Source of the DNA: Eubacteriales bacterium
Lineage (GTDB): Bacteria > Bacillota > Clostridia > Oscillospirales > Oscillospiraceae
Length of the DNA: 64,000 nucleotides
Reading direction: 5' to 3'
NCBI GenBank assembly: GCA_030536255.1
Contig: JAUNQI010000008.1
Location: forward strand, 11,453-75,452
The translations under genes and the position numbers were made by a program. Position 1 is the stretch's first letter. Each line of letters opens with the position of its first letter. The notes under the pieces are model-generated. The model did no database searches, was not told the DNA's origin, and saw only the letters and a list, made by a program, of their open reading frames with translations. This document shows, piece after piece, positions 1-64,000 of this stretch.

Positions 1-815
1 GAGACAGCCTCGTGAGAAGGCGGGCTCTCGGGGCGGACGTAAGAGTGGTTTATTCCCCCATTGATGCAATCGAGCTCGCAAAACAGAACCCGGAGAGAGA
101 AGTTGTGTTTTTAGGAGTCGGATTTGAGACGACCGCTCCCGGCACGGCTGCGGCAGTGCTGTCGGCCTGCGATGAGCAGATACGGAATTTTTCCGTGTTG
201 TCGCTGCTGAAGTCTGTTGAACCGGCGCTCAGAAGCCTGATCTCTTCGGAAGGCTTTTCTGTTAACGGTTTTCTCTGCCCCGGGCATGTGGCAGCGATCA
301 TCGGGGAAAAAGGCTTCGGATTTCTCTCCGAAGAGTATCATATTCCCGCCGTGATTGCAGGCTTTGAGGCTGAGGATATTCTCGCTGCGATATATCGCCT
401 GCTGAAGCAAATCGCGGAAAACAAAGGGAAACTGGAAAATGAGTATAAAAGAGTGGTTTCGGAAAACGGAAACCGGGCTGCTCAATCAGCGATAGAAAAG
501 TGCTTTGTTCTGCGTGGAGATGACTGGCGGGGGCTGGGAACTATTCCTGACTCAGGCTTTAGCATCATTCCCGAATTGCGGGAATATGACGCGGAATACA
601 AATTCAGGTTGGAAAAATCAGCTGACGGAAGGAACCGGGAAACAGGCTCCGGATGCAGATGCGGAGACGTCATTACCGGAAAGGCGGAGCCGGCGGAGTG
701 CCCGTTCTTCGGGAAAAGGTGCGTTCCGGAGGATCCGGTCGGCCCGTGCATGGTTTCCGGCGAAGGAGCCTGTGCCGCGGCGTATAAATATATGGATATA
801 AAATGGATGAAATAA
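1..815 (+). CDS. hypD: HypD, [NiFe]-hydrogenase maturation protein (5' end outside window)
   Basis: The reading frame is open to the window edge. GFETTAPG, CPGHV and C-terminal PCMVSGEGACAAAY motifs are present. hypE follows directly with a 13-nt overlap. Confidence 0.9.
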   Translation, partial: DSLVRRRALGADVRVVYSPIDAIELAKQNPEREVVFLGVGFETTAPGTAAAVLSACDEQIRNFSVLSLLKSVEPALRSLISSEGFSVNGFLCPGHVAAIIGEKGFGFLSEEYHIPAVIAGFEAEDILAAIYRLLKQIAENKGKLENEYKRVVSENGNRAAQSAIEKCFVLRGDDWRGLGTIPDSGFSIIPELREYDAEYKFRLEKSADGRNRETGSGCRCGDVITGKAEPAECPFFGKRCVPEDPVGPCMVSGEGACAAAYKYMDIKWMK

Positions 816-1810
816 TTACATTGGACTATGGCAGCGGAGGGAAAAAGACCTCCGGTCTGATTGAGAAAATGATCCTGCCGGCATGGAAGAATCCGGCTTT
901 ATCTGAGCTCGGAGACGGAGCGGTCCTGAAAGGCGCTCCGGAGATCGTTTTTTCAACGGATAGCTTTGTTGTTGACCCGCTCTTTTTCCCGGGCGGGGAT
1001 ATCGGGAAGCTTGCCGTCTGCGGTACCCTGAATGACGTGGCTATGTGCGGCGGCATTCCGAAGTATCTGAGCTGCTCTTTTATTATCGAGGAAGGGCTCC
1101 GGGCGGAAGAGCTTGAGAAAATTATTGCCTCAATGAAAAAAGCGGCCGGTTCCGCCGGTGTTCAGATCGTTACCGGGGATACAAAGGTCGTGGAAAAGGG
1201 ACGCGGAGACGGTATTTATATCAACACCTCCGGAATCGGCTTTCTGAAACATCCGGGACTGTCTCCCGGAAATATCCGGCCCGGTGACGCGGTTATCGTG
1301 TCGGGAACGGTCGGAGACCACGGGACGGCGGTAATGCTTGCCAGAAACGGAATGCTTCAGAGTGAGCTGAAGTCAGACTGCGCTGACCTGAGCGGACTTG
1401 CGGATCTCGTCCTTTCCTCTGCCGGCGGACCCGGAAAGATCCGGGTGCTGAGAGACCCAACCAGAGGCGGAGCAGCAACGACGCTGAACGAGTTTATTGA
1501 AAATACCGGCTTGTGTATTGAGCTGGACGAAAACCGGATCCCGGTACGGAGCGAGGTGTTTGCCGCCTGCGAGATCCTCGGGCTTGATCCGCTGTACTGC
1601 GCGAATGAAGGGAAAATGATCTGTATTTGTTCGTTGGATGCGGCCGACAAAACTGTTGAGATCATGCGCGGTACAAAGGAAGGCGAAAACGCAGCGATCA
1701 TCGGTACGGTTTCCGAAAAATATCCGGGCAGCGTGGTTATGAAAACAGCGGCCGGGGGAAGCAGGATCCTCAGAAAGCTTACAGGAGCTCAGCTGCCGAG
1801 AATATGCTGA
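803..1810 (+). CDS. hypE: HypE, [NiFe]-hydrogenase maturation protein (AIR-synthase-like)
   Basis: It has a PurM-like fold signature (DSFVVDPLFFPGGDIGKLAVCGTLNDVAMCGG). The C-terminus ends PRIC, the HypE terminal cysteine motif. Confidence 0.92.
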   Translation: MDEIITLDYGSGGKKTSGLIEKMILPAWKNPALSELGDGAVLKGAPEIVFSTDSFVVDPLFFPGGDIGKLAVCGTLNDVAMCGGIPKYLSCSFIIEEGLRAEELEKIIASMKKAAGSAGVQIVTGDTKVVEKGRGDGIYINTSGIGFLKHPGLSPGNIRPGDAVIVSGTVGDHGTAVMLARNGMLQSELKSDCADLSGLADLVLSSAGGPGKIRVLRDPTRGGAATTLNEFIENTGLCIELDENRIPVRSEVFAACEILGLDPLYCANEGKMICICSLDAADKTVEIMRGTKEGENAAIIGTVSEKYPGSVVMKTAAGGSRILRKLTGAQLPRIC

Positions 1811-1855
1811 TCAGGCAGCTTTTACCGAGATATACAGTAAAAAGGAGTGGAATGA

Positions 1856-2269
1856 ATGCAGGACTATAAAGTTATCGGCATGAAAAAGGATGAGATCATT
1901 CCGATTGCCCAAAAGATGCGCAATGACGGAATATATCTTGTTATGATCCATGGTTACATGGATAAGAATGATGTTCCAGTCATTCGGTACGACTATGCGG
2001 TCGGTTCAACGGTGGAATCCTACAGCGTTGAAGGGGAAACCGTTCTTCCGACGATAAGCCATATCTATGATACCGCGGCGGAGTGGCCGGAACGCGAGCT
2101 GAATGAGCTTTTCGGGTGGACTTTTGAGGGTCTGGATGTTTCAAAGAGACTGTTTCTGCCGGAGGATATGCTTGAAACAGAGGGAAAAGGCCAGATCATG
2201 GTAAAGCCGCTGGAGGAGCTTCGGAAACTGAATGAGGTCTGCACTGAAAAAAAGGAGGGCTTGGAATAA
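1856..2269 (+). CDS. mbhK: NuoC-like (30 kDa-type) subunit of group 4 membrane-bound [NiFe] hydrogenase (MbhK-like)
   Basis: It carries the WPERELNELFG motif typical of the NuoC/HycE-N family. It sits immediately upstream of the large subunit with no gap. Confidence 0.7.
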   Translation: MQDYKVIGMKKDEIIPIAQKMRNDGIYLVMIHGYMDKNDVPVIRYDYAVGSTVESYSVEGETVLPTISHIYDTAAEWPERELNELFGWTFEGLDVSKRLFLPEDMLETEGKGQIMVKPLEELRKLNEVCTEKKEGLE

Positions 2270-3352
2270 ATGAGTTATATCGTTCCGATCGGTCCGTATC
2301 ATCCGGCTCTTGAGGAACCGATTCACGCCACTCTGTATACCGAGGGCGAGGTCATTAAAGATGCGGATGTTTATGTAGGATATAATCACAGAGGTATAGA
2401 AAAGCTTGCCACAACAAAGAATGCGATTCAGACGCTTGTTCTTGTGGAGAGAGTATGCGGGATCTGCTCCCACTCTCATGCTTTTACCTATGCTATGTGC
2501 GTGGAGAAGATCAACGGCATTGAGGTTCCGAAACGCGGCCAGTATATCCGCGTTGTCACTGCAGAGCTGGAGCGCCTTCATTCCCATCTTCTCTGGGCGG
2601 GTATCGCCTGCCATATTATCGGGCATGATTCCATGTTTATGCATATCTGGGATGTACGGGAGACCGTAATGGATCTGCTGGAAAAACTGAGCGGAAACCG
2701 CGTCAATTATGCAATGGTAACGATCGGCGGCTCCCGCAGAGACATCGATGACGATCTCCGGAAGGAGATCCTTGCCGGATGCAAAAAAATGAAGACTGCC
2801 CTTGACAGGATCGTGGACATGGTGGTCAATGACAGGACCATTGCGATGCGGACGAAGGGGGTCGGCGTTCTGCCCTATGAAGACGCGATCCGGATGGGAG
2901 CCGTCGGACCTCATGCAAGAGCATCCGGCGTGAAGATCGATGTGAGAAAAGACGCGCCGTATTCTTCCTATGAGGATTTTGATTTTGACATTCCTATGGT
3001 GGAAAGCGGAGATGTCTACGCCAGGATCGTTGTCCGGGCGCTTGAATGCTATGAGAGCATTAAAATAATCCGTCAGGCGCTGAAGAATCTCCCGGAGGGA
3101 CCGATCAATTTAGGAAACAAGCTGGTAAAGATCCAGGAAGGACAGGCTGTTTGTCGGCACGAAGCCCCGAGAGGACAGCTTTCCCATATGGTCGTCGGAA
3201 CGGGCGCTTTCGAGAATCATCGCGTTTCCGTTCATGTTCCGAGCTATAAAAATACGCCGACCATTCCTTTCATGCTCAGAAACAATACCGTTGCCGATGC
3301 CGGGCTGATTATCGCAAGTATCGACCCGTGCTTCAGCTGCCTTGACAGATAA
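2270..3352 (+). CDS. mbhL: Group 4 [NiFe]-hydrogenase large (catalytic, NuoD-like) subunit
   Basis: The N-terminal Ni-binding motif is RVCGICSHSH and the C-terminal motif is DPCFSCLDR. Length is 360 aa, comparable to EchE/CooH/MbhL. Confidence 0.9.
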   Translation: MSYIVPIGPYHPALEEPIHATLYTEGEVIKDADVYVGYNHRGIEKLATTKNAIQTLVLVERVCGICSHSHAFTYAMCVEKINGIEVPKRGQYIRVVTAELERLHSHLLWAGIACHIIGHDSMFMHIWDVRETVMDLLEKLSGNRVNYAMVTIGGSRRDIDDDLRKEILAGCKKMKTALDRIVDMVVNDRTIAMRTKGVGVLPYEDAIRMGAVGPHARASGVKIDVRKDAPYSSYEDFDFDIPMVESGDVYARIVVRALECYESIKIIRQALKNLPEGPINLGNKLVKIQEGQAVCRHEAPRGQLSHMVVGTGAFENHRVSVHVPSYKNTPTIPFMLRNNTVADAGLIIASIDPCFSCLDR

Positions 3353-3354
3353 GA

Positions 3355-3696
3355 ATGCATGAGCTGGCGATCGCCGAGGGCATTATCGGAATCGTAAAGT
3401 CTGAAGCACAGAAAAACGGATTCAGCAGAGTTCTGGAAATTAACCTGATGATCGGCGAATATTCCGGAATCGTCCCGGAATACATTACGGAATTGTTCCC
3501 GACTGCGGCAAAAGGTACTGCTGCGGAGGGTGCCGCCGTTATGTGCTCTGTGGTTCCGGCCGAATTTGAGTGCAGAAGCTGTCGGTATTCCGGCCCTGTT
3601 GACAGAAAAAAAGCATGCTGCCCGGTCTGCGGGAGCGAAGACCTGAAAATGACCGTCGGCAGAGATTTATATGTAGATAGTATGAAGGTGGAGTAG
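3355..3696 (+). CDS. hypA: HypA, hydrogenase nickel-insertion metallochaperone
   Basis: It has the MHELAI N-terminus (Ni site) and two CxxC pairs (CRSC, CPVC) forming the Zn site. Length is 113 aa. Confidence 0.88.
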   Translation: MHELAIAEGIIGIVKSEAQKNGFSRVLEINLMIGEYSGIVPEYITELFPTAAKGTAAEGAAVMCSVVPAEFECRSCRYSGPVDRKKACCPVCGSEDLKMTVGRDLYVDSMKVE

Positions 3697-3762
3697 GAGC
3701 CTTCCTGCTTTGCCGGAAACAGTATTTCCGCTATAACTTATAACGAAAGGGGAAATGATCTT

Positions 3763-4281
3763 TTGCGTAAGACACAGTTTTCCGCGGTTCTTTCAACATT
3801 TATCCTTTGCATGGCTGTCTGGATCCTCCTTACATGGAGCTTTGAGATCCAGGAGCTGGCGGCAGGCGTGATCGTCAGTCTGGGAACAGCGCTTTTCTCA
3901 TCGAGATTTTTCATTCATGATAATGCTTTCCGGTTCTTAAATCCGCTGAACCTGATAAAGCTGGTGCTGTTCGGCTTCGTCCTGCTGAAAGAGATCATCA
4001 AAGCAAACTGCAGCATGGCGGCCAGAGTCCTCGGAGGCTGCAAAAACGTGAATCCCGGAATCGTCAGGATCCCGACGGATATGAAGAGCGATTACGGTCT
4101 TTGTCTTCTGGCAAACTGTATTACGCTTACTCCCGGAACGATCACAATGGATGTCGCGGAAGAAGACGGACAGAATTATTATTACGTTCACTGGATTGAT
4201 GTTACGGAGACGGACAGAAAAGCTGCCGGAGATGTGATCAAAAGCAAGCTTGAAAAAGGTGCAAGGAGGGTTTTTGACTGA
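3763..4281 (+). CDS. mbhA: MrpE/MnhE-like antiporter-module subunit (MbhA-like)
   Basis: It has the ANCITLTPGTITMDV...VHWIDV signature of the MnhE family. A TTG start lies about 9 nt after AAAGGGGA. It is a membrane protein. Confidence 0.72.
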   Translation: MRKTQFSAVLSTFILCMAVWILLTWSFEIQELAAGVIVSLGTALFSSRFFIHDNAFRFLNPLNLIKLVLFGFVLLKEIIKANCSMAARVLGGCKNVNPGIVRIPTDMKSDYGLCLLANCITLTPGTITMDVAEEDGQNYYYVHWIDVTETDRKAAGDVIKSKLEKGARRVFD

Positions 4282-4535
4282 TGGTTGAACTTGTTATCGG
4301 AGCGGCATTTTTCGGCCTGCTTGCATTGAGCCTGGTGTACCGGATTGCAAAGGGACCGACTTCCGGAGACCGGATGATGGCGGTCGACGCATGCGATAAT
4401 CTCCTTTGCTGTGCGATGATCCTGTTTTCAATGTACACCCACCGCGGAATATATCTGGATATTTCCATTATAGGCGCGGTCCTCGGAATAATAGATACGA
4501 TGCTTGTCGGCAGGTATCTGGAAGGGAGTCTGTGA
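4281..4535 (+). CDS. mbhB: MrpF/MnhF-like subunit (MbhB-like)
   Basis: It carries the RIAKGPTSGDRMMAVD motif of the MnhF family. It is an 84-aa protein with 3 TM segments, and its start overlaps the upstream stop (TGATG). Confidence 0.75.
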   Translation: MVELVIGAAFFGLLALSLVYRIAKGPTSGDRMMAVDACDNLLCCAMILFSMYTHRGIYLDISIIGAVLGIIDTMLVGRYLEGSL

Positions 4536-4538
4536 GCT

Positions 4539-4889
4539 GTGGTTGTCAGAATAATTATCGACGTTTTTATTGTTATCGGAGCTTTCTTCGCTCTGGTCGG
4601 GACCATCGGCGTTCTGAAGATGCCGGATACGGTTTGCCGCATGCAGGCTGCAACCTGTATTCCGACGCTCGGCGTGATCTGCGTTTCCATAGGGGCGATC
4701 CTGTATGCTTCCTTTGTTCTTCATTCCGCGGAGAATGCGATCAAAATTGCGGTTATTGCAATCATGATCGTTGTAACAAACCCCGTAGGATCTCATGCGA
4801 TTGCCCGCGGCGCATACAGGGCGGATCTTCGCATGGATAAGAATTATAAGGTAGAGCCGGATGACTACGGGAGGGATTTCTATGAGTAA
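4539..4889 (+). CDS. mbhC: MrpG/MnhG-like subunit (MbhC-like)
   Basis: It carries the GTIGVLKMPDTVCRMQAATCIPTLG motif of the MnhG family. Confidence 0.75.
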   Translation: MVVRIIIDVFIVIGAFFALVGTIGVLKMPDTVCRMQAATCIPTLGVICVSIGAILYASFVLHSAENAIKIAVIAIMIVVTNPVGSHAIARGAYRADLRMDKNYKVEPDDYGRDFYE

Positions 4890-5136
4890 TATTGCCGTTA
4901 TCCTGAATGTGGCCTGTGTTCTCGGAATGTGCATTACGGGGATTCTGGCTTCTCAGCTGGAAAATCTCCTTTCCTCAACGATAGCGATTACTGCAACCGG
5001 AATATTTGCCGCGGCGGAATTCCTGGTCCTTCAGGCTCCGGACGTTGCTATTTCCGAGGCGGCGGTCGGCGCAGCGCTTGTTCCTCTGATATTCATCGTT
5101 ACGATCAAGAAGATCAGAAGGGGGGACCGCAAGTGA
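4882..5136 (+). CDS. mbhD: DUF4040 / MrpB-N-like subunit (MbhD-like)
   Basis: It carries the LQAPDVAISEAAVGAAL motif. I preferred the ATG at 4882 because GGGAGG lies 7 nt upstream and it forms an ATGAGTAA overlap with the mbhC stop. The ORF track starts at 4861. Confidence 0.68.
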   Translation: MSNIAVILNVACVLGMCITGILASQLENLLSSTIAITATGIFAAAEFLVLQAPDVAISEAAVGAALVPLIFIVTIKKIRRGDRK

Positions 5137-5486
5137 AAAAATTCCTGGCAATCTTCTGTACGGGATGCATTATCCTGTGCTGCATCTATGCGGCAGTCGA
5201 TCTGGGAAAGATGGACCGTACATATGATCCTTCCAGGGTTACCACCCCGGTGTATGAGCTGCAGCAGGATCCGGACTCGTTTGACGATTCCAAAGCCGAC
5301 GGCGCGGCGGCGGCAATCGTTCAGCAAAACCTTTCAAAAACGCATACGTTAAATGATGTTACTTCGATCGTCTTTGATTTCAGAGGCTATGACACGATGG
5401 GCGAGGCATTTATTCTTGTTACGGCTGTAGCCGGATCCGCGGTGATCCTCTCTATGGGGAAGAAAAAGGAGGATGGGGATGAATAA
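5133..5486 (+). CDS. mbhE: MbhE-like small membrane subunit
   Basis: It carries the VTSIVFDFRGYDTMGEAFILVTAV motif. A GTG start at 5133 overlaps the mbhD stop. The longer track ORF (4929) is an in-frame upstream extension that lies inside mbhD. Confidence 0.62.
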   Translation: MKKFLAIFCTGCIILCCIYAAVDLGKMDRTYDPSRVTTPVYELQQDPDSFDDSKADGAAAAIVQQNLSKTHTLNDVTSIVFDFRGYDTMGEAFILVTAVAGSAVILSMGKKKEDGDE

Positions 5487-5934
5487 TATACAGAAAAAAT
5501 ATGTTATTACTACCTGTACCTGCGACTTTATTATGCCCTTCGCTCTCGTTTATCTGTTCTATATCATCCTTCACGGGCACCTTACTCCGGGCGGAGGCTT
5601 TCAGGGCGGAGTTCTGATGGTTGCTGTCTATACGCTGATCTATCTGGGATACGGATATCAGGATACCGCAGTGGCTCTTCGCATGGATAAGCTACATCAC
5701 ATTGAAGGCTGGGCTTCCATTGTATATGTTCTTGTCGCGATGCTCGGTATCGCATTTGCGGGTAATTTCTGCCAGAATATCCTGTTTTCCGAAGGAGATA
5801 TCGGAGAGCTCTGGTCATCCGGCACGATCTTCCTGATGAATGCTGCGGTAGGCGCGAAGGTCGTTACCGGAGTCGGGATGCTTGCGCTGTCAATGCTCGC
5901 GGTGCTGAACATGACCAACAAAGACTTTAAGTGA
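5479..5934 (+). CDS. mbhF: MnhB-domain subunit (MbhF-like)
   Basis: It carries the GHLTPGGGFQGG motif of the MnhB family. The ATG at 5479 is preferred because AAGGAGG lies 6 nt upstream. Confidence 0.75.
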   Translation: MNNIQKKYVITTCTCDFIMPFALVYLFYIILHGHLTPGGGFQGGVLMVAVYTLIYLGYGYQDTAVALRMDKLHHIEGWASIVYVLVAMLGIAFAGNFCQNILFSEGDIGELWSSGTIFLMNAAVGAKVVTGVGMLALSMLAVLNMTNKDFK

Positions 5935-5941
5935 GGTGCGT

Positions 5942-6295
5942 ATGATGATCACATTCAACTATATTGCATCCTTTTTCCTTATTGCTCTTGGCTTTTATAC
6001 GATCGTAACACAGCATAATATTGTGAAAAGCGTGATTGGTCTTTCCATAGCGGACTACGGAGTGAACCTTCTGATTATTTCCATCGGATATGTTCCGGGC
6101 GGAACAGCCCCGATCTTTACTCCCGGAGAGCTGACGCAGGCATCCGCGTTTGTGGATCCGATCCCTCAGGCTCTTACGCTTACCTCTATCGTCATCGGGG
6201 CCTGCGTTACCGCGATGTCCATGTCGCTTGTTATGAAGCTCTATGACAGCTACGGCACGTTGGATACCGGAGAGATAAGGAGGCTGCGCGGATGA
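5942..6295 (+). CDS. mbhG: MnhC/NuoK-like subunit (MbhG-like)
   Basis: It is a 3-TM protein of about 117 aa in the position and size of MrpC/NuoK. Its stop overlaps the mbhH start. Confidence 0.68.
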   Translation: MMITFNYIASFFLIALGFYTIVTQHNIVKSVIGLSIADYGVNLLIISIGYVPGGTAPIFTPGELTQASAFVDPIPQALTLTSIVIGACVTAMSMSLVMKLYDSYGTLDTGEIRRLRG

Positions 6296-8220
6296 CTGAC
6301 TTCCTCAATTACCGGCATTTCCCGGTGTATTCTGTTATGGCGCTGTTTCTGGGCGGATTCCTGATCATTGTTCTCGGCAATAAGAAGGTTCTAAGAAACA
6401 TTCTGGCAGTTCTGTCCGTTTCCGTGAGCCTTGCCTGTATGCTTGCTCTGATAAAGCCGGTAATGATCGACGGGGAGATCATTACCTACTGGCTGGGGAA
6501 CAGATCCATTGCCGGAGGATATGCGATCGGCATTGCGCTTGAGGTGGATGCCCTGTCTCTGTTTTTCGGCCTTCTCATTTCAACCGCGGTCTTTGTATCC
6601 TGCATTTACTCCATACAGTATATGGCCAATGACAGGAATGTTTCTCAGTATTATACGCTGTTTCTGATGCTGTCCGGCGGAGTTATCGGTCTGGTATTGT
6701 CCGGAGATATTTTCAATATGTTCATCATGGTTGAGATCCTGACCTTTGCCGCCGTTGCCCTGACGGCATTCCGCAACGAGGCTTTTGGCGCTCTTGAGGC
6801 TGCCTTCAAGTATCTCGTCGTAGGCTGCATGGGTTCGACCTGTATTTTGACGGGAACCATTATGCTGTACGCGCAGGCACATACGCTGAACTTTGCCCAG
6901 CTTTCAGCGCTGATCCCTGGAAACATTACGACCTCCGGAAAGATCGCTTTTGCTTTACTGATCGTCGGATTTGCCACGAAGGCTTTCCTCGTTCCGTTCC
7001 ATCCTCTCGCGGCTGACGCTCACGGCGCGGCTCCCGCTCCGGTTTCCGTTCTTATATCCGGAGTTCTTACCAAAAGCGGAATTTACGGAATCATCCGTCT
7101 GACGTACTTCCTCTTCCAGACAATCTCCCAGAGCTCCTTCCGGCTGCTCCTTGTTACGGTCGGCTCGGTATCCATGTTCGTCTGCGTTACGATGGCGCTT
7201 GCACAGCATGACTTTAAGCGGCTTCTGGCTTTTCACTCGATCTCTCAGATCGGCTACGTGCTTACGGCCGTGGGCCTTTGCTCGGCACTCGGCTTTTCGG
7301 CCGGAATTTATCACGCGATGAACCATACGCTTTTTAAAGGTCTGCTGTTCCTTACGGCCGGCGCGGTGCTTCACGAAACCGGAACGACAAATCTTGATGA
7401 CCTGGGCGGCCTGAGCAAAAAAATGCCTTTTACTACGGCGCTGTTCCTGATCGGTGCCTTTTCCATCAGCGGCATCCCCCCGTTTAACGGATTTGCTTCG
7501 AAATGGATGATCTATCAGGCATGCTATCAGAAGGCAGTTGAAACCGGTCATTTCGGTTATCTCCTTGTAACGATTATTTGTCTGGTAACCTCGATCCTTA
7601 CGCTTGCATCCTTCGTAAAGGTAAGCCAGTCCGTATTTTTCGGCAGGCTGCCGGAGAAATATGAAGGGGTGAAGGAAGTCCCCTTCGGTATGCGCTTCGC
7701 AATGGGAATTTTTGCTGTGCTCTGCATCGTTACAGGCCTTTTCCCGGATCTTGTAGGGAAATACCTTACTCATCCCGCTTCCGCCGCGGCATTTAATGCC
7801 AACGCGTATATCGATGCGGCCTTCGGAGAAGGTTACGCCTCTTCTATGCTCGGCCCCTTTGCTTCTGCGGCACAGGATGTCGTTTTTGATACGGCCGGAG
7901 TATGGAGTCCGGTCTCCTGGCTGATCCTGATGATGATCGCGCTGATCGCTGTTACGATCGCAGCGGTTTCCGGTAAATATGAAAAATGCTCTGCAGCTCC
8001 CGAAGAGGTAACGGATCCAAAGCATGAGCTGTTCTTCGGCGGCGAAAAGAACCGCTTCAGCCAGGTGGGCGGATCTGATCTGTTCTGGGGATTCAAGTAT
8101 AACTGGAGACATTATTTCAGCGGAATGCATGATCTGCACAGCGGAGTGCTGAATGACTATGCTCTGTGGGCGGTTGTAGCTCTGGCACTGGCAATGTTTT
8201 TCATGCTGATAGTTCTGTAA
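6292..8220 (+). CDS. mbhH: MrpD/NuoL-M-N-like antiporter subunit (MbhH-like) with a C-terminal extension of about 130 aa
   Basis: It carries FATKAFLVPFHPLAADAHGAAPAPVSVLISGVLTKSGIYGIIRL, typical of proton-pumping antiporter-like subunits. It has many TM helices, and AAGGAGG lies 7 nt before the ATG. Confidence 0.85.
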   Translation: MTDFLNYRHFPVYSVMALFLGGFLIIVLGNKKVLRNILAVLSVSVSLACMLALIKPVMIDGEIITYWLGNRSIAGGYAIGIALEVDALSLFFGLLISTAVFVSCIYSIQYMANDRNVSQYYTLFLMLSGGVIGLVLSGDIFNMFIMVEILTFAAVALTAFRNEAFGALEAAFKYLVVGCMGSTCILTGTIMLYAQAHTLNFAQLSALIPGNITTSGKIAFALLIVGFATKAFLVPFHPLAADAHGAAPAPVSVLISGVLTKSGIYGIIRLTYFLFQTISQSSFRLLLVTVGSVSMFVCVTMALAQHDFKRLLAFHSISQIGYVLTAVGLCSALGFSAGIYHAMNHTLFKGLLFLTAGAVLHETGTTNLDDLGGLSKKMPFTTALFLIGAFSISGIPPFNGFASKWMIYQACYQKAVETGHFGYLLVTIICLVTSILTLASFVKVSQSVFFGRLPEKYEGVKEVPFGMRFAMGIFAVLCIVTGLFPDLVGKYLTHPASAAAFNANAYIDAAFGEGYASSMLGPFASAAQDVVFDTAGVWSPVSWLILMMIALIAVTIAAVSGKYEKCSAAPEEVTDPKHELFFGGEKNRFSQVGGSDLFWGFKYNWRHYFSGMHDLHSGVLNDYALWAVVALALAMFFMLIVL

Positions 8221-8235
8221 AGAGAGGGTACGAAT

Positions 8236-9207
8236 ATGAGTGTAATAATCAGTACTCTGATGTATCTCGGCTTTATTCTGATATTTCCCGGGTTCCTTTT
8301 CTGCTTTTTCTGCGGAATGCTCCTTTGCGGTATTGAACGCAAGATCGTAGCGAGAATGCAGAAAAGAGTTGGCCCGCCGATCCTTCAGCCCTGGTACGAT
8401 TTCTTCAAGCTCTGCGGAAAGGAAACGATCATCCCGACTGCCGCAAATAAAAAGGTGTTTTTGTTTGCGCCTGTAATCGGACTTGCAGCTCTGGTCGTAA
8501 TTCAGCTGTTTATTCCGGTCTTCGGATTTACCGCTTTTTCCGGGAATGCCGACATTATTGTTATTCTTTACCTTTTGCTGGTTCCGGCGCTGGCGGAAAT
8601 ATTCGGAGCATCGGCAAGCGGCTCCCCGTACGCGGGGATCGGATTAAGCAGAGAGATGGTTACGATCATTTCCTGCGAGCTTCCTCTTGTGCTGGTCCTT
8701 CTTGCTGTCGGAAAGGCTGTAGGTAATGCTGTCGGCACGGGCGTCTGTTTTTCTCTGCAGACGATAGCAGAGTATCAGATCGAGAAGGGCAGCCTGATCA
8801 AACAGTTTTCCATGATTCCTGCAGCAGCTGCTTTCCTTCTCGTTATTCCGGGAGAGATCGGCAGCCATCCTTTTGACACGGCTGAAGCGGAAACCGAGAT
8901 CTGCGAAGGAATGCTTGCGGAATACAGCGGCCCCCCTCTCGCCATTAATAAGCTTTCCCATGCAGTGAAGATGTTTACGATGACGAGTCTGTTCTGCGCA
9001 CTGTTCCTTGGCGGTCTGGGAGTCGGAATTATGACGGTGGATGCGCTGATCGTTCTCGGCCTCAGCATAATCATTACAGTTTGTGTGGTTGCCCTGATCA
9101 ATGCCGCAACTGCAAGACTGAAGATTGAGCAGCTGTTTAAGTATTATTGGACGTTTGTTTCGGGACTTGCCGCACTGAGCCTGATCCTGGCTTGGTTTGG
9201 CCTGTAA
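8236..9207 (+). CDS. mbhM: NuoH/HycD-like membrane subunit (MbhM-like)
   Basis: It carries the ERKIVARMQKRVGPPILQPWYDFFKL motif of the NuoH/HycD family and is polytopic. Confidence 0.82.
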   Translation: MSVIISTLMYLGFILIFPGFLFCFFCGMLLCGIERKIVARMQKRVGPPILQPWYDFFKLCGKETIIPTAANKKVFLFAPVIGLAALVVIQLFIPVFGFTAFSGNADIIVILYLLLVPALAEIFGASASGSPYAGIGLSREMVTIISCELPLVLVLLAVGKAVGNAVGTGVCFSLQTIAEYQIEKGSLIKQFSMIPAAAAFLLVIPGEIGSHPFDTAEAETEICEGMLAEYSGPPLAINKLSHAVKMFTMTSLFCALFLGGLGVGIMTVDALIVLGLSIIITVCVVALINAATARLKIEQLFKYYWTFVSGLAALSLILAWFGL

Positions 9208-9217
9208 AGGAGGAAAG

Positions 9218-9724
9218 ATGTTCAACAAAACGATAATTGAAAGTGCAGCGAGATCCCCGTGGATATTTCATATCAACGGGGGATCCTGCAATGGATGTGA
9301 TATTGAGATCGTTTCGGTCCTGACGCCGCGTTATGACGCGGAGCGGGTAGGCTTTAAGCTTGTCGGAAGCCCGAAGCATGCCGATATCGCCGTAGTGACC
9401 GGCCCAATCACAAAGCAGAGTCTCCCGAGGGTCTTGCGGACTCTTGAGCAGATTCCGGAGCCGAGATGCATTGTTACATGCGGTTCCTGTCCGCAGTCAG
9501 GCAATGTATTCCGGGGAAGCTATTCCATAGCCGGGCCGCTCAGCAAATATGTCCATGTGGATGTGGACATTGCCGGCTGTGCTCCGAAACCGGAAGCAAT
9601 CATTGACGGACTGCTGCTTGCTGCGAAGATCCTTGCAGAGAAAAAGAGAACCGGCAGCAGCGAAGTGCAGATTCAAAACCCGTTTGCACCGGCCAGAGAA
9701 AAAGAGAAGGGAGAAAATGAGTAA
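9218..9724 (+). CDS. mbhJ: NuoB-like [NiFe]-hydrogenase small subunit (MbhJ-like), [4Fe-4S]
   Basis: Cluster cysteines lie in GGSCNGCDIE, CGSCP and GCAPKPE. The ATG at 9218 lies 6 nt after AAAGGAGGAAAG. The track ORF starts at 9197. Confidence 0.88.
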   Translation: MFNKTIIESAARSPWIFHINGGSCNGCDIEIVSVLTPRYDAERVGFKLVGSPKHADIAVVTGPITKQSLPRVLRTLEQIPEPRCIVTCGSCPQSGNVFRGSYSIAGPLSKYVHVDVDIAGCAPKPEAIIDGLLLAAKILAEKKRTGSSEVQIQNPFAPAREKEKGENE

Positions 9725-10128
9725 TGGATTTTCCGTTTGCAAAACAGGCTATTGCTCAGCTGTTCAGCAAGCCAAGCTGTGATATGTACCCTTTTGTTCC
9801 GAGCGATGCGGCTCCCGGCTACAGAGGAAGGATCAAGTATGACCCGGAGAAGTGTCTCGGGTGCGGGATGTGCGCGCGCGTTTGTTCCGGAAACGCGATT
9901 ACGATCTTAAAAGAGCCTGTGGAGGAAGGGGAAAAGATCACGCTCACCTTCAATATGGGTTCCTGCACGTTCTGCAAAATGTGTGCGGATTTCTGCTCAT
10001 CCAAGTCGATCACGTTTTCCGACGACTATCACATGATTGCAACGAAGGAAGAAGATCTCATAGAGACAGGCTCACACATAAAAATAAAAAAAGCACCGGT
10101 AAAACCGGTGACAGATGAAAAGAAATAA
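9724..10128 (+). CDS. mbhN: NuoI-like 2x[4Fe-4S] ferredoxin subunit (MbhN-like)
   Basis: It has two CxxCxxCxxxC motifs (CLGCGMCARVC, CTFCKMCADFC). Its start overlaps the mbhJ stop (TAATG). Confidence 0.85.
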   Translation: MDFPFAKQAIAQLFSKPSCDMYPFVPSDAAPGYRGRIKYDPEKCLGCGMCARVCSGNAITILKEPVEEGEKITLTFNMGSCTFCKMCADFCSSKSITFSDDYHMIATKEEDLIETGSHIKIKKAPVKPVTDEKK

Positions 10129-10136
10129 AGAATATG

Positions 10137-10174
10137 AAAGGGATCGTACGAACAAGTTTTCGTATGATCCCTTT
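10137..10174. terminator. Bidirectional intrinsic terminator between mbhN and proC
   Basis: A 16-bp stem (AAAGGGATCGTACGAA / TTCGTATGATCCCTTT, one wobble) has a 6-nt loop and T-rich flanks on both strands. Confidence 0.75.
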
Positions 10175-10192
10175 TCTAATCAGATAATAGTA

Positions 10193-10990
10193 TTATTTCA
10201 GTGAGAGCGTTTTCTCATAAGAAGAGATGACGGCATCCATAACGCTTCCCCGGAATCCGCCTTCCTCCAGAGCGCGTACTCCCTGGATTGTTGTTCCGCC
10301 GGGAGAGCATACGGCGTCCTTGAGCTCACCGGGATGTGTTCCGGTGCTGAGAATATACTGCGCTGTGCCGAGCACCATCTGCGCGGCGCATTCGACTGCC
10401 TGATTTCTCGGCAGACCGCAGGCAACTCCGCCGTCAGCCAGCGCTTCTATGAACAGCGCCGCATAAGCGGGACCGCACCCGGATACAGCCGAACCGGCAT
10501 CGATCATACGTTCATCGACCCTCAGAAGCCTTCCGGAGAAGGACATCGCATCGAGGAATTCATCGAGAGTTTTCTTGTTGACGAGCTGATTGCAGGAATA
10601 CAGGATCAGCCCCTGCCCGATCGCAACAGGGATATTCGGCATGATGCGGATAACAGGATAGTCCTTGCCGAGCTGATCGAGGATCACCCGAATTTCGGTT
10701 CCTGCAGCCATGGTTACAAGGGTTAGGGGATTTTCTCTGTTTGCCAGGATATCCTTAATATCCTTCAGGAGCCCGCTGAGCATCTGGGGCTTTACGCCAA
10801 GAAATATATAGTCTGCTCGCTCTGCCACAGCAGAGACGTCCGCCACTTCTCCGCCTGTGGTTTCCGAAAGAGCAATGGCTTTTTCCGGATGCCTGTTCGC
10901 AAGGAGAAGCCTGAAAGCGGAATTTTTAGAAACGGCGGTGGCAAGAGCTCCGCCCATTTTTCCTGTCCCTATAAAACCGATCGTTGTCAT
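10193..10990 (-). CDS. proC: Pyrroline-5-carboxylate reductase
   Basis: It has the N-terminal GFIGTGKMG dinucleotide fold and the CSPGGTT motif. Length is 265 aa. Confidence 0.9.
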   Translation of the reverse strand: MTTIGFIGTGKMGGALATAVSKNSAFRLLLANRHPEKAIALSETTGGEVADVSAVAERADYIFLGVKPQMLSGLLKDIKDILANRENPLTLVTMAAGTEIRVILDQLGKDYPVIRIMPNIPVAIGQGLILYSCNQLVNKKTLDEFLDAMSFSGRLLRVDERMIDAGSAVSGCGPAYAALFIEALADGGVACGLPRNQAVECAAQMVLGTAQYILSTGTHPGELKDAVCSPGGTTIQGVRALEEGGFRGSVMDAVISSYEKTLSLK

Positions 10991-10999
10991 TTGTTTTCC

Positions 11000-12070
11000 T
11001 CACTGTCCGAAATCATCAAATGATGGGTTCTTTTTCTGGATCCTGTTGAAATAAATCGTAGCCGCTATCGTCAGTATGCCGGTTATGGCAATCAGGAAGA
11101 AAAATGTAAGGCCTCTGTTCAGCAGAACTCCAGCGGAAACAAGCTCTGAGCCGAAAAGATTATCCTGCAGATCCAGAAAAACATATTCGTTCAATCCTGC
11201 GGAGCCGGGGATCGGGAAAACATCGACCGCAAGGGCAAGAACCACCTGGATTGCAGTGATACTGATCCAGCTGCAGCCCTGAATATACAGGGATTTCGCA
11301 ACACAGAATGTAACTGAAAAATAAGCCAGACGCTGAATTACTGTAATGACAAACATTTTCAGCATGACCTGCTTATTATCCTTCAGAAAATCCGATGCTC
11401 TGGTAAATCTTGTCAGAGAATCCTTTGCCCGGTTTTTCCATTTTTTCGGATCCTTTATGATGTGAAGCTTTATTCCAAGGTCGATAAGTGAGTCGAGGAT
11501 CCGGGAAGCAAGAGGCGGACGGAAAACGCAAAGGATAAGGAAGATCATAAAACCGATCTGGATGAGAAGCCCGATGATAAACAGAAGCCAGACGTCCGAT
11601 ATCGCATTCGTAACAAGCTCCGGGCGAAGAATAAAAAAGAAAGCAAAAAGAAGGACAAGAACGAGCTTGTAGATCACCGTAACGATCATGCAGGTAAGCG
11701 TTGCAACCAGAACATCGATCCCAATCAGATTCATATAAACGATCTGCATCGGCTGCCCGCCGGAGGCTCCCGGCGTGATCTGCGAAAAGAAAAAGCCGAC
11801 GTTGGATAAAAGCACGCATTTCCCGAAGCTGGTATTGCAGCTCATTCCGTCAAACAGCATTTTCAGCTGGACGGACTCGAGCACTACGAACAGCATTACC
11901 AGCAATCCCCCGCAGGTCAGCCAGCGTCTGTCGGTATCGGAAATTTTATCAAGGATCTGTTCGATATCCTGGTTTCTGGTTATCAGATAAAATACAAAAC
12001 CGGAAATACAGAGGATAATCAGAGAGAACAGAAGATACTTTGCAATTTTTTTCTTTCTTTCTTTTGTCAC
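11000..12070 (-). CDS. UPF0104 / MprF-type transmembrane (flippase-like) domain protein
   Basis: It is a polytopic 356-aa protein with a Lys-rich N-terminus. The PGASGGQP and PIPGSAGLNE motifs are typical of the lysylphosphatidylglycerol-synthase TM-region family. No C-terminal synthase domain is present. Confidence 0.65.
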   Translation of the reverse strand: MTKERKKKIAKYLLFSLIILCISGFVFYLITRNQDIEQILDKISDTDRRWLTCGGLLVMLFVVLESVQLKMLFDGMSCNTSFGKCVLLSNVGFFFSQITPGASGGQPMQIVYMNLIGIDVLVATLTCMIVTVIYKLVLVLLFAFFFILRPELVTNAISDVWLLFIIGLLIQIGFMIFLILCVFRPPLASRILDSLIDLGIKLHIIKDPKKWKNRAKDSLTRFTRASDFLKDNKQVMLKMFVITVIQRLAYFSVTFCVAKSLYIQGCSWISITAIQVVLALAVDVFPIPGSAGLNEYVFLDLQDNLFGSELVSAGVLLNRGLTFFFLIAITGILTIAATIYFNRIQKKNPSFDDFGQ

Positions 12071-12105
12071 GTCTTCTGTCCCTTCATTTTGAAAGATATC
12101 GGAAC

Positions 12106-12954
12106 TCAGTCCGCTTTCTTCGCGATCATTTCTCCCATTTTCACGGGAATCTCACAGCTGTTTTTTGCCGCATCGAATACCCATTCAGGAAAACAAACAG
12201 TGTTATTTTTTAATAACAGGATTATCGTTGATCCGCCGTACAGGAAACGGCCTTTCTCCTGTCCTCTCTGAACGCGGCAGGCTTCGTGATAGTTCTCTAT
12301 TTTTCCTACAAGCAGAGCGCCGACCTCCATTTGAACGACCGGTCCGAAAGAAGCCGAGTCAATGAGCGTGTATTCTCTTGCGTTTTGAGAAAAAACAGGT
12401 ACGGAGCCTAGTGCTACCGGACGGACTGTATGCAGCACGCCGGGGATATGGGTGTTTTTCTCTTTTAACCCGGAATCAACGTAACAGTACCGATGATAGT
12501 GATTGACGCATAAACGGAAAACGAGACAGGTCCCATTCCTGTATCCGGCAGCAAGCAGAGGATCTTCCAAAAGGTCATCAATCGTATAATACCTTTGCTT
12601 TACAGGAATTACAAAGGACTCCGTTATTCTGTATGCGCTCAACAGTCCGTCACACGGGGCAATCAGATGCTCCGGATCCGAATCCACCGGGCGAAGCTCC
12701 GGCCGGATCGATCTTGAAAAGAAATCATTGAAGCTCCTGTAATCACAGTCCTGATAATCACTCAGTCGGATCCCGTTCTTTCTGACGAAATGCGGGATGA
12801 AGATTTTCGAGAGTGAAGAGTCAAGAAATTTTCCGCAGAATTCGGAAAGGCCGGGGAAAATAAGACCTTTCAGAAGGAATCTCCCCGGAACCGTATGATA
12901 CAGAAACTCCAGAAACCGGCTGTCTTTCGGATAAGGGATGGTTATCTCGTTCAT
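12106..12954 (-). CDS. psd: Phosphatidylserine decarboxylase proenzyme
   Basis: It is Psd-like throughout and carries the GGST self-cleavage motif near the C-terminus (FLYGGSTIILL). It lies directly downstream of pssA. Confidence 0.85.
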   Translation of the reverse strand: MNEITIPYPKDSRFLEFLYHTVPGRFLLKGLIFPGLSEFCGKFLDSSLSKIFIPHFVRKNGIRLSDYQDCDYRSFNDFFSRSIRPELRPVDSDPEHLIAPCDGLLSAYRITESFVIPVKQRYYTIDDLLEDPLLAAGYRNGTCLVFRLCVNHYHRYCYVDSGLKEKNTHIPGVLHTVRPVALGSVPVFSQNAREYTLIDSASFGPVVQMEVGALLVGKIENYHEACRVQRGQEKGRFLYGGSTIILLLKNNTVCFPEWVFDAAKNSCEIPVKMGEMIAKKAD

Positions 12955-12968
12955 CGATGTTTTCAGTA

Positions 12969-13658
12969 TCAGCGGAAGATGTAAAACAGCAGCACCAGAA
13001 ATTCAAGTACACCGATTCCGATCATGACCAGGATCCCTTTGAACTGCGGCTTGGGGATCCGGATCTTTGCGACGAATGCAATGCTCATCAGGAACATGAC
13101 AATGAAATAAATGGGCGTAATATCCATCGGAATAATGTACTGAAATAACATTACCGTAGGAAAGATCAGAGACGCGGAGGTAACGGGAAGCCCTTCATAA
13201 TACTTCCGGCAGCCCTCTTCGGTTTTCTGCCGTTCTTCTTCCGTAACATTGAAATATGCAAGGCGGATCAGCGCCGCGAGAATATACATCAGGATGATTA
13301 CAAAAAGAATGACTGCGATCCGGAATTCCACTCTAGTCTGCGTCTTGAACCGAGGAAGCTCCGGGAGTTTCGGGGAGACACGGATCATTGCGTTTCCAAT
13401 GCAGCCCGGAAGTACGCCGAATGCGATCAGATCGGACAAAGAGTCAATCTGAATACCGAATTTTTTCTCGAGATCCGTGCGATCCTTCTTCTTCCTCGCA
13501 ACCCTGCCGTCAAATGCATCGCACAGACCACTGATAAGCAGAAAGAACGTCCCATAATACGGATGCCCTGTACCGTTCAGGGACACGATGATTCCGATTC
13601 CTGCGGACAGCGCGGAAAGATATGTAAGGATTACAGTATAATCATAAACACCAATCAT
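12969..13658 (-). CDS. pssA: CDP-diacylglycerol--serine O-phosphatidyltransferase
   Basis: It has the CDP-alcohol phosphatidyltransferase motif (CDAFDGRVAR...GIQIDSLSDLIAFG) and is a polytopic membrane protein. Confidence 0.85.
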   Translation of the reverse strand: MIGVYDYTVILTYLSALSAGIGIIVSLNGTGHPYYGTFFLLISGLCDAFDGRVARKKKDRTDLEKKFGIQIDSLSDLIAFGVLPGCIGNAMIRVSPKLPELPRFKTQTRVEFRIAVILFVIILMYILAALIRLAYFNVTEEERQKTEEGCRKYYEGLPVTSASLIFPTVMLFQYIIPMDITPIYFIVMFLMSIAFVAKIRIPKPQFKGILVMIGIGVLEFLVLLFYIFR

Positions 13659-13826
13659 TTGATTTCTCCGGATTAATGTAGGAATAATAATGTTAAGATT
13701 TTTTAACTAATCCATTATAATGGAAAGAACAGGAGTATTCAAGTATAAATGACCGGGATGACACAGCATTTTCGCAGGAAACTGTTTTCATTGTAATCTT
13801 ATGACAGAAATGATAAAATATTACCT

Positions 13827-14582
13827 ATGAATAATGAGGACAAACGTAAAAAAATAATATCGCTTGTTCTGAGATTTGCGGCGATTGCCGGCGGAATGGC
13901 GCTATGTGTACCGGTTACGTGGTATCTGAATTCTCTTCTAGGGAACGGGGAGACAGATATCGCTTCCATGAGCGGAGCGGTTTTCTGCTGCTGTCTCGTT
14001 GCGCTTACCGTTCTTGCTGTGGTATCGGGACTGAGAGCTATGATGGGAAAGCCATTCCGGCTAACTGTCGCTGTAATCGGGTTAACTGCAGCGGTATGTA
14101 TTGCAGCCGGAGTGATCTCTTTTAAAACAATGCCGGAAACGGGTGATTCTCCGCCCGTATCTCCCAGACCAACGGTTACTCCTCCGGCGATAACAATTGA
14201 AGAAGTGTCTGAGATCGAGAATCCCGAGAGCGGCACTGTCTTTTACAAAAAGTATTATGATAACCCTGCTTTCCTGACCGTGGACAATGCGAGCTCTTCG
14301 GATATGTATGTGAAGCTCCGGGATAGAAAAGGAAAGATCGTTCTCATTTTTTACATCAGAGCAAATGATACGGCGTCCGTCAATGCTCCCGTGGGAACAT
14401 ACGAGTATATCTGCGCCTTCGGAAAAGAATGGCAGGATGAAGAGAATTACTTCGGAGAGAACACAAAATTCAGAAAATCAAAGGAGATCTGCAGCTTCAG
14501 TTGGGGAAGCACCTGCGAGATCTCTATTGGGCGTAACGCTGCCGAGCTTCTGGATGTCAGCAGAAGCGAGTTTGAAAAATAA
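13827..14582 (+). CDS. Hypothetical membrane-anchored protein (N-terminal TM helices, Pro/Thr linker, unassigned C-terminal domain)
   Basis: It is the only long ORF in this interval. It has 3 predicted hydrophobic helices followed by SPPVSPRPTVTPP. I recognised no family. Confidence 0.5.
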   Translation: MNNEDKRKKIISLVLRFAAIAGGMALCVPVTWYLNSLLGNGETDIASMSGAVFCCCLVALTVLAVVSGLRAMMGKPFRLTVAVIGLTAAVCIAAGVISFKTMPETGDSPPVSPRPTVTPPAITIEEVSEIENPESGTVFYKKYYDNPAFLTVDNASSSDMYVKLRDRKGKIVLIFYIRANDTASVNAPVGTYEYICAFGKEWQDEENYFGENTKFRKSKEICSFSWGSTCEISIGRNAAELLDVSRSEFEK

Positions 14583-14725
14583 ATACTATTCTAAACAAAT
14601 AACAAAAGCTTTCACGCGATGTGAGAGCTTTTTAATATTTGAAATCTTTCCTTTGCGTAGTAAATCAAAGACAGGTTTCTCAAAAAGAAAAACCTGTCAG
14701 ATAGTTAACGCATATTACCGGAATA

Positions 14726-16003
14726 TTATTTTGCTCCCGGTTTTCCGAGCATACGGAACATATTCTTCTTGTAAGCCTCAACACCCGGCTGGTTGAAGGG
14801 GTTCACGCCGCTGATATAACCGGATATGCCGCAGGCAACCTCAAAGAAGCAGACAAGGGCTGCAAAGCCGGCTTCATCGCGGCTGTCAAGATCGATCTCA
14901 ATATTCGGTACTCCGCCGGAGATATGGGCTTCCTTGACTGCATCCGCTGCAACAGCTCCCACCTCGCTGAGGTCACGCCCGGCGACGTAGTTCAGGCCGT
15001 CGGCATCGGCATCGTCAAAGGGAATTGCATATTTGGAGAGGGGCTTCGTGAAGCGGACGATGCTTTCAAACAGCATTCTCGGACCTTCCTGGATATACTG
15101 TCCCATGGAATGCAGGTCAGCTGTGAACTCAACGGATGCGGGGAAAATGCCAATTCCGTCTTTTCCTTCGCTCTCGCCGTAGAGCTGTTTCCACCACTCA
15201 GCCATGAAGCGGAAGCTCGGTTCATAGGCACCGAGGATCTCCACGCCGAAGCCGTTCTGATAAAGATGCTGTCTCGCAGCGGCGTACTGCCATGTGGGGT
15301 TCTCCGGGGAACGGACATCAAGAGCCTTCATCTCTTCAATTGCGCAGTCGATGACCTTGCGTACATCGATCCCGGCAACAGCCATCGGAAGCAGACCGAC
15401 AGCGGTAAGAACGCTGAAGCGTCCGCCTACGTCATCGGGAATAATAAAGCTTTCCCAGCCGTTTTCATTGGCAAGGCCCTTGAGAACGCCGCGCGCTTTA
15501 TCGGTTGTTGCAAAGATATGCTTGTCGGCATCTTTCCCGTATTTCTTTGCAAGGAGCTCACGGAAAATGCGGAAAGATACGGCAGGCTCGAGCGTTGTTC
15601 CGGACTTGGAAATAACGTTTACGTCGAAATCCTTATCACCGAGCTTGGCGAGAATATCATTGAGATAGTCTGCAGAAAGTCCGTTTCCGGCAAAGAAGAC
15701 CTGAGGATCGTCCTCTGCGGGAATAGGACGGAGAAGCTCGATTGCGCCTCTTGCTCCGAGATAGGATCCGCCGATTCCGATTACAATCAGAGCTTTGGAA
15801 CGGGAGCGGATCAGTTCCGCAGCTTTAACGATGCGGTCAAGCTCAGTCTCTTTAATTATTTCGGGAATTGTAAGCCAGCCGCGGAAATCAGAGCCCGCGC
15901 CGGTTCCTTCGGAAAGCGTTTTATGTGCGGCGGCAGCTGCAGAGTAATCCGGGCCGTTGCCCTTGAAAAACATCTCTGCGCCTTTTAAGTTGACTTTAAC
16001 CAT
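14726..16003 (-). CDS. pgi: Glucose-6-phosphate isomerase (short Firmicute type)
   Basis: It carries the GIGGSYLGARG and SKSGTTLEP motifs. Length is 425 aa. Confidence 0.92.
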   Translation of the reverse strand: MVKVNLKGAEMFFKGNGPDYSAAAAAHKTLSEGTGAGSDFRGWLTIPEIIKETELDRIVKAAELIRSRSKALIVIGIGGSYLGARGAIELLRPIPAEDDPQVFFAGNGLSADYLNDILAKLGDKDFDVNVISKSGTTLEPAVSFRIFRELLAKKYGKDADKHIFATTDKARGVLKGLANENGWESFIIPDDVGGRFSVLTAVGLLPMAVAGIDVRKVIDCAIEEMKALDVRSPENPTWQYAAARQHLYQNGFGVEILGAYEPSFRFMAEWWKQLYGESEGKDGIGIFPASVEFTADLHSMGQYIQEGPRMLFESIVRFTKPLSKYAIPFDDADADGLNYVAGRDLSEVGAVAADAVKEAHISGGVPNIEIDLDSRDEAGFAALVCFFEVACGISGYISGVNPFNQPGVEAYKKNMFRMLGKPGAK

Positions 16004-16300
16004 ATGAATCCTCCAAAAATGTTTTCTATCACATTATATACTATTCTTTCTATTATTCAAGAAAAGGTTTCCGGCGACATAATATCATAAACACCGATTA
16101 TGAATAAATTACAAATTGTTATGAATGATTGCAGGAAAGAAACGGGAGCAGAATACAATAAACTGTTGAGTTTTTGACATTTTGAACAGAGTTTTCAACA
16201 AAGAATATTTGAATATATAACAGAAAAAAGAAAGAACAGTTTACATAACGAAAAATGATAAACATTTTGTAATAAAATTATCCCGCGCAATATTATAGTG

Positions 16301-16329
16301 TTGACGTATTTTGAACGGGATAGTAAAAT
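16301..16329 (+). promoter_or_regulatory. Sigma-A-type promoter upstream of the AI-2E permease gene
   Basis: TTGACG, a 17-nt spacer and TAAAAT lie about 30 nt upstream of the RBS AAAGGAGG. Confidence 0.55.
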
Positions 16330-16357
16330 AATATTCTGGTTGAAAGGAGGTTGAGAT

Positions 16358-17599
16358 ATGAGAAGACGCTTCAGATGGGATAAAAAATATCTTTATTGGG
16401 GTGTTACCGCATTTTGCGTGATCGCTGCTTCGATCCTTTTTTACCTCATTATCTCCAGCTTCCCGATAATCGCCAAAGGTGTAAGTAAAATTTTCTCTAT
16501 TCTGTCACCTTTTATTTGGGGAATTGTTATTACCTATCTTCTGTCTCCGGTTATGCACGGTCTGGAGAGACTTTTTTCGGGAGGAAAAAAGTCCGGAGCT
16601 GTCAATTCTTCCCGGAAAGCAAAAACATCCCGTGTTTTTGCCGTGCTGATCTCGGAGATCCTTCTTATCCTTTTAATTGTGGCGTTTGTTTATCTTATTA
16701 TTCCTCAGTTATATTCCAGCATTGAAACGATCGTCGTGAATTCTCCGGCATATTTTAATAAGGCAATTGACTGGATCCGCGTCAAGCTTGCGGATTATCC
16801 ACGGGCGGAAGAATATGTTATTTCCTCATTGGAGAATTTGAGCCAGAATTTGATCGAAGCAATCAGAGACAAGGTCCTTCCGTCTCTCGGGAATGTCGTT
16901 ACCGGAGTTACCACTGGCGTGTTTGTCGTTGTTAAAGGAGTATATAATCTCATCATCGGCATTATCGTTTCCATTTATCTTCTGGCCAATGTTGAGGTCG
17001 CTCTGGGAGGATGTCGGAAGGTTCTGTACAGTATTTTCCCTGTGGAATCGGCCGAGAATATCCGTTCTTCTCTGAAGTTCGTGGATAAGACCTTTATGGA
17101 TTTTATTGTCGGAAAACTTCTCGATTCGGCAATTATCGGCTTGATCTGCTATATCGTCTGCGCGCTGATCAATATTCCGTATGCGCTGCTTGTGAGCGTG
17201 ATCGTCGGGATTACAAACATTATTCCTTTCTTTGGCCCGTTTATCGGTGCAATACCATCGGCGCTGATCATTCTCCTTGTTGATCCTGTAAAGTGCCTGA
17301 TATTTATTATTTTTATCATTATTCTGCAGCAGATCGACGGAAATATTATCGGACCCAAGATCCTCGGAAGCTCCGTCGGAGTAAACGGATTCTGGATCAT
17401 GTTTGCCATTATTATCGGTGGTGGGCTGTTCGGATTTACAGGAATGCTGCTGGGCGTACCGCTGTTTGTGGTTTTCTATACCGCGATCAAGAATGTTGTT
17501 GAAAGAACCCTGAAAAAGAATGATTTACCGGTTGAAATAGAATCCTATAAAAATCTGGATTATATAGATACCGCAACACGGGAAATACATACGAAATAG
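16358..17599 (+). CDS. AI-2E family transporter (PerM/YhhT-like permease)
   Basis: It is a polytopic 413-aa protein. The motif ITNIIPFFGPFIGAIPSALIILL is typical of the family. Confidence 0.8.
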   Translation: MRRRFRWDKKYLYWGVTAFCVIAASILFYLIISSFPIIAKGVSKIFSILSPFIWGIVITYLLSPVMHGLERLFSGGKKSGAVNSSRKAKTSRVFAVLISEILLILLIVAFVYLIIPQLYSSIETIVVNSPAYFNKAIDWIRVKLADYPRAEEYVISSLENLSQNLIEAIRDKVLPSLGNVVTGVTTGVFVVVKGVYNLIIGIIVSIYLLANVEVALGGCRKVLYSIFPVESAENIRSSLKFVDKTFMDFIVGKLLDSAIIGLICYIVCALINIPYALLVSVIVGITNIIPFFGPFIGAIPSALIILLVDPVKCLIFIIFIIILQQIDGNIIGPKILGSSVGVNGFWIMFAIIIGGGLFGFTGMLLGVPLFVVFYTAIKNVVERTLKKNDLPVEIESYKNLDYIDTATREIHTK

Positions 17600-17682
17600 A
17601 AGAATAGCAAGAAAGATCTTCCGGCTCCTCCTGGGCTATGCAGGAGGGGCCGGTTAATGATAAATCGGAAGAGGCAGTTTTC

Positions 17683-18999
17683 ATGAAATATTTAATATCC
17701 ACGCTCGGATGCAAGGTGAATCAGGTCGAAACACAGGCGATGGAGGCCATGCTGATTGCTGACGGGCATTCCAGGGCAGAAGCCGGAGAGACTGCCGATG
17801 CGATCATCGTAAATACCTGCGCCGTTACGGCGGAGAGTGGAAGAAAATCCAGACAGCTTGTCAGAAGGCTTGGCGAAGAAAATCCGGGTGCTGTCATCGG
17901 GATCTGCGGCTGCTATTCCCAGATCGAACCGGAACTTTCTGAGAGTCTCCATGCAAAAGTGGTTTTCGGCTCCGGAAACAGGATCGGATTTGTTAAAGCA
18001 GTTGAGAAAGCTGTTGAAACGGGTGAAACGGTCATAGAGATCGATAAGCCGTTTGAGAGAAAACAATATGAGGAGCTGCCGGCAGGAGCAGTATCGGGAA
18101 GAACAAGAGCGATGCTGAAGATTCAGGATGGCTGCGTGAATTTCTGTACTTACTGTATTATCCCGTATACAAGAGGCCGGCTGAGGAGCTTGCCTTTGGA
18201 TTCGGCTGCCGCTGAAACGCAAAGAATCGCAGATGAAGGATACAGAGAACTGGTGCTCACAGGAATTGAAGTGGCATCATATGGCGTAGATCTGCCGGGA
18301 AAGCCGGGGCTGGCAGACGTAATATGCAGATGCGCAGAAAAAGCGGGCGATATGCGCCTGAGACTGGGTTCTCTGGAGCCAACGGTAATTACCGAGGATT
18401 TCTGCAGAAAGCTGTCAGAAACGGGAAAGCTGTGCAGGCATTTCCACCTCAGCCTCCAGTCCGGATGCGACCAGACACTGAAAGCAATGAACAGAAAGTA
18501 CGATACGGAGTTTTTCTTCCGCAGAACAGAGCTTCTGCGTCAGTATTTTCCCGGCTGCGGCCTGACATGTGACCTGATCACAGGATTCCCCGGAGAAACG
18601 GAAGAGGACTTTTCCTCTACCCTGAACTTCATCAGGAAATGCGCTTTTTCGGATATGCATATTTTCCCGTATTCACGTCGTCCGGGAACGCCGGCAGATA
18701 AGATGCCGGATCAGTGCACGCATGCTGTGAAAGCCCGTCGGGCGGCAGAAGCGCAGAAAGTCTGCGAAGAAATGCATCATGAATATCTCCAAAACTCGGT
18801 GGGAAAAATTCTGCCCGTCCTCTTTGAAACGGAGGAAGACGGAGCCTGCGTGGGTCACAGCGATACGTATGTTCTCGTTTCCGTTCCGGGAATGTCATTG
18901 CGGGGACAGATACATGATGTTCGTATTACGGGTTTAAATAATGATAAACTATTGGGTGAAATAATACAGGAGGCAGGTCATGTCAGAGAGAGTATTTAA
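17683..18999 (+). CDS. mtaB: tRNA methylthiotransferase, MtaB-like (radical SAM MTTase)
   Basis: It has the N-terminal STLGCKVNQ, the radical-SAM CVNFCTYCIIP motif and a C-terminal TRAM-like region. The ATG at 17683 is preferred over the track start at 17638. Confidence 0.85.
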   Translation: MKYLISTLGCKVNQVETQAMEAMLIADGHSRAEAGETADAIIVNTCAVTAESGRKSRQLVRRLGEENPGAVIGICGCYSQIEPELSESLHAKVVFGSGNRIGFVKAVEKAVETGETVIEIDKPFERKQYEELPAGAVSGRTRAMLKIQDGCVNFCTYCIIPYTRGRLRSLPLDSAAAETQRIADEGYRELVLTGIEVASYGVDLPGKPGLADVICRCAEKAGDMRLRLGSLEPTVITEDFCRKLSETGKLCRHFHLSLQSGCDQTLKAMNRKYDTEFFFRRTELLRQYFPGCGLTCDLITGFPGETEEDFSSTLNFIRKCAFSDMHIFPYSRRPGTPADKMPDQCTHAVKARRAAEAQKVCEEMHHEYLQNSVGKILPVLFETEEDGACVGHSDTYVLVSVPGMSLRGQIHDVRITGLNNDKLLGEIIQEAGHVRESI

Positions 19000-20056
19000 T
19001 TTTTCAGCCGGGCCGTCGGTTCTTCCGAAGCCGGTTCTTGAAAAAGCGCAGAGAGATCTTTTGAATTACAATGCCAGCGGGATGTCGGTGATGGAGATGA
19101 GCCATCGGTCTCCTGTTTTTCAGGAAATATTTGATTCCGCCAAGTCCGGGCTGAAGGAAGCTCTTTCGGTTCCCGATACGCATGAGATCCTCTTCCTTCA
19201 GGGCGGAGCGACCCTTCAGTTCGCTTCCGTGCCGATGAATCTGATGAAGAGCGGCTGCGCGGACTATGCTGTGACCGGTAATTTTTCGGATAAAGCGGCA
19301 AAAGAAGCGGAGAAATACGGAACAGTTCATATCGCTGCTTCAACCGGTCCGGAATTCCGTGCGATCCCGGCTCAGAAAGATCTCAGCCTTTCTCCGGATG
19401 CGGAATATTTGTATTATTGCGCGAATAATACGGTTTTCGGTACGGAATGGCAGTATGTCCCCGAAACGTCTTCACCGCTTGTTTGCGATATGTCTTCAAA
19501 CATTCTTTCAAAGCCGGTGGATGTTTCCCGATATGGTCTGATTTTTGCCGGTGCGCAGAAAAATATGGCTCCGGCGGGGCTTACGGTTGTCATCATAGAT
19601 AAGGCGCTTGCAGGGAGAGAACTGGCGATTACTCCGAAGATTATGTCATATAAAGTCAATATTGATAATGATTCCATGCTGAATACGCCTCCGTGCTGGT
19701 GCATTTATATGCTTTCGCTTACGCTGGAATGGCTGAAGTCGATAGGCGGAGTAAAAGCAATGCAGGAGATCAAACATGAGCGGGCGGCAAAGGTTTATGA
19801 TTTTCTGGATAATTCTTCAATGTTCACGCCTCATGCGGACAAGACCTCAAGGAGCGAGATGAATATTACGTTCAGAACGGGTTCCTCCGAGCTGGATGCT
19901 CAGTTCGTGAAGGAAGCTGCTGCAAGAGGGCTTATTAATCTGAAGGGGCACAAGGTCGCAGGCGGAATGAGAGCATCCTTATATAATGCCATGCCGATGG
20001 AGGGCGTTGATGCTCTCATCAGTTTTATGAAGGAGTTTGAACTGTCTCATGTTTAA
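18980..20056 (+). CDS. serC: Phosphoserine aminotransferase
   Basis: It has FNFSAGPS at the N-terminus and the PLP-lysine motif FAGAQKNMAPAG. Length is 358 aa. Confidence 0.92.
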   Translation: MSERVFNFSAGPSVLPKPVLEKAQRDLLNYNASGMSVMEMSHRSPVFQEIFDSAKSGLKEALSVPDTHEILFLQGGATLQFASVPMNLMKSGCADYAVTGNFSDKAAKEAEKYGTVHIAASTGPEFRAIPAQKDLSLSPDAEYLYYCANNTVFGTEWQYVPETSSPLVCDMSSNILSKPVDVSRYGLIFAGAQKNMAPAGLTVVIIDKALAGRELAITPKIMSYKVNIDNDSMLNTPPCWCIYMLSLTLEWLKSIGGVKAMQEIKHERAAKVYDFLDNSSMFTPHADKTSRSEMNITFRTGSSELDAQFVKEAAARGLINLKGHKVAGGMRASLYNAMPMEGVDALISFMKEFELSHV

Positions 20057-21221
20057 AATAAAAACGATGAATTCTATTTCGGAATCCGGTCTCGGATTTC
20101 TTGAGGCGCGCGGCTGTGAGGTAGGTCCGGATACTGAGGCTCCGGACGGCATGCTGATCCGCAGCGCGGATGTTCATGATTATACATTTAATCCCGAACT
20201 GCTGGCCATTTCCCGTGCCGGAGCAGGATATAACAATATTCCCATAGAGGAGTGCGCGGAAAAAGGGATCGTAGTATTTAACAGTCCCGGCGCTAACGCA
20301 CAGGCAGTAAAGGAGCAGGAGGTCATGTCTCTGATCATGGCGTCCCGGGATGTTCTCGGCGCTGTTGACTGGGTGCGCTCCATCGCGGATAAGGGAAGCG
20401 AGATTCCGGTTCTTGTCGAAAAAGGAAAGAGCGCGTTCACCGGCCCGGAGCTGATGGGAAAAACGCTGGGAGTGATCGGCCTGGGGGCCATCGGAGCACT
20501 TGTTGCGAATATTGCGCTTGAATTCGGCATGGAAGTCTATGGATATGATCCGTTTATGTCTGTCGAAGCCGCCTGGCGTCTGAGCAGGGAAGTGAAACGG
20601 GCGGAGCATCTTGAGGATATTTTCCGGAAAAGTGATTATATCAGCATTAACGTTCCGTATAATGATAAGACGCATCATATGCTTTCGGAAAAAGAGTTTG
20701 ATATGATGAAAACCGGTGTAAGGATCATCAATGAGAGCCGGGCGGAAGTTGTTGATGATGAAGCGATGACAATGGCCCTCGATACCGGAAAAGTCGGAAA
20801 GTATGTAACGGATTTCCCGAATGAAACGATCCTGAAGGCTCCGAATGTGATTGCTCTTCCGCATATTGGCGCCTGTACTCCGGAAAGCGAAGAAAGATGC
20901 GCGGAAATGGCTGCGGCAGAGCTGTATGACTATCTGGAAAACGGAAACATTAGGAATTCTGTAAATCTTCCGGATGCTACGCTGGACAGAATGGGCGTAT
21001 GCCGTCTCTGCGTACTGCACAGGAACGTTCCCCGTATGCTTACAAGGATTCTGGACTTTATCTCCGAACGTGAAATCAACGTTGAGCATATGATCAATAA
21101 GCCCCGGGATAACTATGCATACACGATCATCGACCTGGGAAAGAAGATCGGACCGAAGACTGCGGATGCCATCCGCAATATGCCGGATATTCTGAGAGTC
21201 AGGGTGATCTACAGTGACTGA
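20049..21221 (+). CDS. serA: D-3-phosphoglycerate dehydrogenase (2-hydroxyacid dehydrogenase with C-terminal ACT-like domain)
   Basis: It has the NAD fold GVIGLGAIG and the catalytic region LPHIGACT. The start MFKIKTMNSISESGL at 20049 overlaps the serC stop. The track ORF starts at 20037. Confidence 0.85.
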   Translation: MFKIKTMNSISESGLGFLEARGCEVGPDTEAPDGMLIRSADVHDYTFNPELLAISRAGAGYNNIPIEECAEKGIVVFNSPGANAQAVKEQEVMSLIMASRDVLGAVDWVRSIADKGSEIPVLVEKGKSAFTGPELMGKTLGVIGLGAIGALVANIALEFGMEVYGYDPFMSVEAAWRLSREVKRAEHLEDIFRKSDYISINVPYNDKTHHMLSEKEFDMMKTGVRIINESRAEVVDDEAMTMALDTGKVGKYVTDFPNETILKAPNVIALPHIGACTPESEERCAEMAAAELYDYLENGNIRNSVNLPDATLDRMGVCRLCVLHRNVPRMLTRILDFISEREINVEHMINKPRDNYAYTIIDLGKKIGPKTADAIRNMPDILRVRVIYSD

Positions 21222-22383
21222 GAAGCTGTATTATGAAGACAGCCATCTTTTTTCCTTTCGTGCAACTGTTCTGAGCTGTGAACGGCTGACGGATGCTGAA
21301 GATGGGTTTGCTGTAGTCCTTGACAAAACGGCATTTTTCCCGGAAGGCGGAGGACAGATGGCGGATACCGGCTCTATCGGCAGTGCCGAAGTAACGGATG
21401 TCCGGGAGAAAGACGGCATCATTACCCATTTTGTGAAAGAGGATCTTTCTGAATTTGTCGGTTCGGAGCTTCCGTGCGTCCTGAACGCTGAGCAGCGTCT
21501 GAGAAGAATGCAGAATCATTCCGGAGAGCATATCGTTTCGGGAATTGTGCACCGTGATTACGGTTTCGACAATGTGGGCTTCCATATGGGAACCGACTGT
21601 ATGACGATCGATTTCGACGGAGAGCTTACCTGGGAGCAGCTCACAGAGGTGGAGCAAAAAGCAAATGAAACGGTCCGCACCAATGTTCCCATTGTTACGT
21701 ATTTTCCGGACATAAATGAGCTGAAAAATATTCAATACCGTTCCAAGCTTGATCTGACAGAAAATGTCCGGCTGGTCGAAATCAAGGGGATCGACGTCTG
21801 CGCCTGCTGCGCACCTCATGTTTCCTATACCGGGGAGATTGGGATTATTAAAATATTAAACTGTGAGCGCCACAGAGGCGGTGTCCGGATCGAGCTCGTC
21901 TGCGGAATGGATGCGCTTGACGATTTCCGACTGCGCCAGAAAAGCGTAACACAGATTTCCAATATGATGAGCGCCAAAAGAAATGAGATCGCGGGAGCGG
22001 TTGAGAAGCTTCTGGCGGAGCGGGATCAGCTCAGATTCCGTTATTCCGAGCTGGAAATGAAGCTTGTTTCTGTAATGGCGGAGCAATATGAGGATACGGA
22101 CGGAAATATCGCTATATTTGCAGAGCTTTCAGATGACGCATGCAGAGAGCTTGTTAATAAGCTGGTTAAAAAATGTACCGGAATTGCTGCGGTGTTTTTT
22201 ACGTCCGGCGGAAGCGGCTTCAGGTATATTATGGGAAGCAGAACAAGAGATCTTCGGGCAGAATCCAAAGCAATCAACGCGTCAATCTGCGGAAAAGGCG
22301 GCGGTAAGCCGGAGATGATCATGGGCTCCTGCCAGGCGGACAGAGCAGCGATAGAAAACTTCTTTTTAGGAGGACTGAAATGA
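21214..22383 (+). CDS. alaX: AlaX-type alanyl-tRNA editing protein (Ser-tRNA(Ala) deacylase, long form)
   Basis: It has the tRNA-synthetase second additional domain with zinc motifs HSGEHI and CCAPHV. Length is 389 aa, and it overlaps serA by 8 nt. Confidence 0.8.
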   Translation: MTEKLYYEDSHLFSFRATVLSCERLTDAEDGFAVVLDKTAFFPEGGGQMADTGSIGSAEVTDVREKDGIITHFVKEDLSEFVGSELPCVLNAEQRLRRMQNHSGEHIVSGIVHRDYGFDNVGFHMGTDCMTIDFDGELTWEQLTEVEQKANETVRTNVPIVTYFPDINELKNIQYRSKLDLTENVRLVEIKGIDVCACCAPHVSYTGEIGIIKILNCERHRGGVRIELVCGMDALDDFRLRQKSVTQISNMMSAKRNEIAGAVEKLLAERDQLRFRYSELEMKLVSVMAEQYEDTDGNIAIFAELSDDACRELVNKLVKKCTGIAAVFFTSGGSGFRYIMGSRTRDLRAESKAINASICGKGGGKPEMIMGSCQADRAAIENFFLGGLK

Positions 22384-23921
22384 GATATTATCTTGGCCTT
22401 GATAACGGAGGAACCACAACAAAAGCTGCGTTATTTGACATTCATGGAAAAGAGCTTTGTGTGGCATCCACGTCAACCGAAATGATCACTCCGAAGCCCG
22501 GATTCGTGGAACGGGATATGGAAGAGATGTGGCAGGCAAACTGTAAGGTGATCAAAGCTGTTATTGAAAAATCCGGAGCAGCGCCGGAGGCCATTGCCGG
22601 AATCGGCGTGTGCGGGCACGGAAAAGGCTTATATCTCTGGGGAAAGAACAACGAACCCGTAAGAAACGGAATAATCTCAACCGATAACAGAGCGTACAGA
22701 TACGTTGAAAAATGGGCGGAAGACGGGACAGAAGCGAAAGTTTTTGATATTTCCTGTCAGCATATCATGTCCTGCCAGCCGGTTGCGCTTCTTGCGTGGA
22801 TCAAAGATAATGAACCGGAAGCATATGGGCAGATCCGGTATGTCTTCGAGTGTAAAGACTATGTCAGATTCCGTCTGACGGGGAAAGCATCCGCTGAATT
22901 TACGGATTATTCCGGAGCTAACTTCCTGAATCTGAAAACAAAAACATACGATAAAGAACTGTTTGATCTGTTCGGCCTCCCGGAAATGTTTGACTGCATG
23001 CCTCCTCTTTGCAAGGCAGTGGACATCTGCGGTACGATTTCCTCCGACACCGCGGCAGAGACAGGACTTCTGGAAGGAACTCCCGTGATTGGCGGAATGT
23101 TCGATATCGACGCCTGCGCGCTGGCTGTCGGAATTACGAATGAAGATAATCTCTGCATGATAGCCGGAACCTGGTCAATCAACGAATATATCAGGAAAAC
23201 CCCCGTGCTGGACGGAACAGTTAGTATGAACAGCCTGTTTTGCCTTCCGGAATACTATCTGATTGAAGAATCAAGTCCTACTTCCGCAGGAAATAATGAG
23301 TGGTTTGTTCAGCAGCTTCTTCCGGAGCTTTGCGAAAAAGCGAAGGGTGAAGGCAGATCGGTTTATGACTATCTAAATGAATGGGTCACTGAAGTTCCGC
23401 CGGAAGAATTCGTTCCGGTATTTCTGCCGTATTTGATGGGGAGCAATGTTCATCCGAACGCGAAGTCCGCTTTCGTGGGTATGAGCATCAATCATACGAG
23501 AAAGCATCTTGCCAGAAGTATTTATGAAGGGATCGGCTTCTGTCATAAGATGCATATCGATAAACTGATAGCCAGCCGTCAGACTGCTCCGAAGGCAATC
23601 AGACTTGCCGGCGGTGCGGCGCACAGCAAAGAATGGACGCAGATTCTTGCGGATATCCTTCAGATTCCGATAGAGACTGTAAATGCAAATGAAACCGGTG
23701 CTCTTGGATGTGCGGTAGCTGTTGCTGTTGCGGTAGGAGATTATGAAAGCCTGGAAGCGGCGGTTGAGGGAATGTGCGAAATTGCTCCTCCCGTTATGCC
23801 GAATAAAGAGCTTGCCGCAGTGTATAATAAAAAATTCCGGCTGTTTACTCATGTGATCGACAGCCTGGACAGTGTGTGGAATGAAATGCAGAGCTTTATT
23901 GAATGTGGCCCGGCTGATTAA
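22380..23921 (+). CDS. lyxK: FGGY-family kinase, L-xylulose/3-keto-L-gulonate kinase (LyxK)-like
   Basis: From memory of E. coli LyxK it is collinear over the whole length: YLGLDNGGT, PGFVERDMEEMWQ, GKGLYLW, ESSPTSAGNNEWF, FLPYLMGSN, IYEGIGFCH, RLAGGAAHS. Its start overlaps the alaX stop (ATGA). Confidence 0.8.
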   Translation: MRYYLGLDNGGTTTKAALFDIHGKELCVASTSTEMITPKPGFVERDMEEMWQANCKVIKAVIEKSGAAPEAIAGIGVCGHGKGLYLWGKNNEPVRNGIISTDNRAYRYVEKWAEDGTEAKVFDISCQHIMSCQPVALLAWIKDNEPEAYGQIRYVFECKDYVRFRLTGKASAEFTDYSGANFLNLKTKTYDKELFDLFGLPEMFDCMPPLCKAVDICGTISSDTAAETGLLEGTPVIGGMFDIDACALAVGITNEDNLCMIAGTWSINEYIRKTPVLDGTVSMNSLFCLPEYYLIEESSPTSAGNNEWFVQQLLPELCEKAKGEGRSVYDYLNEWVTEVPPEEFVPVFLPYLMGSNVHPNAKSAFVGMSINHTRKHLARSIYEGIGFCHKMHIDKLIASRQTAPKAIRLAGGAAHSKEWTQILADILQIPIETVNANETGALGCAVAVAVAVGDYESLEAAVEGMCEIAPPVMPNKELAAVYNKKFRLFTHVIDSLDSVWNEMQSFIECGPAD

Positions 23922-24007
23922 TTCCGGTTGCGAATACCTTCAAGACAATATATAATTGCTTCATAGTGTTTTATACCTCAAACATAAATATAAAGGGAGA
24001 AATTATA

Positions 24008-24877
24008 ATGAAATACGGTATCTACTATGCTTATTGGGAGCATGAATGGAAGGGCAATTTTATTCCTTACGTAAAGAAAGTCAAAGAGCTCGGATTCGAT
24101 GTGCTTGAAGTTGCTTGCGGCGGTTTTTATCTTGAGGACAAAGAGACTTTCAAAGAGCTGAAAAAAGCTGCCGATGATCACGGAATTATTCTCACCGGCG
24201 GTTACGGCCCGAGACCGGAGCATAATCTGGCTTCCGAAGATAAGGAAGCTGTGGACAGCACCTTTGCTTTCTACAAGGATATGTTTGAAAAAATGGAGAT
24301 CGCCGGGATCGACAGGATCGGCGGAGCTCTGTATTCCTACTGGCCGGTGAATTTCTCCGCCGGATTTGATAAAAAAGCCGATTTTGAGAGAAGTGTTTCC
24401 GGCATGCAGAAGCTGGCTGATATGGCTGCCGATTATAATGTTACTCTTTGTATGGAATCTCTTAACCGTTTTGAAGGCTACCTGATCAACACTGCCGAGG
24501 AAGATCTTGAATATGTAAAGGCAGTTGACAAGCCGAATGTGAAGTGCATGCTGGATACCTTCCATATGAACATAGAGGAAGATACCTTTGAAGATGCTAT
24601 TAAGACGACAGGAGACCTTCTCGGTCATTTCCATGTCGGAGAAGCGAACAGAAAACCCCCTTATGCCGAAGGCCGCATGCCATGGGAAAGCATCGGAAAA
24701 GCACTGAAAGAAGTGAATTATAACGGATATATCGTTATGGAGCCGTTCGTACTTCAGGGCGGTCAGGTCGGCAAGGATATTTCAATCTGGCGTGATATTT
24801 CATGCGGCGCAACCGAGGCTCAGCTGGATAAGGCTGCGGCGGATTCCGTCAGCTATCTTCGCGAGCTTTGGGGCTGA
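24008..24877 (+). CDS. Ketose 3-epimerase (D-psicose/D-tagatose 3-epimerase family)
   Basis: It has the MKYGIYYAYWEHEW N-terminus. Metal-ligand contexts match the family: MESLNRFE, MLDTFHMNIEE, GHFHVGE, VMEPF. From memory it resembles Clostridium cellulolyticum DPEase closely. An RBS (AAGGGAG) precedes the ATG at 24008. Confidence 0.85.
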   Translation: MKYGIYYAYWEHEWKGNFIPYVKKVKELGFDVLEVACGGFYLEDKETFKELKKAADDHGIILTGGYGPRPEHNLASEDKEAVDSTFAFYKDMFEKMEIAGIDRIGGALYSYWPVNFSAGFDKKADFERSVSGMQKLADMAADYNVTLCMESLNRFEGYLINTAEEDLEYVKAVDKPNVKCMLDTFHMNIEEDTFEDAIKTTGDLLGHFHVGEANRKPPYAEGRMPWESIGKALKEVNYNGYIVMEPFVLQGGQVGKDISIWRDISCGATEAQLDKAAADSVSYLRELWG

Positions 24878-24932
24878 TCCTGATTTCAATCAGGTCAGAG
24901 TATTTTCAGATTAATAAGGAGCTTCCCGGATC

Positions 24933-25790
24933 ATGAATCGAAAAAGAAGTTATTCTCTTGGCTTGTATGAAAAGGCTCTTCCGGATAATACTTCCTTCAG
25001 AGAAAAGCTTGAGGCGGCATCGTCCTGCGGATTTGACAGACTTGAAATAAGCATAGATGAGAGCGATTTGCGCCTCGAAAGGCTGGACTGGTCTGCAGAT
25101 GCCCAGAGAGAGCTTCGCCGTATGTCTGACGATATCGGTGTTCCAATCAGTACGATGTGCCTGAGCGGACACAGAAAATATCCGTTCGGTTCGCATGAGG
25201 AATCTGTAAGGGAAAAGTCACTGGACATCATGAAAAAGGCGGTTGATTTTTCCTGTGAGGCTGGAGTGAAGATCATCCAGCTGGCGGGATATGACGTCTA
25301 TTATGAGGATCATGACGATTTTACAGAGGCAATGTTTTCAGAAAACCTTCGGAAGGCAGTTGACTATGCATCCGGAAGCGGGATCGTTCTTGCGTTTGAA
25401 ACCATGGAGACCCCGTTTATGGATACTGTCGGAAAGGCTATGAAATATGTGGATAAGATCCGCAGCCCCTGGCTCGGTGTGTATCCGGATATAGGAAATC
25501 TTAAAAACGCGGCTGTTCTGTACGGTCATGACGTAATTGATGACCTCCGCTTCGGAAACGGGCATCTGTTTGCCGTACACCTGAAGGAAACAAAACCGGG
25601 AGTGTACAGGAATATGCATTTCGGAACTGGTCATACAGAATATGAAAGCTGCATACAGTGCGCAAAAGAAAGCGGAGTCCATATGTTTACGGGTGAATTC
25701 TGGTATCTTGAAAGCACGCCGGATTATCTGGAAGAGATCCGATACTCAGCGGATTTCCTTCGCAGCAAGCTTGATAAAATATACTGCTGA
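24933..25790 (+). CDS. L-xylulose-5-phosphate / L-ribulose-5-phosphate 3-epimerase (SgbU/UlaE-like)
   Basis: It carries LGLYEKALP, RLERLDWS, CLSGHRKYPFGS, IQLAGYDVYYEDHD and VYPDIGNL. From memory this is near-collinear with E. coli SgbU/UlaE. Confidence 0.85.
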   Translation: MNRKRSYSLGLYEKALPDNTSFREKLEAASSCGFDRLEISIDESDLRLERLDWSADAQRELRRMSDDIGVPISTMCLSGHRKYPFGSHEESVREKSLDIMKKAVDFSCEAGVKIIQLAGYDVYYEDHDDFTEAMFSENLRKAVDYASGSGIVLAFETMETPFMDTVGKAMKYVDKIRSPWLGVYPDIGNLKNAAVLYGHDVIDDLRFGNGHLFAVHLKETKPGVYRNMHFGTGHTEYESCIQCAKESGVHMFTGEFWYLESTPDYLEEIRYSADFLRSKLDKIYC

Positions 25791-25881
25791 GATTAAAAGA
25801 TTGACTTATTATTGAAGTTCATATATTATTAATTAGATAAATTATATATCCAAATAATGATCGTTAGGGAGGTGCGGCAGC

Positions 25882-27417
25882 TTGCAAGCTGATATTAAAG
25901 GAGACGCTTCTCAGGCGGAAGTATTAATTAGCCTGAAAAATGTTTCCAAGACATTCCCGGGAGTAAAGGCACTTCAGAATATCAACTTTGATGTCAGAGC
26001 CGGAGAGGTTCATGGTCTGATAGGAGAAAACGGAGCCGGTAAATCTACTCTGATCAAGGTTCTTGCCGGTGTTCATGAACCGGATCCCGGTGCGGAAATC
26101 ATTATCAACGGCGAAACCGTTAAGAATATGACTCCTACTGAGTCCATGAAACGCGGGATCATGGTGATCTATCAGGACTTTTCTCTGTTCCCGACCCTCA
26201 CCGTGAAGGAAAATATTGCGTTCAGTGAACAGATTGATAAAAATCGCCGTATTATCAACTGGAAGGAAATCGACCGGACAAGCAAAAAGGCACTGGATAT
26301 CCTCGGCGTTGATATCGATCCTGAAGCCAAGCTTGGCAGCCTGTCTACGGCAAAGCAGCAGCTTGTCGCTATTGCGCGTGCTCTCGTTTATGATGCAAAG
26401 ATCCTTGTCATGGATGAGCCTACCAGTGCGCTTTCTTCCGGTGAAGTTCAGAATCTGTTCCGTATCGTAAATGACCTGAAAGCACGCGGTCTGGGTATTA
26501 TTTTTATCAGCCATAAGCTTGATGAGCTTTTCCAGATCTGCGACAGAATGTCTGTTCTGCGCGATGGCCAGTATATCGGTACCCGTATCAACGGTCAGAC
26601 GACTACCTCGGAGATCATCACAATGATGGTCGGTCGTGAGATCAAGGAAGAGCATGTCGGCGGTAAAAATATCGGGGAAACGATCCTCGAAGTGAAGAAT
26701 ATCTCCAAACGCGGAAATTATGAGGATATTTCGTTTACACTCCGGAAGGGCGAAGTGCTTGGCATAACGGGTCTTGTAGGCGCAGGACGTACGGAAACCG
26801 TTCGTGCTCTTTTCGGCTTGAATCCTCCCGACAGCGGAGAAATCTTCCTTGAGGGAAAGAAAATATCTCCGAAGTCTCCGGCTGAGGCGCAGAAGCTCGG
26901 AATCGCATATGTACCTGAAAGCCGGCGTACAGAAGGCCTTGTTCTCCAGCAGGATGCGGAAAGCAATATTACTCTTTCCATTCTTCGCAAGTTTGTCCGC
27001 AGGGGTCTGGTCAGTTTCTCGGAACGTAAAAATGAAGCTGTTTCTCTGATCCAGCAGCTCGGCGTGAAACCGCCGTATCCTTCCATGCAGGCTGAGAAGT
27101 TCTCCGGCGGCAATATGCAGAAGATCGTTGTAGCAAAATGGCTGGCAACGAATCCGAAAGTTCTGATCGTCGATGAACCGACAAACGGTATCGACGTTGG
27201 TGCGAAAACAGAGATCCATGCCCTTCTGAGAAAACTTGCCGATGACGGTATGGCAATTATCATGGTATCTTCGGAGCTTCCGGAAATCCTTTCTATTTCT
27301 GACCGTGTTCTTGTTATGCGCCGCGGCCGTATAAATGCGGAATTTGATGCGGATGGCCTTAACCAGGAACAGATTATGGAAAAAGCTGTTCTTGCAACAG
27401 GTGAGAAAGGAGCATAA
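25882..27417 (+). CDS. Sugar ABC transporter ATP-binding protein (duplicated ATPase, RbsA/LsrA type)
   Basis: It has two Walker A sites (GENGAGKST, GLVGAGRTE) and signature motifs (LSTAKQQ, FSGGNMQK). A TTG start lies 9 nt after AGGGAGG. Confidence 0.88.
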   Translation: MQADIKGDASQAEVLISLKNVSKTFPGVKALQNINFDVRAGEVHGLIGENGAGKSTLIKVLAGVHEPDPGAEIIINGETVKNMTPTESMKRGIMVIYQDFSLFPTLTVKENIAFSEQIDKNRRIINWKEIDRTSKKALDILGVDIDPEAKLGSLSTAKQQLVAIARALVYDAKILVMDEPTSALSSGEVQNLFRIVNDLKARGLGIIFISHKLDELFQICDRMSVLRDGQYIGTRINGQTTTSEIITMMVGREIKEEHVGGKNIGETILEVKNISKRGNYEDISFTLRKGEVLGITGLVGAGRTETVRALFGLNPPDSGEIFLEGKKISPKSPAEAQKLGIAYVPESRRTEGLVLQQDAESNITLSILRKFVRRGLVSFSERKNEAVSLIQQLGVKPPYPSMQAEKFSGGNMQKIVVAKWLATNPKVLIVDEPTNGIDVGAKTEIHALLRKLADDGMAIIMVSSELPEILSISDRVLVMRRGRINAEFDADGLNQEQIMEKAVLATGEKGA

Positions 27418-27420
27418 AGC

Positions 27421-28449
27421 ATGAAGGATAAACTAAAACGTGTTATTAGCACAAAGGAAGGCTCCGTACTGATCATCCTGATTTGCGTGATTATTATCGC
27501 AACGCTGTTTAACCCGACCTTCCTGACATATACGAACTTCATGGATGTTCTGAAAGCGAATACAGTGCTCGGTATCTGTGCGCTCGGTATGCTGTTAATC
27601 ATTCTTACCGGAGGCATTGATGCGTCTGTGTGCGGTCAGCTTACTCTGGTATCTGTTCTTGCCGGTGAGATTATCACAAAATGCGGCATGAGCAACATCT
27701 TTGTCTTGTATATTTTCGGCGTTATTGTCGGAGGCATTACCGGAACTTTAAATGGTCTTATGGTATCATGCCTTGAGCTTCCTCCGATTATTGCGACCCT
27801 CGGACTTGATTCAGTCATCATGGGCTTCGTAAAATATTATACAAACGGAACCTGGATCAATCTTTCTGCATTCGGCAATATTTCCGCTTTCGGAATGACG
27901 AAATTCTTCTCGTTTACAAACGAGTCCGGGTCGGTGATCGGTCTTCCGGTTCAGCTTCTGCTGTTTGCGGCAATGATGCTTCTGACCTGGTTCCTGCTCA
28001 AGCGTACGCTTCTCGGAAGAAGCATTATGGCTATGGGCGGCAACAGGATCTCAGCAGAACGTATCGGTCTGAAAACAAAATCACTGAATACTTTTGCATA
28101 TTCTTATGCCGGAATGATGTACGGGTTTGCCGCTATTACCTATATCTGCATCATGAATGCAGTTGATCCGAATGCTTTCCTCGGCTTTGAGATGGATGTC
28201 ATCGGTGCGGTTGTTCTCGGCGGGGCTCTCCTTTCTGGCGGTTCCGGTTCCGTGTTCGGAACGTTCCTTGGCGTTCTCCTCTTCGCTTTCATTTCAAACG
28301 GATTAACTCTTGCTCATATATCCACGTTCTGGCAGAATATTATTGTCGGATTCATTATTCTGCTCGCAGTCAGCTTTGATATGATCAAGCTCCATCGTGA
28401 GGAGCGTCTGCAGACGAAGGTAGATATTGAACCGAAGGAGGTGTGCTGA
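27421..28449 (+). CDS. Sugar ABC transporter permease (RbsC/LsrC type)
   Basis: It is a polytopic 342-aa protein of the branched-chain/ribose-type permease family (TGGIDASV motif). Confidence 0.85.
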   Translation: MKDKLKRVISTKEGSVLIILICVIIIATLFNPTFLTYTNFMDVLKANTVLGICALGMLLIILTGGIDASVCGQLTLVSVLAGEIITKCGMSNIFVLYIFGVIVGGITGTLNGLMVSCLELPPIIATLGLDSVIMGFVKYYTNGTWINLSAFGNISAFGMTKFFSFTNESGSVIGLPVQLLLFAAMMLLTWFLLKRTLLGRSIMAMGGNRISAERIGLKTKSLNTFAYSYAGMMYGFAAITYICIMNAVDPNAFLGFEMDVIGAVVLGGALLSGGSGSVFGTFLGVLLFAFISNGLTLAHISTFWQNIIVGFIILLAVSFDMIKLHREERLQTKVDIEPKEVC

Positions 28450-28451
28450 TT

Positions 28452-29435
28452 ATGAAAGAGCATTTTAAACGGAATTCATATCAGTATGCACTGCTTTTGC
28501 TGCTGGTGGTTTTGATGGTGATTATGGAGTTCCTTGCTCCCGGCAAATTCCTTACCATAAAGAACTTCAAAAATATGTCTTTCCAGATGGCAGAATTCGG
28601 AATCCTTGCTATAGGAATGAGCATTGTTATTATGACCGGAGGAATCAATCTTTCAATCGTTAACAGCGCTATGCTTGCGTCGATCGTTTCGGCACTGGTC
28701 ATGCGTACCCTGTACAATGGCGGAAACGGTATGGCAGATGTTCCGTGTATCATTATCGGAATTGTTGTTACGATTGCAGTTGCAGTAGTTTGCGGCTTAT
28801 TTAACGGATTCTTCGTGGCATATATCGGAATCCTTCCGATGCTCGCTACTCTGGGTTCACAGACTGTTTTTGACGGCATTTCTCTGAATATTACCCGCGG
28901 TTCGTCAGTTTCCGGGTTCCCGAAGCTTTTCCAGAAGATCGGAAACGGAACGATTGGAAATATCCCCTATACCCTGATTATCTATATCGCGGTAATTATT
29001 GCGTCGTATTTCCTCATTGAGCGTACACGCTGGGGAATCAGTGTCTATATGGTTGGCGGAAATGAAAAAGCAACGCGCTTCTCCGGAATTAATACGAAGA
29101 AGACGGTTATGATGGTTTATGTTTTTTCTGCTGTCCTTGCCGGTATTTCCGGAATCCTGATGACCTCGCGCTACAATTCCGCAAAGGCGGATTACGGCTC
29201 CAGCTATACGATGCAGGCGGTTGCGGCAACTGTTCTCGGCGGTACCTCCATCAGCGGAGGAAGCGGTCATGTTCTTGGAACAGTGATTGCGGTATGCATT
29301 ATTCAGGTCATATCCTCCGGATTCAATATACTGAAGGTAAACCGCAACTTTACCGATATCGCCACAGGTCTTATTCTGGTTGTTGTTCTTGCGCTTAATT
29401 TCCTTATCAGCGGCAGAAAGAAAAAATCCAACTGA
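28452..29435 (+). CDS. Sugar ABC transporter permease (RbsC/LsrD type)
   Basis: It is polytopic and carries the TGGINLSI motif. The ATG at 28452 lies 10 nt after AAGGAGG. The track ORF starts at the GTG at 28443. Confidence 0.85.
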   Translation: MKEHFKRNSYQYALLLLLVVLMVIMEFLAPGKFLTIKNFKNMSFQMAEFGILAIGMSIVIMTGGINLSIVNSAMLASIVSALVMRTLYNGGNGMADVPCIIIGIVVTIAVAVVCGLFNGFFVAYIGILPMLATLGSQTVFDGISLNITRGSSVSGFPKLFQKIGNGTIGNIPYTLIIYIAVIIASYFLIERTRWGISVYMVGGNEKATRFSGINTKKTVMMVYVFSAVLAGISGILMTSRYNSAKADYGSSYTMQAVAATVLGGTSISGGSGHVLGTVIAVCIIQVISSGFNILKVNRNFTDIATGLILVVVLALNFLISGRKKKSN

Positions 29436-29519
29436 TTCCGCTTATTTGTTTTATTTAGCTTGCAATCGGAGCATTCGGGCAGGATCTCCGTGCAAAATAT
29501 GAAAATGAGGTATTCATTA

Positions 29520-30497
29520 ATGAAGAAAGTACTTTCCATTATCTTCGTACTTACATTACTCGTTTCCTCCTTCGCAGTCGCTGCATCTGCAGAGACCATC
29601 GTTGTTATGCCTAAGCTCGTTGGTATTCCTTACTTCAACGCTTCCGAGACCGGTGCTGTTGCTGCAGGTGAAGAGCTTGGTATCGATGTTATCTACACCG
29701 GCCCCACAGAGGGTGACGCAGCTCTCCAGGTACAGATGATCGAGGACCTTCTTGTTGACGGTATCGATGCTATCGCTATCGCTCCCAACGATCCTGACTC
29801 TGTATCCCCCGTACTCCAGAAGTGCATTGCTGACGGCGTTCTGGTTGAAGACTGGGATACCACCGCAAATGGCGATGATGTTACCTTCTCCATCCACCAG
29901 ATCGATGACAAAGTTCTCGGCGAGTGCCTCGTTGACCTTCTCGTAAAGGCAATGGGAACTGAAGAGGGCGATGTCGCTATCGTTACCGGTTACCTGACCG
30001 CTGCAAACCTGAACACCTGGATCGATTACGGCAAGGCATATGCTGCTGAGAAGTACCCCGGCCTCAACTTCGTTTGCGATCCTGTTGCATCCGATGAGTC
30101 CGCTGATGAAGCTTACAAGCAGACCCTCGCTCTGATCTCTGCATATCCTAACCTTAAGGGTATCCTTGGTTACTCCACTCCTGCTCCTGTTGGCTGCGCA
30201 AAGGCAGTTCAGGAGAAGGGTCTTCAGGATTCCATCGCTGTTGTCGGTACCGCTATGCCTAACGACTCCAATCCTTACCTGAAGGACGGCTCCATGGACT
30301 ATGCAGTTCTGTGGGATCCCGCTGGCCTCGGCAAGATGGCTGTTTACGTAGCACACCTCACCCTCAACGGTGAAGAGGTTGAAGGCTTCGAAGTTCCCGG
30401 TGTTGGCCCCATCCACATTGAAGAGGATGGCAAGACCATCATCATGGCAGACCCGACCGTTTGGGATGCTGCAAACGTCGACGATTACGACTTCTAA
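29520..30497 (+). CDS. Periplasmic-binding-protein type I sugar-binding protein (LsrB/RhaS-like), secreted
   Basis: A signal peptide (MKKVLSIIFVLTLLVSSFAVAASA) is followed by ETIVVMPKLVGIPYFN...GIDVIYTGPTE and a C-terminal NVDDYDF. From memory it is collinear with Salmonella LsrB. Confidence 0.8.
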   Translation: MKKVLSIIFVLTLLVSSFAVAASAETIVVMPKLVGIPYFNASETGAVAAGEELGIDVIYTGPTEGDAALQVQMIEDLLVDGIDAIAIAPNDPDSVSPVLQKCIADGVLVEDWDTTANGDDVTFSIHQIDDKVLGECLVDLLVKAMGTEEGDVAIVTGYLTAANLNTWIDYGKAYAAEKYPGLNFVCDPVASDESADEAYKQTLALISAYPNLKGILGYSTPAPVGCAKAVQEKGLQDSIAVVGTAMPNDSNPYLKDGSMDYAVLWDPAGLGKMAVYVAHLTLNGEEVEGFEVPGVGPIHIEEDGKTIIMADPTVWDAANVDDYDF

Positions 30498-30517
30498 TTT
30501 CTGCTAGACACAATTTT

Positions 30518-30552
30518 GGCCCTTGCCGGAAGCTGCCCTACCGGCAAGGGCC
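30518..30552. terminator. Bidirectional terminator between the sugar-binding protein gene and the S-component gene
   Basis: A perfect 12-bp GC-rich stem (GGCCCTTGCCGG / CCGGCAAGGGCC) has an 11-nt loop and is followed by ATTCTTTATTT. Confidence 0.8.
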
Positions 30553-30557
30553 ATTCT

Positions 30558-31073
30558 TTATTTATGGATTTTTTTCAGAGTTCTGTACAGAACAGGCTCG
30601 GTAATATATACCAGAACAAAATTTGATACGCAATGAATAACGTCAAATCCGATTCCTGCGACCCAGTATGCCACAGCAGACCGCCATCCGGAGATAAATA
30701 AGACAGGAACAGAGCTAAGCAGCCCGAATAATAAACCGCAAATCCCGGCATACACAGCCCAGAACAGTCTGGAGTCTGAATCCTTGAACGGTATGGCTGC
30801 AAGAGCAATCAAAGGCCAGGTGTACAGGTAAGAGACAGACCATAATCCAAATCCATAGATCATTATCTCGATAACCGCAAAAGCGAATGCCGGGTAGAGA
30901 GATTTTCTGCCGTATAATCGTACGCAGAGAATCAAAATCAGGGTAACAGGATGAATGTTGGGAAGAACGTTCATTACTTCCTTGCCGGCAATCATAAGCG
31001 CCGTAATAACGGCGAGCTCTGCAAGCTCCCGTATTGCGGTATTTTTTTTCTCAGAACTGATCATAGCCTTCAT
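30558..31073 (-). CDS. Small polytopic membrane protein, ECF-transporter S-component-like (candidate cobalamin-specific, CbrT-like)
   Basis: It is 171 aa with 5-6 hydrophobic helices. It overlaps the upstream DUF4430 gene by 23 nt and lies behind a cobalamin riboswitch. The family assignment comes from context, not from a recognised motif. Confidence 0.5.
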   Translation of the reverse strand: MKAMISSEKKNTAIRELAELAVITALMIAGKEVMNVLPNIHPVTLILILCVRLYGRKSLYPAFAFAVIEIMIYGFGLWSVSYLYTWPLIALAAIPFKDSDSRLFWAVYAGICGLLFGLLSSVPVLFISGWRSAVAYWVAGIGFDVIHCVSNFVLVYITEPVLYRTLKKIHK

Positions 31074-31452
31074 TCAGCGTAAACTCAATCGTATCCCCGT
31101 CATTGACCGGCTGCTCATCCACTCCGTAGTAAGCCATTTCGCCGTTGACATCATATCCCCACCACTGTTCTTTTGAAGCATCGGCTTTTTCACCGTCAAC
31201 TGTTTCAACCCAGAGTCCGTACGTCTGCTCAGTTCCTCCAATGAGTCCTTTCTTTTCAAGGGCTCCTCTCAGATATTCGGCATCTGTTTTCAGCTTGATC
31301 GTGTTCTGATCTCCGTTCAGATGATTTACGATGACAGTAATTGCTTTATTTCCTTCTTCCGCTTTCGGCGATAAAGTGCTTTTCAGAAAAAGCATAGCGG
31401 CAATCAGAATCAACAGAATGGCGAATGCGATTACAGTCTTCTTGGATTTCAT
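31051..31452 (-). CDS. DUF4430 (transcobalamin-like C-terminal domain) protein, membrane-anchored or secreted
   Basis: It has an N-terminal hydrophobic anchor (MKSKKTVIAFAILLILIAAMLF). The C-terminal WWGYDVNGEMAYYGVDEQPVNDGDTIEFTL pattern is typical of DUF4430. The start at 31452 lies behind AAAAGGAGAA; the track ORF starts at 31485. Confidence 0.7.
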   Translation of the reverse strand: MKSKKTVIAFAILLILIAAMLFLKSTLSPKAEEGNKAITVIVNHLNGDQNTIKLKTDAEYLRGALEKKGLIGGTEQTYGLWVETVDGEKADASKEQWWGYDVNGEMAYYGVDEQPVNDGDTIEFTLNEGYDQF

Positions 31453-31454
31453 AA

Positions 31455-31660
31455 AAAATTCTCCTTTTCTGTATATAACGTGCATACAGAAAAGGAGAAT
31501 TGAAATATCCGGAGTTTACAGGAAGCTGGCCGAAAGTCCGCGGCTTTTCTGTACGACAGATATCCGGGCGATCTGACTTCATATGCAAAAGCATTGTTCA
31601 CAGTGGCGGCTCCGTGGGGGATTTTCACCCCGCTTCTCCCTAAGATATCTTTATTCAGTT
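31455..31660 (-). promoter_or_regulatory. Cobalamin (B12) riboswitch with a terminator / RBS-sequestering expression platform
   Basis: The minus strand reads GGGAGAAGCGGGGTGAAAATCCCCCACGGAGCCGCCACTGTGAAC, matching the GGTGAAAATCC and GCCACTG cores. A B12-box-like GAAGTCAGATCGCCCGGATA follows. A perfect 17-bp hairpin (31458-31474 with 31484-31500) contains the SD and is followed by TTTTT and the ATG. Confidence 0.85.
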
Positions 31661-31729
31661 CAACAAAATAATACCTTATTTCATGTCAGATTTCAAGTAG
31701 CAGAATTGCTTGTTTTTCAAGCCGTATAA

Positions 31730-31758
31730 TTGACTATAATATCCGCTGATGATATAAT
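31730..31758 (+). promoter_or_regulatory. Sigma-A-type promoter upstream of the tandem CNNM/CorC genes
   Basis: It consists of TTGACT, a 17-nt spacer and TATAAT. Confidence 0.65.
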
Positions 31759-31774
31759 ATAAAATCGAATAATA

Positions 31775-33085
31775 ATGTATAAAGGAGTGTTATACCCTGT
31801 TATGGACGATGGCAGTACGTTGCCTTGGCTAATTGCGATTGTTCTTCTTTTCTGTGCGGTTTTCTGTGCAGTTACTGAAATATCGTTTTCCTCGTCTTCC
31901 CGCCCGCGCCTGAAGGTCTTTGCGGAAGCGGGAAATAAAAGGGCACAGACAGCCCTGGAAATCCTTGATGATTTTGAAAAAGCGATCAGCACGATTCTGA
32001 TTATGACGAATATTGTGCATATTTCCATAGCATCTATCGTTACGGTTGCCGTTACAAAGAAATTCGGTATAAGTGCTGTTACGCTGAGTACGATAGTAAC
32101 GACTCTGGTTATCTTTTTCGCCGGAGAGATGCTTCCGAAAAGTATTGCGAAAAAATATGCGGAATCTGTTGCAATGTTTTGCGCAGCTCCTCTGAAGTTC
32201 TTTATGGCTGTTTTTTCACCGCTTTCAGCGATGCTTTCTTCTATCGGAATTGCAGTGTCAAAGCAGGTGAAGGGAGAACCGGAACTTTCTGTAACGGAAG
32301 ACGAGCTCTACGATATTATTGAGGATATGACGGAAGAAGGAACTCTCGATGAGAATCAGGGGGATCTGATTTCCTCTGCAATACAGTTTGCGGATCTGAC
32401 GGTTGACAGTGTTGTTACTCCCCGCGTGGATGTTATTGCCGTTGATGTGGATGATTCCATTGAAGAGATTTTGTCCGTTATTAAGTCCTGCAATCACAGC
32501 CGGCTCCCGGTTTATGAGGGAAGTATCGATAATATTATCGGCATCCTGCAGATAAGAAAATTTATAAAAGCGTATCTCAAGGAAAAAGAGAATCTTGACC
32601 TTCGGGATTTGCTGGATGAAGCATATTTTATATATCACGGGACAAATCTTGATGATGTTCTGCCTATGATGACAAAGAACCTCCAGTCAGTTGCTATCGT
32701 AACGGATAATTACGGCGGGACGGTTGGTCTTGTTTCTGTTGAAGATCTTATTGAGGAAATCGTCGGAGAAATCTGGGATGAGGATGACGTTGTCGAAGAA
32801 GGAATAATCAAACTGAACGATTCGGAATACTCTGTTGACGCCGATGAACATGTCAGCGATGTTTTTGAGAAGATTGAATTTGAAGATCCGGAAGACGATG
32901 AAGAGCTTGTTAATAAGGTACTGGGAGCATGGTCCTTTGAGAATTTTCATGAGATTCCTGGAGAAGGCGATTATTTCCGTTATCATAATCTTCTCGTTAC
33001 CGTGGAGCGCATGAGGCATAACCGGATTATCCGGCTGAAGCTTTCCATCCTGCCTGAAGAAGAGGAAGGAGCGGAAGAACAATGA
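31775..33085 (+). CDS. CNNM/CorC-HlyC family divalent-cation transporter (DUF21 TM domain, CBS pair, CorC_HlyC)
   Basis: It has an N-terminal 4-TM DUF21 domain (GEMLPKSIAKKYAE), CBS-pair motifs (SRLPVYEGSIDNIIGIL) and the C-terminal transporter-associated domain. The start is uncertain (31775 or 31802). Confidence 0.82.
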   Translation: MYKGVLYPVMDDGSTLPWLIAIVLLFCAVFCAVTEISFSSSSRPRLKVFAEAGNKRAQTALEILDDFEKAISTILIMTNIVHISIASIVTVAVTKKFGISAVTLSTIVTTLVIFFAGEMLPKSIAKKYAESVAMFCAAPLKFFMAVFSPLSAMLSSIGIAVSKQVKGEPELSVTEDELYDIIEDMTEEGTLDENQGDLISSAIQFADLTVDSVVTPRVDVIAVDVDDSIEEILSVIKSCNHSRLPVYEGSIDNIIGILQIRKFIKAYLKEKENLDLRDLLDEAYFIYHGTNLDDVLPMMTKNLQSVAIVTDNYGGTVGLVSVEDLIEEIVGEIWDEDDVVEEGIIKLNDSEYSVDADEHVSDVFEKIEFEDPEDDEELVNKVLGAWSFENFHEIPGEGDYFRYHNLLVTVERMRHNRIIRLKLSILPEEEEGAEEQ

Positions 33086-34341
33086 GTGTATTTCTGATTG
33101 TTGCCGGTATTTTGGTGTGCCTGTGCTTTTCCGCATTCTTTTCCGCTGCGGAAATGTCTTATTCGTCATGTAATATTCTCAGGCTTGAGAAGCTTGCGGA
33201 AGACGGATCCGCTAAAGCGAAAAATGCATTGCGTATCACTGAAAATTTTGACAGTACATTAAGCACGATCCTGATAGGGAATAACCTTGCCAATATTGCG
33301 GGTTCTTCACTGGCATCTGTTCTGGTAATGCTGATTGCGGGCTCTGATAAATACGCATGGGTCGCTACAGTATTTATGACGCTTCTTGTTATTATTTTTG
33401 GAGAGACAATACCGAAAATTACTGCCAAGAAAAATTCCAACAGATATTCCCTGAAATTTGCATATATAATCAGAGTATTATCCGTTATCCTTTTCCCGCT
33501 CACCTGGCTTATTGTCCGTTTGATCCGGATCCTGTCTTCACCGTTTAAGGGTTCCGTCTACGATGATGATCCGGATGAAGCGGTTGAGGAGCTTCAGAAT
33601 ATCATAGAAACAGCTGAGGATGAGGATGTTATTGACGAGGAACGCTCGGAACTGATCCGCTCGGCAATCGATTTTCCGGAAGTTTCTGTTTCGGAAGTCA
33701 TGACGGCAAGAGTTGATGTCTATGCTCTGGACATTGATGATGACCGGGATGAGCTGCTGAAAAAAATTGAAGAATGCCCGTTCTCACGTCTGCCGGTTTA
33801 TGAAGACAGTATCGATAATATTATCGGAGTCCTGTATTTAAACCATTTTCTGAAAGCTCTTACAGAAGAGGGCTCTGTTGATATCCGCACTTTCCTTATG
33901 CCTCCGGTCTATATTTATAAAACGATGAAGCTTCCTGATGTTCTGAACCGCTTAAAGAAAGAGAAACAGCATCTTGCTATTGTGTCTGACGAATACGGAG
34001 GAATGCTTGGCGTTGTTTCAATGGAAGATGTTCTTGAGCAGATCGTCGGTGATATCTGGGATGATACCGATACCGTGGAACAGGAAATTATCCGTCGGTC
34101 AGAGAATGAGCTTGAGCTGGATGGAGATATGATTATTTCAGATTTCCTTGAGCTTGTTCATATAAGAGAAGATGATTTCGACTATGAGAGCGATACAGTT
34201 GGGGGCTGGACGGTCGAGATGTTCGGAGAGTTTCCAAAAGTCGGAGACAGCTTTGACTACGGAAATTTTTCAGTGAACGTTCTTGCAATGGACGGAAGGC
34301 GTGTCGAAAAGGTGCTGGTACAGATTCATGAAAATAACTGA
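33082..34341 (+). CDS. CNNM/CorC-HlyC family divalent-cation transporter, second tandem paralogue
   Basis: It has the same architecture (GETIPKITAKKNSN, SRLPVYEDSIDNIIGVLY). Its start overlaps the upstream stop (ATGA). Confidence 0.82.
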   Translation: MSVFLIVAGILVCLCFSAFFSAAEMSYSSCNILRLEKLAEDGSAKAKNALRITENFDSTLSTILIGNNLANIAGSSLASVLVMLIAGSDKYAWVATVFMTLLVIIFGETIPKITAKKNSNRYSLKFAYIIRVLSVILFPLTWLIVRLIRILSSPFKGSVYDDDPDEAVEELQNIIETAEDEDVIDEERSELIRSAIDFPEVSVSEVMTARVDVYALDIDDDRDELLKKIEECPFSRLPVYEDSIDNIIGVLYLNHFLKALTEEGSVDIRTFLMPPVYIYKTMKLPDVLNRLKKEKQHLAIVSDEYGGMLGVVSMEDVLEQIVGDIWDDTDTVEQEIIRRSENELELDGDMIISDFLELVHIREDDFDYESDTVGGWTVEMFGEFPKVGDSFDYGNFSVNVLAMDGRRVEKVLVQIHENN

Positions 34342-35455
34342 TGCTCATGTTCATTATTCTCCGCAGACGGGTCCGGAATTCCTGACGAAATTTCTTGATG
34401 AAACCGGTACGGATGCAGCAGTTATGCAGGCTGTTTCACATTCCAGATGCATTTCGCTTATTCCCGGTGCCCTTGTGATGAAGCATATGAATCCGCGCAG
34501 ATTCTACGTATACGGAAGTCCTGATCTTACCGGATATTATCTGAACAAAGAAGATTTCGGAGAGCATATGGCCTGGTACACCGGCTTTATGATGGACTGC
34601 GGATGCGACGGGATAAAAATGCTTGAGGGAAAGCCTCAGATGCGTAAGGCTCATCCGGTTCCGGATTTTGATGATATCTGCTGGGAACCGTTCTGGAATT
34701 ATGCGGAAGAGCACTCGATTCCAATCCTGTGGCATGTTAATGATCCGGAGACGAACTGGAGCCCGGATGCATCTCCCTGGGTAAAAAAACAGGGATGGTG
34801 GTATGACGACAGTTTTATCAACAACGAAGTTCAGTATTCGCAGGTACTTAATGTCCTGTCCCGTCATAAGAATCTGAAGATCGTCTTTGCTCATTTCTTC
34901 TTCATGTCTGCTCAACTGGACAGGCTTGATGAGATTATGGATAAATATCCGGAAATCATGGTGGATATGACGCCCGGAATTGAAATGTATGAGAATTTTT
35001 CCGGAAATATTGGCCAAATCAAAGCTTTCTTTGGAAAGTATATCAACAGAATCGCTTACGGTACAGACATCGGAGGAAGATGCATCCTTACCAATGAGGG
35101 GGATCCCTTTAACCGGAAAGAAAATCTTCGGAGGCCGGAGATCGTACGAACTTTTCTGAAGTCGGACGGAGAAACAGTCGTTGAGGCTGACGGGAATTTC
35201 ATTCATGACAGGGAACCGTTTGTCATGAAGGGACTTGGTCTTGACCCAATTGCGCTTGAAGCAGTTCTCGGTAAAAATATCGAAAGATTTTCAGGCGGAG
35301 CTCCGGGGGCTGTTAACTGTGAAAAGGTTCTTGAGCTTTGCGCATATCTGAGAATGAAAATGATCGACATGTCTGATCTGAAGCCGGATTTCAGGCCGGA
35401 TGTTTCCCAGATCGATATGGCGGAGAGATATTTCAGCGACATTATTTATGAGTAA
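34328..35455 (+). CDS. Amidohydrolase-family (TIM-barrel metal-dependent hydrolase) protein
   Basis: It has an N-terminal ITDAHVHY metal-binding motif. The start at 34328 overlaps the preceding gene end. The track ORF starts at 34283. Confidence 0.6.
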   Translation: MKITDAHVHYSPQTGPEFLTKFLDETGTDAAVMQAVSHSRCISLIPGALVMKHMNPRRFYVYGSPDLTGYYLNKEDFGEHMAWYTGFMMDCGCDGIKMLEGKPQMRKAHPVPDFDDICWEPFWNYAEEHSIPILWHVNDPETNWSPDASPWVKKQGWWYDDSFINNEVQYSQVLNVLSRHKNLKIVFAHFFFMSAQLDRLDEIMDKYPEIMVDMTPGIEMYENFSGNIGQIKAFFGKYINRIAYGTDIGGRCILTNEGDPFNRKENLRRPEIVRTFLKSDGETVVEADGNFIHDREPFVMKGLGLDPIALEAVLGKNIERFSGGAPGAVNCEKVLELCAYLRMKMIDMSDLKPDFRPDVSQIDMAERYFSDIIYE

Positions 35456-35467
35456 AGGAGAAAAATA

Positions 35468-37216
35468 ATGGCATTTGTTGATACATCTGCAATTACTGCA
35501 AAGACCCCGTGGGAGTCATCCATGGGGATGATCCCGATGCATCTGGATTACTATGAGGGCTCAATGTTTGATAAAGTCAGAGAAATTGCAGAAAAATATC
35601 CGAATTATGTTGCATTTGACTTTATGAATACACCGACTACGTATAAAAAAATGGTTGAGCAGATCGAAAAATGCGCAAAGGCATTGAAAACGCTCGGTGT
35701 TCGTGAGAATGACAGAGTTACAATTGCATTGCCGAATTGTCCGCAGGCCATTTACCTGTTTTATGCAATTAACCTTATTGGTGCGGTAGCCAACATGATC
35801 CATCCGCTTTCAGCGGAAAAGGAAATTGAGTATTATCTGAATGCATCTCACAGCGTAACGGCGATCACACTGGATCAGTTTTATCATAAATTTGAGAATA
35901 TCCGTCAGAATACATGCGTTACAAATATGATTATCGCCTCTGTAAAGGATGAGCTGTCAAAGCCAATCAAGGCAGGGTATATGCTTACAGAAGGACGAAA
36001 AATAAAGAAGATTCCGAAGGACGCTCCGGTCATTCGCTGGAATGAGTTCATGAATATGAGCCGCCATTGTTTTTATGATTACAAGGTGAGCAGAGCATCA
36101 GAGGATCCGGCTGTAATTCTTTATTCGGGCGGTACAACGGGAACTACAAAAGGCATTGTTCTTACAAATAAGAACTTTAATGCCCTCGGTCAGCAGGTTG
36201 TTGCAGCGAATCCGATGTTCCGTCCCGGAGATAAGATGCTAGCTGCAATGCCGATCTTTCATGGCTTTGGACTGGGTGTTTGTATTCATACGATGCTTTC
36301 TCAGGGAGGTCGCTGCATTCTCGTTCCGAGATTTACAGCAAAGAGCTACGCAAAGCTGATAATAAAGTATAAGTGCAACTTTATCGCCGGAGTACCTACC
36401 CTTTATGAAGCGCTGCTCCGTCTGCCCACGATGGAAGGGAAAGATCTCAGCAGTCTCAAGGGCGTTTTTTCCGGAGGAGACTCCCTTTCCGTTGAGCTGA
36501 AGAAAAAGCTGGATAAATTCCTTTACGATCACAACTCTACAATTCAGGTGAGAGAGGGTTACGGAACGACCGAAACGGTTACTGCCTGCTGCCTCACTCC
36601 GCCGAAAATGTTTAAAGAAGGAAGTATAGGAATCGCATTTCCGGATACCTATATCAAGATCGTAAAGCCGGGTACGGATGAAGAACTCCCGTATGGTGAG
36701 GAAGGAGAGATCCTCCTTGCAGGTCAGACGGTTATGAAAGAGTATATGGATAATCCGGAAGAAACAGCACAGACTCTCCGCTGCCATGCGGATGGTCTTA
36801 CCTGGGTTTATACCGGGGATCTGGGCTCAATGGATGAAGAAGGATTTGTATATTTCCGTGGCCGCGAGAAGAGAATGATTATTTCTTCCGGATATAATGT
36901 ATATCCCGGACAGATAGAAAATATCCTGGACTCTCACGATTTCGTTCAGATGAGCTGCATCATCGGTGTACCGGATCCTTATAAAATGCAGAAAGTCAAA
37001 GCATTTGTAAAGCTTTCACCGGATGTTCCGGGAAATGATGAAACAAAACAAATTCTTTTGGACTTTTGCCGTAAAAATGTGGCAAAATATGCGATGCCGT
37101 ATGATATAGAATTCAGAGAAGACCTCCCCAAAACGCTTGTCGGAAAAGTTGCTTACCGACAGCTGGAGGAGGAAGAACTCGCAAAGATCAAGGAAGAGCA
37201 GAGTACAGAGGCTTGA
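35468..37216 (+). CDS. AMP-dependent synthetase/ligase (long-chain fatty-acid--CoA ligase-like)
   Basis: It carries the adenylation motifs YSGGTTGTTKG, GYGTTE and YTGDLG, plus the C-terminal PKTLVGKV. Confidence 0.85.
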   Translation: MAFVDTSAITAKTPWESSMGMIPMHLDYYEGSMFDKVREIAEKYPNYVAFDFMNTPTTYKKMVEQIEKCAKALKTLGVRENDRVTIALPNCPQAIYLFYAINLIGAVANMIHPLSAEKEIEYYLNASHSVTAITLDQFYHKFENIRQNTCVTNMIIASVKDELSKPIKAGYMLTEGRKIKKIPKDAPVIRWNEFMNMSRHCFYDYKVSRASEDPAVILYSGGTTGTTKGIVLTNKNFNALGQQVVAANPMFRPGDKMLAAMPIFHGFGLGVCIHTMLSQGGRCILVPRFTAKSYAKLIIKYKCNFIAGVPTLYEALLRLPTMEGKDLSSLKGVFSGGDSLSVELKKKLDKFLYDHNSTIQVREGYGTTETVTACCLTPPKMFKEGSIGIAFPDTYIKIVKPGTDEELPYGEEGEILLAGQTVMKEYMDNPEETAQTLRCHADGLTWVYTGDLGSMDEEGFVYFRGREKRMIISSGYNVYPGQIENILDSHDFVQMSCIIGVPDPYKMQKVKAFVKLSPDVPGNDETKQILLDFCRKNVAKYAMPYDIEFREDLPKTLVGKVAYRQLEEEELAKIKEEQSTEA

Positions 37217-37266
37217 ATTATTTTTTCATAATATTTGAAATTTAACGGATTTCAGGAGGATAAAAA

Positions 37267-40050
37267 ATGGCAAGAAAGGTGAACGGGACTGCCGGTCATG
37301 ATGTTGGGAAACAGGGCGGTCCTATCGGTGGCGGTCCTGTCGGGAACGCCGGAGGTTATTCGGGTCGTCCGTCCGGAAACGGCAGCAGACCTTCCGGGCA
37401 TAGTCAGCCACGTCCGCAGAGCAGCGGAAATAATGAACGTGCGGCAGGAAACGGATCCCAGCGTTCAATGGGGAGCTCTCTTCTGGTAGGGGGACTTCTG
37501 GCACTGCTTCTGGGGAAAGGATCCGGAGGAAACAACGGGAATAACAAGGGAGGCTCCGGCAAGCTGCTTAGGCTTGTTATCCTTGCAGTTGTCGTTATTG
37601 TTCTTCTGAAGTCCTGCGGAATAATCGGAGGAGGAAACAGTTATTCCTCGTCACCTGTTGAAAATTTCCAGGTAGCGGCATCAACTCCTACCCCGACGAA
37701 ACCGCCGAAGACTCCAACCCCGGTTCAGACACAGACACCTGTAGTCCATACGCCGGTTCCTGCGTCTAATCAGAGCTCAGGAAGCGGGCTGTCAGGACTT
37801 GTCAACAGCTTTGCCGGTTCATTCAGCGACAACAGCTATTACAGTTCAAACGCGTATGAATCCACCGGCTACGGTACTTCCGGCGGATATTCCGGGTTTG
37901 ACCTCAGCTCCCTGTTTGGAGGGCACTCTACCCTGAACACTGGTTCATATTCCAGCTCCGGATGGACGAACGGCTCCAACTGCGGAAGACTTGATATGTC
38001 TGTTGCACCTGGTTCAAGAGCCAAGTTTACCTCTTTGAAGGGCAACGGCAAGGATTCTGTTACGGTAATGATCTACATGTGCGGTACAGATCTTGAGTCA
38101 AGCTATTCCATGGCAACCAGCGATCTTCAGGAAATTGCAAACAGCAATATAGGGGATAATGTTAACATTATCGTTTATACCGGTGGATGCACTGGCTGGA
38201 AAAACAGCCTGATGAGCAATAAGACGAACCAGATCTACAAAATAGAGAGCGGCGGGAAATTCAGAACACTGAATGATAATGCTGGAAATAAGCCGATGGT
38301 TTCACCTTCAACGCTTTCAGAGTTTATCCAGTTCTGTGATGACAACTATCCTGCAGATCGAAATATGCTTATTTTCTGGGATCACGGCGGCGGTTCTCTT
38401 ACCGGATACGGATATGATCAGCGCTTTAAGAGCTCCGGCTCCATGACGCTGGATGAGATCGACAAGGCACTGTCAGACGGCGGGGTACTGTTTGACTTTA
38501 TCGGCTTTGACGCCTGTCTGATGGCTACGGTCGAGACTGCGGAAGTCTGTGCGAAATACGCTGATTATCTCGTCGCGTCCGAGGAGTCTGAGCCGGGAAT
38601 CGGCTGGTATTATACGAACTGGGTTACAATGCTGTCAAACAATACTTCTACGCCTACTCTGCAGCTTGGAAAACAGATCGTTGATGATTTCGTTGATGTA
38701 TGTGCCCAAAAATGTGCAGGACAGGATACAACGCTTTCTTTGACCGATCTTGCCGAATTTTCCAATACAGTTCCCAAGGCGCTGAATGCATGGTCGGATG
38801 ATACCGCGGATATTATTGTTTCGGATTATAAGACAGTATCCAATGCCCGCGGAAGCTCCAAAGAGTTTGCTGCTGATTCAAAAATAGATCAGGTCGATCT
38901 TGCGCATGTCGCGTTTAATCTCAATAATTCGTCCAGCAAAGCTCTGGCAGATGCTCTTCTGAGCGCGGTTAAATATAACCGTACGTCAAGTACGGTGAAA
39001 AATGCATATGGCTTGTCCATATACTTCCCGTACCGCAGTGTTTCTTCAGTCAAAAATGCAGTTTCCACTTATAGTGAGATAGGGCTTGATGATAATTATT
39101 CGAGATGCATTCAGGCTTATGCAAAATATGCAACGTCCGGTCAGTCTGCATCCTATTCCAGCGGCTATTCATCTGCTCTCGGTTCGCTGCTTGGCAGTCT
39201 GGGTGATTACAGTTCCTATGGCTCCGGATCCGGCAGCAGTTATAGCTCCGGCTATGGGAGCAGCTACGGTTCTTCTTCCTACAGCTCCTCTCTGAGCGGT
39301 GACGATATTTATTCGCTGATCTCCTCTGTCCTTGGAATGCGCAGCACAGGAGGCCTGGAGGACAGAACAAATGTAAGAAGTATCGCGGATTATGTTGCGG
39401 AAAATACATTTGACGCATCTGCCCTTGCATGGCGCCGCGGAGAAGACGGAAGTCTCAGAATGTCACTCCCCGAAGACCAGTGGAATCTTCTCAATGAAGT
39501 AAAGCTGAGCCTCTTTAAGAATGACGGAGAAGGCTTTATTGATCTCGGACTTGACCTGTACAGCGGATACTTCAATGATGATGGAAGCCTTGTCGGAGAA
39601 TTTGACGGAGCATGGCTCGCTATCAATGACTGGACAGTAGCTTTCTACCAGCTTTACACAACAGTTGAAGCAGATGGTACCGTTGTTACATCCGGACGGG
39701 TGCCGGTGCTCTATAACGGAGAACGGGCAAATCTGATTATTGAAATAGTCAATGATGAGCCGGCAGTTGTCGGTGTATGCTATGATTATATTAACGGCGA
39801 AACAGATACAAAAGCGAAAACGATCACCGGATATAATCCGGAGGATACGGTAGTATTTGTTGCGGATTACTATGATTATGATAATAATTATCAGGCGAGT
39901 TATCCGATCAGCGAGGAGATTACGCTGGAGAATGGCCTTTCGGCAGAATATCTCTATCTGGCTGATATCTCTTCTGCCAATGCCTGCTACCGTCTTACCG
40001 ATATCTACGCGAATGATTACTGGACTCCGGTTATGGAGAATGCCGCCTGA
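37267..40050 (+). CDS. Clostripain-family (C11) cysteine peptidase, single-pass membrane anchored, with long low-complexity regions
   Basis: The catalytic His context is IFWDHGGGS and the Cys context is GFDACLMA. The N-terminus has a Gly/Ser/Asn-rich tail, a TM helix (LVILAVVVIVLL) and a Pro/Thr linker. An internal Ser/Tyr/Gly-rich tract is also present. Confidence 0.8.
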   Translation: MARKVNGTAGHDVGKQGGPIGGGPVGNAGGYSGRPSGNGSRPSGHSQPRPQSSGNNERAAGNGSQRSMGSSLLVGGLLALLLGKGSGGNNGNNKGGSGKLLRLVILAVVVIVLLKSCGIIGGGNSYSSSPVENFQVAASTPTPTKPPKTPTPVQTQTPVVHTPVPASNQSSGSGLSGLVNSFAGSFSDNSYYSSNAYESTGYGTSGGYSGFDLSSLFGGHSTLNTGSYSSSGWTNGSNCGRLDMSVAPGSRAKFTSLKGNGKDSVTVMIYMCGTDLESSYSMATSDLQEIANSNIGDNVNIIVYTGGCTGWKNSLMSNKTNQIYKIESGGKFRTLNDNAGNKPMVSPSTLSEFIQFCDDNYPADRNMLIFWDHGGGSLTGYGYDQRFKSSGSMTLDEIDKALSDGGVLFDFIGFDACLMATVETAEVCAKYADYLVASEESEPGIGWYYTNWVTMLSNNTSTPTLQLGKQIVDDFVDVCAQKCAGQDTTLSLTDLAEFSNTVPKALNAWSDDTADIIVSDYKTVSNARGSSKEFAADSKIDQVDLAHVAFNLNNSSSKALADALLSAVKYNRTSSTVKNAYGLSIYFPYRSVSSVKNAVSTYSEIGLDDNYSRCIQAYAKYATSGQSASYSSGYSSALGSLLGSLGDYSSYGSGSGSSYSSGYGSSYGSSSYSSSLSGDDIYSLISSVLGMRSTGGLEDRTNVRSIADYVAENTFDASALAWRRGEDGSLRMSLPEDQWNLLNEVKLSLFKNDGEGFIDLGLDLYSGYFNDDGSLVGEFDGAWLAINDWTVAFYQLYTTVEADGTVVTSGRVPVLYNGERANLIIEIVNDEPAVVGVCYDYINGETDTKAKTITGYNPEDTVVFVADYYDYDNNYQASYPISEEITLENGLSAEYLYLADISSANACYRLTDIYANDYWTPVMENAA

Positions 40051-40095
40051 TGTTATTCAGGGATGCAGTTAAATTCTAAAGACAGGAAAAATAAT

Positions 40096-40119
40096 AAAGC
40101 CGCCGGATACGGCGGCTTT
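40096..40119 (+). terminator. Hairpin terminator after the C11 peptidase gene
   Basis: The hairpin is AAAGCCGCCG, loop GATA, CGGCGGCTTT. The flanks are AT-rich but no long T-run follows. Confidence 0.55.
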
Positions 40120-40135
40120 ATTAAAAACAAACAGA

Positions 40136-41086
40136 ATGGTAGATATTACTCTTTTAGGAACAGCAGCGACCATGCCTCTGCCTGACAGGGCACTGACGTC
40201 CGTATTCCTTTCATATAGCGGTCACTCGATCCTTTTCGATTGCGGAGAGGGTACTCAGACCGCTGCACGGAAATCACATATCAGTCTGATGAAAACAGAC
40301 CTTATCGCGTTGACGCATTATCACGGTGATCATATTTTCGGTCTGCCGGGTCTTCTTCAGACAATGGGGTGTCTTGGAAGGACACAGCCCCTATACATTA
40401 TTGGACCGGACGGGCTGGAAAAGGTAATGGAATTGATCGTTTCTATGAGCGGACAGATGCCTTTCCCGATATATGCGCTTTTTCCGATGGAGCGTTCAGA
40501 AAGTAAGGATTTTTATTCATTCAGGATCTCAGATTATATTTCCGAATGGCCGGGAGAGACATCGCTGACTGTTTTTAAAACAGAGCATCGGGTGGAGAGC
40601 TGCGGATATAGTTTCCATGTCAGGCGTCCGGGGAAATTTATTCCTGAAAATGCTGAAAAAGCCGGAGTACCGAAAAGATTATGGGGGACTTTGCAGAAAG
40701 GAGAATCTATAGAACTGGATGATGGGAGAGTGATATACCCTGATTCTGTGCTCGGACAGGAAAGAAAAGGACTCAGCGTGGTGTTTTCCGGGGATACATC
40801 TCCCTGCAGTAATCTTATAAAAGCTTCTGCTGATGCTGATCTTCTCATTTGTGATTCAACATACGGCGACAGCAGCCATACGGTTCAGGCTGAGAAATAC
40901 GGACACAGCACATTTGCCGAAGCTGCGGGAGTAGCGAAGGAAGCAGGCGTGAAAAGATTGTGGCTGACACATTTCTCACAGATCATGGAGGATCCGGATG
41001 AATTTCTGAATAACGCGGCAGAGGTATTTCCTGACAGTGTGTGCGGAAAGGATGGACTATCCGTTTCCTTAAAATTTGAGGATTGA
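40136..41086 (+). CDS. rnz: Ribonuclease Z (tRNA 3' endonuclease)
   Basis: It is an MBL-fold protein with the HYHGDH motif, an N-terminal LLGTAATMPLPDR and a C-terminal THFS. Confidence 0.85.
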   Translation: MVDITLLGTAATMPLPDRALTSVFLSYSGHSILFDCGEGTQTAARKSHISLMKTDLIALTHYHGDHIFGLPGLLQTMGCLGRTQPLYIIGPDGLEKVMELIVSMSGQMPFPIYALFPMERSESKDFYSFRISDYISEWPGETSLTVFKTEHRVESCGYSFHVRRPGKFIPENAEKAGVPKRLWGTLQKGESIELDDGRVIYPDSVLGQERKGLSVVFSGDTSPCSNLIKASADADLLICDSTYGDSSHTVQAEKYGHSTFAEAAGVAKEAGVKRLWLTHFSQIMEDPDEFLNNAAEVFPDSVCGKDGLSVSLKFED

Positions 41087-41159
41087 TAGTTTATTCTTTT
41101 GCTGCATCCTGTATAAAAAGGGAAGTTTCATTTAATCGTATTTTTTATATTCATCTTTA

Positions 41160-41188
41160 TTGACAAAACAGGAAGATAAAGTTATTCT
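41160..41188 (+). promoter_or_regulatory. Candidate sigma-A promoter of the mgtE leader
   Basis: TTGACA, a 17-nt spacer and TATTCT lie about 220 nt upstream of the mgtE start. Confidence 0.45.
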
Positions 41189-41246
41189 TAAATGACCGCT
41201 CTTAGTTTTAGCGGAATATTAATAATTATTAAGGAGGAAACGTCTC

Positions 41247-41339
41247 ATGGACGATGGAAGTAGTTGCGGCACATCGGCAGGCCGAAGTAAACCGGACGCT
41301 GTGCAGTTTTCTGTGAGCGTTTCCGTTTTTAGAATATAG
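41247..41339 (+). CDS. Candidate 30-codon upstream ORF in the mgtE leader (MDDGSSCGTSAGRSKPDAVQFSVSVSVFRI)
   Basis: An AAGGAGGA sequence lies 8 nt upstream of the ATG. It is too short for the ORF track. I recognised no homology, so it may not be translated. Confidence 0.25.
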   Translation: MDDGSSCGTSAGRSKPDAVQFSVSVSVFRI

Positions 41340-41404
41340 CTTTTTGCTTTGGTCTGAAGTGTCGGACTTCCTGTTCCTGACAGTTTCAATCAGGAGGAAA
41401 ACCG

Positions 41405-42781
41405 ATGGCAGAACATAATGTTACCGTTGAGAGCACGCTGAAGGCTCTTCTCAACGACAAAAAGTATTCTACTCTGAAGGATATTTTGATTACAATGAAT
41501 CCTTCAGACATCGCAGCAGTATTTGAAGAACTTGATGAAGACAGAACTCCGCTTCTTTTTCGCCTTTTACCGAAAGAGCTGGCGGCGGATACCTTTGTCG
41601 AGATGGAACCCGAGCTGCAGGAGCTCCTGATCAAAGGGTTCTCAGATTCCGAGCTTCGTGAAGTGGTTCAGGAATTATATGTTGACGATGCAGCGGACCT
41701 TGTGGAAGAAATGCCTGCGAATGTCGTCAGGAGAATTCTTGCTCAGGCTGATCCCCAGATGCGCAAAGAGATCAATGAGATCCTTCGCTATCCGGAAAAT
41801 TCCGCCGGATCGATTATGACAACGGAGTACGTTGATCTGCGGAAGGATATGACGGTTGGCGAAGCGATTACCCGTATCCGCAGAACGGGAATAGATAAAG
41901 AAACGATCTATACCTGTTATGTTACGGAGGCCAGAACCCTTGTAGGCTTCCTCTCTGTAAAGGATCTTCTTCTTGCTCCGGATGATGAAGACAAAATTTC
42001 TGAGATAATGGACACAAAAATTATCTCAGTAAATACAATGACGGACCAGGAAGAAGTTGCACAGATGCTTTCCAAATATAACTTCCTTGCCTTGCCGGTC
42101 GTTGATAATGAAAACCGTCTTGTCGGTATCATCACATTCGACGATGCAATGGATGTTATGGAAGAAGAGGTTACGGAAGATATCGAAAAGATGGCAGCTA
42201 TCCTGCCCTCGGATAAAACTTATCTCCGCTCTTCACCCTGGGAGCTTTTCAAGCACCGTATTCCCTGGCTCCTTTTGCTAATGGTCTCTGCAACGTTTAC
42301 GGGGATGATCATCACAAGATTTGAGGATGCGCTTGCTGCTCAGGTTGTCCTGACGTCATTTATCCCGATGCTGATGGATACGGGCGGTAATTCCGGTTCC
42401 CAGTCCTCTGTAACCGTAATTCGTGCTTTGTCTCTTGATGAGCTCGAATTCAGTGATCTCGTCGGCGTAATCTGGAAAGAAATAAGAACGGCTGTTCTTT
42501 GCGGAATCGTACTGTCTGCAGCGTGCTTTGCAAAAATAATGATCGTTGACAGACTTCTCCTTGGAAATACGGAAGTTACTGTATTCGTTGCATTGGTGGT
42601 ATGTTTAACGATGGCCCTTACTGTGCTTGTCGCAAAGATTATCGGCTGCTCTCTGCCCATGCTGGCGAAGAAGATCGGATTTGACCCTGCGGTGATGGCA
42701 AGTCCTTTTATAACGACAATCGTTGATGCGCTTTCTCTTCTGGTGTATTTTGCCATTGCCAGTGCGGTTCTGTTTGCGTGA
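41405..42781 (+). CDS. mgtE: Magnesium transporter MgtE
   Basis: It has the MgtE N-domain, a CBS pair and a TM domain with the PMLMDTGGNSGSQS motif. Length is 458 aa. Confidence 0.92.
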   Translation: MAEHNVTVESTLKALLNDKKYSTLKDILITMNPSDIAAVFEELDEDRTPLLFRLLPKELAADTFVEMEPELQELLIKGFSDSELREVVQELYVDDAADLVEEMPANVVRRILAQADPQMRKEINEILRYPENSAGSIMTTEYVDLRKDMTVGEAITRIRRTGIDKETIYTCYVTEARTLVGFLSVKDLLLAPDDEDKISEIMDTKIISVNTMTDQEEVAQMLSKYNFLALPVVDNENRLVGIITFDDAMDVMEEEVTEDIEKMAAILPSDKTYLRSSPWELFKHRIPWLLLLMVSATFTGMIITRFEDALAAQVVLTSFIPMLMDTGGNSGSQSSVTVIRALSLDELEFSDLVGVIWKEIRTAVLCGIVLSAACFAKIMIVDRLLLGNTEVTVFVALVVCLTMALTVLVAKIIGCSLPMLAKKIGFDPAVMASPFITTIVDALSLLVYFAIASAVLFA

Positions 42782-42783
42782 AT

Positions 42784-43269
42784 ATGGAAATAGAAAGAAA
42801 ATGGCTTATATCCCGGAATGATATTCCGTATGATTTGTCCCAGCTCGATTCAATGTTAATAGAGCAGGCGTACTTGTCATTCTATCCGACAATCAGAATT
42901 AGAAGAATTGACGGGAATCAGTATATCCTTACAATTAAAACACACCCTGAAAAGTTGGATTATTCCGGTTTGCAGAGAGAAGAGTATGAAATACCGCTTG
43001 CTGAAGAAGAGTATGAAGCTCTTAAAGAGCGGGTAATCGGGAATTCAATTGTAAAAACAAGGTACATCCATAAAACAGATGAAGGATGTAAAGAAGAAAT
43101 TGATATTTTCCATAATGATATGGATGGCCTGGCTCTGATGGAAATCGAATTTGAGGATGTTGATTCCGCATTGCGTTATCCGGATCCGGAGTGGATAATC
43201 CGGGATGTGACCTATGATAACCGTTATAAGAACAGTTCCCTTGCAAAAAACGGTCTGCCGTCGGATTGA
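42784..43269 (+). CDS. CYTH-domain protein (triphosphate tunnel metalloenzyme family)
   Basis: It has the N-terminal EIERKWL (ExExK) signature and later acidic strands (EIDIF, MEIEFED). Length is about 161 aa. The ORF begins 2-3 nt after or overlapping the mgtE stop. Confidence 0.8.
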   Translation: MEIERKWLISRNDIPYDLSQLDSMLIEQAYLSFYPTIRIRRIDGNQYILTIKTHPEKLDYSGLQREEYEIPLAEEEYEALKERVIGNSIVKTRYIHKTDEGCKEEIDIFHNDMDGLALMEIEFEDVDSALRYPDPEWIIRDVTYDNRYKNSSLAKNGLPSD

Positions 43270-43287
43270 AACAGTTATACAGACAAT

Positions 43288-43329
43288 AACAGTTCCGCAC
43301 CCTGCAAAATAGCAGGGTGCGGAACTGTT
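43288..43329. terminator. Bidirectional terminator between the CYTH gene and the CARF-nuclease gene
   Basis: A perfect 18-bp stem (AACAGTTCCGCACCCTGC / GCAGGGTGCGGAACTGTT) has a 6-nt loop. Confidence 0.85.
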
Positions 43330-43348
43330 TCACAAAGGAAATTCACGA

Positions 43349-44536
43349 TTATTTATTTTGCTGGAAGTGTATTTTGATTTGATCTGAAAGCGTTCCTTTT
43401 TTCAGATCGTCCAGACCGATTATATCAATCCCGAGAGCTGACGCTCTGCGTTTCGTAATCGGCCTGCTGTTTTCCGTCGTAACAGCGAAAGCTCTGGCAC
43501 CATTCCCGCCAAAATGGTCCTTCAGAATTGCCAGCTCGTTTAGAGCATCGGTATCTATCGGGCAGGTTTTGCATGAAATAAAAACGGGCGTAATTCCGAA
43601 AGAGGCAGTTACATCAATTTCATTGGTAACATTTTCATTTTTTTCCGCATTTTCCCAGTAGACAATTGTGCTGCAAAGAACGTCGTTGAAAATTCCGGAG
43701 TCAATACAGGCTTTCCATGTATATAACTCAAGAACGCTGCCGACATCTCTGAGCCAGAAGCGGGTCTGCTTGTCTGTAAAGTCAAACAGGATCCTGTCTT
43801 CTTCCTGAATTTGAAGGTCATGGATGAAACCGAGACGCTCAACCTGATACAGGAATTCCTTATCAATTGTGATTTTGTTTCCACGTTCGCCTTTTACGCT
43901 GAAGGAAGAACTGACGTGCAGTTTGGTTTCTCCGTTTTTATCCGGCTGTGATGCACGCTGAAACCAGTTTATAATCTTTCCCCATTGCTTTCGGTATTTA
44001 AGGAAAAGTTTAAAGAATTCATCTATCTTGTTGTAATACTTAAAAAGTAATTCACTGTCAACACGGCCCTTCTGCATTTTACCGCCTGCCATGAGGAAAT
44101 AGTCCTCGACCTTATAGCAGAATTCCGGTTTGATGTTCTCTGCAAACTCCGCATTGCTTATATTGAAAAAACGCTGTTTCTTCCAGCTGAAAGTAAAGGA
44201 CGGAAGCTTGCTGGAAGCACAGAACTGTCCTGCGGCGAACAACGCAGCATCAGAGCCTCCCGTAATATCTATGGCACAATCAGGATATCTGCTGACAACT
44301 GTTTCAAGCTGTCTGTAAACTTTGTCAGTATGCAGAAGGCTTGTGTCCATAAAAATAGTTTCAGTGTTCAGATTTCTCCATGCAATATAATCAGTGATTT
44401 TCTTTTGTTCACTTTTGCTTTGAGCAATTGAAGAAGGGCACAGATATACGATCCGTTCCGGACGAAATACATCTGCGGCAAGAAAATTCTCCAAAGGACG
44501 TTCATCGTAAAGTTCAATTAAAGTTTTCATTTCCAT
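43349..44536 (-). CDS. CARF-like domain fused to PD-(D/E)xK nuclease (DUF1887 / Card1-Can2-like cyclic-oligoadenylate-type effector)
   Basis: The N-terminal half is Rossmann-like (RIVYLCPSS ... CAIDITGGSDAALFAAG). The C-terminal half has NDV...NEIDVTASFGITPVFISCKTC, matching the D...ExD...xCK restriction-endonuclease-fold motif of the Card1 family. The start is at 44536 or 44530. Assignment is by motif recognition only. Confidence 0.6.
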   Translation of the reverse strand: MEMKTLIELYDERPLENFLAADVFRPERIVYLCPSSIAQSKSEQKKITDYIAWRNLNTETIFMDTSLLHTDKVYRQLETVVSRYPDCAIDITGGSDAALFAAGQFCASSKLPSFTFSWKKQRFFNISNAEFAENIKPEFCYKVEDYFLMAGGKMQKGRVDSELLFKYYNKIDEFFKLFLKYRKQWGKIINWFQRASQPDKNGETKLHVSSSFSVKGERGNKITIDKEFLYQVERLGFIHDLQIQEEDRILFDFTDKQTRFWLRDVGSVLELYTWKACIDSGIFNDVLCSTIVYWENAEKNENVTNEIDVTASFGITPVFISCKTCPIDTDALNELAILKDHFGGNGARAFAVTTENSRPITKRRASALGIDIIGLDDLKKGTLSDQIKIHFQQNK

Positions 44537-44837
44537 CCCACTGATATTCTGATAAATCTACTTTGTTGTTGATTACTTCTATTCCGTCATCCTGAAGCAG
44601 CTTCTTCTGCCACTCCAATCCGCCAAAGGCAAAAGCTCCGCTGAGCATACCCTGAGAATTTACGACTCTGAAACAGGGAATCGTTGCAGGATCCGGATTG
44701 ACATGCAAAGCGTTTCCCACGGCTCTCGCGGCTCGCGGATTCCCGGAAAGTGCGGCAATCTGACCGTATGTCGCAACGTTACCGGCAGGAATTTTCATTA
44801 CTGTTTTATATATTTTTTCGTAAAATGTATTACTCAT
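44514..44837 (-). CDS. MGMT/Atl-family DNA-binding domain protein (single-domain, 107 aa)
   Basis: It has the Ogt C-terminal-domain pattern (VATYGQIAALSGNPRAARAVGNAL ... IPCFRVVNSQG). The active-site PCHR is PCFR here. Confidence 0.75.
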   Translation of the reverse strand: MSNTFYEKIYKTVMKIPAGNVATYGQIAALSGNPRAARAVGNALHVNPDPATIPCFRVVNSQGMLSGAFAFGGLEWQKKLLQDDGIEVINNKVDLSEYQWDGNENFN

Positions 44838-44843
44838 AATCTA

Positions 44844-45410
44844 TTATTTCAGTCTCAGATCTTTACCTGTAATGAATCCGTTCAGCGGCTTAAACAGTAT
44901 CGCTGCGACAACAAGATCAAGGAACATGCAGGCGAAGATATAGCTCCCATTATAAAGAGCAGAATAAAACCATGGCGTTGTCATAGTCATTCCGAAGAAA
45001 TGTTCAGGCATATATTCTCCCCAAACCGTTGCCCCGACAATATACGATATGATAAACCTTGCAGCGCTTCCGGCAAGAATTCCTGAGAAAAAGCCGTATT
45101 TTCTTTTATGAAAAAGACCTGCCAGACCGATTACTGTATATGCAAGAATATAATCTCCGATGATTGACTGCCATCCCCATGCATATGCACCATCCAGCAT
45201 GAGCTGCAGAAGGCTGAGAACAAAGCTTGCAAGGATGCCGTATCCAAAGCCCCATCTGGAACAATAAATGAAAATTGGGAGCATATTCAGTGTGATGGAT
45301 CCGCCATTTGGCAAAGCAAATATTTTAATGTAGCCGAGAATTTGTGCTGCAGCAATCAGCAGAGCTCCCTCACAGAGCGCGCGCAGCTTCAAATGAGAAT
45401 TGTTTTTCAT
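44844..45410 (-). CDS. thiT: Energy-coupling-factor thiamine transporter S component ThiT
   Basis: It is a 188-aa 6-TM protein with PNGGSITLNMLPIF and GLAGLF patterns of the ThiT/YuaJ family. A TPP riboswitch lies immediately upstream. Confidence 0.85.
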   Translation of the reverse strand: MKNNSHLKLRALCEGALLIAAAQILGYIKIFALPNGGSITLNMLPIFIYCSRWGFGYGILASFVLSLLQLMLDGAYAWGWQSIIGDYILAYTVIGLAGLFHKRKYGFFSGILAGSAARFIISYIVGATVWGEYMPEHFFGMTMTTPWFYSALYNGSYIFACMFLDLVVAAILFKPLNGFITGKDLRLK

Positions 45411-45430
45411 TTTTCCTCCAAAAATGAAAC

Positions 45431-45562
45431 AAAAAAACGCAGATTAAATTGCTAACCTGCGATGGATGTATGTCTGTCCCTACGCCGGCATTATCCGAAC
45501 AGGTTCTTCGGGTTCGAAAGCGTCATTCCGTTTCATCTCAGCCGGGACATACCCAGCTCCCC
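45431..45562 (-). promoter_or_regulatory. TPP (THI-box) riboswitch with intrinsic terminator
   Basis: The minus strand reads GGGGAGCTGGG...GGCTGAGA...GAACCCGAAGAACCTGTTCGGATAATGCCGGCGTAGGGA. A CGCAG/CTGCG hairpin and T7 follow, then the RBS GGAGG and the thiT ATG. Confidence 0.88.
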
Positions 45563-45606
45563 AATATAATTAATGCGAGTTGTTCAGACAGATAACTGTC
45601 CTTATA

Positions 45607-45634
45607 ATTGTATCACCCATTCCCCAAATGTCAA
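45607..45634 (-). promoter_or_regulatory. Sigma-A-type promoter of the TPP riboswitch-thiT unit
   Basis: The minus strand has TTGACA, a 16-nt spacer and TACAAT, about 40 nt upstream of the aptamer. Confidence 0.6.
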
Positions 45635-45729
45635 CAATTACATATTTGCAATTTAATACAGCATTTTAAGTGAATACAAAATTTCAGCTGCTATATAGTC
45701 GGCATTGAAGATTTTTGCATACAGGAAAT

Positions 45730-46440
45730 TCAGCGATTCGGAAGGAGAAAACTTACATTTCCGTCGGAAAAGATTGAAATATCCGCAGGAAGATAGTCCG
45801 GTGCCGGAAGAGGATCCGGGTAATTTCCGGATAAAACATGCAAGGAGAGGTCAATCAGCTGGTCTACTGCTGAATATGGTACCGTCAGTTTGTGATGTGA
45901 GGAATAGAACAAGTCCGCTTCAGACTCATATTGCTTAAGATATCTGAGAGAATGGTTATAAGCGGACATGCTTCTCCCGTTACCAAACATATAAATCGGG
46001 CCGGTCTGAACGGTATCACCTGAAATGATAAACCGCTTTCCCCTTTCTAAAAGCGCAATACTTCCCGGAGTATGACCGGGCAGCAGAAGAACCTCAAATC
46101 TGAAGCTTCCGATATCTTCGATCTCTCCTTCACGAATAGGACAGAGAGGTATCTGTTTTTCGTATTTTTCCGAAAAGCGTGAAAATTCTGATGGATGAAG
46201 ATAAGCACGGTCAAATTGGTAAGCACATCCGGTGTGATCCTGATCGCTGTGAGTCAGAATGAGCTTGACCGGATTATCCGTTATTTTTCGTATATGAGAC
46301 AGAAGATCACCGCCGTGAAGGGCATCGACAGCAATTGCCTGCTCAGTACCGGTAAATAGAAAGCTTCGTACGCCGCTCTGCTCAAAACACCAGAAATTAT
46401 CCGCTATCTGATATTCTTTAATTGTTAAGTCTTTTTCCAT
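45730..46440 (-). CDS. MBL-fold metallo-hydrolase
   Basis: It carries LILTHSDQDHTG (a variant of HxHxDH) and LLPGHTPGS. Length is 236 aa. Confidence 0.75.
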   Translation of the reverse strand: MEKDLTIKEYQIADNFWCFEQSGVRSFLFTGTEQAIAVDALHGGDLLSHIRKITDNPVKLILTHSDQDHTGCAYQFDRAYLHPSEFSRFSEKYEKQIPLCPIREGEIEDIGSFRFEVLLLPGHTPGSIALLERGKRFIISGDTVQTGPIYMFGNGRSMSAYNHSLRYLKQYESEADLFYSSHHKLTVPYSAVDQLIDLSLHVLSGNYPDPLPAPDYLPADISIFSDGNVSFLLPNR

Positions 46441-46479
46441 TTTCTGTCCTTCTCAGCTAGCCGTTTTAAACTATTAATT

Positions 46480-47394
46480 CTATTCGCCCTCTATGATCGC
46501 AAGGGAAATGATGCCGATTATTATGAGAAAAATAAAAGCATACTGTTTCCCGGATAATTTCTCTTTCAGAAATAGTCTTGAGAGAAGAAGAGAAACCACG
46601 CAGACCGATGATATAATGGGAGCTGCAATCGCGCCGTTCCCGCTCATAGCATAAACATAGGTAAGCTGTCCTGCGGTTTCACAGACAGCCGCTAAAATTT
46701 TATCTTTTTGTTTCGGAAGTTCAAGCTTTACATTTCTTCTTCTGATGTAAATATATAATATAACTGCACAGAATGCAAAGGTAAGCTCATATGAAGTGTT
46801 GGCAACGGCTTCGATTGTATCTTCCGTTATATCTATAAGAGGACTTGAAGAAGCGTCTTCAAGGTAAAAAACATCCAGAAAGCTTCCAAAAGCATCAAGA
46901 AAAGCGTACAGAAACGGCATAATAAAAGCGATTATTGCCACTTTTTTCCCGATTCGTTTTTTCCGGTCTGTCTCTCCTCTGTTTTCAAGAAAACCTACTC
47001 CCAGAATTCCGGTTACGATGATTAAGATCGAAATAATAGCCGGAACAGATATTTTATCCCCCAGGATCAGGACACAGAGAAGGGAACAAATTGCCCCGGA
47101 CGTGTTTTCTATGGGATCGGAGATGGATTCTTCAATGAATCGCATCCCGAAGAAAGAAAATGCCATTGAGAGAATGTACAGAAGGGATACCGGAAGATAG
47201 CGGATCAGATTGGCAGGATTGTAATGGATCGGCTGTGTAAGGAGCGTAAATATGGCATGAAGCCCCATTGCAAAGCCAACGCATATGCAGATTTTCAGAT
47301 GGGAATACTGTTCGTCCGGATGAGCACCTTTTTTATAGAAAAACTCCGCAAATCCCCATATTAATGTTGTTGCAATCGTAAAGATGATCCACAT
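46480..47394 (-). CDS. EamA/DMT-family transporter
   Basis: It is a 10-TM, 304-aa protein with a duplicated EamA-like arrangement. Confidence 0.7.
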   Translation of the reverse strand: MWIIFTIATTLIWGFAEFFYKKGAHPDEQYSHLKICICVGFAMGLHAIFTLLTQPIHYNPANLIRYLPVSLLYILSMAFSFFGMRFIEESISDPIENTSGAICSLLCVLILGDKISVPAIISILIIVTGILGVGFLENRGETDRKKRIGKKVAIIAFIMPFLYAFLDAFGSFLDVFYLEDASSSPLIDITEDTIEAVANTSYELTFAFCAVILYIYIRRRNVKLELPKQKDKILAAVCETAGQLTYVYAMSGNGAIAAPIISSVCVVSLLLSRLFLKEKLSGKQYAFIFLIIIGIISLAIIEGE

Positions 47395-47472
47395 TGTTTT
47401 ATCCTTTCATCGGCCGGTTCAGACTGTTTCCCGGAGACAGATTTGGTTTATGATTACGGAAATAAATTCGTA

Positions 47473-48522
47473 TTACTTGTTGACAGTTTTGATGAGTACC
47501 TTGCGGAATGCTGTAGGCAATGAAACCGTAATGTTTAACTGTTCATCATCGACCCATACAAATTCCGGTGACATTCGGGAGCAGGACACCGAATAATATC
47601 TGATATCCCATTCAATGTGAGTAAAAATGTGTTTATCTGTGCCAGTTCCGATACATTCGGAAGGTTCACATCCCCATTCTTCTGTTTTCAGAAATACTTC
47701 TTCTTTTTTCAGATGCCCTGGGCAGTTGGGCAATTCCCACATACCGGCCAGTAACCCTTTGGAAGGGCGTTTCCGAATAGCAGTATGATTATTACAGCGT
47801 AGAATAAAAAAAGTCAGGAATTCAATCCGGCGGGCTTTCTTTTCTTCCTTTACCGGGAAATAGATCCAGCTTCCATCGCTACTGAGACAGAATTCCCGGC
47901 ATGGGCAGTGTATACAGTCCGGGACCCCATTAGGCAGACAAACGGTTTCTCCAAGCTCCATGATAGCCTGTGTACAGACTCCGGCCTTTTCTGAGGGATA
48001 CACTTCTGCCAGTTCTGAACATACTTTCTTCTTCGTTTTCTCCTCACTGATCGGTCTTTGGTCTCCAGTGATGCGTGACATAACGCGAAGAACATTTCCG
48101 TCTACCGCCGGAGTAGGCAGATTAAAACAAATTGAGGCGATCGCGGCTGCCGTATAGCTCCCAACTCCCCGAAGACTGAGAATATCCTCATATTTTTCCG
48201 GAAAAACTCCATTGAACTGCGTCATGATCTGTCGGGCAGCATCCTGAAGATTTCGAACTCTGGAGTAATATCCCAGTCCTTCCCATAGCTTATGCAGATG
48301 CTCCGGATCTGCTTCCGCCAGAGATTTTATGTCGGGAATCTCCTGAAGGAAGCGCGTATAATAGGGAATAACTGTTTCAATCCTTGTCTGCTGAAGCATA
48401 ATTTCGCTGATCCAAACATGGTAAGGAGTAGAGGATTCCCGCCAGGGAAGACTTCTGCCGCACTTCTCATACCACGGAATAAGAGCATCGAGCATTTTTT
48501 CTGTTTGTTCTTTTCGATCCAT
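47473..48522 (-). CDS. mutY: A/G-specific adenine DNA glycosylase MutY
   Basis: It has the HhH-GPD motif (LRGVGSYTAAAIASI), a [4Fe-4S] cysteine cluster (CLPNGVPDCIHCPCREFC) and a C-terminal NUDIX-like domain. Confidence 0.88.
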   Translation of the reverse strand: MDRKEQTEKMLDALIPWYEKCGRSLPWRESSTPYHVWISEIMLQQTRIETVIPYYTRFLQEIPDIKSLAEADPEHLHKLWEGLGYYSRVRNLQDAARQIMTQFNGVFPEKYEDILSLRGVGSYTAAAIASICFNLPTPAVDGNVLRVMSRITGDQRPISEEKTKKKVCSELAEVYPSEKAGVCTQAIMELGETVCLPNGVPDCIHCPCREFCLSSDGSWIYFPVKEEKKARRIEFLTFFILRCNNHTAIRKRPSKGLLAGMWELPNCPGHLKKEEVFLKTEEWGCEPSECIGTGTDKHIFTHIEWDIRYYSVSCSRMSPEFVWVDDEQLNITVSLPTAFRKVLIKTVNK

Positions 48523-48581
48523 ATACTAAATTTCTTTAATGATTAATAATTCCGTTTTTACACCCGGTGATTTCTCGTATC

Positions 48582-49127
48582 TTACAGTTCAAGTCTCATA
48601 TGAACCAGTTCCTGAAATCCTCCTGTGAGGGTCTTAAAGCCTTTGGGATTTCTGCCGTATTCGATAAATCCAAGCTTTCTGTACAGAGATACCGCTCTTT
48701 CATTGTCAGCGACAACTTCAAGCTCAAGCTGAATATATCCGGCAGCTTTGGCGCATTCAATACATGCCTCCATTAGTGCTTTCCCGATTCCGAGTCCCCA
48801 ATATTTTTTGGCAATGCTGATTCCGGCCTCTGCACGATGGCGGAGTTTACATTGTGTGCCGACTGCTTCTATTCCTGCCGAGCCGACAACGGTATTATTG
48901 ATTAAGGCAAGTATTTCTATTTCATTGTCGCTTTCTGTTTTTTCTTTAAGGAAGAGATATTCCTTTTCCACATCGAAAGTGTTTTCAGAGGGGTATGTGA
49001 GAAGAAAATCTGTTTCTTCATGTGTAAGGTTGAAAATATCGAGCAGCGCTTTTGCGTCACTTTCTGTTCCATTCCTCAAAAGGCATGCTGTACCGTCTTT
49101 TAAGGTTATAGTTTTATTATACTTCAT
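48582..49127 (-). CDS. GNAT-family N-acetyltransferase
   Basis: It has the acetyl-CoA-binding motif region (ISIAKKYWGLGIGKALM). Length is 181 aa. Confidence 0.8.
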   Translation of the reverse strand: MKYNKTITLKDGTACLLRNGTESDAKALLDIFNLTHEETDFLLTYPSENTFDVEKEYLFLKEKTESDNEIEILALINNTVVGSAGIEAVGTQCKLRHRAEAGISIAKKYWGLGIGKALMEACIECAKAAGYIQLELEVVADNERAVSLYRKLGFIEYGRNPKGFKTLTGGFQELVHMRLEL

Positions 49128-49218
49128 AACTCAGTTAATTTCACCGAAATCCTTTCGTCCGACTTTTAATTTAAAATGTTTTCCAGAATAGCATAGTATG
49201 ATGCACAGAATATCAGTA

Positions 49219-49740
49219 TTATAGAATCAATTCATACATGGAAAAACTCGTCCAGCCGGTATCTTCATAGAACATGTTTTTACTTTGAACGTATTGAAAC
49301 CCCATTCCGGTGTATAAGCGCTCTGCCGCAATATTTCCATCAAGGATATCCAGACGAATCGTCTTCTTGTTCTCATTTTTTGCAATATCTATAATGTCCT
49401 GAACAACTCTTTTTCCGATCCCGTTTCCTTGTGCATCTGCTTTAACAGCAAGGGCATGAGGAACCAGAATATTATCACGAGGACAATCAACACTCCAGGG
49501 AAGTCCATCATAACCTTCATTCCATAAGCTGTTAATAATAACACTTGCTATTATTCCATTTTCACCATCGATAATATACAGGTTTCCATCTTCTATGCTT
49601 TCCCTAATAAACTGTTCTGTCGGATAGATGCCTTTCTTCCATCCGACAGTGTCCTTTCGGTCCTTCATATCATCAATAAGATTCCAGTAAAAATCCCTGA
49701 TCCGGTCGAATTCTTCATTTTTAGCTTTTCGTAATTGCAT
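49219..49740 (-). CDS. GNAT-family N-acetyltransferase
   Basis: It carries the LAVKADAQGNGIGKRVV motif. Length is 173 aa. Confidence 0.8.
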   Translation of the reverse strand: MQLRKAKNEEFDRIRDFYWNLIDDMKDRKDTVGWKKGIYPTEQFIRESIEDGNLYIIDGENGIIASVIINSLWNEGYDGLPWSVDCPRDNILVPHALAVKADAQGNGIGKRVVQDIIDIAKNENKKTIRLDILDGNIAAERLYTGMGFQYVQSKNMFYEDTGWTSFSMYELIL

Positions 49741-49927
49741 TTATTATTTCCTTCCATTATCTCTCCCTATTAATAATTAAATCAACATTTTTTAAAGTAT
49801 ATCCTCTCGTTTCTGTGTTTTCAAGTCAATTTTAGTTTTTGGGTATTCGATCCGTTTTTTCAAAATACTATTCGAAAAATTAACCGTAAAATTAAACATA
49901 TCATTTTGTAGCTGCTCCGACGGTACA

Positions 49928-50003
49928 CGGTTGAACTGAAAGCCAGACAAAATGTGGAGATTGAAGGATATATGAATATGGATACGAAGAAGCCCTCATG
50001 ATC
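49928..50003 (+). repeat. Copy A of a 76-nt direct repeat (degenerate gene-3'-end relic)
   Basis: It aligns without gaps to 52591-52666 with 58 of 76 identical positions (hand-counted). The in-frame peptide is RYTVELKARQNVEIEG, against DRYSVELKSGLSVDIEE-stop in copy B. An upstream stop codon and loss of the terminal stop mark copy A as decayed. Confidence 0.7.
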
Positions 50004-50057
50004 ACCATTTACTGATGACTAGAAAGGCTTCTTTTGTGTTTTTCGGTGAACCGGAAT

Positions 50058-50849
50058 TTATTCTTCAACAGGCAGCTGAATTTCGGTCAGCCATTCTTCC
50101 GTTTCTTTGTTCCAGATGCCGTCAATGTAGCATTCACGCGCAAGGCCGGCAATCTGATATCCGTTCTGTTCCGCGTATTTCATCAGGAATGCATATGCTT
50201 CACCGATGCTGTCATATGCGCCTTTGTGATAGATGCTCAACACTTTGGTCTCCGGAAGTTTTTTGAACTTGATATGTTCATTTTCTTTTCCGAACGCTGT
50301 TACGGCTTCGTTGTGCCGAATGCGGACATCGGTTTCCTTGTACTCCCCGTCAAGGTATTCACAGAACTCATAAGGCGGCTCTTCACATTTAAGCTCCGGA
50401 TTCAAATTAAGGCACTCCTGCCCAACGGATGGAATCCACTGCATACAGTCCGAATAATTCTTCAGCACACTCTCGGCAGTATAAACGATTTTTTCCGGAA
50501 TCACTTTTTCCGTTACCTGATACTTCATCTCTTTGTCCTCCAAAATTGAATTTATGATGGAAAGACGAGATTCGATAAGATGCTTTTCTCTGGTAAGCAG
50601 TTTTAATTTTTCCTGCAGGATTTCTTTTACATCTGTTCCGTTAAAAACCGCCTTAATCTCTTCAATGGACAGATCAAGCTGTCTGTACGATTTGATCTTA
50701 GCCGCTGTTTCAAGCTGCGAGGTTTCATAAAACCTGTAATTGTTCCATTCGTCAACGGAAGCAGGCTTCAGAAGCTCTTCTTTTTCGTAGTACCTCAATG
50801 CTTTGATTGTCAGATGTGACAACTTTGAAAATTCACTTATCTTCAGCAT
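50058..50849 (-). CDS. MerR-family transcriptional regulator with C-terminal GyrI-like effector-binding domain (BmrR type)
   Basis: It has an N-terminal HTH (ISEFSKLSHLTIKALRYYEKEELLKP), a coiled-coil linker and a GyrI-like C-terminal half. Confidence 0.82.
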   Translation of the reverse strand: MLKISEFSKLSHLTIKALRYYEKEELLKPASVDEWNNYRFYETSQLETAAKIKSYRQLDLSIEEIKAVFNGTDVKEILQEKLKLLTREKHLIESRLSIINSILEDKEMKYQVTEKVIPEKIVYTAESVLKNYSDCMQWIPSVGQECLNLNPELKCEEPPYEFCEYLDGEYKETDVRIRHNEAVTAFGKENEHIKFKKLPETKVLSIYHKGAYDSIGEAYAFLMKYAEQNGYQIAGLARECYIDGIWNKETEEWLTEIQLPVEE

Positions 50850-50876
50850 TTTTCAAATCTCCTTTCCACATATGAC

Positions 50877-50907
50877 AGTCTATGCTATCCCCTAAGGGAC
50901 GAGTCAA
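50877..50907 (-). promoter_or_regulatory. MerR-type promoter with 19-nt spacer and internal dyad
   Basis: The minus strand has TTGACT, a 19-nt spacer (CGTCCCTTAGGGGATAGCA) containing the dyad CCCTTAGGG, and TAGACT. It lies about 25 nt upstream of the RBS of the MerR gene. Confidence 0.6.
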
Positions 50908-51134
50908 GAATAAGCGTCACGATGGTGCTTCAGCTGATTAACTGTTTTTAATGAAAATTACAACCGGTTTTTCTTATACATTAAAAGTCCTTTCATACGC
51001 AGCAATAAAAAAGCCACTGTTATAGCATACGGTTCCTTTGCCATAGCCAGAAACCAGCTGTTACATCGCTGATACGAATCGTATCATGACGTTATTATCT
51101 AATCTGGCCCCTAAACTTCGTTTGCGGAAACTCA

Positions 51135-52406
51135 TCAATTCTTTAGGCAAGCTATCGGTACTACATACACTCCGTCTTTCCGTCTGTATGCAAAAGGCGC
51201 CACACCACATAAAACCATCATGAAAGCAGGCGCCATCATTTTATCTGAGTCAATTTTTCCTGCTAGTTTCAGTAAATTTTCAGCACCTTCATTGATTAAT
51301 TTATCTCCGCCTAGCTTAACCTCAATAAGGCCATATTTGCCATTACGTAAATGAATTACCGCATCACATTCGAGGCCCGTCTTATCTCTGTAGTGAAACA
51401 CATCTCCATCCAAGGAATCCGAATATATTCGCAAATCCCGCACGCAAAGATTTTCGAAAATCAAACCCATTAAGTTTAAATCATTGATTAAGTCCTGCGG
51501 CCCCAATCCAAGTGCAGCTGTTGCTATGGATGGATCCACAAAATACCGTGTATCTGCTGTTCTTACTGCTGTTTTGGACCTCAAATTAGGATTCCATGCC
51601 GCCGAATCTTCTATTACAAATATTTTTTTTAAAGCATTAATGTAAGAATACAGTGTTTCCTTATCAAAGGTATCTGTGTCATTTACAATACAATCTTCTC
51701 TGATCGTTTCAAGAGAAGCCTGAGTAGCCACATTTCTTGCATATGATTTCATTAAACGCTTTGTTCTTTCTGGGTTCCGCTTAATTCCATCAACTCTGGA
51801 TATATCATCTTTAATAACTGAATCATAATAATCGAATGCTTGCTTTAGAGCCACTTTTTTTGATGTGTTTATCGATAAAGGCCATCCTCCTCTGCAAATA
51901 AGATAAGCAATATCATCTATATTGTGATTATCTGAAGCGGCTATATCGCACCCCCGAAACATATCTTCTAATGAGACTTCTCCCGTAGAGTCTTTAGATT
52001 CAAAAAGTGACATCGGACGCATTTTCATTCTTACGATACGTCCCGTTCCCGTGTGCATGCTTTCGTCAAGAACTGGAGGAACGGATGATCCCGTAAGAAT
52101 AAACTGTCCGAATTCTCCCCTTTGGTCTACTTCATATCGAACCGCATTCCAAATTCCGGGAGCTATCTGCCATTCATCTACGAGATGCGGAGTTTTCCCT
52201 TCAAGCAGAGCTGATGGTTTAATTCTCGCCATTTGCTGATATTGTTCAGTCATATCCGGACGATCCATCTCTATAATACTCTTCGCAATATATTTTGCCG
52301 ACGTTGTCTTTCCACACCATTTGGGACCCTCAATTAAAACTGCTCCCTTTGATTCCAAATGGTCTTCCAAAACCTTATCCGATACTCTCTGATAGTATTC
52401 TTTCAT
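51135..52406 (-). CDS. AAA+ ATPase with C-terminal DUF4143 (PD-(D/E)xK-like) domain
   Basis: It has Walker A (GPKWCGKTT) and Walker B (HLVDEWQ). The C-terminal YRDKTGLECDAVIHLRNGKYGLIEVKLG matches the E-x-D ... E-x-K pattern of the COG1373/DUF4143 family. Confidence 0.8.
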   Translation of the reverse strand: MKEYYQRVSDKVLEDHLESKGAVLIEGPKWCGKTTSAKYIAKSIIEMDRPDMTEQYQQMARIKPSALLEGKTPHLVDEWQIAPGIWNAVRYEVDQRGEFGQFILTGSSVPPVLDESMHTGTGRIVRMKMRPMSLFESKDSTGEVSLEDMFRGCDIAASDNHNIDDIAYLICRGGWPLSINTSKKVALKQAFDYYDSVIKDDISRVDGIKRNPERTKRLMKSYARNVATQASLETIREDCIVNDTDTFDKETLYSYINALKKIFVIEDSAAWNPNLRSKTAVRTADTRYFVDPSIATAALGLGPQDLINDLNLMGLIFENLCVRDLRIYSDSLDGDVFHYRDKTGLECDAVIHLRNGKYGLIEVKLGGDKLINEGAENLLKLAGKIDSDKMMAPAFMMVLCGVAPFAYRRKDGVYVVPIACLKN

Positions 52407-52590
52407 AGGGCTCCTTTGTTACAGTTTGGCAGTAATCGATGTTTATATTCAATACAATTCGAGCATTCGGCTTTAATTTGTTCGAGTTGTTGGCGTTATT
52501 TTAACCGAGTATATGGAAAATGTCAACTGCCTTTCTGCTTGAATCTGAACTTCTATGCGCAGAAAATCACCGTCTGTCCTGACAGATATT

Positions 52591-52666
52591 CGGTCGAACT
52601 GAAATCCGGCTTGAGCGTGGACATTGAAGAATAACTGAATACATGTACGAAGAAGCCCTCCTGATC
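52591..52666 (+). repeat. Copy B of the 76-nt direct repeat (gene-3'-end relic with intact stop)
   Basis: See copy A. In-frame it ends ...QKITVCPDRYSVELKSGLSVDIEE-stop at 52634. The similarity continues about 32 nt past the stop. Confidence 0.7.
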
Positions 52667-52972
52667 TGATATACTCCCTTCATGATTAACAGTGATTTTT
52701 TTATTTCACTGTCTCTCATAAAGGGAGCATATCACACACTATATTCCTGTTTGTCTTTCAATATTGGCATCTAATCCACACACCAACATACCCTTTAGGG
52801 TTGAGTGCGTTAAACTGCTGTCAGCAAAAGCATCTAATCTACTCACTCAATTTTTGTCGACCTGTTTATACCTCGATAGATATGTTCTCTTGCACAGTTT
52901 CGGCACTCTGAGTGGGCAATTAAAATGTCTGCAAATACGGCAAAGCCTTTGAAAACAGGCGCTTTTCAGCGA

Positions 52973-54826
52973 TTATTCCTTGTTCTGTGACATCAATACT
53001 ACTGTCTCAACATGTTCTGTGTGCGGGAACATATCCACGGGCTGGATACGCTGCACTCGGTACTCTCCTGCAGTAAGTAACCGCAGATCTCTTGCCAGTG
53101 TTTCCGGATTACAGGAGATATATACAACGCGTTTCGGCTTCATTTTTATCAGCGAAGAAAGAAACTGCTCATCGCTCCCCGCACGGGGAGGATCCATAAA
53201 TACTACATCGCAGCTTTGTCGGTCAGCAGCCATCTTCAGCATGAATTCTCCTGCATCAGCGCAGGTAAACCATGCATTCTCAACACTGTTTATTTTTGCA
53301 TTCTTAATGGCATCCTTAACAGCGTCTTTGTTTATTTCCACTCCGGATACGCTTTTGCATCTTCCGGCTGCCGTAAGTCCGATGGTTCCGGTTCCGCAGT
53401 AAGCGTCGAGTACAGTTTCGCTTCCGGTGAGTCCGGCAAAGTCTATCGCAGTATTGTATAATGTCTCTGTCAGTTTGGAATTGATCTGGTAAAACGATTT
53501 GGCGGAAATTCTGAACTTCAGTCCGCAAAGTTCATCGGTAATGTATCCGGGGCCGTATAGTATTTTTTCCTGCTGACCGAGCACTACCGGTGTATATGCT
53601 GTATTGATGTTCATAATTACCGTGGTGATTTCAGGATGTTTTTTCAGCAGTGCTGCAAGGAATGGTTTCTGAAGCTTGAATATAGGGGAGGTCGTTACTA
53701 GAACTACCATGGTTTCTCCGGTTTTACTGCTTCTTTTTACAAGAATATGACGGAGAAATCCGGTATCTCTTCTTTCATCATATGCGGTGATTTTGAATTC
53801 CCGCATCATTCCACGAATAGTACGAATGATTTCATCGGCCTTTTCATCCTCAATCATACAGCTGTCTACAGCTACGATCCGGTGTTCTGAAGACTGATAT
53901 ATTCCGGAGATGATTTTCCCTTTGGAATCAAGCCCGAGAGCCGCATGGCATTTGTTGCGATAATGATAGGGGTCGTCCATTCCGATAATCGGCTGAATCT
54001 TTCCGTACTTTCCGAGCAGCTCTCCGAGCCGCTTCTGCTTTACGGCGAGCTGCTGCTGATAGGGAAGATTCTGCATCTGGCATCCGCCGCATTTTTTCGC
54101 ATACGGGCATTTCTCAAATGTATTGCTGATTGGTTTATGAGTTGCTTCGTCAGTTCTTACGGAGCTATTATTTTGTTCCTTCTGACCTTCGGAAGAGAAT
54201 TCTGTCCATGGATAAATGCTGGGGGGATCCATGGTAAATTCCATATCCTTTCCGGTTTTCGGATGCCTGAATTTCAGATGGTATGACCATAGAGCTATCC
54301 CGCATCCGTCTCCGATTGCACCGTATTTTCTGTCGCCGACGAGCGGCATACCACGGGATGAAAACTGTGCCCGGATCTGATGGGTGCGTCCTGTAAGAAG
54401 ATGAATGTGTACAAGTGAGAGTGAACCCTTGCTGGAAAGAACGAAATATTCAAGGGCTGCCTCTCTCACACCCCTGCGCATGCGTTTTACAACATATGTT
54501 TTATTTTCGGAAGCTTCCCGGAACAGCAAATCATCATATCTTCCGGAGTTCGGATTTGGAACACCATGAACTGCTGCCATATAATCCTTATCAAAGGTTT
54601 TCTCGGATATCTGACGGCTGAGTTCAGCAGCTGCTTCCTGAGACTTTGCGAAGACCATTAGCCCGCCAACAACCTGATCCAGCCGATGCACAGTTTTAAT
54701 ATCGGCAGTGCTGTCATTGATTGCTTCGCGAATAAGGGAAGGCATTCCGCCGGGTTCATCGGTGGATACTACTCCGGCGGGTTTCACGCAGACAATGATT
54801 TGCTTATCCTGGTATATTATTTCCAT
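52973..54826 (-). CDS. Fusion protein: RluA-family pseudouridine synthase (N-terminal) plus RumA/RlmD-type 23S rRNA (uracil-C5)-methyltransferase (C-terminal)
   Basis: The N-terminal roughly 215 aa carry VHRLDQVVGGLMVFAKS and GRTHQIRAQF. The C-terminal roughly 380 aa carry the Fe-S cysteines CPYAKKCGGCQ...NKC, the SAM motif DAYCGTGTIG, DPPRAG and the catalytic YISCNP. It is one uninterrupted 617-codon ORF. Confidence 0.8.
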   Translation of the reverse strand: MEIIYQDKQIIVCVKPAGVVSTDEPGGMPSLIREAINDSTADIKTVHRLDQVVGGLMVFAKSQEAAAELSRQISEKTFDKDYMAAVHGVPNPNSGRYDDLLFREASENKTYVVKRMRRGVREAALEYFVLSSKGSLSLVHIHLLTGRTHQIRAQFSSRGMPLVGDRKYGAIGDGCGIALWSYHLKFRHPKTGKDMEFTMDPPSIYPWTEFSSEGQKEQNNSSVRTDEATHKPISNTFEKCPYAKKCGGCQMQNLPYQQQLAVKQKRLGELLGKYGKIQPIIGMDDPYHYRNKCHAALGLDSKGKIISGIYQSSEHRIVAVDSCMIEDEKADEIIRTIRGMMREFKITAYDERRDTGFLRHILVKRSSKTGETMVVLVTTSPIFKLQKPFLAALLKKHPEITTVIMNINTAYTPVVLGQQEKILYGPGYITDELCGLKFRISAKSFYQINSKLTETLYNTAIDFAGLTGSETVLDAYCGTGTIGLTAAGRCKSVSGVEINKDAVKDAIKNAKINSVENAWFTCADAGEFMLKMAADRQSCDVVFMDPPRAGSDEQFLSSLIKMKPKRVVYISCNPETLARDLRLLTAGEYRVQRIQPVDMFPHTEHVETVVLMSQNKE

Positions 54827-55092
54827 TTTGTACGTTTATCCTTTGCAGATGAATAGAGTGAATGAAACAATGGACGGTCCGCAGGAAATCAAGCGAACCG
54901 TCTGAGAAATACGGAATTCATAAGATGAAATACTTAACGCATAATCAGATATACGATGGACTTATTTTAATAGAAGTACTCAGCAATTATATACGAAATA
55001 TGAGTGATGTCAATCTTCAATAAATGAAGAAGATACCTTTTTTAGTTCACTTTTTTCTCCGTACGTGATACAATAGAAAAAAATTACGGAGG

Positions 55093-55926
55093 TTGAATGC
55101 TGTGAATAAAAAGGGATTGATTGCATGCTTCGGCGTTGCAGCAGTAGCACTGCCTTTGTATATGATTGCACCGGGCAGAGCAAGTGCTGGTCAGAAAGCG
55201 CGTTTCAGAGGAGTAAATTTCGCGCACAGAGGACTCCATACGCGTGATGAATCTGTGCCGGAAAATTCAATGGAAGCGTTTCGTCTGGCTGCGGAAAAAG
55301 GATACGGAATCGAGCTGGATATCCGCCTGACGAAGGATGGGTATGTCGTCGTTTTTCATGATGATACTCTGGACAGAGTATGCGGCATCAGCGGAAAAGT
55401 GATTGACTATACATACAGCGAATTAAAGGAATTCAGGCTTTGCGGATCAGACGAGACGATCCCTCTGTTCTCCGATGTGCTGGCCATGATTAACGGACGC
55501 AGCTCCGTGCTTTGTGAGCTGAAGACATGCGGTAAGCGAAGCCGGGAGCTTTGCGAAAAAGCGTATGGTTTTATTTCCGAGTATCACGGAGATCTTTGCA
55601 TTGAAAGCTTTGACCCGACGATCCTCCGCTGGTTTCGGTTTTATGCACCGGATCTGTACCGGGGTCAGCTTGCCGCGCCGGTGAGCGAATATGCGAAATC
55701 GTCAGTTCGTCCGTTCTGCGCGTTTCTCCTCAGTCATGGTATGCTGAACTTTATCAGCAGACCGAACTTTATTTCATATAAGATCGGCTATCAGCCGCTT
55801 ACAATCAAGCTGGCATATCTGCTGCGGGCAGGAAAGTTCGCATGGCCATCTCATGAGCCGAGAAATGAAGAAGGCAAAGATGCTGTGATTTTTGAGTATT
55901 ACAAACCAAAGCCCAAATTTAAATAA
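55093..55926 (+). CDS. Glycerophosphodiester phosphodiesterase family protein, membrane-anchored
   Basis: It carries FAHRGLH, PENSMEAF and GIELDIRLTKDGYVVVFHD, plus an N-terminal hydrophobic segment. The start is TTG at 55093 or GTG at 55102, 9 nt after GGAGG. Confidence 0.8.
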   Translation: MNAVNKKGLIACFGVAAVALPLYMIAPGRASAGQKARFRGVNFAHRGLHTRDESVPENSMEAFRLAAEKGYGIELDIRLTKDGYVVVFHDDTLDRVCGISGKVIDYTYSELKEFRLCGSDETIPLFSDVLAMINGRSSVLCELKTCGKRSRELCEKAYGFISEYHGDLCIESFDPTILRWFRFYAPDLYRGQLAAPVSEYAKSSVRPFCAFLLSHGMLNFISRPNFISYKIGYQPLTIKLAYLLRAGKFAWPSHEPRNEEGKDAVIFEYYKPKPKFK

Positions 55927-55945
55927 TACTACCCAGAGAAAATGA

Positions 55946-55991
55946 AAAAGAGAACTCTGAGACAGAAAACACTGCTTCAGAGTTCTCTTTT
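55946..55991. terminator. Bidirectional terminator between glpQ-like and rsmE
   Basis: A 15-bp stem (AAAAGAGAACTCTGA / TCAGAGTTCTCTTTT) has A- and T-runs on the flanks. Confidence 0.8.
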
Positions 55992-56029
55992 TGCCGCTTT
56001 TATGGAATAATCATTTTTTGAGAGTTGTT

Positions 56030-56770
56030 TTATCCCAGATTCCCTGTTGCATACATAATTGCGGAGAGCGCAACGATCGGCGCTGTTTCGCATCGAAGGA
56101 TCCGCTCACCCATGGAACAGATACGACAGCCGGTAATTCTGGCAAGATCCGCTTCGTATTGGGCGAATCCACCCTCCGGACCTGTAATAACTGCGGCAGT
56201 TTTAAATTCAGCGGAACCGTTAAGAACAGTATTCAGGCTTTCCCTTTCTCCTGTTTCATACATGAAAAGGGAAATGTCCTTCTGATGGGCATAATTCAGA
56301 CAATCCGCATAGTTTCCGAGCCATTTTACATCCGGAATGATCCCTCTTCCGGACTGCTTTGCTGCTTCTTCGGATATGCGTATCCAACGCTCAAGCTTTT
56401 TACTGCGGCCGTCTTCATCGAATTTCGCAACGCATCTGTCGCATGAAAAAAAGCAGATCTCGTTTGCTCCGGCCTCAACGGACTTCTGGATGATATAATC
56501 GGTTTTATCACTGCCCTTCGGAAGACCGCACATAACGGATACCTTTACATTCGGTTCGGAAATGCAGGGAGTGACTTCGAGTACTTCTGCCTCAACTTCG
56601 TCTTTGGAGGATCTGACGATCCGGCATTTATAATCGCTGCCCTCGGTATCGCAGAGTATAACATCATCGCCGGGACGAAGCCGGAGAACATGAACATGTT
56701 CCGCATCGCGGCCTTTCATGATTGCCATTCCTCCGGCAATGTTTGTTCCGGCTATAAAAAATCTTGGCAT
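56030..56770 (-). CDS. rsmE: 16S rRNA (uracil1498-N3)-methyltransferase RsmE
   Basis: It has the MPRFFI N-terminus, a PUA-like region and the C-terminal SPOUT motifs ITGPEGGF and MGERILRCETAP. Confidence 0.88.
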   Translation of the reverse strand: MPRFFIAGTNIAGGMAIMKGRDAEHVHVLRLRPGDDVILCDTEGSDYKCRIVRSSKDEVEAEVLEVTPCISEPNVKVSVMCGLPKGSDKTDYIIQKSVEAGANEICFFSCDRCVAKFDEDGRSKKLERWIRISEEAAKQSGRGIIPDVKWLGNYADCLNYAHQKDISLFMYETGERESLNTVLNGSAEFKTAAVITGPEGGFAQYEADLARITGCRICSMGERILRCETAPIVALSAIMYATGNLG

Positions 56771-56882
56771 ACTATTTCCTCAGTTCGTATTATTTAGTAG
56801 ATTAAACCACAATTTTCCCCTATTTGCAACACGCTGAATTTGTATTATAATAACAAAAAACTATGATATCGGAGGAAGAAGC

Positions 56883-58343
56883 ATGCCAACATCCTGGAAC
56901 AGAACACCGGAAGAGATCCACAAAATATATGTGGCAAACACAGATGCTTTCTATTTGCTGGGAGGTTCCGGATATAAAAAGGAATTAGATGAGTTCATGT
57001 CCCGGTGTGTTTTCTCTTTGTGGAGTAAAGGTACCGGAGTTACAGACAGACATGTGGATATCGCCAATGAGCTTTATTCCCGGGGCAGCAGCAAGCCGAA
57101 CTGGATGCTGTGGAGTTTAACGAGTGCTGTTTGTGAGAGCGAAGATTTCCTTCCGCCGGTATTCTTTTGGAGCTTAGCTGAATCCGATGCGCGGAGAGGT
57201 ACGGAGCTTTCCCGTGCACTGATCAGAACGATTACGAATATTCTGCTTTATTGTTCCGCAGTAGACGATGACGTGACGTATTCCGAAGCGGAATTTATTA
57301 CCGGTGTTCAGGATAAAATGAATGCGATTTGTGATACGACCGGTGTTAAGAATTCCCGTTCTGCTGTCAATCCGATGGACTATGTTACCTCCGATCAGCC
57401 CTCATTTAAGGAAAAACATAAAGACGATATGCCGATACCCGAATCAGCTTCCCAGGATACTCCTGTGGCTGCTGTATCGGGATGTGTGGAGGGGAAAGCA
57501 GCTGCTGAGCCTGAAGCAGAATCAGAAGAGAAAAAGCCGGATCTGAATGAACTGCTTGCCGAAATGGATGAGCTGGTCGGCCTGGATGAAGTAAAAAAAG
57601 ATGTGAGAAATCTCATCAATCTTGTGAAGGTTCGTCGTCTGCGTGAGGAGAATGGTCTTCCGAATACAGATATGTCGCTTCATATGGTATTTATGGGGAA
57701 TCCCGGAACAGGAAAAACGACGATTGCACGGCTTCTTGGCAGCATGTATGCGGCAATCGGCGTTTTAAGCAAGGGGCAGCTGATAGAAGTAGACAGATCC
57801 GGTCTCGTTGCCGGTTATGTAGGCCAGACAGCTTTGAAAACACAGGAAGTAATCAAGTCCTCTTTGGGTGGCGTCCTGTTTATAGATGAAGCTTATTCTC
57901 TTTCCAGCGGCGGCGAGCAGGATTTCGGAAGAGAAGCGACAGAGACCATATTAAAAGCAATGGAAGATCATAGGGATGATCTTATTGTTATTGTTGCAGG
58001 GTATGATGAACCCATGGAGAAATTTATTCATTCAAATCCCGGCCTGGAATCCAGATTTAATAAATATTTTCATTTCCCGGATTATGACGGTGACCAGCTT
58101 TATAAGATCTTTCTTTCAAGATGTGAGAAAAACAGCTATGTTCTCAGCAAAAAAGCACAGAAGGATGCAAAAGCTATTTTCAGTGAAATGTATGAAAACA
58201 GAGATGAGAATTTCGGCAATGGGCGAGATGTCCGAAACTTCTTCGAAGACGTTGTTGTGCGGCAGTCCAACCGTTTAGCCGGAATGGAAGCTCCGACGAG
58301 AGATGATCTGATAACGATAACACCAAAGGATCTGAGAGAATGA
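56883..58343 (+). CDS. AAA+ ATPase of the CbbX/SpoVK type with an unassigned N-terminal domain of about 200 aa
   Basis: It has Walker A (GNPGTGKTT), Walker B (VLFIDEAY) and the VIVAGYDEPM and ESRF motifs of the SpoVK/CbbX family. An acidic linker is present. Confidence 0.8.
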   Translation: MPTSWNRTPEEIHKIYVANTDAFYLLGGSGYKKELDEFMSRCVFSLWSKGTGVTDRHVDIANELYSRGSSKPNWMLWSLTSAVCESEDFLPPVFFWSLAESDARRGTELSRALIRTITNILLYCSAVDDDVTYSEAEFITGVQDKMNAICDTTGVKNSRSAVNPMDYVTSDQPSFKEKHKDDMPIPESASQDTPVAAVSGCVEGKAAAEPEAESEEKKPDLNELLAEMDELVGLDEVKKDVRNLINLVKVRRLREENGLPNTDMSLHMVFMGNPGTGKTTIARLLGSMYAAIGVLSKGQLIEVDRSGLVAGYVGQTALKTQEVIKSSLGGVLFIDEAYSLSSGGEQDFGREATETILKAMEDHRDDLIVIVAGYDEPMEKFIHSNPGLESRFNKYFHFPDYDGDQLYKIFLSRCEKNSYVLSKKAQKDAKAIFSEMYENRDENFGNGRDVRNFFEDVVVRQSNRLAGMEAPTRDDLITITPKDLRE

Positions 58344-58810
58344 AAGCAGCGGTTTTTTCAGACACACATTCCTGTGTTTCTTTAATGCTGGAAACGGTTC
58401 GAAGGATCCGGCCGGATATTCTCATTCATCTCGGAGACTATGAACGTGATGCGGATGAATTGAGAAAAGAATTCCCGGAGATCCCGTTGTTCAGTGTATG
58501 CGGGAACTGTGACATCTGCCATTCCTCTCCGGAAACGGATGTTGTTCCCATCGGGAGCGTAAAGGCATTTATTACTCACGGTCATTTATATAATGTTGAC
58601 TGGGGTAGACTGGATTCTCTTGTTTATGCCGCAATGGAAAAGGACTGCAAAATTGCAATGTTCGGGCATACGCATTCTCCGGAAAACTGTGAAATCGGTG
58701 GAATAAAGGTACTCAATCCGGGCTCTTCCGGAAAAGGAAGAACGCCTACCTATGCTTTTGTTGAAGTTGCAGAGAACGGAGGAATAACCGTAGAGATTCG
58801 GAATCTGTAG
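58340..58810 (+). CDS. YfcE/MJ0936-family metallophosphoesterase
   Basis: It carries AVFSDTHS, HLGDY, GNCD, THGH and GHTH. Its start overlaps the upstream stop (ATGA). Confidence 0.85.
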   Translation: MKAAVFSDTHSCVSLMLETVRRIRPDILIHLGDYERDADELRKEFPEIPLFSVCGNCDICHSSPETDVVPIGSVKAFITHGHLYNVDWGRLDSLVYAAMEKDCKIAMFGHTHSPENCEIGGIKVLNPGSSGKGRTPTYAFVEVAENGGITVEIRNL

Positions 58811-58902
58811 CTGTTTTGCTGGAAATGATTTTTTCTGTCAACTTCCTTTTTCTGAAAAAACCATTTACGTATAAATGATGTCATATTTCGCATAACCATA
58901 AC

Positions 58903-58936
58903 AATAACGGACAGGCCAAAAGGTCTGTCCGTTATT
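58903..58936. terminator. Bidirectional terminator between yfcE-like and the nuclease gene
   Basis: A 12-bp stem (AATAACGGACAG / CTGTCCGTTATT) has a 10-nt loop. Confidence 0.75.
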
Positions 58937-58950
58937 GATTCTGTGGTCTT

Positions 58951-60189
58951 TTATTTCAGACAGCTTGAACACAAATGGTATCCCATGGCCCCCCAGTCCT
59001 TCTGCATGTCTCTGTCTCCGCTGAACTGGACCTTGTCTTCTTCGCTGAGAGAAGAGAAAACATTGCATTTCGTCGTATGAATGGTATCGGAGGAAAGATC
59101 CAGTCCGTAGACTCCTAACCGGATCCCGTCGGTTATTACGGATTCCGCGTTCGTATCAAAAAATATTCCGCTGTACTGGCTCCGCCCGGTAGCATAATTA
59201 AACTTAAGTCCGGGCTGAACATTATAGACATATACGCAGAAACATATTCCTTGCCCGCCGTCTTCAACGCTCAGAGCTTCCATCAGTATGCCGTCTGCCA
59301 TAAGATTGTTTCCGTCATACCAGGGAGTGACTCTGTACAGAATATGCTTTCCGCTGTTGCGGTCAAGCCAATTGGCGGCGGCTTCCTCATAAGGAAGCAT
59401 TGTATCGGAGTTCATGTATCTGGTTCCGGAAATCAGATTCTGCTCATTCGCGTTCTCGGATGACATCATATATCCGGCAAGATGGGCACGGGTCATGACT
59501 GTTTCGGAATCAACGCAGTCATATCGTGCCTGCTGCCAGCCTGACGGATGGATCGAGCTGATATTTCCGCGTTTTTCACCGTTCGGCATGGTTTCCCTTC
59601 CGAGACAGTCAAAAGCAACAGTACATCTGCCGAGACTATCAAGAGGACCGTAATATTCAAACGATCCCTGCTCCGCCAGCTCGATTTCGGCGTCAGTGAA
59701 AAAGGGTATATTATCGTTGATTTCCAATACACCTTCGCCGTAATAATACGGAATGTCATCCAGAGAAAAGCCCTTTGGAAGAACATCGGATGCTTTTTTG
59801 ATGGATTTCAGATAATTGGAGGTGTCGATCAGGTTGCCGTTGGAATCATACTGTTTTTTCCCGGAATCACCATTCAGAAGGTAAGGAATTGAGGTCTGCT
59901 CGGGAGGCTGCTCGGTTTGCTGCGCAGTCTGGGGAATCTGAGTCTGAAAGGAGACCTCCTCAGCGGGTTCATTCGTCTGAACAGTAGTCAGAACATTCTG
60001 CTGTGTTACGTTCTGATTGGTGTCATTTCCGGCTTCCTGAAAACGAAGATATACGTAATAAATACAAAGCAGACAGAAGAGGCCGACGATTATTTTACTT
60101 TTCAGAGGAAGGCCTTTTTTGGAGGTCTTCTTTTGTTCAGCCTTATCCTGAGAATCACGGTTCTGAGATGAGGAATAATTCTTTTCCAT
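58951..60189 (-). CDS. Membrane-anchored DNA/RNA non-specific endonuclease (EndA / DNA-entry-nuclease-like)
   Basis: It has an N-terminal TM anchor (IIVGLFCLLCIYYVYL). The TRAHLAGYMMSSENANEQNLISGTRYMN pattern resembles the RGHLxGY...NxxNL...T..N core of the EndA family. The C-terminus has a His/Cys...CxxC tail. Confidence 0.62.
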   Translation of the reverse strand: MEKNYSSSQNRDSQDKAEQKKTSKKGLPLKSKIIVGLFCLLCIYYVYLRFQEAGNDTNQNVTQQNVLTTVQTNEPAEEVSFQTQIPQTAQQTEQPPEQTSIPYLLNGDSGKKQYDSNGNLIDTSNYLKSIKKASDVLPKGFSLDDIPYYYGEGVLEINDNIPFFTDAEIELAEQGSFEYYGPLDSLGRCTVAFDCLGRETMPNGEKRGNISSIHPSGWQQARYDCVDSETVMTRAHLAGYMMSSENANEQNLISGTRYMNSDTMLPYEEAAANWLDRNSGKHILYRVTPWYDGNNLMADGILMEALSVEDGGQGICFCVYVYNVQPGLKFNYATGRSQYSGIFFDTNAESVITDGIRLGVYGLDLSSDTIHTTKCNVFSSLSEEDKVQFSGDRDMQKDWGAMGYHLCSSCLK

Positions 60190-60201
60190 TTGTCAGTATC
60201 C

Positions 60202-60390
60202 TCACATGGAAGTAGTATAGTTCGGAGCTTCTTTCGTAATGTATATATTGTGCGGATGAGATTCCTTGAGACCGGCACCGGTTATTCTTACGAATTTGCT
60301 CTTGGTACGGAGGTCTTCTATATTGTGTGCTCTGCTACCGGAACGAAGCCCGCCCATAAACTGGAAGACGGTAAGAGCTCCCTTACTCAT
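60202..60390 (-). CDS. Hypothetical 62-aa protein (HPH motif; possibly YwbE/DUF2196-like)
   Basis: It is the only sizeable ORF co-oriented with its neighbours, and its stop sits in the RBS region of the nuclease gene. Its own RBS is weak. The family guess is tentative. Confidence 0.3.
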
Positions 60391-60448
60391 GAATAGTTAA
60401 GGCCCCTGTTTTGTGCAGGGACCTTACGCTGTTCTTTTTTGCTAACTA

Positions 60449-61399
60449 TTATTTAAGAAGATGAGAAAGGATTCCTGCAAGTCCGGAACCGGATGATTGC
60501 TGATGAGAGTTATTTGAGCTTCCACCGAGCAGACTTCCGAGGAGTCCCATTGCTCCGCTTGCCATGGAGCTGTTACTGGAAGACCCCGTCGTGGCGCCGA
60601 GAAGGCTGCCGAGAAGGTTGGAGGAAGAAGAGCCTGTGCTTCCGCCGAGCAGACTTCCGAGCATGCTGTTATTTCCATAGGAATTTCCGCCGAGCGCACC
60701 GGTAAGAACTGAGCCGAGAGCGGCAGTCATAAGAGAATTGGAAGAGCTGCTGTTTGAGCTGCCTCCGAGGAGTGAACCGAGCAGAGAGGCAGTTCCGCTG
60801 GAGCTGTGAGAGCTGGATGTTTCTTTACCGAGGAGATTCATGATGATCGGTGCAGCGGCAGCAAGAACGAGGCCGACTTTTGCGGAGCTCAATCCTGTTT
60901 TTCTGGAAATTTCGTTCTTTACGTTTTCTGCATCAGAACCGAGAAGATGATTAATGATCTTCTGACCTTCATCAACATCAACATCTTCAGGATTCTTTCC
61001 GGCATGGGAATTCACGGCTTCAAAGAAGCTTTCAGATGTTTCCGCAGAAGAAGCCTGAGAGTTTGCACCGTTCAAAAGGGAAGGAAGAGCGGCTGCAAGT
61101 ATACCGGCGACATTTCCGGAATCAACGCCGGCCTTTCCGGAAACAGAACTCAGACTGCTGTCACTGAGGAAGGAAGACATGAGACCCGTGAGAGCGGGGG
61201 AGACATCCTTGTTTGCAGTCTTTGCTGAAGTTGCATTTTTTGCTGCCGGCTTAACGACGGTAGTTTTTTTCTCGGTAGTCTTAGCTGCGGATTTTGCAGA
61301 AGTAACTTTCTTTGCTGTCGGCTTTGCGGTTACTTTTTTTTCAGAATCGGATTTCTTAGCTGCGACAGCTTTTTTTGCTGTTTTTCTGGCATCAGCCAT
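60449..61399 (-). CDS. DUF937-like protein with Lys/Ala-rich N-terminus and Ser/Gly-rich C-terminal repeats
   Basis: The central GQKIINHLLGSDAENVKNEISRKTGLSSAKVGLVLAAAAPIIMNLLGK resembles DUF937. It is flanked by AKKxxxAKK repeats and four or more LGSLLGG-S/N-rich repeats. The start at 61399 (GGAGA 8 nt upstream) is preferred over 61414. Confidence 0.6.
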   Translation of the reverse strand: MADARKTAKKAVAAKKSDSEKKVTAKPTAKKVTSAKSAAKTTEKKTTVVKPAAKNATSAKTANKDVSPALTGLMSSFLSDSSLSSVSGKAGVDSGNVAGILAAALPSLLNGANSQASSAETSESFFEAVNSHAGKNPEDVDVDEGQKIINHLLGSDAENVKNEISRKTGLSSAKVGLVLAAAAPIIMNLLGKETSSSHSSSGTASLLGSLLGGSSNSSSSNSLMTAALGSVLTGALGGNSYGNNSMLGSLLGGSTGSSSSNLLGSLLGATTGSSSNSSMASGAMGLLGSLLGGSSNNSHQQSSGSGLAGILSHLLK

Positions 61400-61569
61400 A
61401 GTGTTGATCTCCATTTCATTATGATTAAATTTCTACTGGTGTAAATGAATAAAACTTTCTGATATTATGAACTTGTTTTACGTCTGCGTCAAGAAAATTA
61501 TACTAAATATTGTTGAAAAATCTATCAGAACGTGTATAATTAGTTTCAATCTATGTAAGGAGGCATATC

Positions 61570-62493
61570 ATGGCCGAAACAAAAAATGTAAAAAAAGTAG
61601 CCAAAAAGGCAGAACCGGCAGAAGAAAAGACCGTAAAGAAAGCTGTCGCTGAAAAAGAAGCTCCTGCAGCGGAAAAAAAGACTGCTGCTAAAAAGTCCGT
61701 TACAAAAGTTGAATCTGCAGTCAAGGAAGAAGCTCCTGTAAAAAATACACCAAAGACAGTCACAAAAGCGGATCCCGAAGGTGCAAAGTCAAAGCGTATC
61801 CTTGCGTGGGTATTCTGGGTACTGGCGATTGCATGTGAAGTGCTTGCTGTTCTCGTGTTTATCGGCAAGATCGATCTTCATTTCTGCTCTCAGATCGCTC
61901 AGCTGATTGGTTTCCTTGTTCTTGACTTTATCCTTGTTGTTGTCGGTGCTCAGTTCTGGAAGAAAGCGAACCATATGGATCCCATTTCAGAGTCCAATAA
62001 AGTCAAATTCTGGCTGTGGAACAATATGGGTGTTATCGTTTGCTGCGTTGCATTCATTCCTTTCCTTATCTATGTTCTTTTCGTAGACAAGAACGCAGAC
62101 CCCAAGCTCAAAAAGGTCGCTTCCATTGCAGCTGCAATAGCTCTTGCTCTTGGCATTGGTCTCAGCGCAGACTGGAATCCGGTTTCTGAAGAGGGACTTG
62201 AGCAGGCTCAGCAGACCCTTGCCGGAACGGATGTATACTGGACGCAGTTTGGTTCGGTTTATCATACGGATATGGAGTGCCAGCATCTTAACCGTTCCTC
62301 GGAGCTTTATCAGGGCGATGTTTCCACTGCAATCAGCGAGGGAAAGACCCGTCTCTGCAAGACCTGCGCAAAGAATTCCAATATCGAGATAGATAACAAC
62401 GGCGCAATCACAGCTGCTCCGGTTGAATTCGTTGAAGAAGTTGAAGATATCGCAGAGGATGTTGCTGAAGAGCTCGATGAGGCTGCAGCATAA
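61570..62493 (+). CDS. Hypothetical membrane protein: Lys/Ala/Glu-rich N-terminus, 4 TM helices, C-terminal His/Cys...CxxC motif, acidic tail
   Basis: It has a strong RBS (AAGGAGG 6 nt before the ATG). Hydrophobic helices span residues ~78-210. The C-terminal motif is VYHTDMECQHL...GKTRLCKTC. Confidence 0.6.
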   Translation: MAETKNVKKVAKKAEPAEEKTVKKAVAEKEAPAAEKKTAAKKSVTKVESAVKEEAPVKNTPKTVTKADPEGAKSKRILAWVFWVLAIACEVLAVLVFIGKIDLHFCSQIAQLIGFLVLDFILVVVGAQFWKKANHMDPISESNKVKFWLWNNMGVIVCCVAFIPFLIYVLFVDKNADPKLKKVASIAAAIALALGIGLSADWNPVSEEGLEQAQQTLAGTDVYWTQFGSVYHTDMECQHLNRSSELYQGDVSTAISEGKTRLCKTCAKNSNIEIDNNGAITAAPVEFVEEVEDIAEDVAEELDEAAA

Positions 62494-62528
62494 TCGGATT
62501 CCTTCTGTTTGATTAAATAGTCATAATT

Positions 62529-62562
62529 TTACGGAGAGGTTCATTTCTGACCCTCTCCGTAA
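62529..62562. terminator. Terminator hairpin between the membrane-protein gene and the aminotransferase gene
   Basis: An 11-bp stem (TTACGGAGAGG / CCTCTCCGTAA) is followed by TTCTTTTTATTT on the plus strand. Confidence 0.8.
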
Positions 62563-62630
62563 TTCTTTTTATTTAGCCTTTCGTATGCGGCTTTCCCCGG
62601 GGATTGTTTTCTTGTTAAATGAGTATCGGT

Positions 62631-63845
62631 TTACTGACGATATCCGTCAAGGAAATCCGCCAGCCGGTTCATTCCGTCAGCAAGCGTTTCGGGATCGGGA
62701 AGATAAACGATCCTGAAATGGTCCGGCTCATGCCAGTTGAATCCGCTTCCGGGGACAATAAATATTTTCTTTTCTCTGAGCAGATCAAGCGCGAAACGGT
62801 TGTCATCACTGATGTTGAATTTCTTTTTATCTAGCTTAGGGAATATATAAAAAGCGGCTTTGGGTTTTACGGCGGAAACTCCGGGAATGCTGTTCAGCAT
62901 AGTATAAACTGTCTCCCGCTGAGCATTTACTCTGCCGTCAGGAGTAAAATACTCCTCAGCCCGGAATTTCCCGCTTAGAGCGGCGGGAATAACGGCTTGC
63001 CCCGGAACATTGGAACATAAACGCATATCTGTTATCATATCGATTCCTGCTATATAATCGGATGCCTCTTTTTTCGCTCCGCTGATGACCATCCAGCCAA
63101 TTCGGAATCCGCAGAGCATATGTGATTTGGAAAGTCCGTTCAGTGTGATACAAAGGAGATCCGGAGCAAGTGATGCAATAGAAATATGCTCATCTTCGTC
63201 CAGAAGCAGCCTGTCATAGATCTCATCGGAAAAAATGATCAGGTTATGTTTTCGGGCAATATTTACGATCCCCTCGAGAATGCTGCGAGGATAAATTGCC
63301 CCGGTGGGATTGTTCGGATTAATGATTACAATTGCTTTCGTCCGGGCAGTAATTTTATCTTCTATGTCCTTTAAATCGGGAAACCAGTCCAACTGCTCAT
63401 CACAGATATAGTGAACAACTTTTCCTCCTGCCATAGTTGCCGCAGCGGTCCAAAGCGGGTAATCCGGGGAGGGAATCAGAATTTCATCTCCGCTGTTTAA
63501 AAGAGCATCAAGCGAGATCTGTATCAGTTCACTTGCTCCGTTACCGGTATAAATATCGTTGAGCTCAATTCCGGAGATCCCTTTTCCGGATGAATAATTA
63601 AGAATTGCCTCTCTTGCTGCCCGAATGCCGTATGCCTCCGAGTAGCCTTGGGAGAAATCAATCCGGGATTTCATGTAATCCAGAACTTCATTCGGTGCAG
63701 AAAAACCAAAACTGGCGGGATTCCCGATGTTAAGCTTCAGTATTTTTTCCCCTTCAGCTTCAAGCTTGTCTGCTTCCTCAGCCAGTTTTCCACGAACCTC
63801 ATACCGTACATTCTGAAGTCTTTGCGCTTTCAAGAGTGTTTTCAT
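62631..63845 (-). CDS. Class I/II PLP-dependent aminotransferase (AlaA/AlaT-like)
   Basis: Length is 404 aa. It carries NPNNPTGA and the PLP-lysine context GLSKSHMLCGFRIGW. Confidence 0.85.
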   Translation of the reverse strand: MKTLLKAQRLQNVRYEVRGKLAEEADKLEAEGEKILKLNIGNPASFGFSAPNEVLDYMKSRIDFSQGYSEAYGIRAAREAILNYSSGKGISGIELNDIYTGNGASELIQISLDALLNSGDEILIPSPDYPLWTAAATMAGGKVVHYICDEQLDWFPDLKDIEDKITARTKAIVIINPNNPTGAIYPRSILEGIVNIARKHNLIIFSDEIYDRLLLDEDEHISIASLAPDLLCITLNGLSKSHMLCGFRIGWMVISGAKKEASDYIAGIDMITDMRLCSNVPGQAVIPAALSGKFRAEEYFTPDGRVNAQRETVYTMLNSIPGVSAVKPKAAFYIFPKLDKKKFNISDDNRFALDLLREKKIFIVPGSGFNWHEPDHFRIVYLPDPETLADGMNRLADFLDGYRQ

Positions 63846-63896
63846 CTTTGCTTCTCCTTACAATACAACAATTTGGTTTTGCCCAGAACGGAAAAA

Positions 63897-64000
63897 CAAA
63901 AATCCCGTCCTGATGCTTTGTGCATAAGGACGGGAGAAAAACACCCGTGGTACCACCTTATTTTATCTGCACCTCGCAGTGCAGACCTCACAGGTCCAAC
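63897..64000 (-). promoter_or_regulatory. T-box leader, 3' part (T-box sequence plus terminator); the 5' part lies outside the window
   Basis: The minus strand reads AAGGTGGTACCACGGGTG (T-box core). It is followed by the terminator TCCCGTCCT...AGGACGGGA and TTTTT, about 45 nt upstream of the aminotransferase start. Confidence 0.8.

Follow-up and report, generated by a model that had tools for sequence, protein, structure and literature searches.

Organization of the gene cluster

Three closely packed genes on the minus strand of the window (the whole 64-kb stretch of DNA that was analysed) lie behind a riboswitch-bearing leader. The features of this cluster, listed in the order in which the leader would be transcribed and ending with the convergent gene on the other side, are as follows.

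45607-45634, minus strand: sigma-70-type promoter-like element, TTGACA-16-TACAAT with a TG extension (pattern match only)
45459-45573, minus strand: TPP (THI-box) riboswitch aptamer, RF00059, full model
45438-45461, minus strand: putative expression platform, a terminator-like hairpin (10-bp stem plus T-run) and then TTTTTTTGTT
44844-45410, minus strand: thiT, S component of an ECF-type thiamine transporter, 188 aa (PF09515 Thia_YuaJ, 1.1e-30)
44514-44837, minus strand: small MGMT-family ORF, single domain and Atl-sized, 107 aa (PF01035, 8.7e-30)
43349-44536, minus strand: CARF-nuclease ORF, 395 aa (43349-44530, or 393 aa, from the ATG at 44530)
43288-43329, no strand assigned: G+C-rich hairpin of 18 bp, with G-C at 11 of its 18 pairs, in the space where the nuclease and CYTH genes converge
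42778-43269, plus strand: CYTH-domain ORF, convergent, 80 nt downstream of the nuclease gene

The ORF coordinates agree with the tight packing described in the original prediction, which had been made from the sequence alone. Only 6 nt separate thiT from the MGMT-like gene, and the MGMT-like stop overlaps the start of the nuclease gene by 17 nt if translation begins at 44530 or by 23 nt if it begins at 44536. The start at 44530 is the likely one, because all homologues begin with MKTLIELYDE and the NCBI protein has 393 aa. The leader had also been read correctly. A consensus scan, a kind of search that internal promoters may escape, gave 11 of 12 consensus matches for the site at 45634-45607, which is the best site between 43000 and 46000 and the only one to reach that score, and the aptamer downstream of it matches RF00059 with 58.9 bits, above the gathering score of 54.3, at a distance of 48 nt from the thiT start. 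The terminator-like hairpin of the platform lies about 28 nt before the thiT start codon and would presumably act as an OFF-switch. The same TPP element precedes thiT in two homologous loci (L081 and L084). An MFE fold of the leader gave nothing beyond the Rfam and terminator calls.

A pattern scan found no terminator-like sites between the thiT, MGMT-like and nuclease genes, as had been predicted; one pattern match within thiT (44960-44943) has no T-run. The simplest reading of this spacing is that the nuclease and MGMT-like genes are co-transcribed with thiT behind the riboswitch. The 18-bp hairpin beyond the nuclease gene is a strong one with a weak T-run, and can be called only the likely end of the transcript. 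The leader and its first gene resemble the standard Firmicutes thiT/TPP regulon in the aptamer, the terminator-type platform and the Thia_YuaJ gene, but differ from it in that two unrelated genes are appended without a visible terminator, an arrangement seen in the window and in L081 and L084 only.

A full-length Can2/Card1 homologue

The product of 43349-44530 is a full-length homologue of the Can2/Card1 (DUF1887) nucleases, as the original prediction had proposed. The PADLOC model CARF4--CARF_PDDEXK (PDLC01895) matches it over its full length (5.2e-45, residues 3-378 of 395), and the Pfam model PF09002 (Card1_endonuc) matches residues 265-380 above its cut-off (1.3e-9). The AF2 model of the protein (pLDDT 92.7) finds as its best Foldseek match the founding DUF1887 protein, VC1899 of Vibrio cholerae (PDB 1XMX; E 6e-24, TM 0.76/0.79), which is also the best sequence match in the PDB for the nuclease domain. 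Full-length matches to SthCan2 (2.5e-20), Cdn1, Card1 and TbrCan2 follow, and the TM scores for VC1899, Can2, Cdn1 and Card1 run from 0.64 to 0.79, so that the comparison with Card1 and Can2 structures on which the prediction had staked this identity came out in its favour. Matches confined to the CARF domain were found for the sensor half of the protein, to Csm6, Cam1, Csa3 and Sso2081. The parts of the protein are encoded as follows.

44132-44530, minus strand: CARF (Rossmann-like) sensor domain, about residues 3-135, with alternating strands and helices, placed by alignment to the SthCan2 CARF domain
44249-44269, minus strand: CARF ligand-loop motif D90-I-T-G-G-S-D96, aligned to N93-V-T-G-G-T-K99 of Can2
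43397-43774, minus strand: PD-(D/E)xK restriction-endonuclease-fold domain, about residues 255-380, placed by PF09002 and by alignment to the nuclease domain of VC1899
43568-43621, minus strand: catalytic motif E306-x-D308...S321-C-K323, with E270 upstream (E-ExD-SCK)

The fold and domain order are those of the characterized enzymes SthCan2 (7BDV), TresuCard1 (6WXW), TbrCan2 (8Q3Y) and Cdn1 (9U49) over their full length, although identity to them is only 12-16%. The likeness to VC1899 extends to the same CARF plus PD-(D/E)xK architecture and to an Asp at the position of Can2 Ser19 (PMC7969007); the two proteins differ in that they are 18% identical and come from different phyla, and in that VC1899 has Arg96 and ECK where the window clade has Asp/Glu and SCK. 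The notion that the arrangement at this locus was undescribed is not upheld, since orphan DUF1887 proteins have already been published (VC1899; PMC7969007) and NCBI already names the protein a "DUF1887 family CARF protein".

The catalytic site

The EIDV...ISCKT motif that had been picked out by eye is present and belongs to the same class, E-ExD-(E/S)CK, as the published Can2 catalytic motif (PMC10783487), being made up here of E270, E306-I-D308 and S321-C-K323. None of the six residues E270, E306, D308, S321, C322 and K323 varies among the 121 close homologues, and in the wider clade 114 of the 118 representatives keep the set EEDSCK; such invariance suggests that catalysis is under selection. 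It is likely that the protein forms a homodimer and is a PD-(D/E)xK nuclease dependent on divalent metal.

A different view would be that the protein is a relic, a structural or regulatory protein with weak or no catalysis that has ceased to be a regulated nuclease. The precedent comes from the nearest solved structure, VC1899, since in vitro this protein displayed only weak residual RNase activity and no DNase activity (PMC7969007), and the metal-binding Glu of ECK is indeed a Ser in the window protein. The loss of that Glu was considered as a sign of an inactive enzyme and rejected, because (E/S)CK is the accepted motif and TbrCan2, an active enzyme, also has Ser at this position. With the six catalytic residues so uniformly kept in close and distant members alike, a catalytically spent protein is quite improbable.

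The CARF ligand pocket

The ITGGSD sequence had been proposed as the ligand loop of the CARF domain. The motif is present and aligns at the loop, but when set against NxTGGTK it lacks both the Asn and the Lys. NxTGGTK mediates the binding of cyclic oligoadenylates (cOA) and is reported to be conserved in all seven Can2 clades (PMC10783487). In the window protein the Asn is D90 and the phosphate-binding Lys is D96, by HMMER as well as hhalign, and the clade version of the motif becomes DxTGG(S/T)D. All 121 close homologues have D or E at position 90 and again at position 96; among 118 representatives of the wider clade the corresponding counts are 112 and 98. The cA4 contacts conserved between Can1 and Can2 are Ser19, Thr42, Lys99 and Tyr118 (PMC7969007), and the residues that align with them are D11, P34, D96 and T115, so that none of the four is kept; this mapping comes from a low-identity sequence alignment (hhalign probability 71%) and not from a superposition. 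The residue that follows strand beta-1, a phosphate contact in Can2, is an Asp. Acidic residues occupy three pocket positions (D11, D90 and D96), and this remodelled, acidic pocket leads us to infer that a signal different from cyclic tetra-adenylate gates the nuclease. VC1899 again offers a parallel, being an orphan DUF1887 protein whose predicted pocket is acidic or hydrophobic and which is not regulated by cA4 (PMC7969007). The window protein shares all three traits by which a VC1899-like orphan group can be drawn, namely the architecture of DUF1887, the lack of any tie to type III systems and a pocket ill suited to the polyanionic cA4, the group being a descriptive one taken from PMC7969007 and not a curated family.

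CARF pockets are plastic: TbrCan2 tolerates the changes T12A/N13A and Y128A, and Cdn1 binds cA3, cA4 and cA6. Given this plasticity, cOA may be bound through other residues or through bridging metal ions.

Genomic neighbourhood and linkage to CRISPR

Of the source genome, the analysis took in the 64-kb window plus roughly 4 kb past the 5' end, the latter carrying hydrogenase maturation genes. Homologous loci were obtained by an alignment-based contig search; a single-protein query had given none. Within the window the predicted orphan status of the nuclease was borne out: the other 60 ORFs match 22 PADLOC families, none of them a Cas model, and no CRISPR-like array is present. Among the homologous loci, arrays were absent from 79 of 80 GTDB loci and from all 80 metagenome loci, each with flanks of 6-10 kb, and the PADLOC matches of the 106 adjacent proteins from the GTDB loci include no Cas model. 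By these checks neither the window nor any of the 160 loci places the gene in or beside a type III CRISPR-Cas locus, a further difference from the Can2, Card1 and Cdn1 enzymes. One doubtful 18-mer in three copies (L011) is the lone exception among the 160 loci.

The possibility that the protein is an ordinary ancillary effector working in trans, with cA4 or cA6 from a distant Cas10 binding the CARF dimer and activating the nuclease, has to be weighed against these observations. Such a role would suit a protein that matches the Can2/Card1 fold family over its full length, in profile as in structure, and that has an intact catalytic motif, all the more because all characterized active members are cOA-activated type III effectors, and a view of the genome limited to the window and some 4 kb beyond leaves room for a Cas10 elsewhere. 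The replacement of both the Asn and the Lys of NxTGGTK by Asp and the loss of every contact conserved between Can1 and Can2 point the other way, as do the CRISPR-free surroundings found by the checks run on the window and the 160 loci, the position of the gene in stable housekeeping synteny and the unresponsiveness of VC1899 to cA4. On balance an effector in trans appears unlikely, and the nuclease would seem to work independently of type III CRISPR.

The original prediction had also stated that the window contained no cyclase of the Cas10 or CD-NTase type. Its statement on cas genes and arrays stood, but it had overlooked the CYTH-domain ORF. Class IV adenylate cyclases belong to the CYTH group. 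The idea that this ORF supplies a cyclase dedicated to the nuclease was nevertheless rejected, for the ORF overlaps mgtE and stays with mgtE even in L090, where the nuclease gene lies 6 kb off.

Other kinds of partnership were sought with similar outcome. Genes of varied housekeeping function directly flank the nuclease gene in the 80 GTDB loci, their 106 products matching 121 Pfam families and each family turning up at most 3 times; close co-directional upstream genes in the homologous loci encode TruA, peptidase U32 and similar proteins. A conserved partner gene was rejected on two counts, since no neighbour proved to recur when 1105 flanking ORFs were clustered, and a Pfam search of 133 immediate neighbours repeated any one family no more than 3-4 times. 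A defence island was rejected as well, the Pfam matches of about 30 window ORFs being to hydrogenase, transport, metabolic and RNA-modification genes. The PADLOC matches in the window include mad, PDC-S01 and REase_II models; they are likely generic domain matches, because two of the same models, mad2 and mad8, recur among ordinary neighbours elsewhere.

Descent and distribution of the clade

The nuclease gene had been thought AT-rich, at roughly one-third G+C against more than 40% in its neighbours, and hence acquired. The count was mistaken: its G+C content is 41.9%, compared with 43.2% for thiT, 43.8% for the MGMT-like gene, 41.1% for the EamA gene, 39.4% for the CYTH gene and 46.2% for mgtE, which gives no compositional sign of acquisition. 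Identity of the nuclease among relatives (57-82%) tracks that of the flanking genes. Neighbour-like G+C, the kept synteny with mgtE, CYTH and rnz and the matching divergence together argue for vertical descent, and recent horizontal acquisition was rejected on G+C, GC3 and this synteny with matching divergence. An origin from a mobile element was also rejected, since no copies were found in 50,697 phage records or in IMG/VR and the one match, a weak one, was to a megaplasmid.

The clade comprises about 431 clusters at 50% identity with E values of 1e-30 or better, and its members are common in gut and rumen Oscillospiraceae; relatives are encoded on 344 candidate stretches from GTDB species-representative genomes. 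The nuclease is a member of this large and well-conserved clade, which resides on the chromosomes of gut Clostridia and has no CRISPR linkage.

The MGMT-like protein and its linkage to the nuclease

That the gene upstream encodes an MGMT/Atl-like protein was confirmed by PF01035, which covers residues 5-85 of its 107 residues, and by its best solved relatives, Atl1 of Schizosaccharomyces pombe (3GVA) and vpAtl of Vibrio parahaemolyticus (2KIF), both with E values of about 3e-17. The protein falls between the established classes. Like the Atl proteins it is small, with a single MGMT C-terminal domain and no N-terminal domain, and it shares with them RV(I/V)NSxG and with vpAtl (PWFRV) the Phe after the active-site position; in the Atl proteins, however, the acceptor Cys of PCHRV is replaced by Trp or Ala (PWHRV/PAHRV), whereas here the active-site motif, IPCFRVVNSQG, keeps the Cys. 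It differs from canonical MGMT/Ogt, which has PCHRV and in most bacteria an N-terminal domain, in that the His is a Phe and the N-terminal domain is missing. It belongs instead to a widespread Clostridia subfamily with PC[YF]RVVN (NCBI name "MGMT family protein"), and 104 of its 120 nearest homologues have PC[YF]RV.

The MGMT-like gene adjoins the nuclease gene in three relatives with nuclease identities of 82% (L081), 70% (L084) and 71% (L088), and is not adjacent in three others at 57-64% (P0008, P0009 and P0012). The pair stands behind thiT only in the window, L081 and L084; in L088 an RNA methyltransferase gene lies upstream. Spacing within the pair varies from a 17-nt overlap (window) through a 4-nt overlap (L088) to a separation of 10 nt (L084). 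In L071/L164, from one unrelated species, the nuclease gene is followed at a distance of 4 nt by the start of a canonical Ogt of 174 aa, an independent adjacency. For two such adjacencies among roughly 150 lineages a rough Poisson estimate gives a chance of about 0.02-0.09. The tight spacing of the pair in two upstream contexts, together with the separate downstream ogt, hints at more than chance.

It could be imagined from these adjacencies that the two proteins form an alkylation-damage module, in which the Atl-like protein would bind O6-alkylguanine and either hand over the lesion to the nuclease or activate incision. The close spacing despite differing upstream genes, the second adjacency, the status of Atl1 and vpAtl as lesion readers and the presence of mutY three genes upstream would all accord with such a module. 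The wider survey does not: of the 160 more distant homologous loci 158 lack an MGMT-domain neighbour, as do P0008, P0009 and P0012; the small MGMT-like partner is present only in relatives of at least 70% identity; and two sampled members of the small-MGMT subfamily (P0128 and P0137) occur by themselves, without a Card1-like gene next to them. The retained acceptor Cys (PCFRV) also sets the protein apart from true Atl proteins. The conserved pairing of nuclease and lesion reader that the original prediction had envisaged is thus not borne out, a damage module seems rather unlikely, and the thiT/MGMT wiring is read as a lineage-specific gene order.

A probable CRISPR-independent nuclease with a remodelled sensor

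The reading that best accommodates these results, with a probability of roughly 0.6, is that the gene encodes a CRISPR-independent, VC1899-like orphan nuclease, probably not gated by cA4, which is carried on the thiT transcript in this lineage only. According to this model, a metal-dependent PD-(D/E)xK nuclease would act without type III CRISPR, and its remodelled CARF pocket would answer to another signal, for which a ligand that is cationic or bridged by metal is a candidate, and a partner protein another. Since the pair sits behind thiT, transcription of the nuclease gene is probably by read-through from the thiT promoter, and plentiful thiamine pyrophosphate would then attenuate the nuclease transcript by way of the TPP riboswitch.

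CARF domains are understood almost wholly as receivers of Cas10-made cyclic oligoadenylates, and the question of what orphan CARF domains bind dates from VC1899. The present clade retains the nuclease active site while having fixed acidic residues at positions that in Can2 contact the cA4 phosphates. If a CRISPR-independent orphan nuclease is the correct reading, the clade would offer a tractable system in which to look for a new CARF ligand and for a CRISPR-independent role of Can2-type enzymes.

A bolder combination of the pieces can be put together, in which the nucleases of the acidic-pocket clade are ligand-gated and sense a non-cOA signal, while in this lineage the nuclease has been taken on to make incisions for an Atl-like reader of O6-alkylguanine and the two are expressed only as long as the thiT riboswitch stays open, that is, under thiamine limitation. 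The outcome would be an endonuclease module for DNA damage, gated by metabolism and assembled around a sensor of CRISPR type; this combination is very doubtful. The riboswitch and MGMT wiring, confined as it is to a few close relatives, is of minor interest.

The nuclease and its catalytic motif

The last gene of the thiT-MGMT-nuclease run encodes a 395-aa protein that matches Pfam Card1_endonuc, is covered over residues 3-378 by the CARF4--CARF_PDDEXK profile (5.2e-45), and already carries the NCBI name 'DUF1887 family CARF protein'. An AlphaFold2 model built from 32 homologues is confident (pLDDT 92.7, pTM 0.89). Compared by Foldseek, this model aligns over its full length with VC1899, an orphan DUF1887 protein of Vibrio cholerae (E 6e-24, TM 0.76/0.79), and also with SthCan2, another Can2 (8BAO), Cdn1, Card1 and TbrCan2, so that the Card1/Can2-like fold of the original prediction proves correct. 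The CARF half by itself matches Csm6, Cam1, Csa3 and the ring nuclease Sso2081.

The catalytic motif E-ExD-(E/S)CK is common to most Can2 orthologues (Jungfer et al., PMC10783487). It is whole in the window nuclease (E270, E306-I-D308, S321-C-K323), invariant among 121 close homologues, and found in 114 of 118 full-length sequences that represent the wider clade; the active enzyme TbrCan2 likewise has Ser at the ECK glutamate position. A Can2-type motif on a Can2/VC1899 fold predicts a dimeric, metal-dependent nuclease. VC1899 appears idle in vitro, and the window protein could be a catalytically idle relic of that sort; set beside a motif retained in this way, such a relic is very improbable. 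The reading that we prefer, with a probability of about 0.6, is that the predicted nuclease would be gated not by cyclic tetra-adenylate (cA4) but by another ligand or a partner and would act apart from type III CRISPR, that its mRNA in this lineage would come chiefly by read-through from the thiT promoter, and that its wiring to thiT and the MGMT-like gene would be a matter of local gene order.

The sensor pocket

The CARF motif NxTGGTK, which mediates the binding of cyclic oligoadenylate (cOA), is common to all seven Can2 clades (Jungfer et al., PMC10783487). It is not kept in the window nuclease, where both HMMER and hhalign place D90-I-T-G-G-S-D96 onto N93-V-T-G-G-T-K99 of SthCan2. Four cA4 contacts conserved between Can1 and Can2 (Ser19, Thr42, Lys99 and Tyr118 of SthCan2; PMC7969007) align with D11, P34, D96 and T115, a mapping that comes from a low-identity alignment (hhalign probability 71%) and not from superposition. 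All 118 close homologues that extend over position 11 have D there, and each of the 121 has D or E at position 96. In the wider clade, 109 of the 118 representatives have D at position 11, 112 have D/E at position 90 and 98 have D/E at position 96. The conserved acidic residues that stand in place of NxTGGTK and of the cA4 contacts make this, as judged from alignment, a conserved pocket that is chemically unlike the cA4 site.

VC1899 is an orphan CARF protein without type III CRISPR association, is not regulated by cA4, and has a pocket that is negatively charged or hydrophobic (Zhu et al., PMC7969007). The altered, non-cA4-type pocket of the window clade resembles that of VC1899, which is the closest known thing to the window nuclease; the window clade differs in having Asp/Glu at the Lys/Arg position and SCK instead of ECK. 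The likeness to Can2 and Card1 lies in the modelled fold and the predicted mode of action, but the window nuclease fails two tested family features, the cOA-binding motif and the CRISPR association. That there is a DUF1887 gene family and that it includes orphans is already known. No description of how large the acidic-pocket clade is, of its fixed signature or of its housekeeping setting was found in the literature searched.

Genomic context and inheritance

The nuclease family comprises 2891 clusters at 90% identity, and 431 clusters at 50% identity have E values of 1e-30 or better. In the GTDB species-representative collection, 344 candidate stretches encode a relative, and 80 of these loci come mainly from gut and rumen Oscillospiraceae and their relatives. 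No CRISPR-like array was found in the window and no Cas model among the PADLOC matches of its other 60 ORFs, as originally predicted; at the source organism, this search for cas10 and other Cas components covered the 64-kb window. Nor was there a convincing CRISPR array in the 80 GTDB loci (10-kb flanks) or in 80 metagenome loci (6-kb flanks), or a Cas model among the PADLOC matches of the 106 proteins encoded next to the nuclease gene in the GTDB loci. The nuclease might still serve as a type III effector acting in trans; weighed together with the altered pocket, this is unlikely.

The 106 GTDB-locus neighbours are diverse, with 121 Pfam families that each occur at most three times. Close upstream genes on the same strand encode TruA, peptidase U32, flavin reductase and similar proteins, and of 76 loci, 57 have an upstream gene that is either divergent or separated by over 60 nt. 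One MAG (JAFSEW01, RGIG3079) has two contigs, L032 and L057, with one Card1-like gene each, reflecting either paralogues or strain heterogeneity within the bin.

The window is ordinary chromosome, with hydrogenase and Mrp-like genes, CNNM/CorC transporters, an AMP-binding enzyme, clostripain, RNase Z, MgtE, MutY and GNATs. Outside 43349-44536, PADLOC gave single-ORF matches, not assigned to ORFs, to mad1/2/3/8, PDC-S01 (1e-56) and a 'Type II nicking endonuclease' model. These are probably generic domain matches, because Pfam found only metabolic and housekeeping genes on about 30 window ORFs and because mad2 and mad8 matches recur among ordinary neighbours in other loci.

The nuclease gene had been suggested to be an AT-rich acquisition. 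Its G+C content (41.9%) is in fact like that of thiT (43.2%) and the MGMT-like (43.8%), EamA (41.1%) and CYTH (39.4%) genes. The gene is vertically inherited and not a recent acquisition, since the mgtE-CYTH-rnz neighbourhood is kept in relatives and nuclease identity tracks that of the flanks (70% vs 66-86% for flanking genes in homologue locus L084; 57% vs 59-88% in L090). No copy was detected in 50,697 phage genomes or IMG/VR, and there was one weak megaplasmid match.

Gene layout and transcription

The features of the thiT-MGMT-nuclease run are as follows; promoters and terminators were called by pattern matching only.

Features of the run and its flanks (window coordinates)
45634-45607, minus: promoter-like site TTGACA-16-TACAAT, the sole strong one in 43000-46000
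45459-45573, minus: complete TPP riboswitch (Rfam, 58.9 bits vs gathering score 54.3)
45461-45438, minus: hairpin and T-run, about 28 nt ahead of the thiT start
44844-45410, minus: thiT ORF, 188 aa (Thia_YuaJ match, 1.1e-30)
44514-44837, minus: MGMT-like ORF, 107 aa
43349-44536, minus: nuclease ORF, 395 aa; start taken as the second ATG, 44530
43329-43288: 18-bp G+C-rich hairpin 3' of the nuclease gene

This layout bears out the original prediction in its three minus-strand ORFs, the single recognisable promoter, the riboswitch before thiT, the 6 nt between the stop of thiT and the start of the MGMT-like gene, and the overlap of the MGMT-like stop with the nuclease ORF (23 nt from the first start, 17 nt from the ATG at 44530). 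The later start was chosen because all homologues have MKTLIELYDE as their N-terminus and the NCBI protein of identical sequence has 393 aa. As had been claimed, a pattern scan revealed no convincing terminator between the three genes. If the nuclease mRNA is mainly thiT read-through, it would fall once TPP closes the riboswitch. Elsewhere in the window, a cobalamin riboswitch (31538-31693, minus; RF00174, 32.5 bits, barely over gathering) precedes two small minus-strand ORFs (31051-31485 and 30558-31073).

The MGMT-like partner

The 107-aa protein consists of one MGMT C-terminal domain (PF01035, 8.7e-30), and among solved structures it comes closest to Atl1 and vpAtl, both lesion readers (E about 3e-17). 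It retains the acceptor Cys (PCFRVVNSQG); where Atl1 has PWHRV, vpAtl PWFRV and MGMT PCHRV, its active-site motif is PCFRV. It is a member of a family of about 105 aa that is widespread in Clostridia (2683 matches), and 104 of its 120 nearest members (P0121-P0240) have PC[YF]RV (PC[YF]RVVN for PCHRV). These small proteins are Atl-sized, with the acceptor Cys and without the His of PCHRV. Two members on long contigs (72% and 65% identical) occur alone, without a Card1-like neighbour.

The linkage of the two genes held among close relatives but not beyond. The thiT-MGMT-nuclease order and the riboswitch are present in L081 (82% nuclease identity) and L084 (70%), and L088 (71%) keeps the MGMT-nuclease pair, with an RNA methyltransferase in the place of thiT and no riboswitch. 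The MGMT-like neighbour is missing from relatives at 64%, 60% and 57% identity, and of 160 loci that are more distant, 158 have no MGMT-family neighbour. The other two (L071 and L164, 99% identical) are one species, in which a canonical 174-aa Ogt (PCHRV) begins 4 nt past the nuclease stop. That species is an Oscillospiraceae with a nuclease just 49% identical to the window protein; the Ogt genes (L071 11181-11705, plus; L164 7169-7702, plus) lie in the opposite order to the window pair. Two independent MGMT-family adjacencies among about 150 lineages (rough Poisson P about 0.02-0.09) are suggestive and fall short of calling a module. A genuine Atl-nuclease damage module, with Atl-like relatives and the retained pair on its side and the distant loci against it, is quite unlikely. 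The arrangement with the riboswitch and the MGMT-like gene is genuine and limited to one lineage.

Neighbouring genes

A CYTH-domain ORF (42778-43269, plus; PF01928, 8e-7) shares 4 nt with the 3' end of mgtE and is convergent with the nuclease gene, with 80 nt between them; the mgtE-CYTH pair is retained in L084, L088 and L090. The CYTH family takes in both triphosphatases and class IV adenylate cyclases. In L089, the locus of a 60%-identical relative, an RNase Z-like metallo-beta-lactamase protein (3828-4757, plus) is encoded on the same strand 10 nt before the Card1-like gene, and its precomputed Pfam matches include Anti-Pycsar_Apyc1. Its window homologue (40136-41086, plus; 64% identical) lies 2.3 kb from the nuclease gene on the other strand. 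A 617-aa window ORF (52973-54826, minus) joins an RluA-type pseudouridine synthase domain and a tRNA (uracil-5) methyltransferase domain in one protein; the synthase part has a stand-alone 216-aa homologue, which is encoded immediately upstream of the Card1-like gene in L090 and one gene further upstream in L089.
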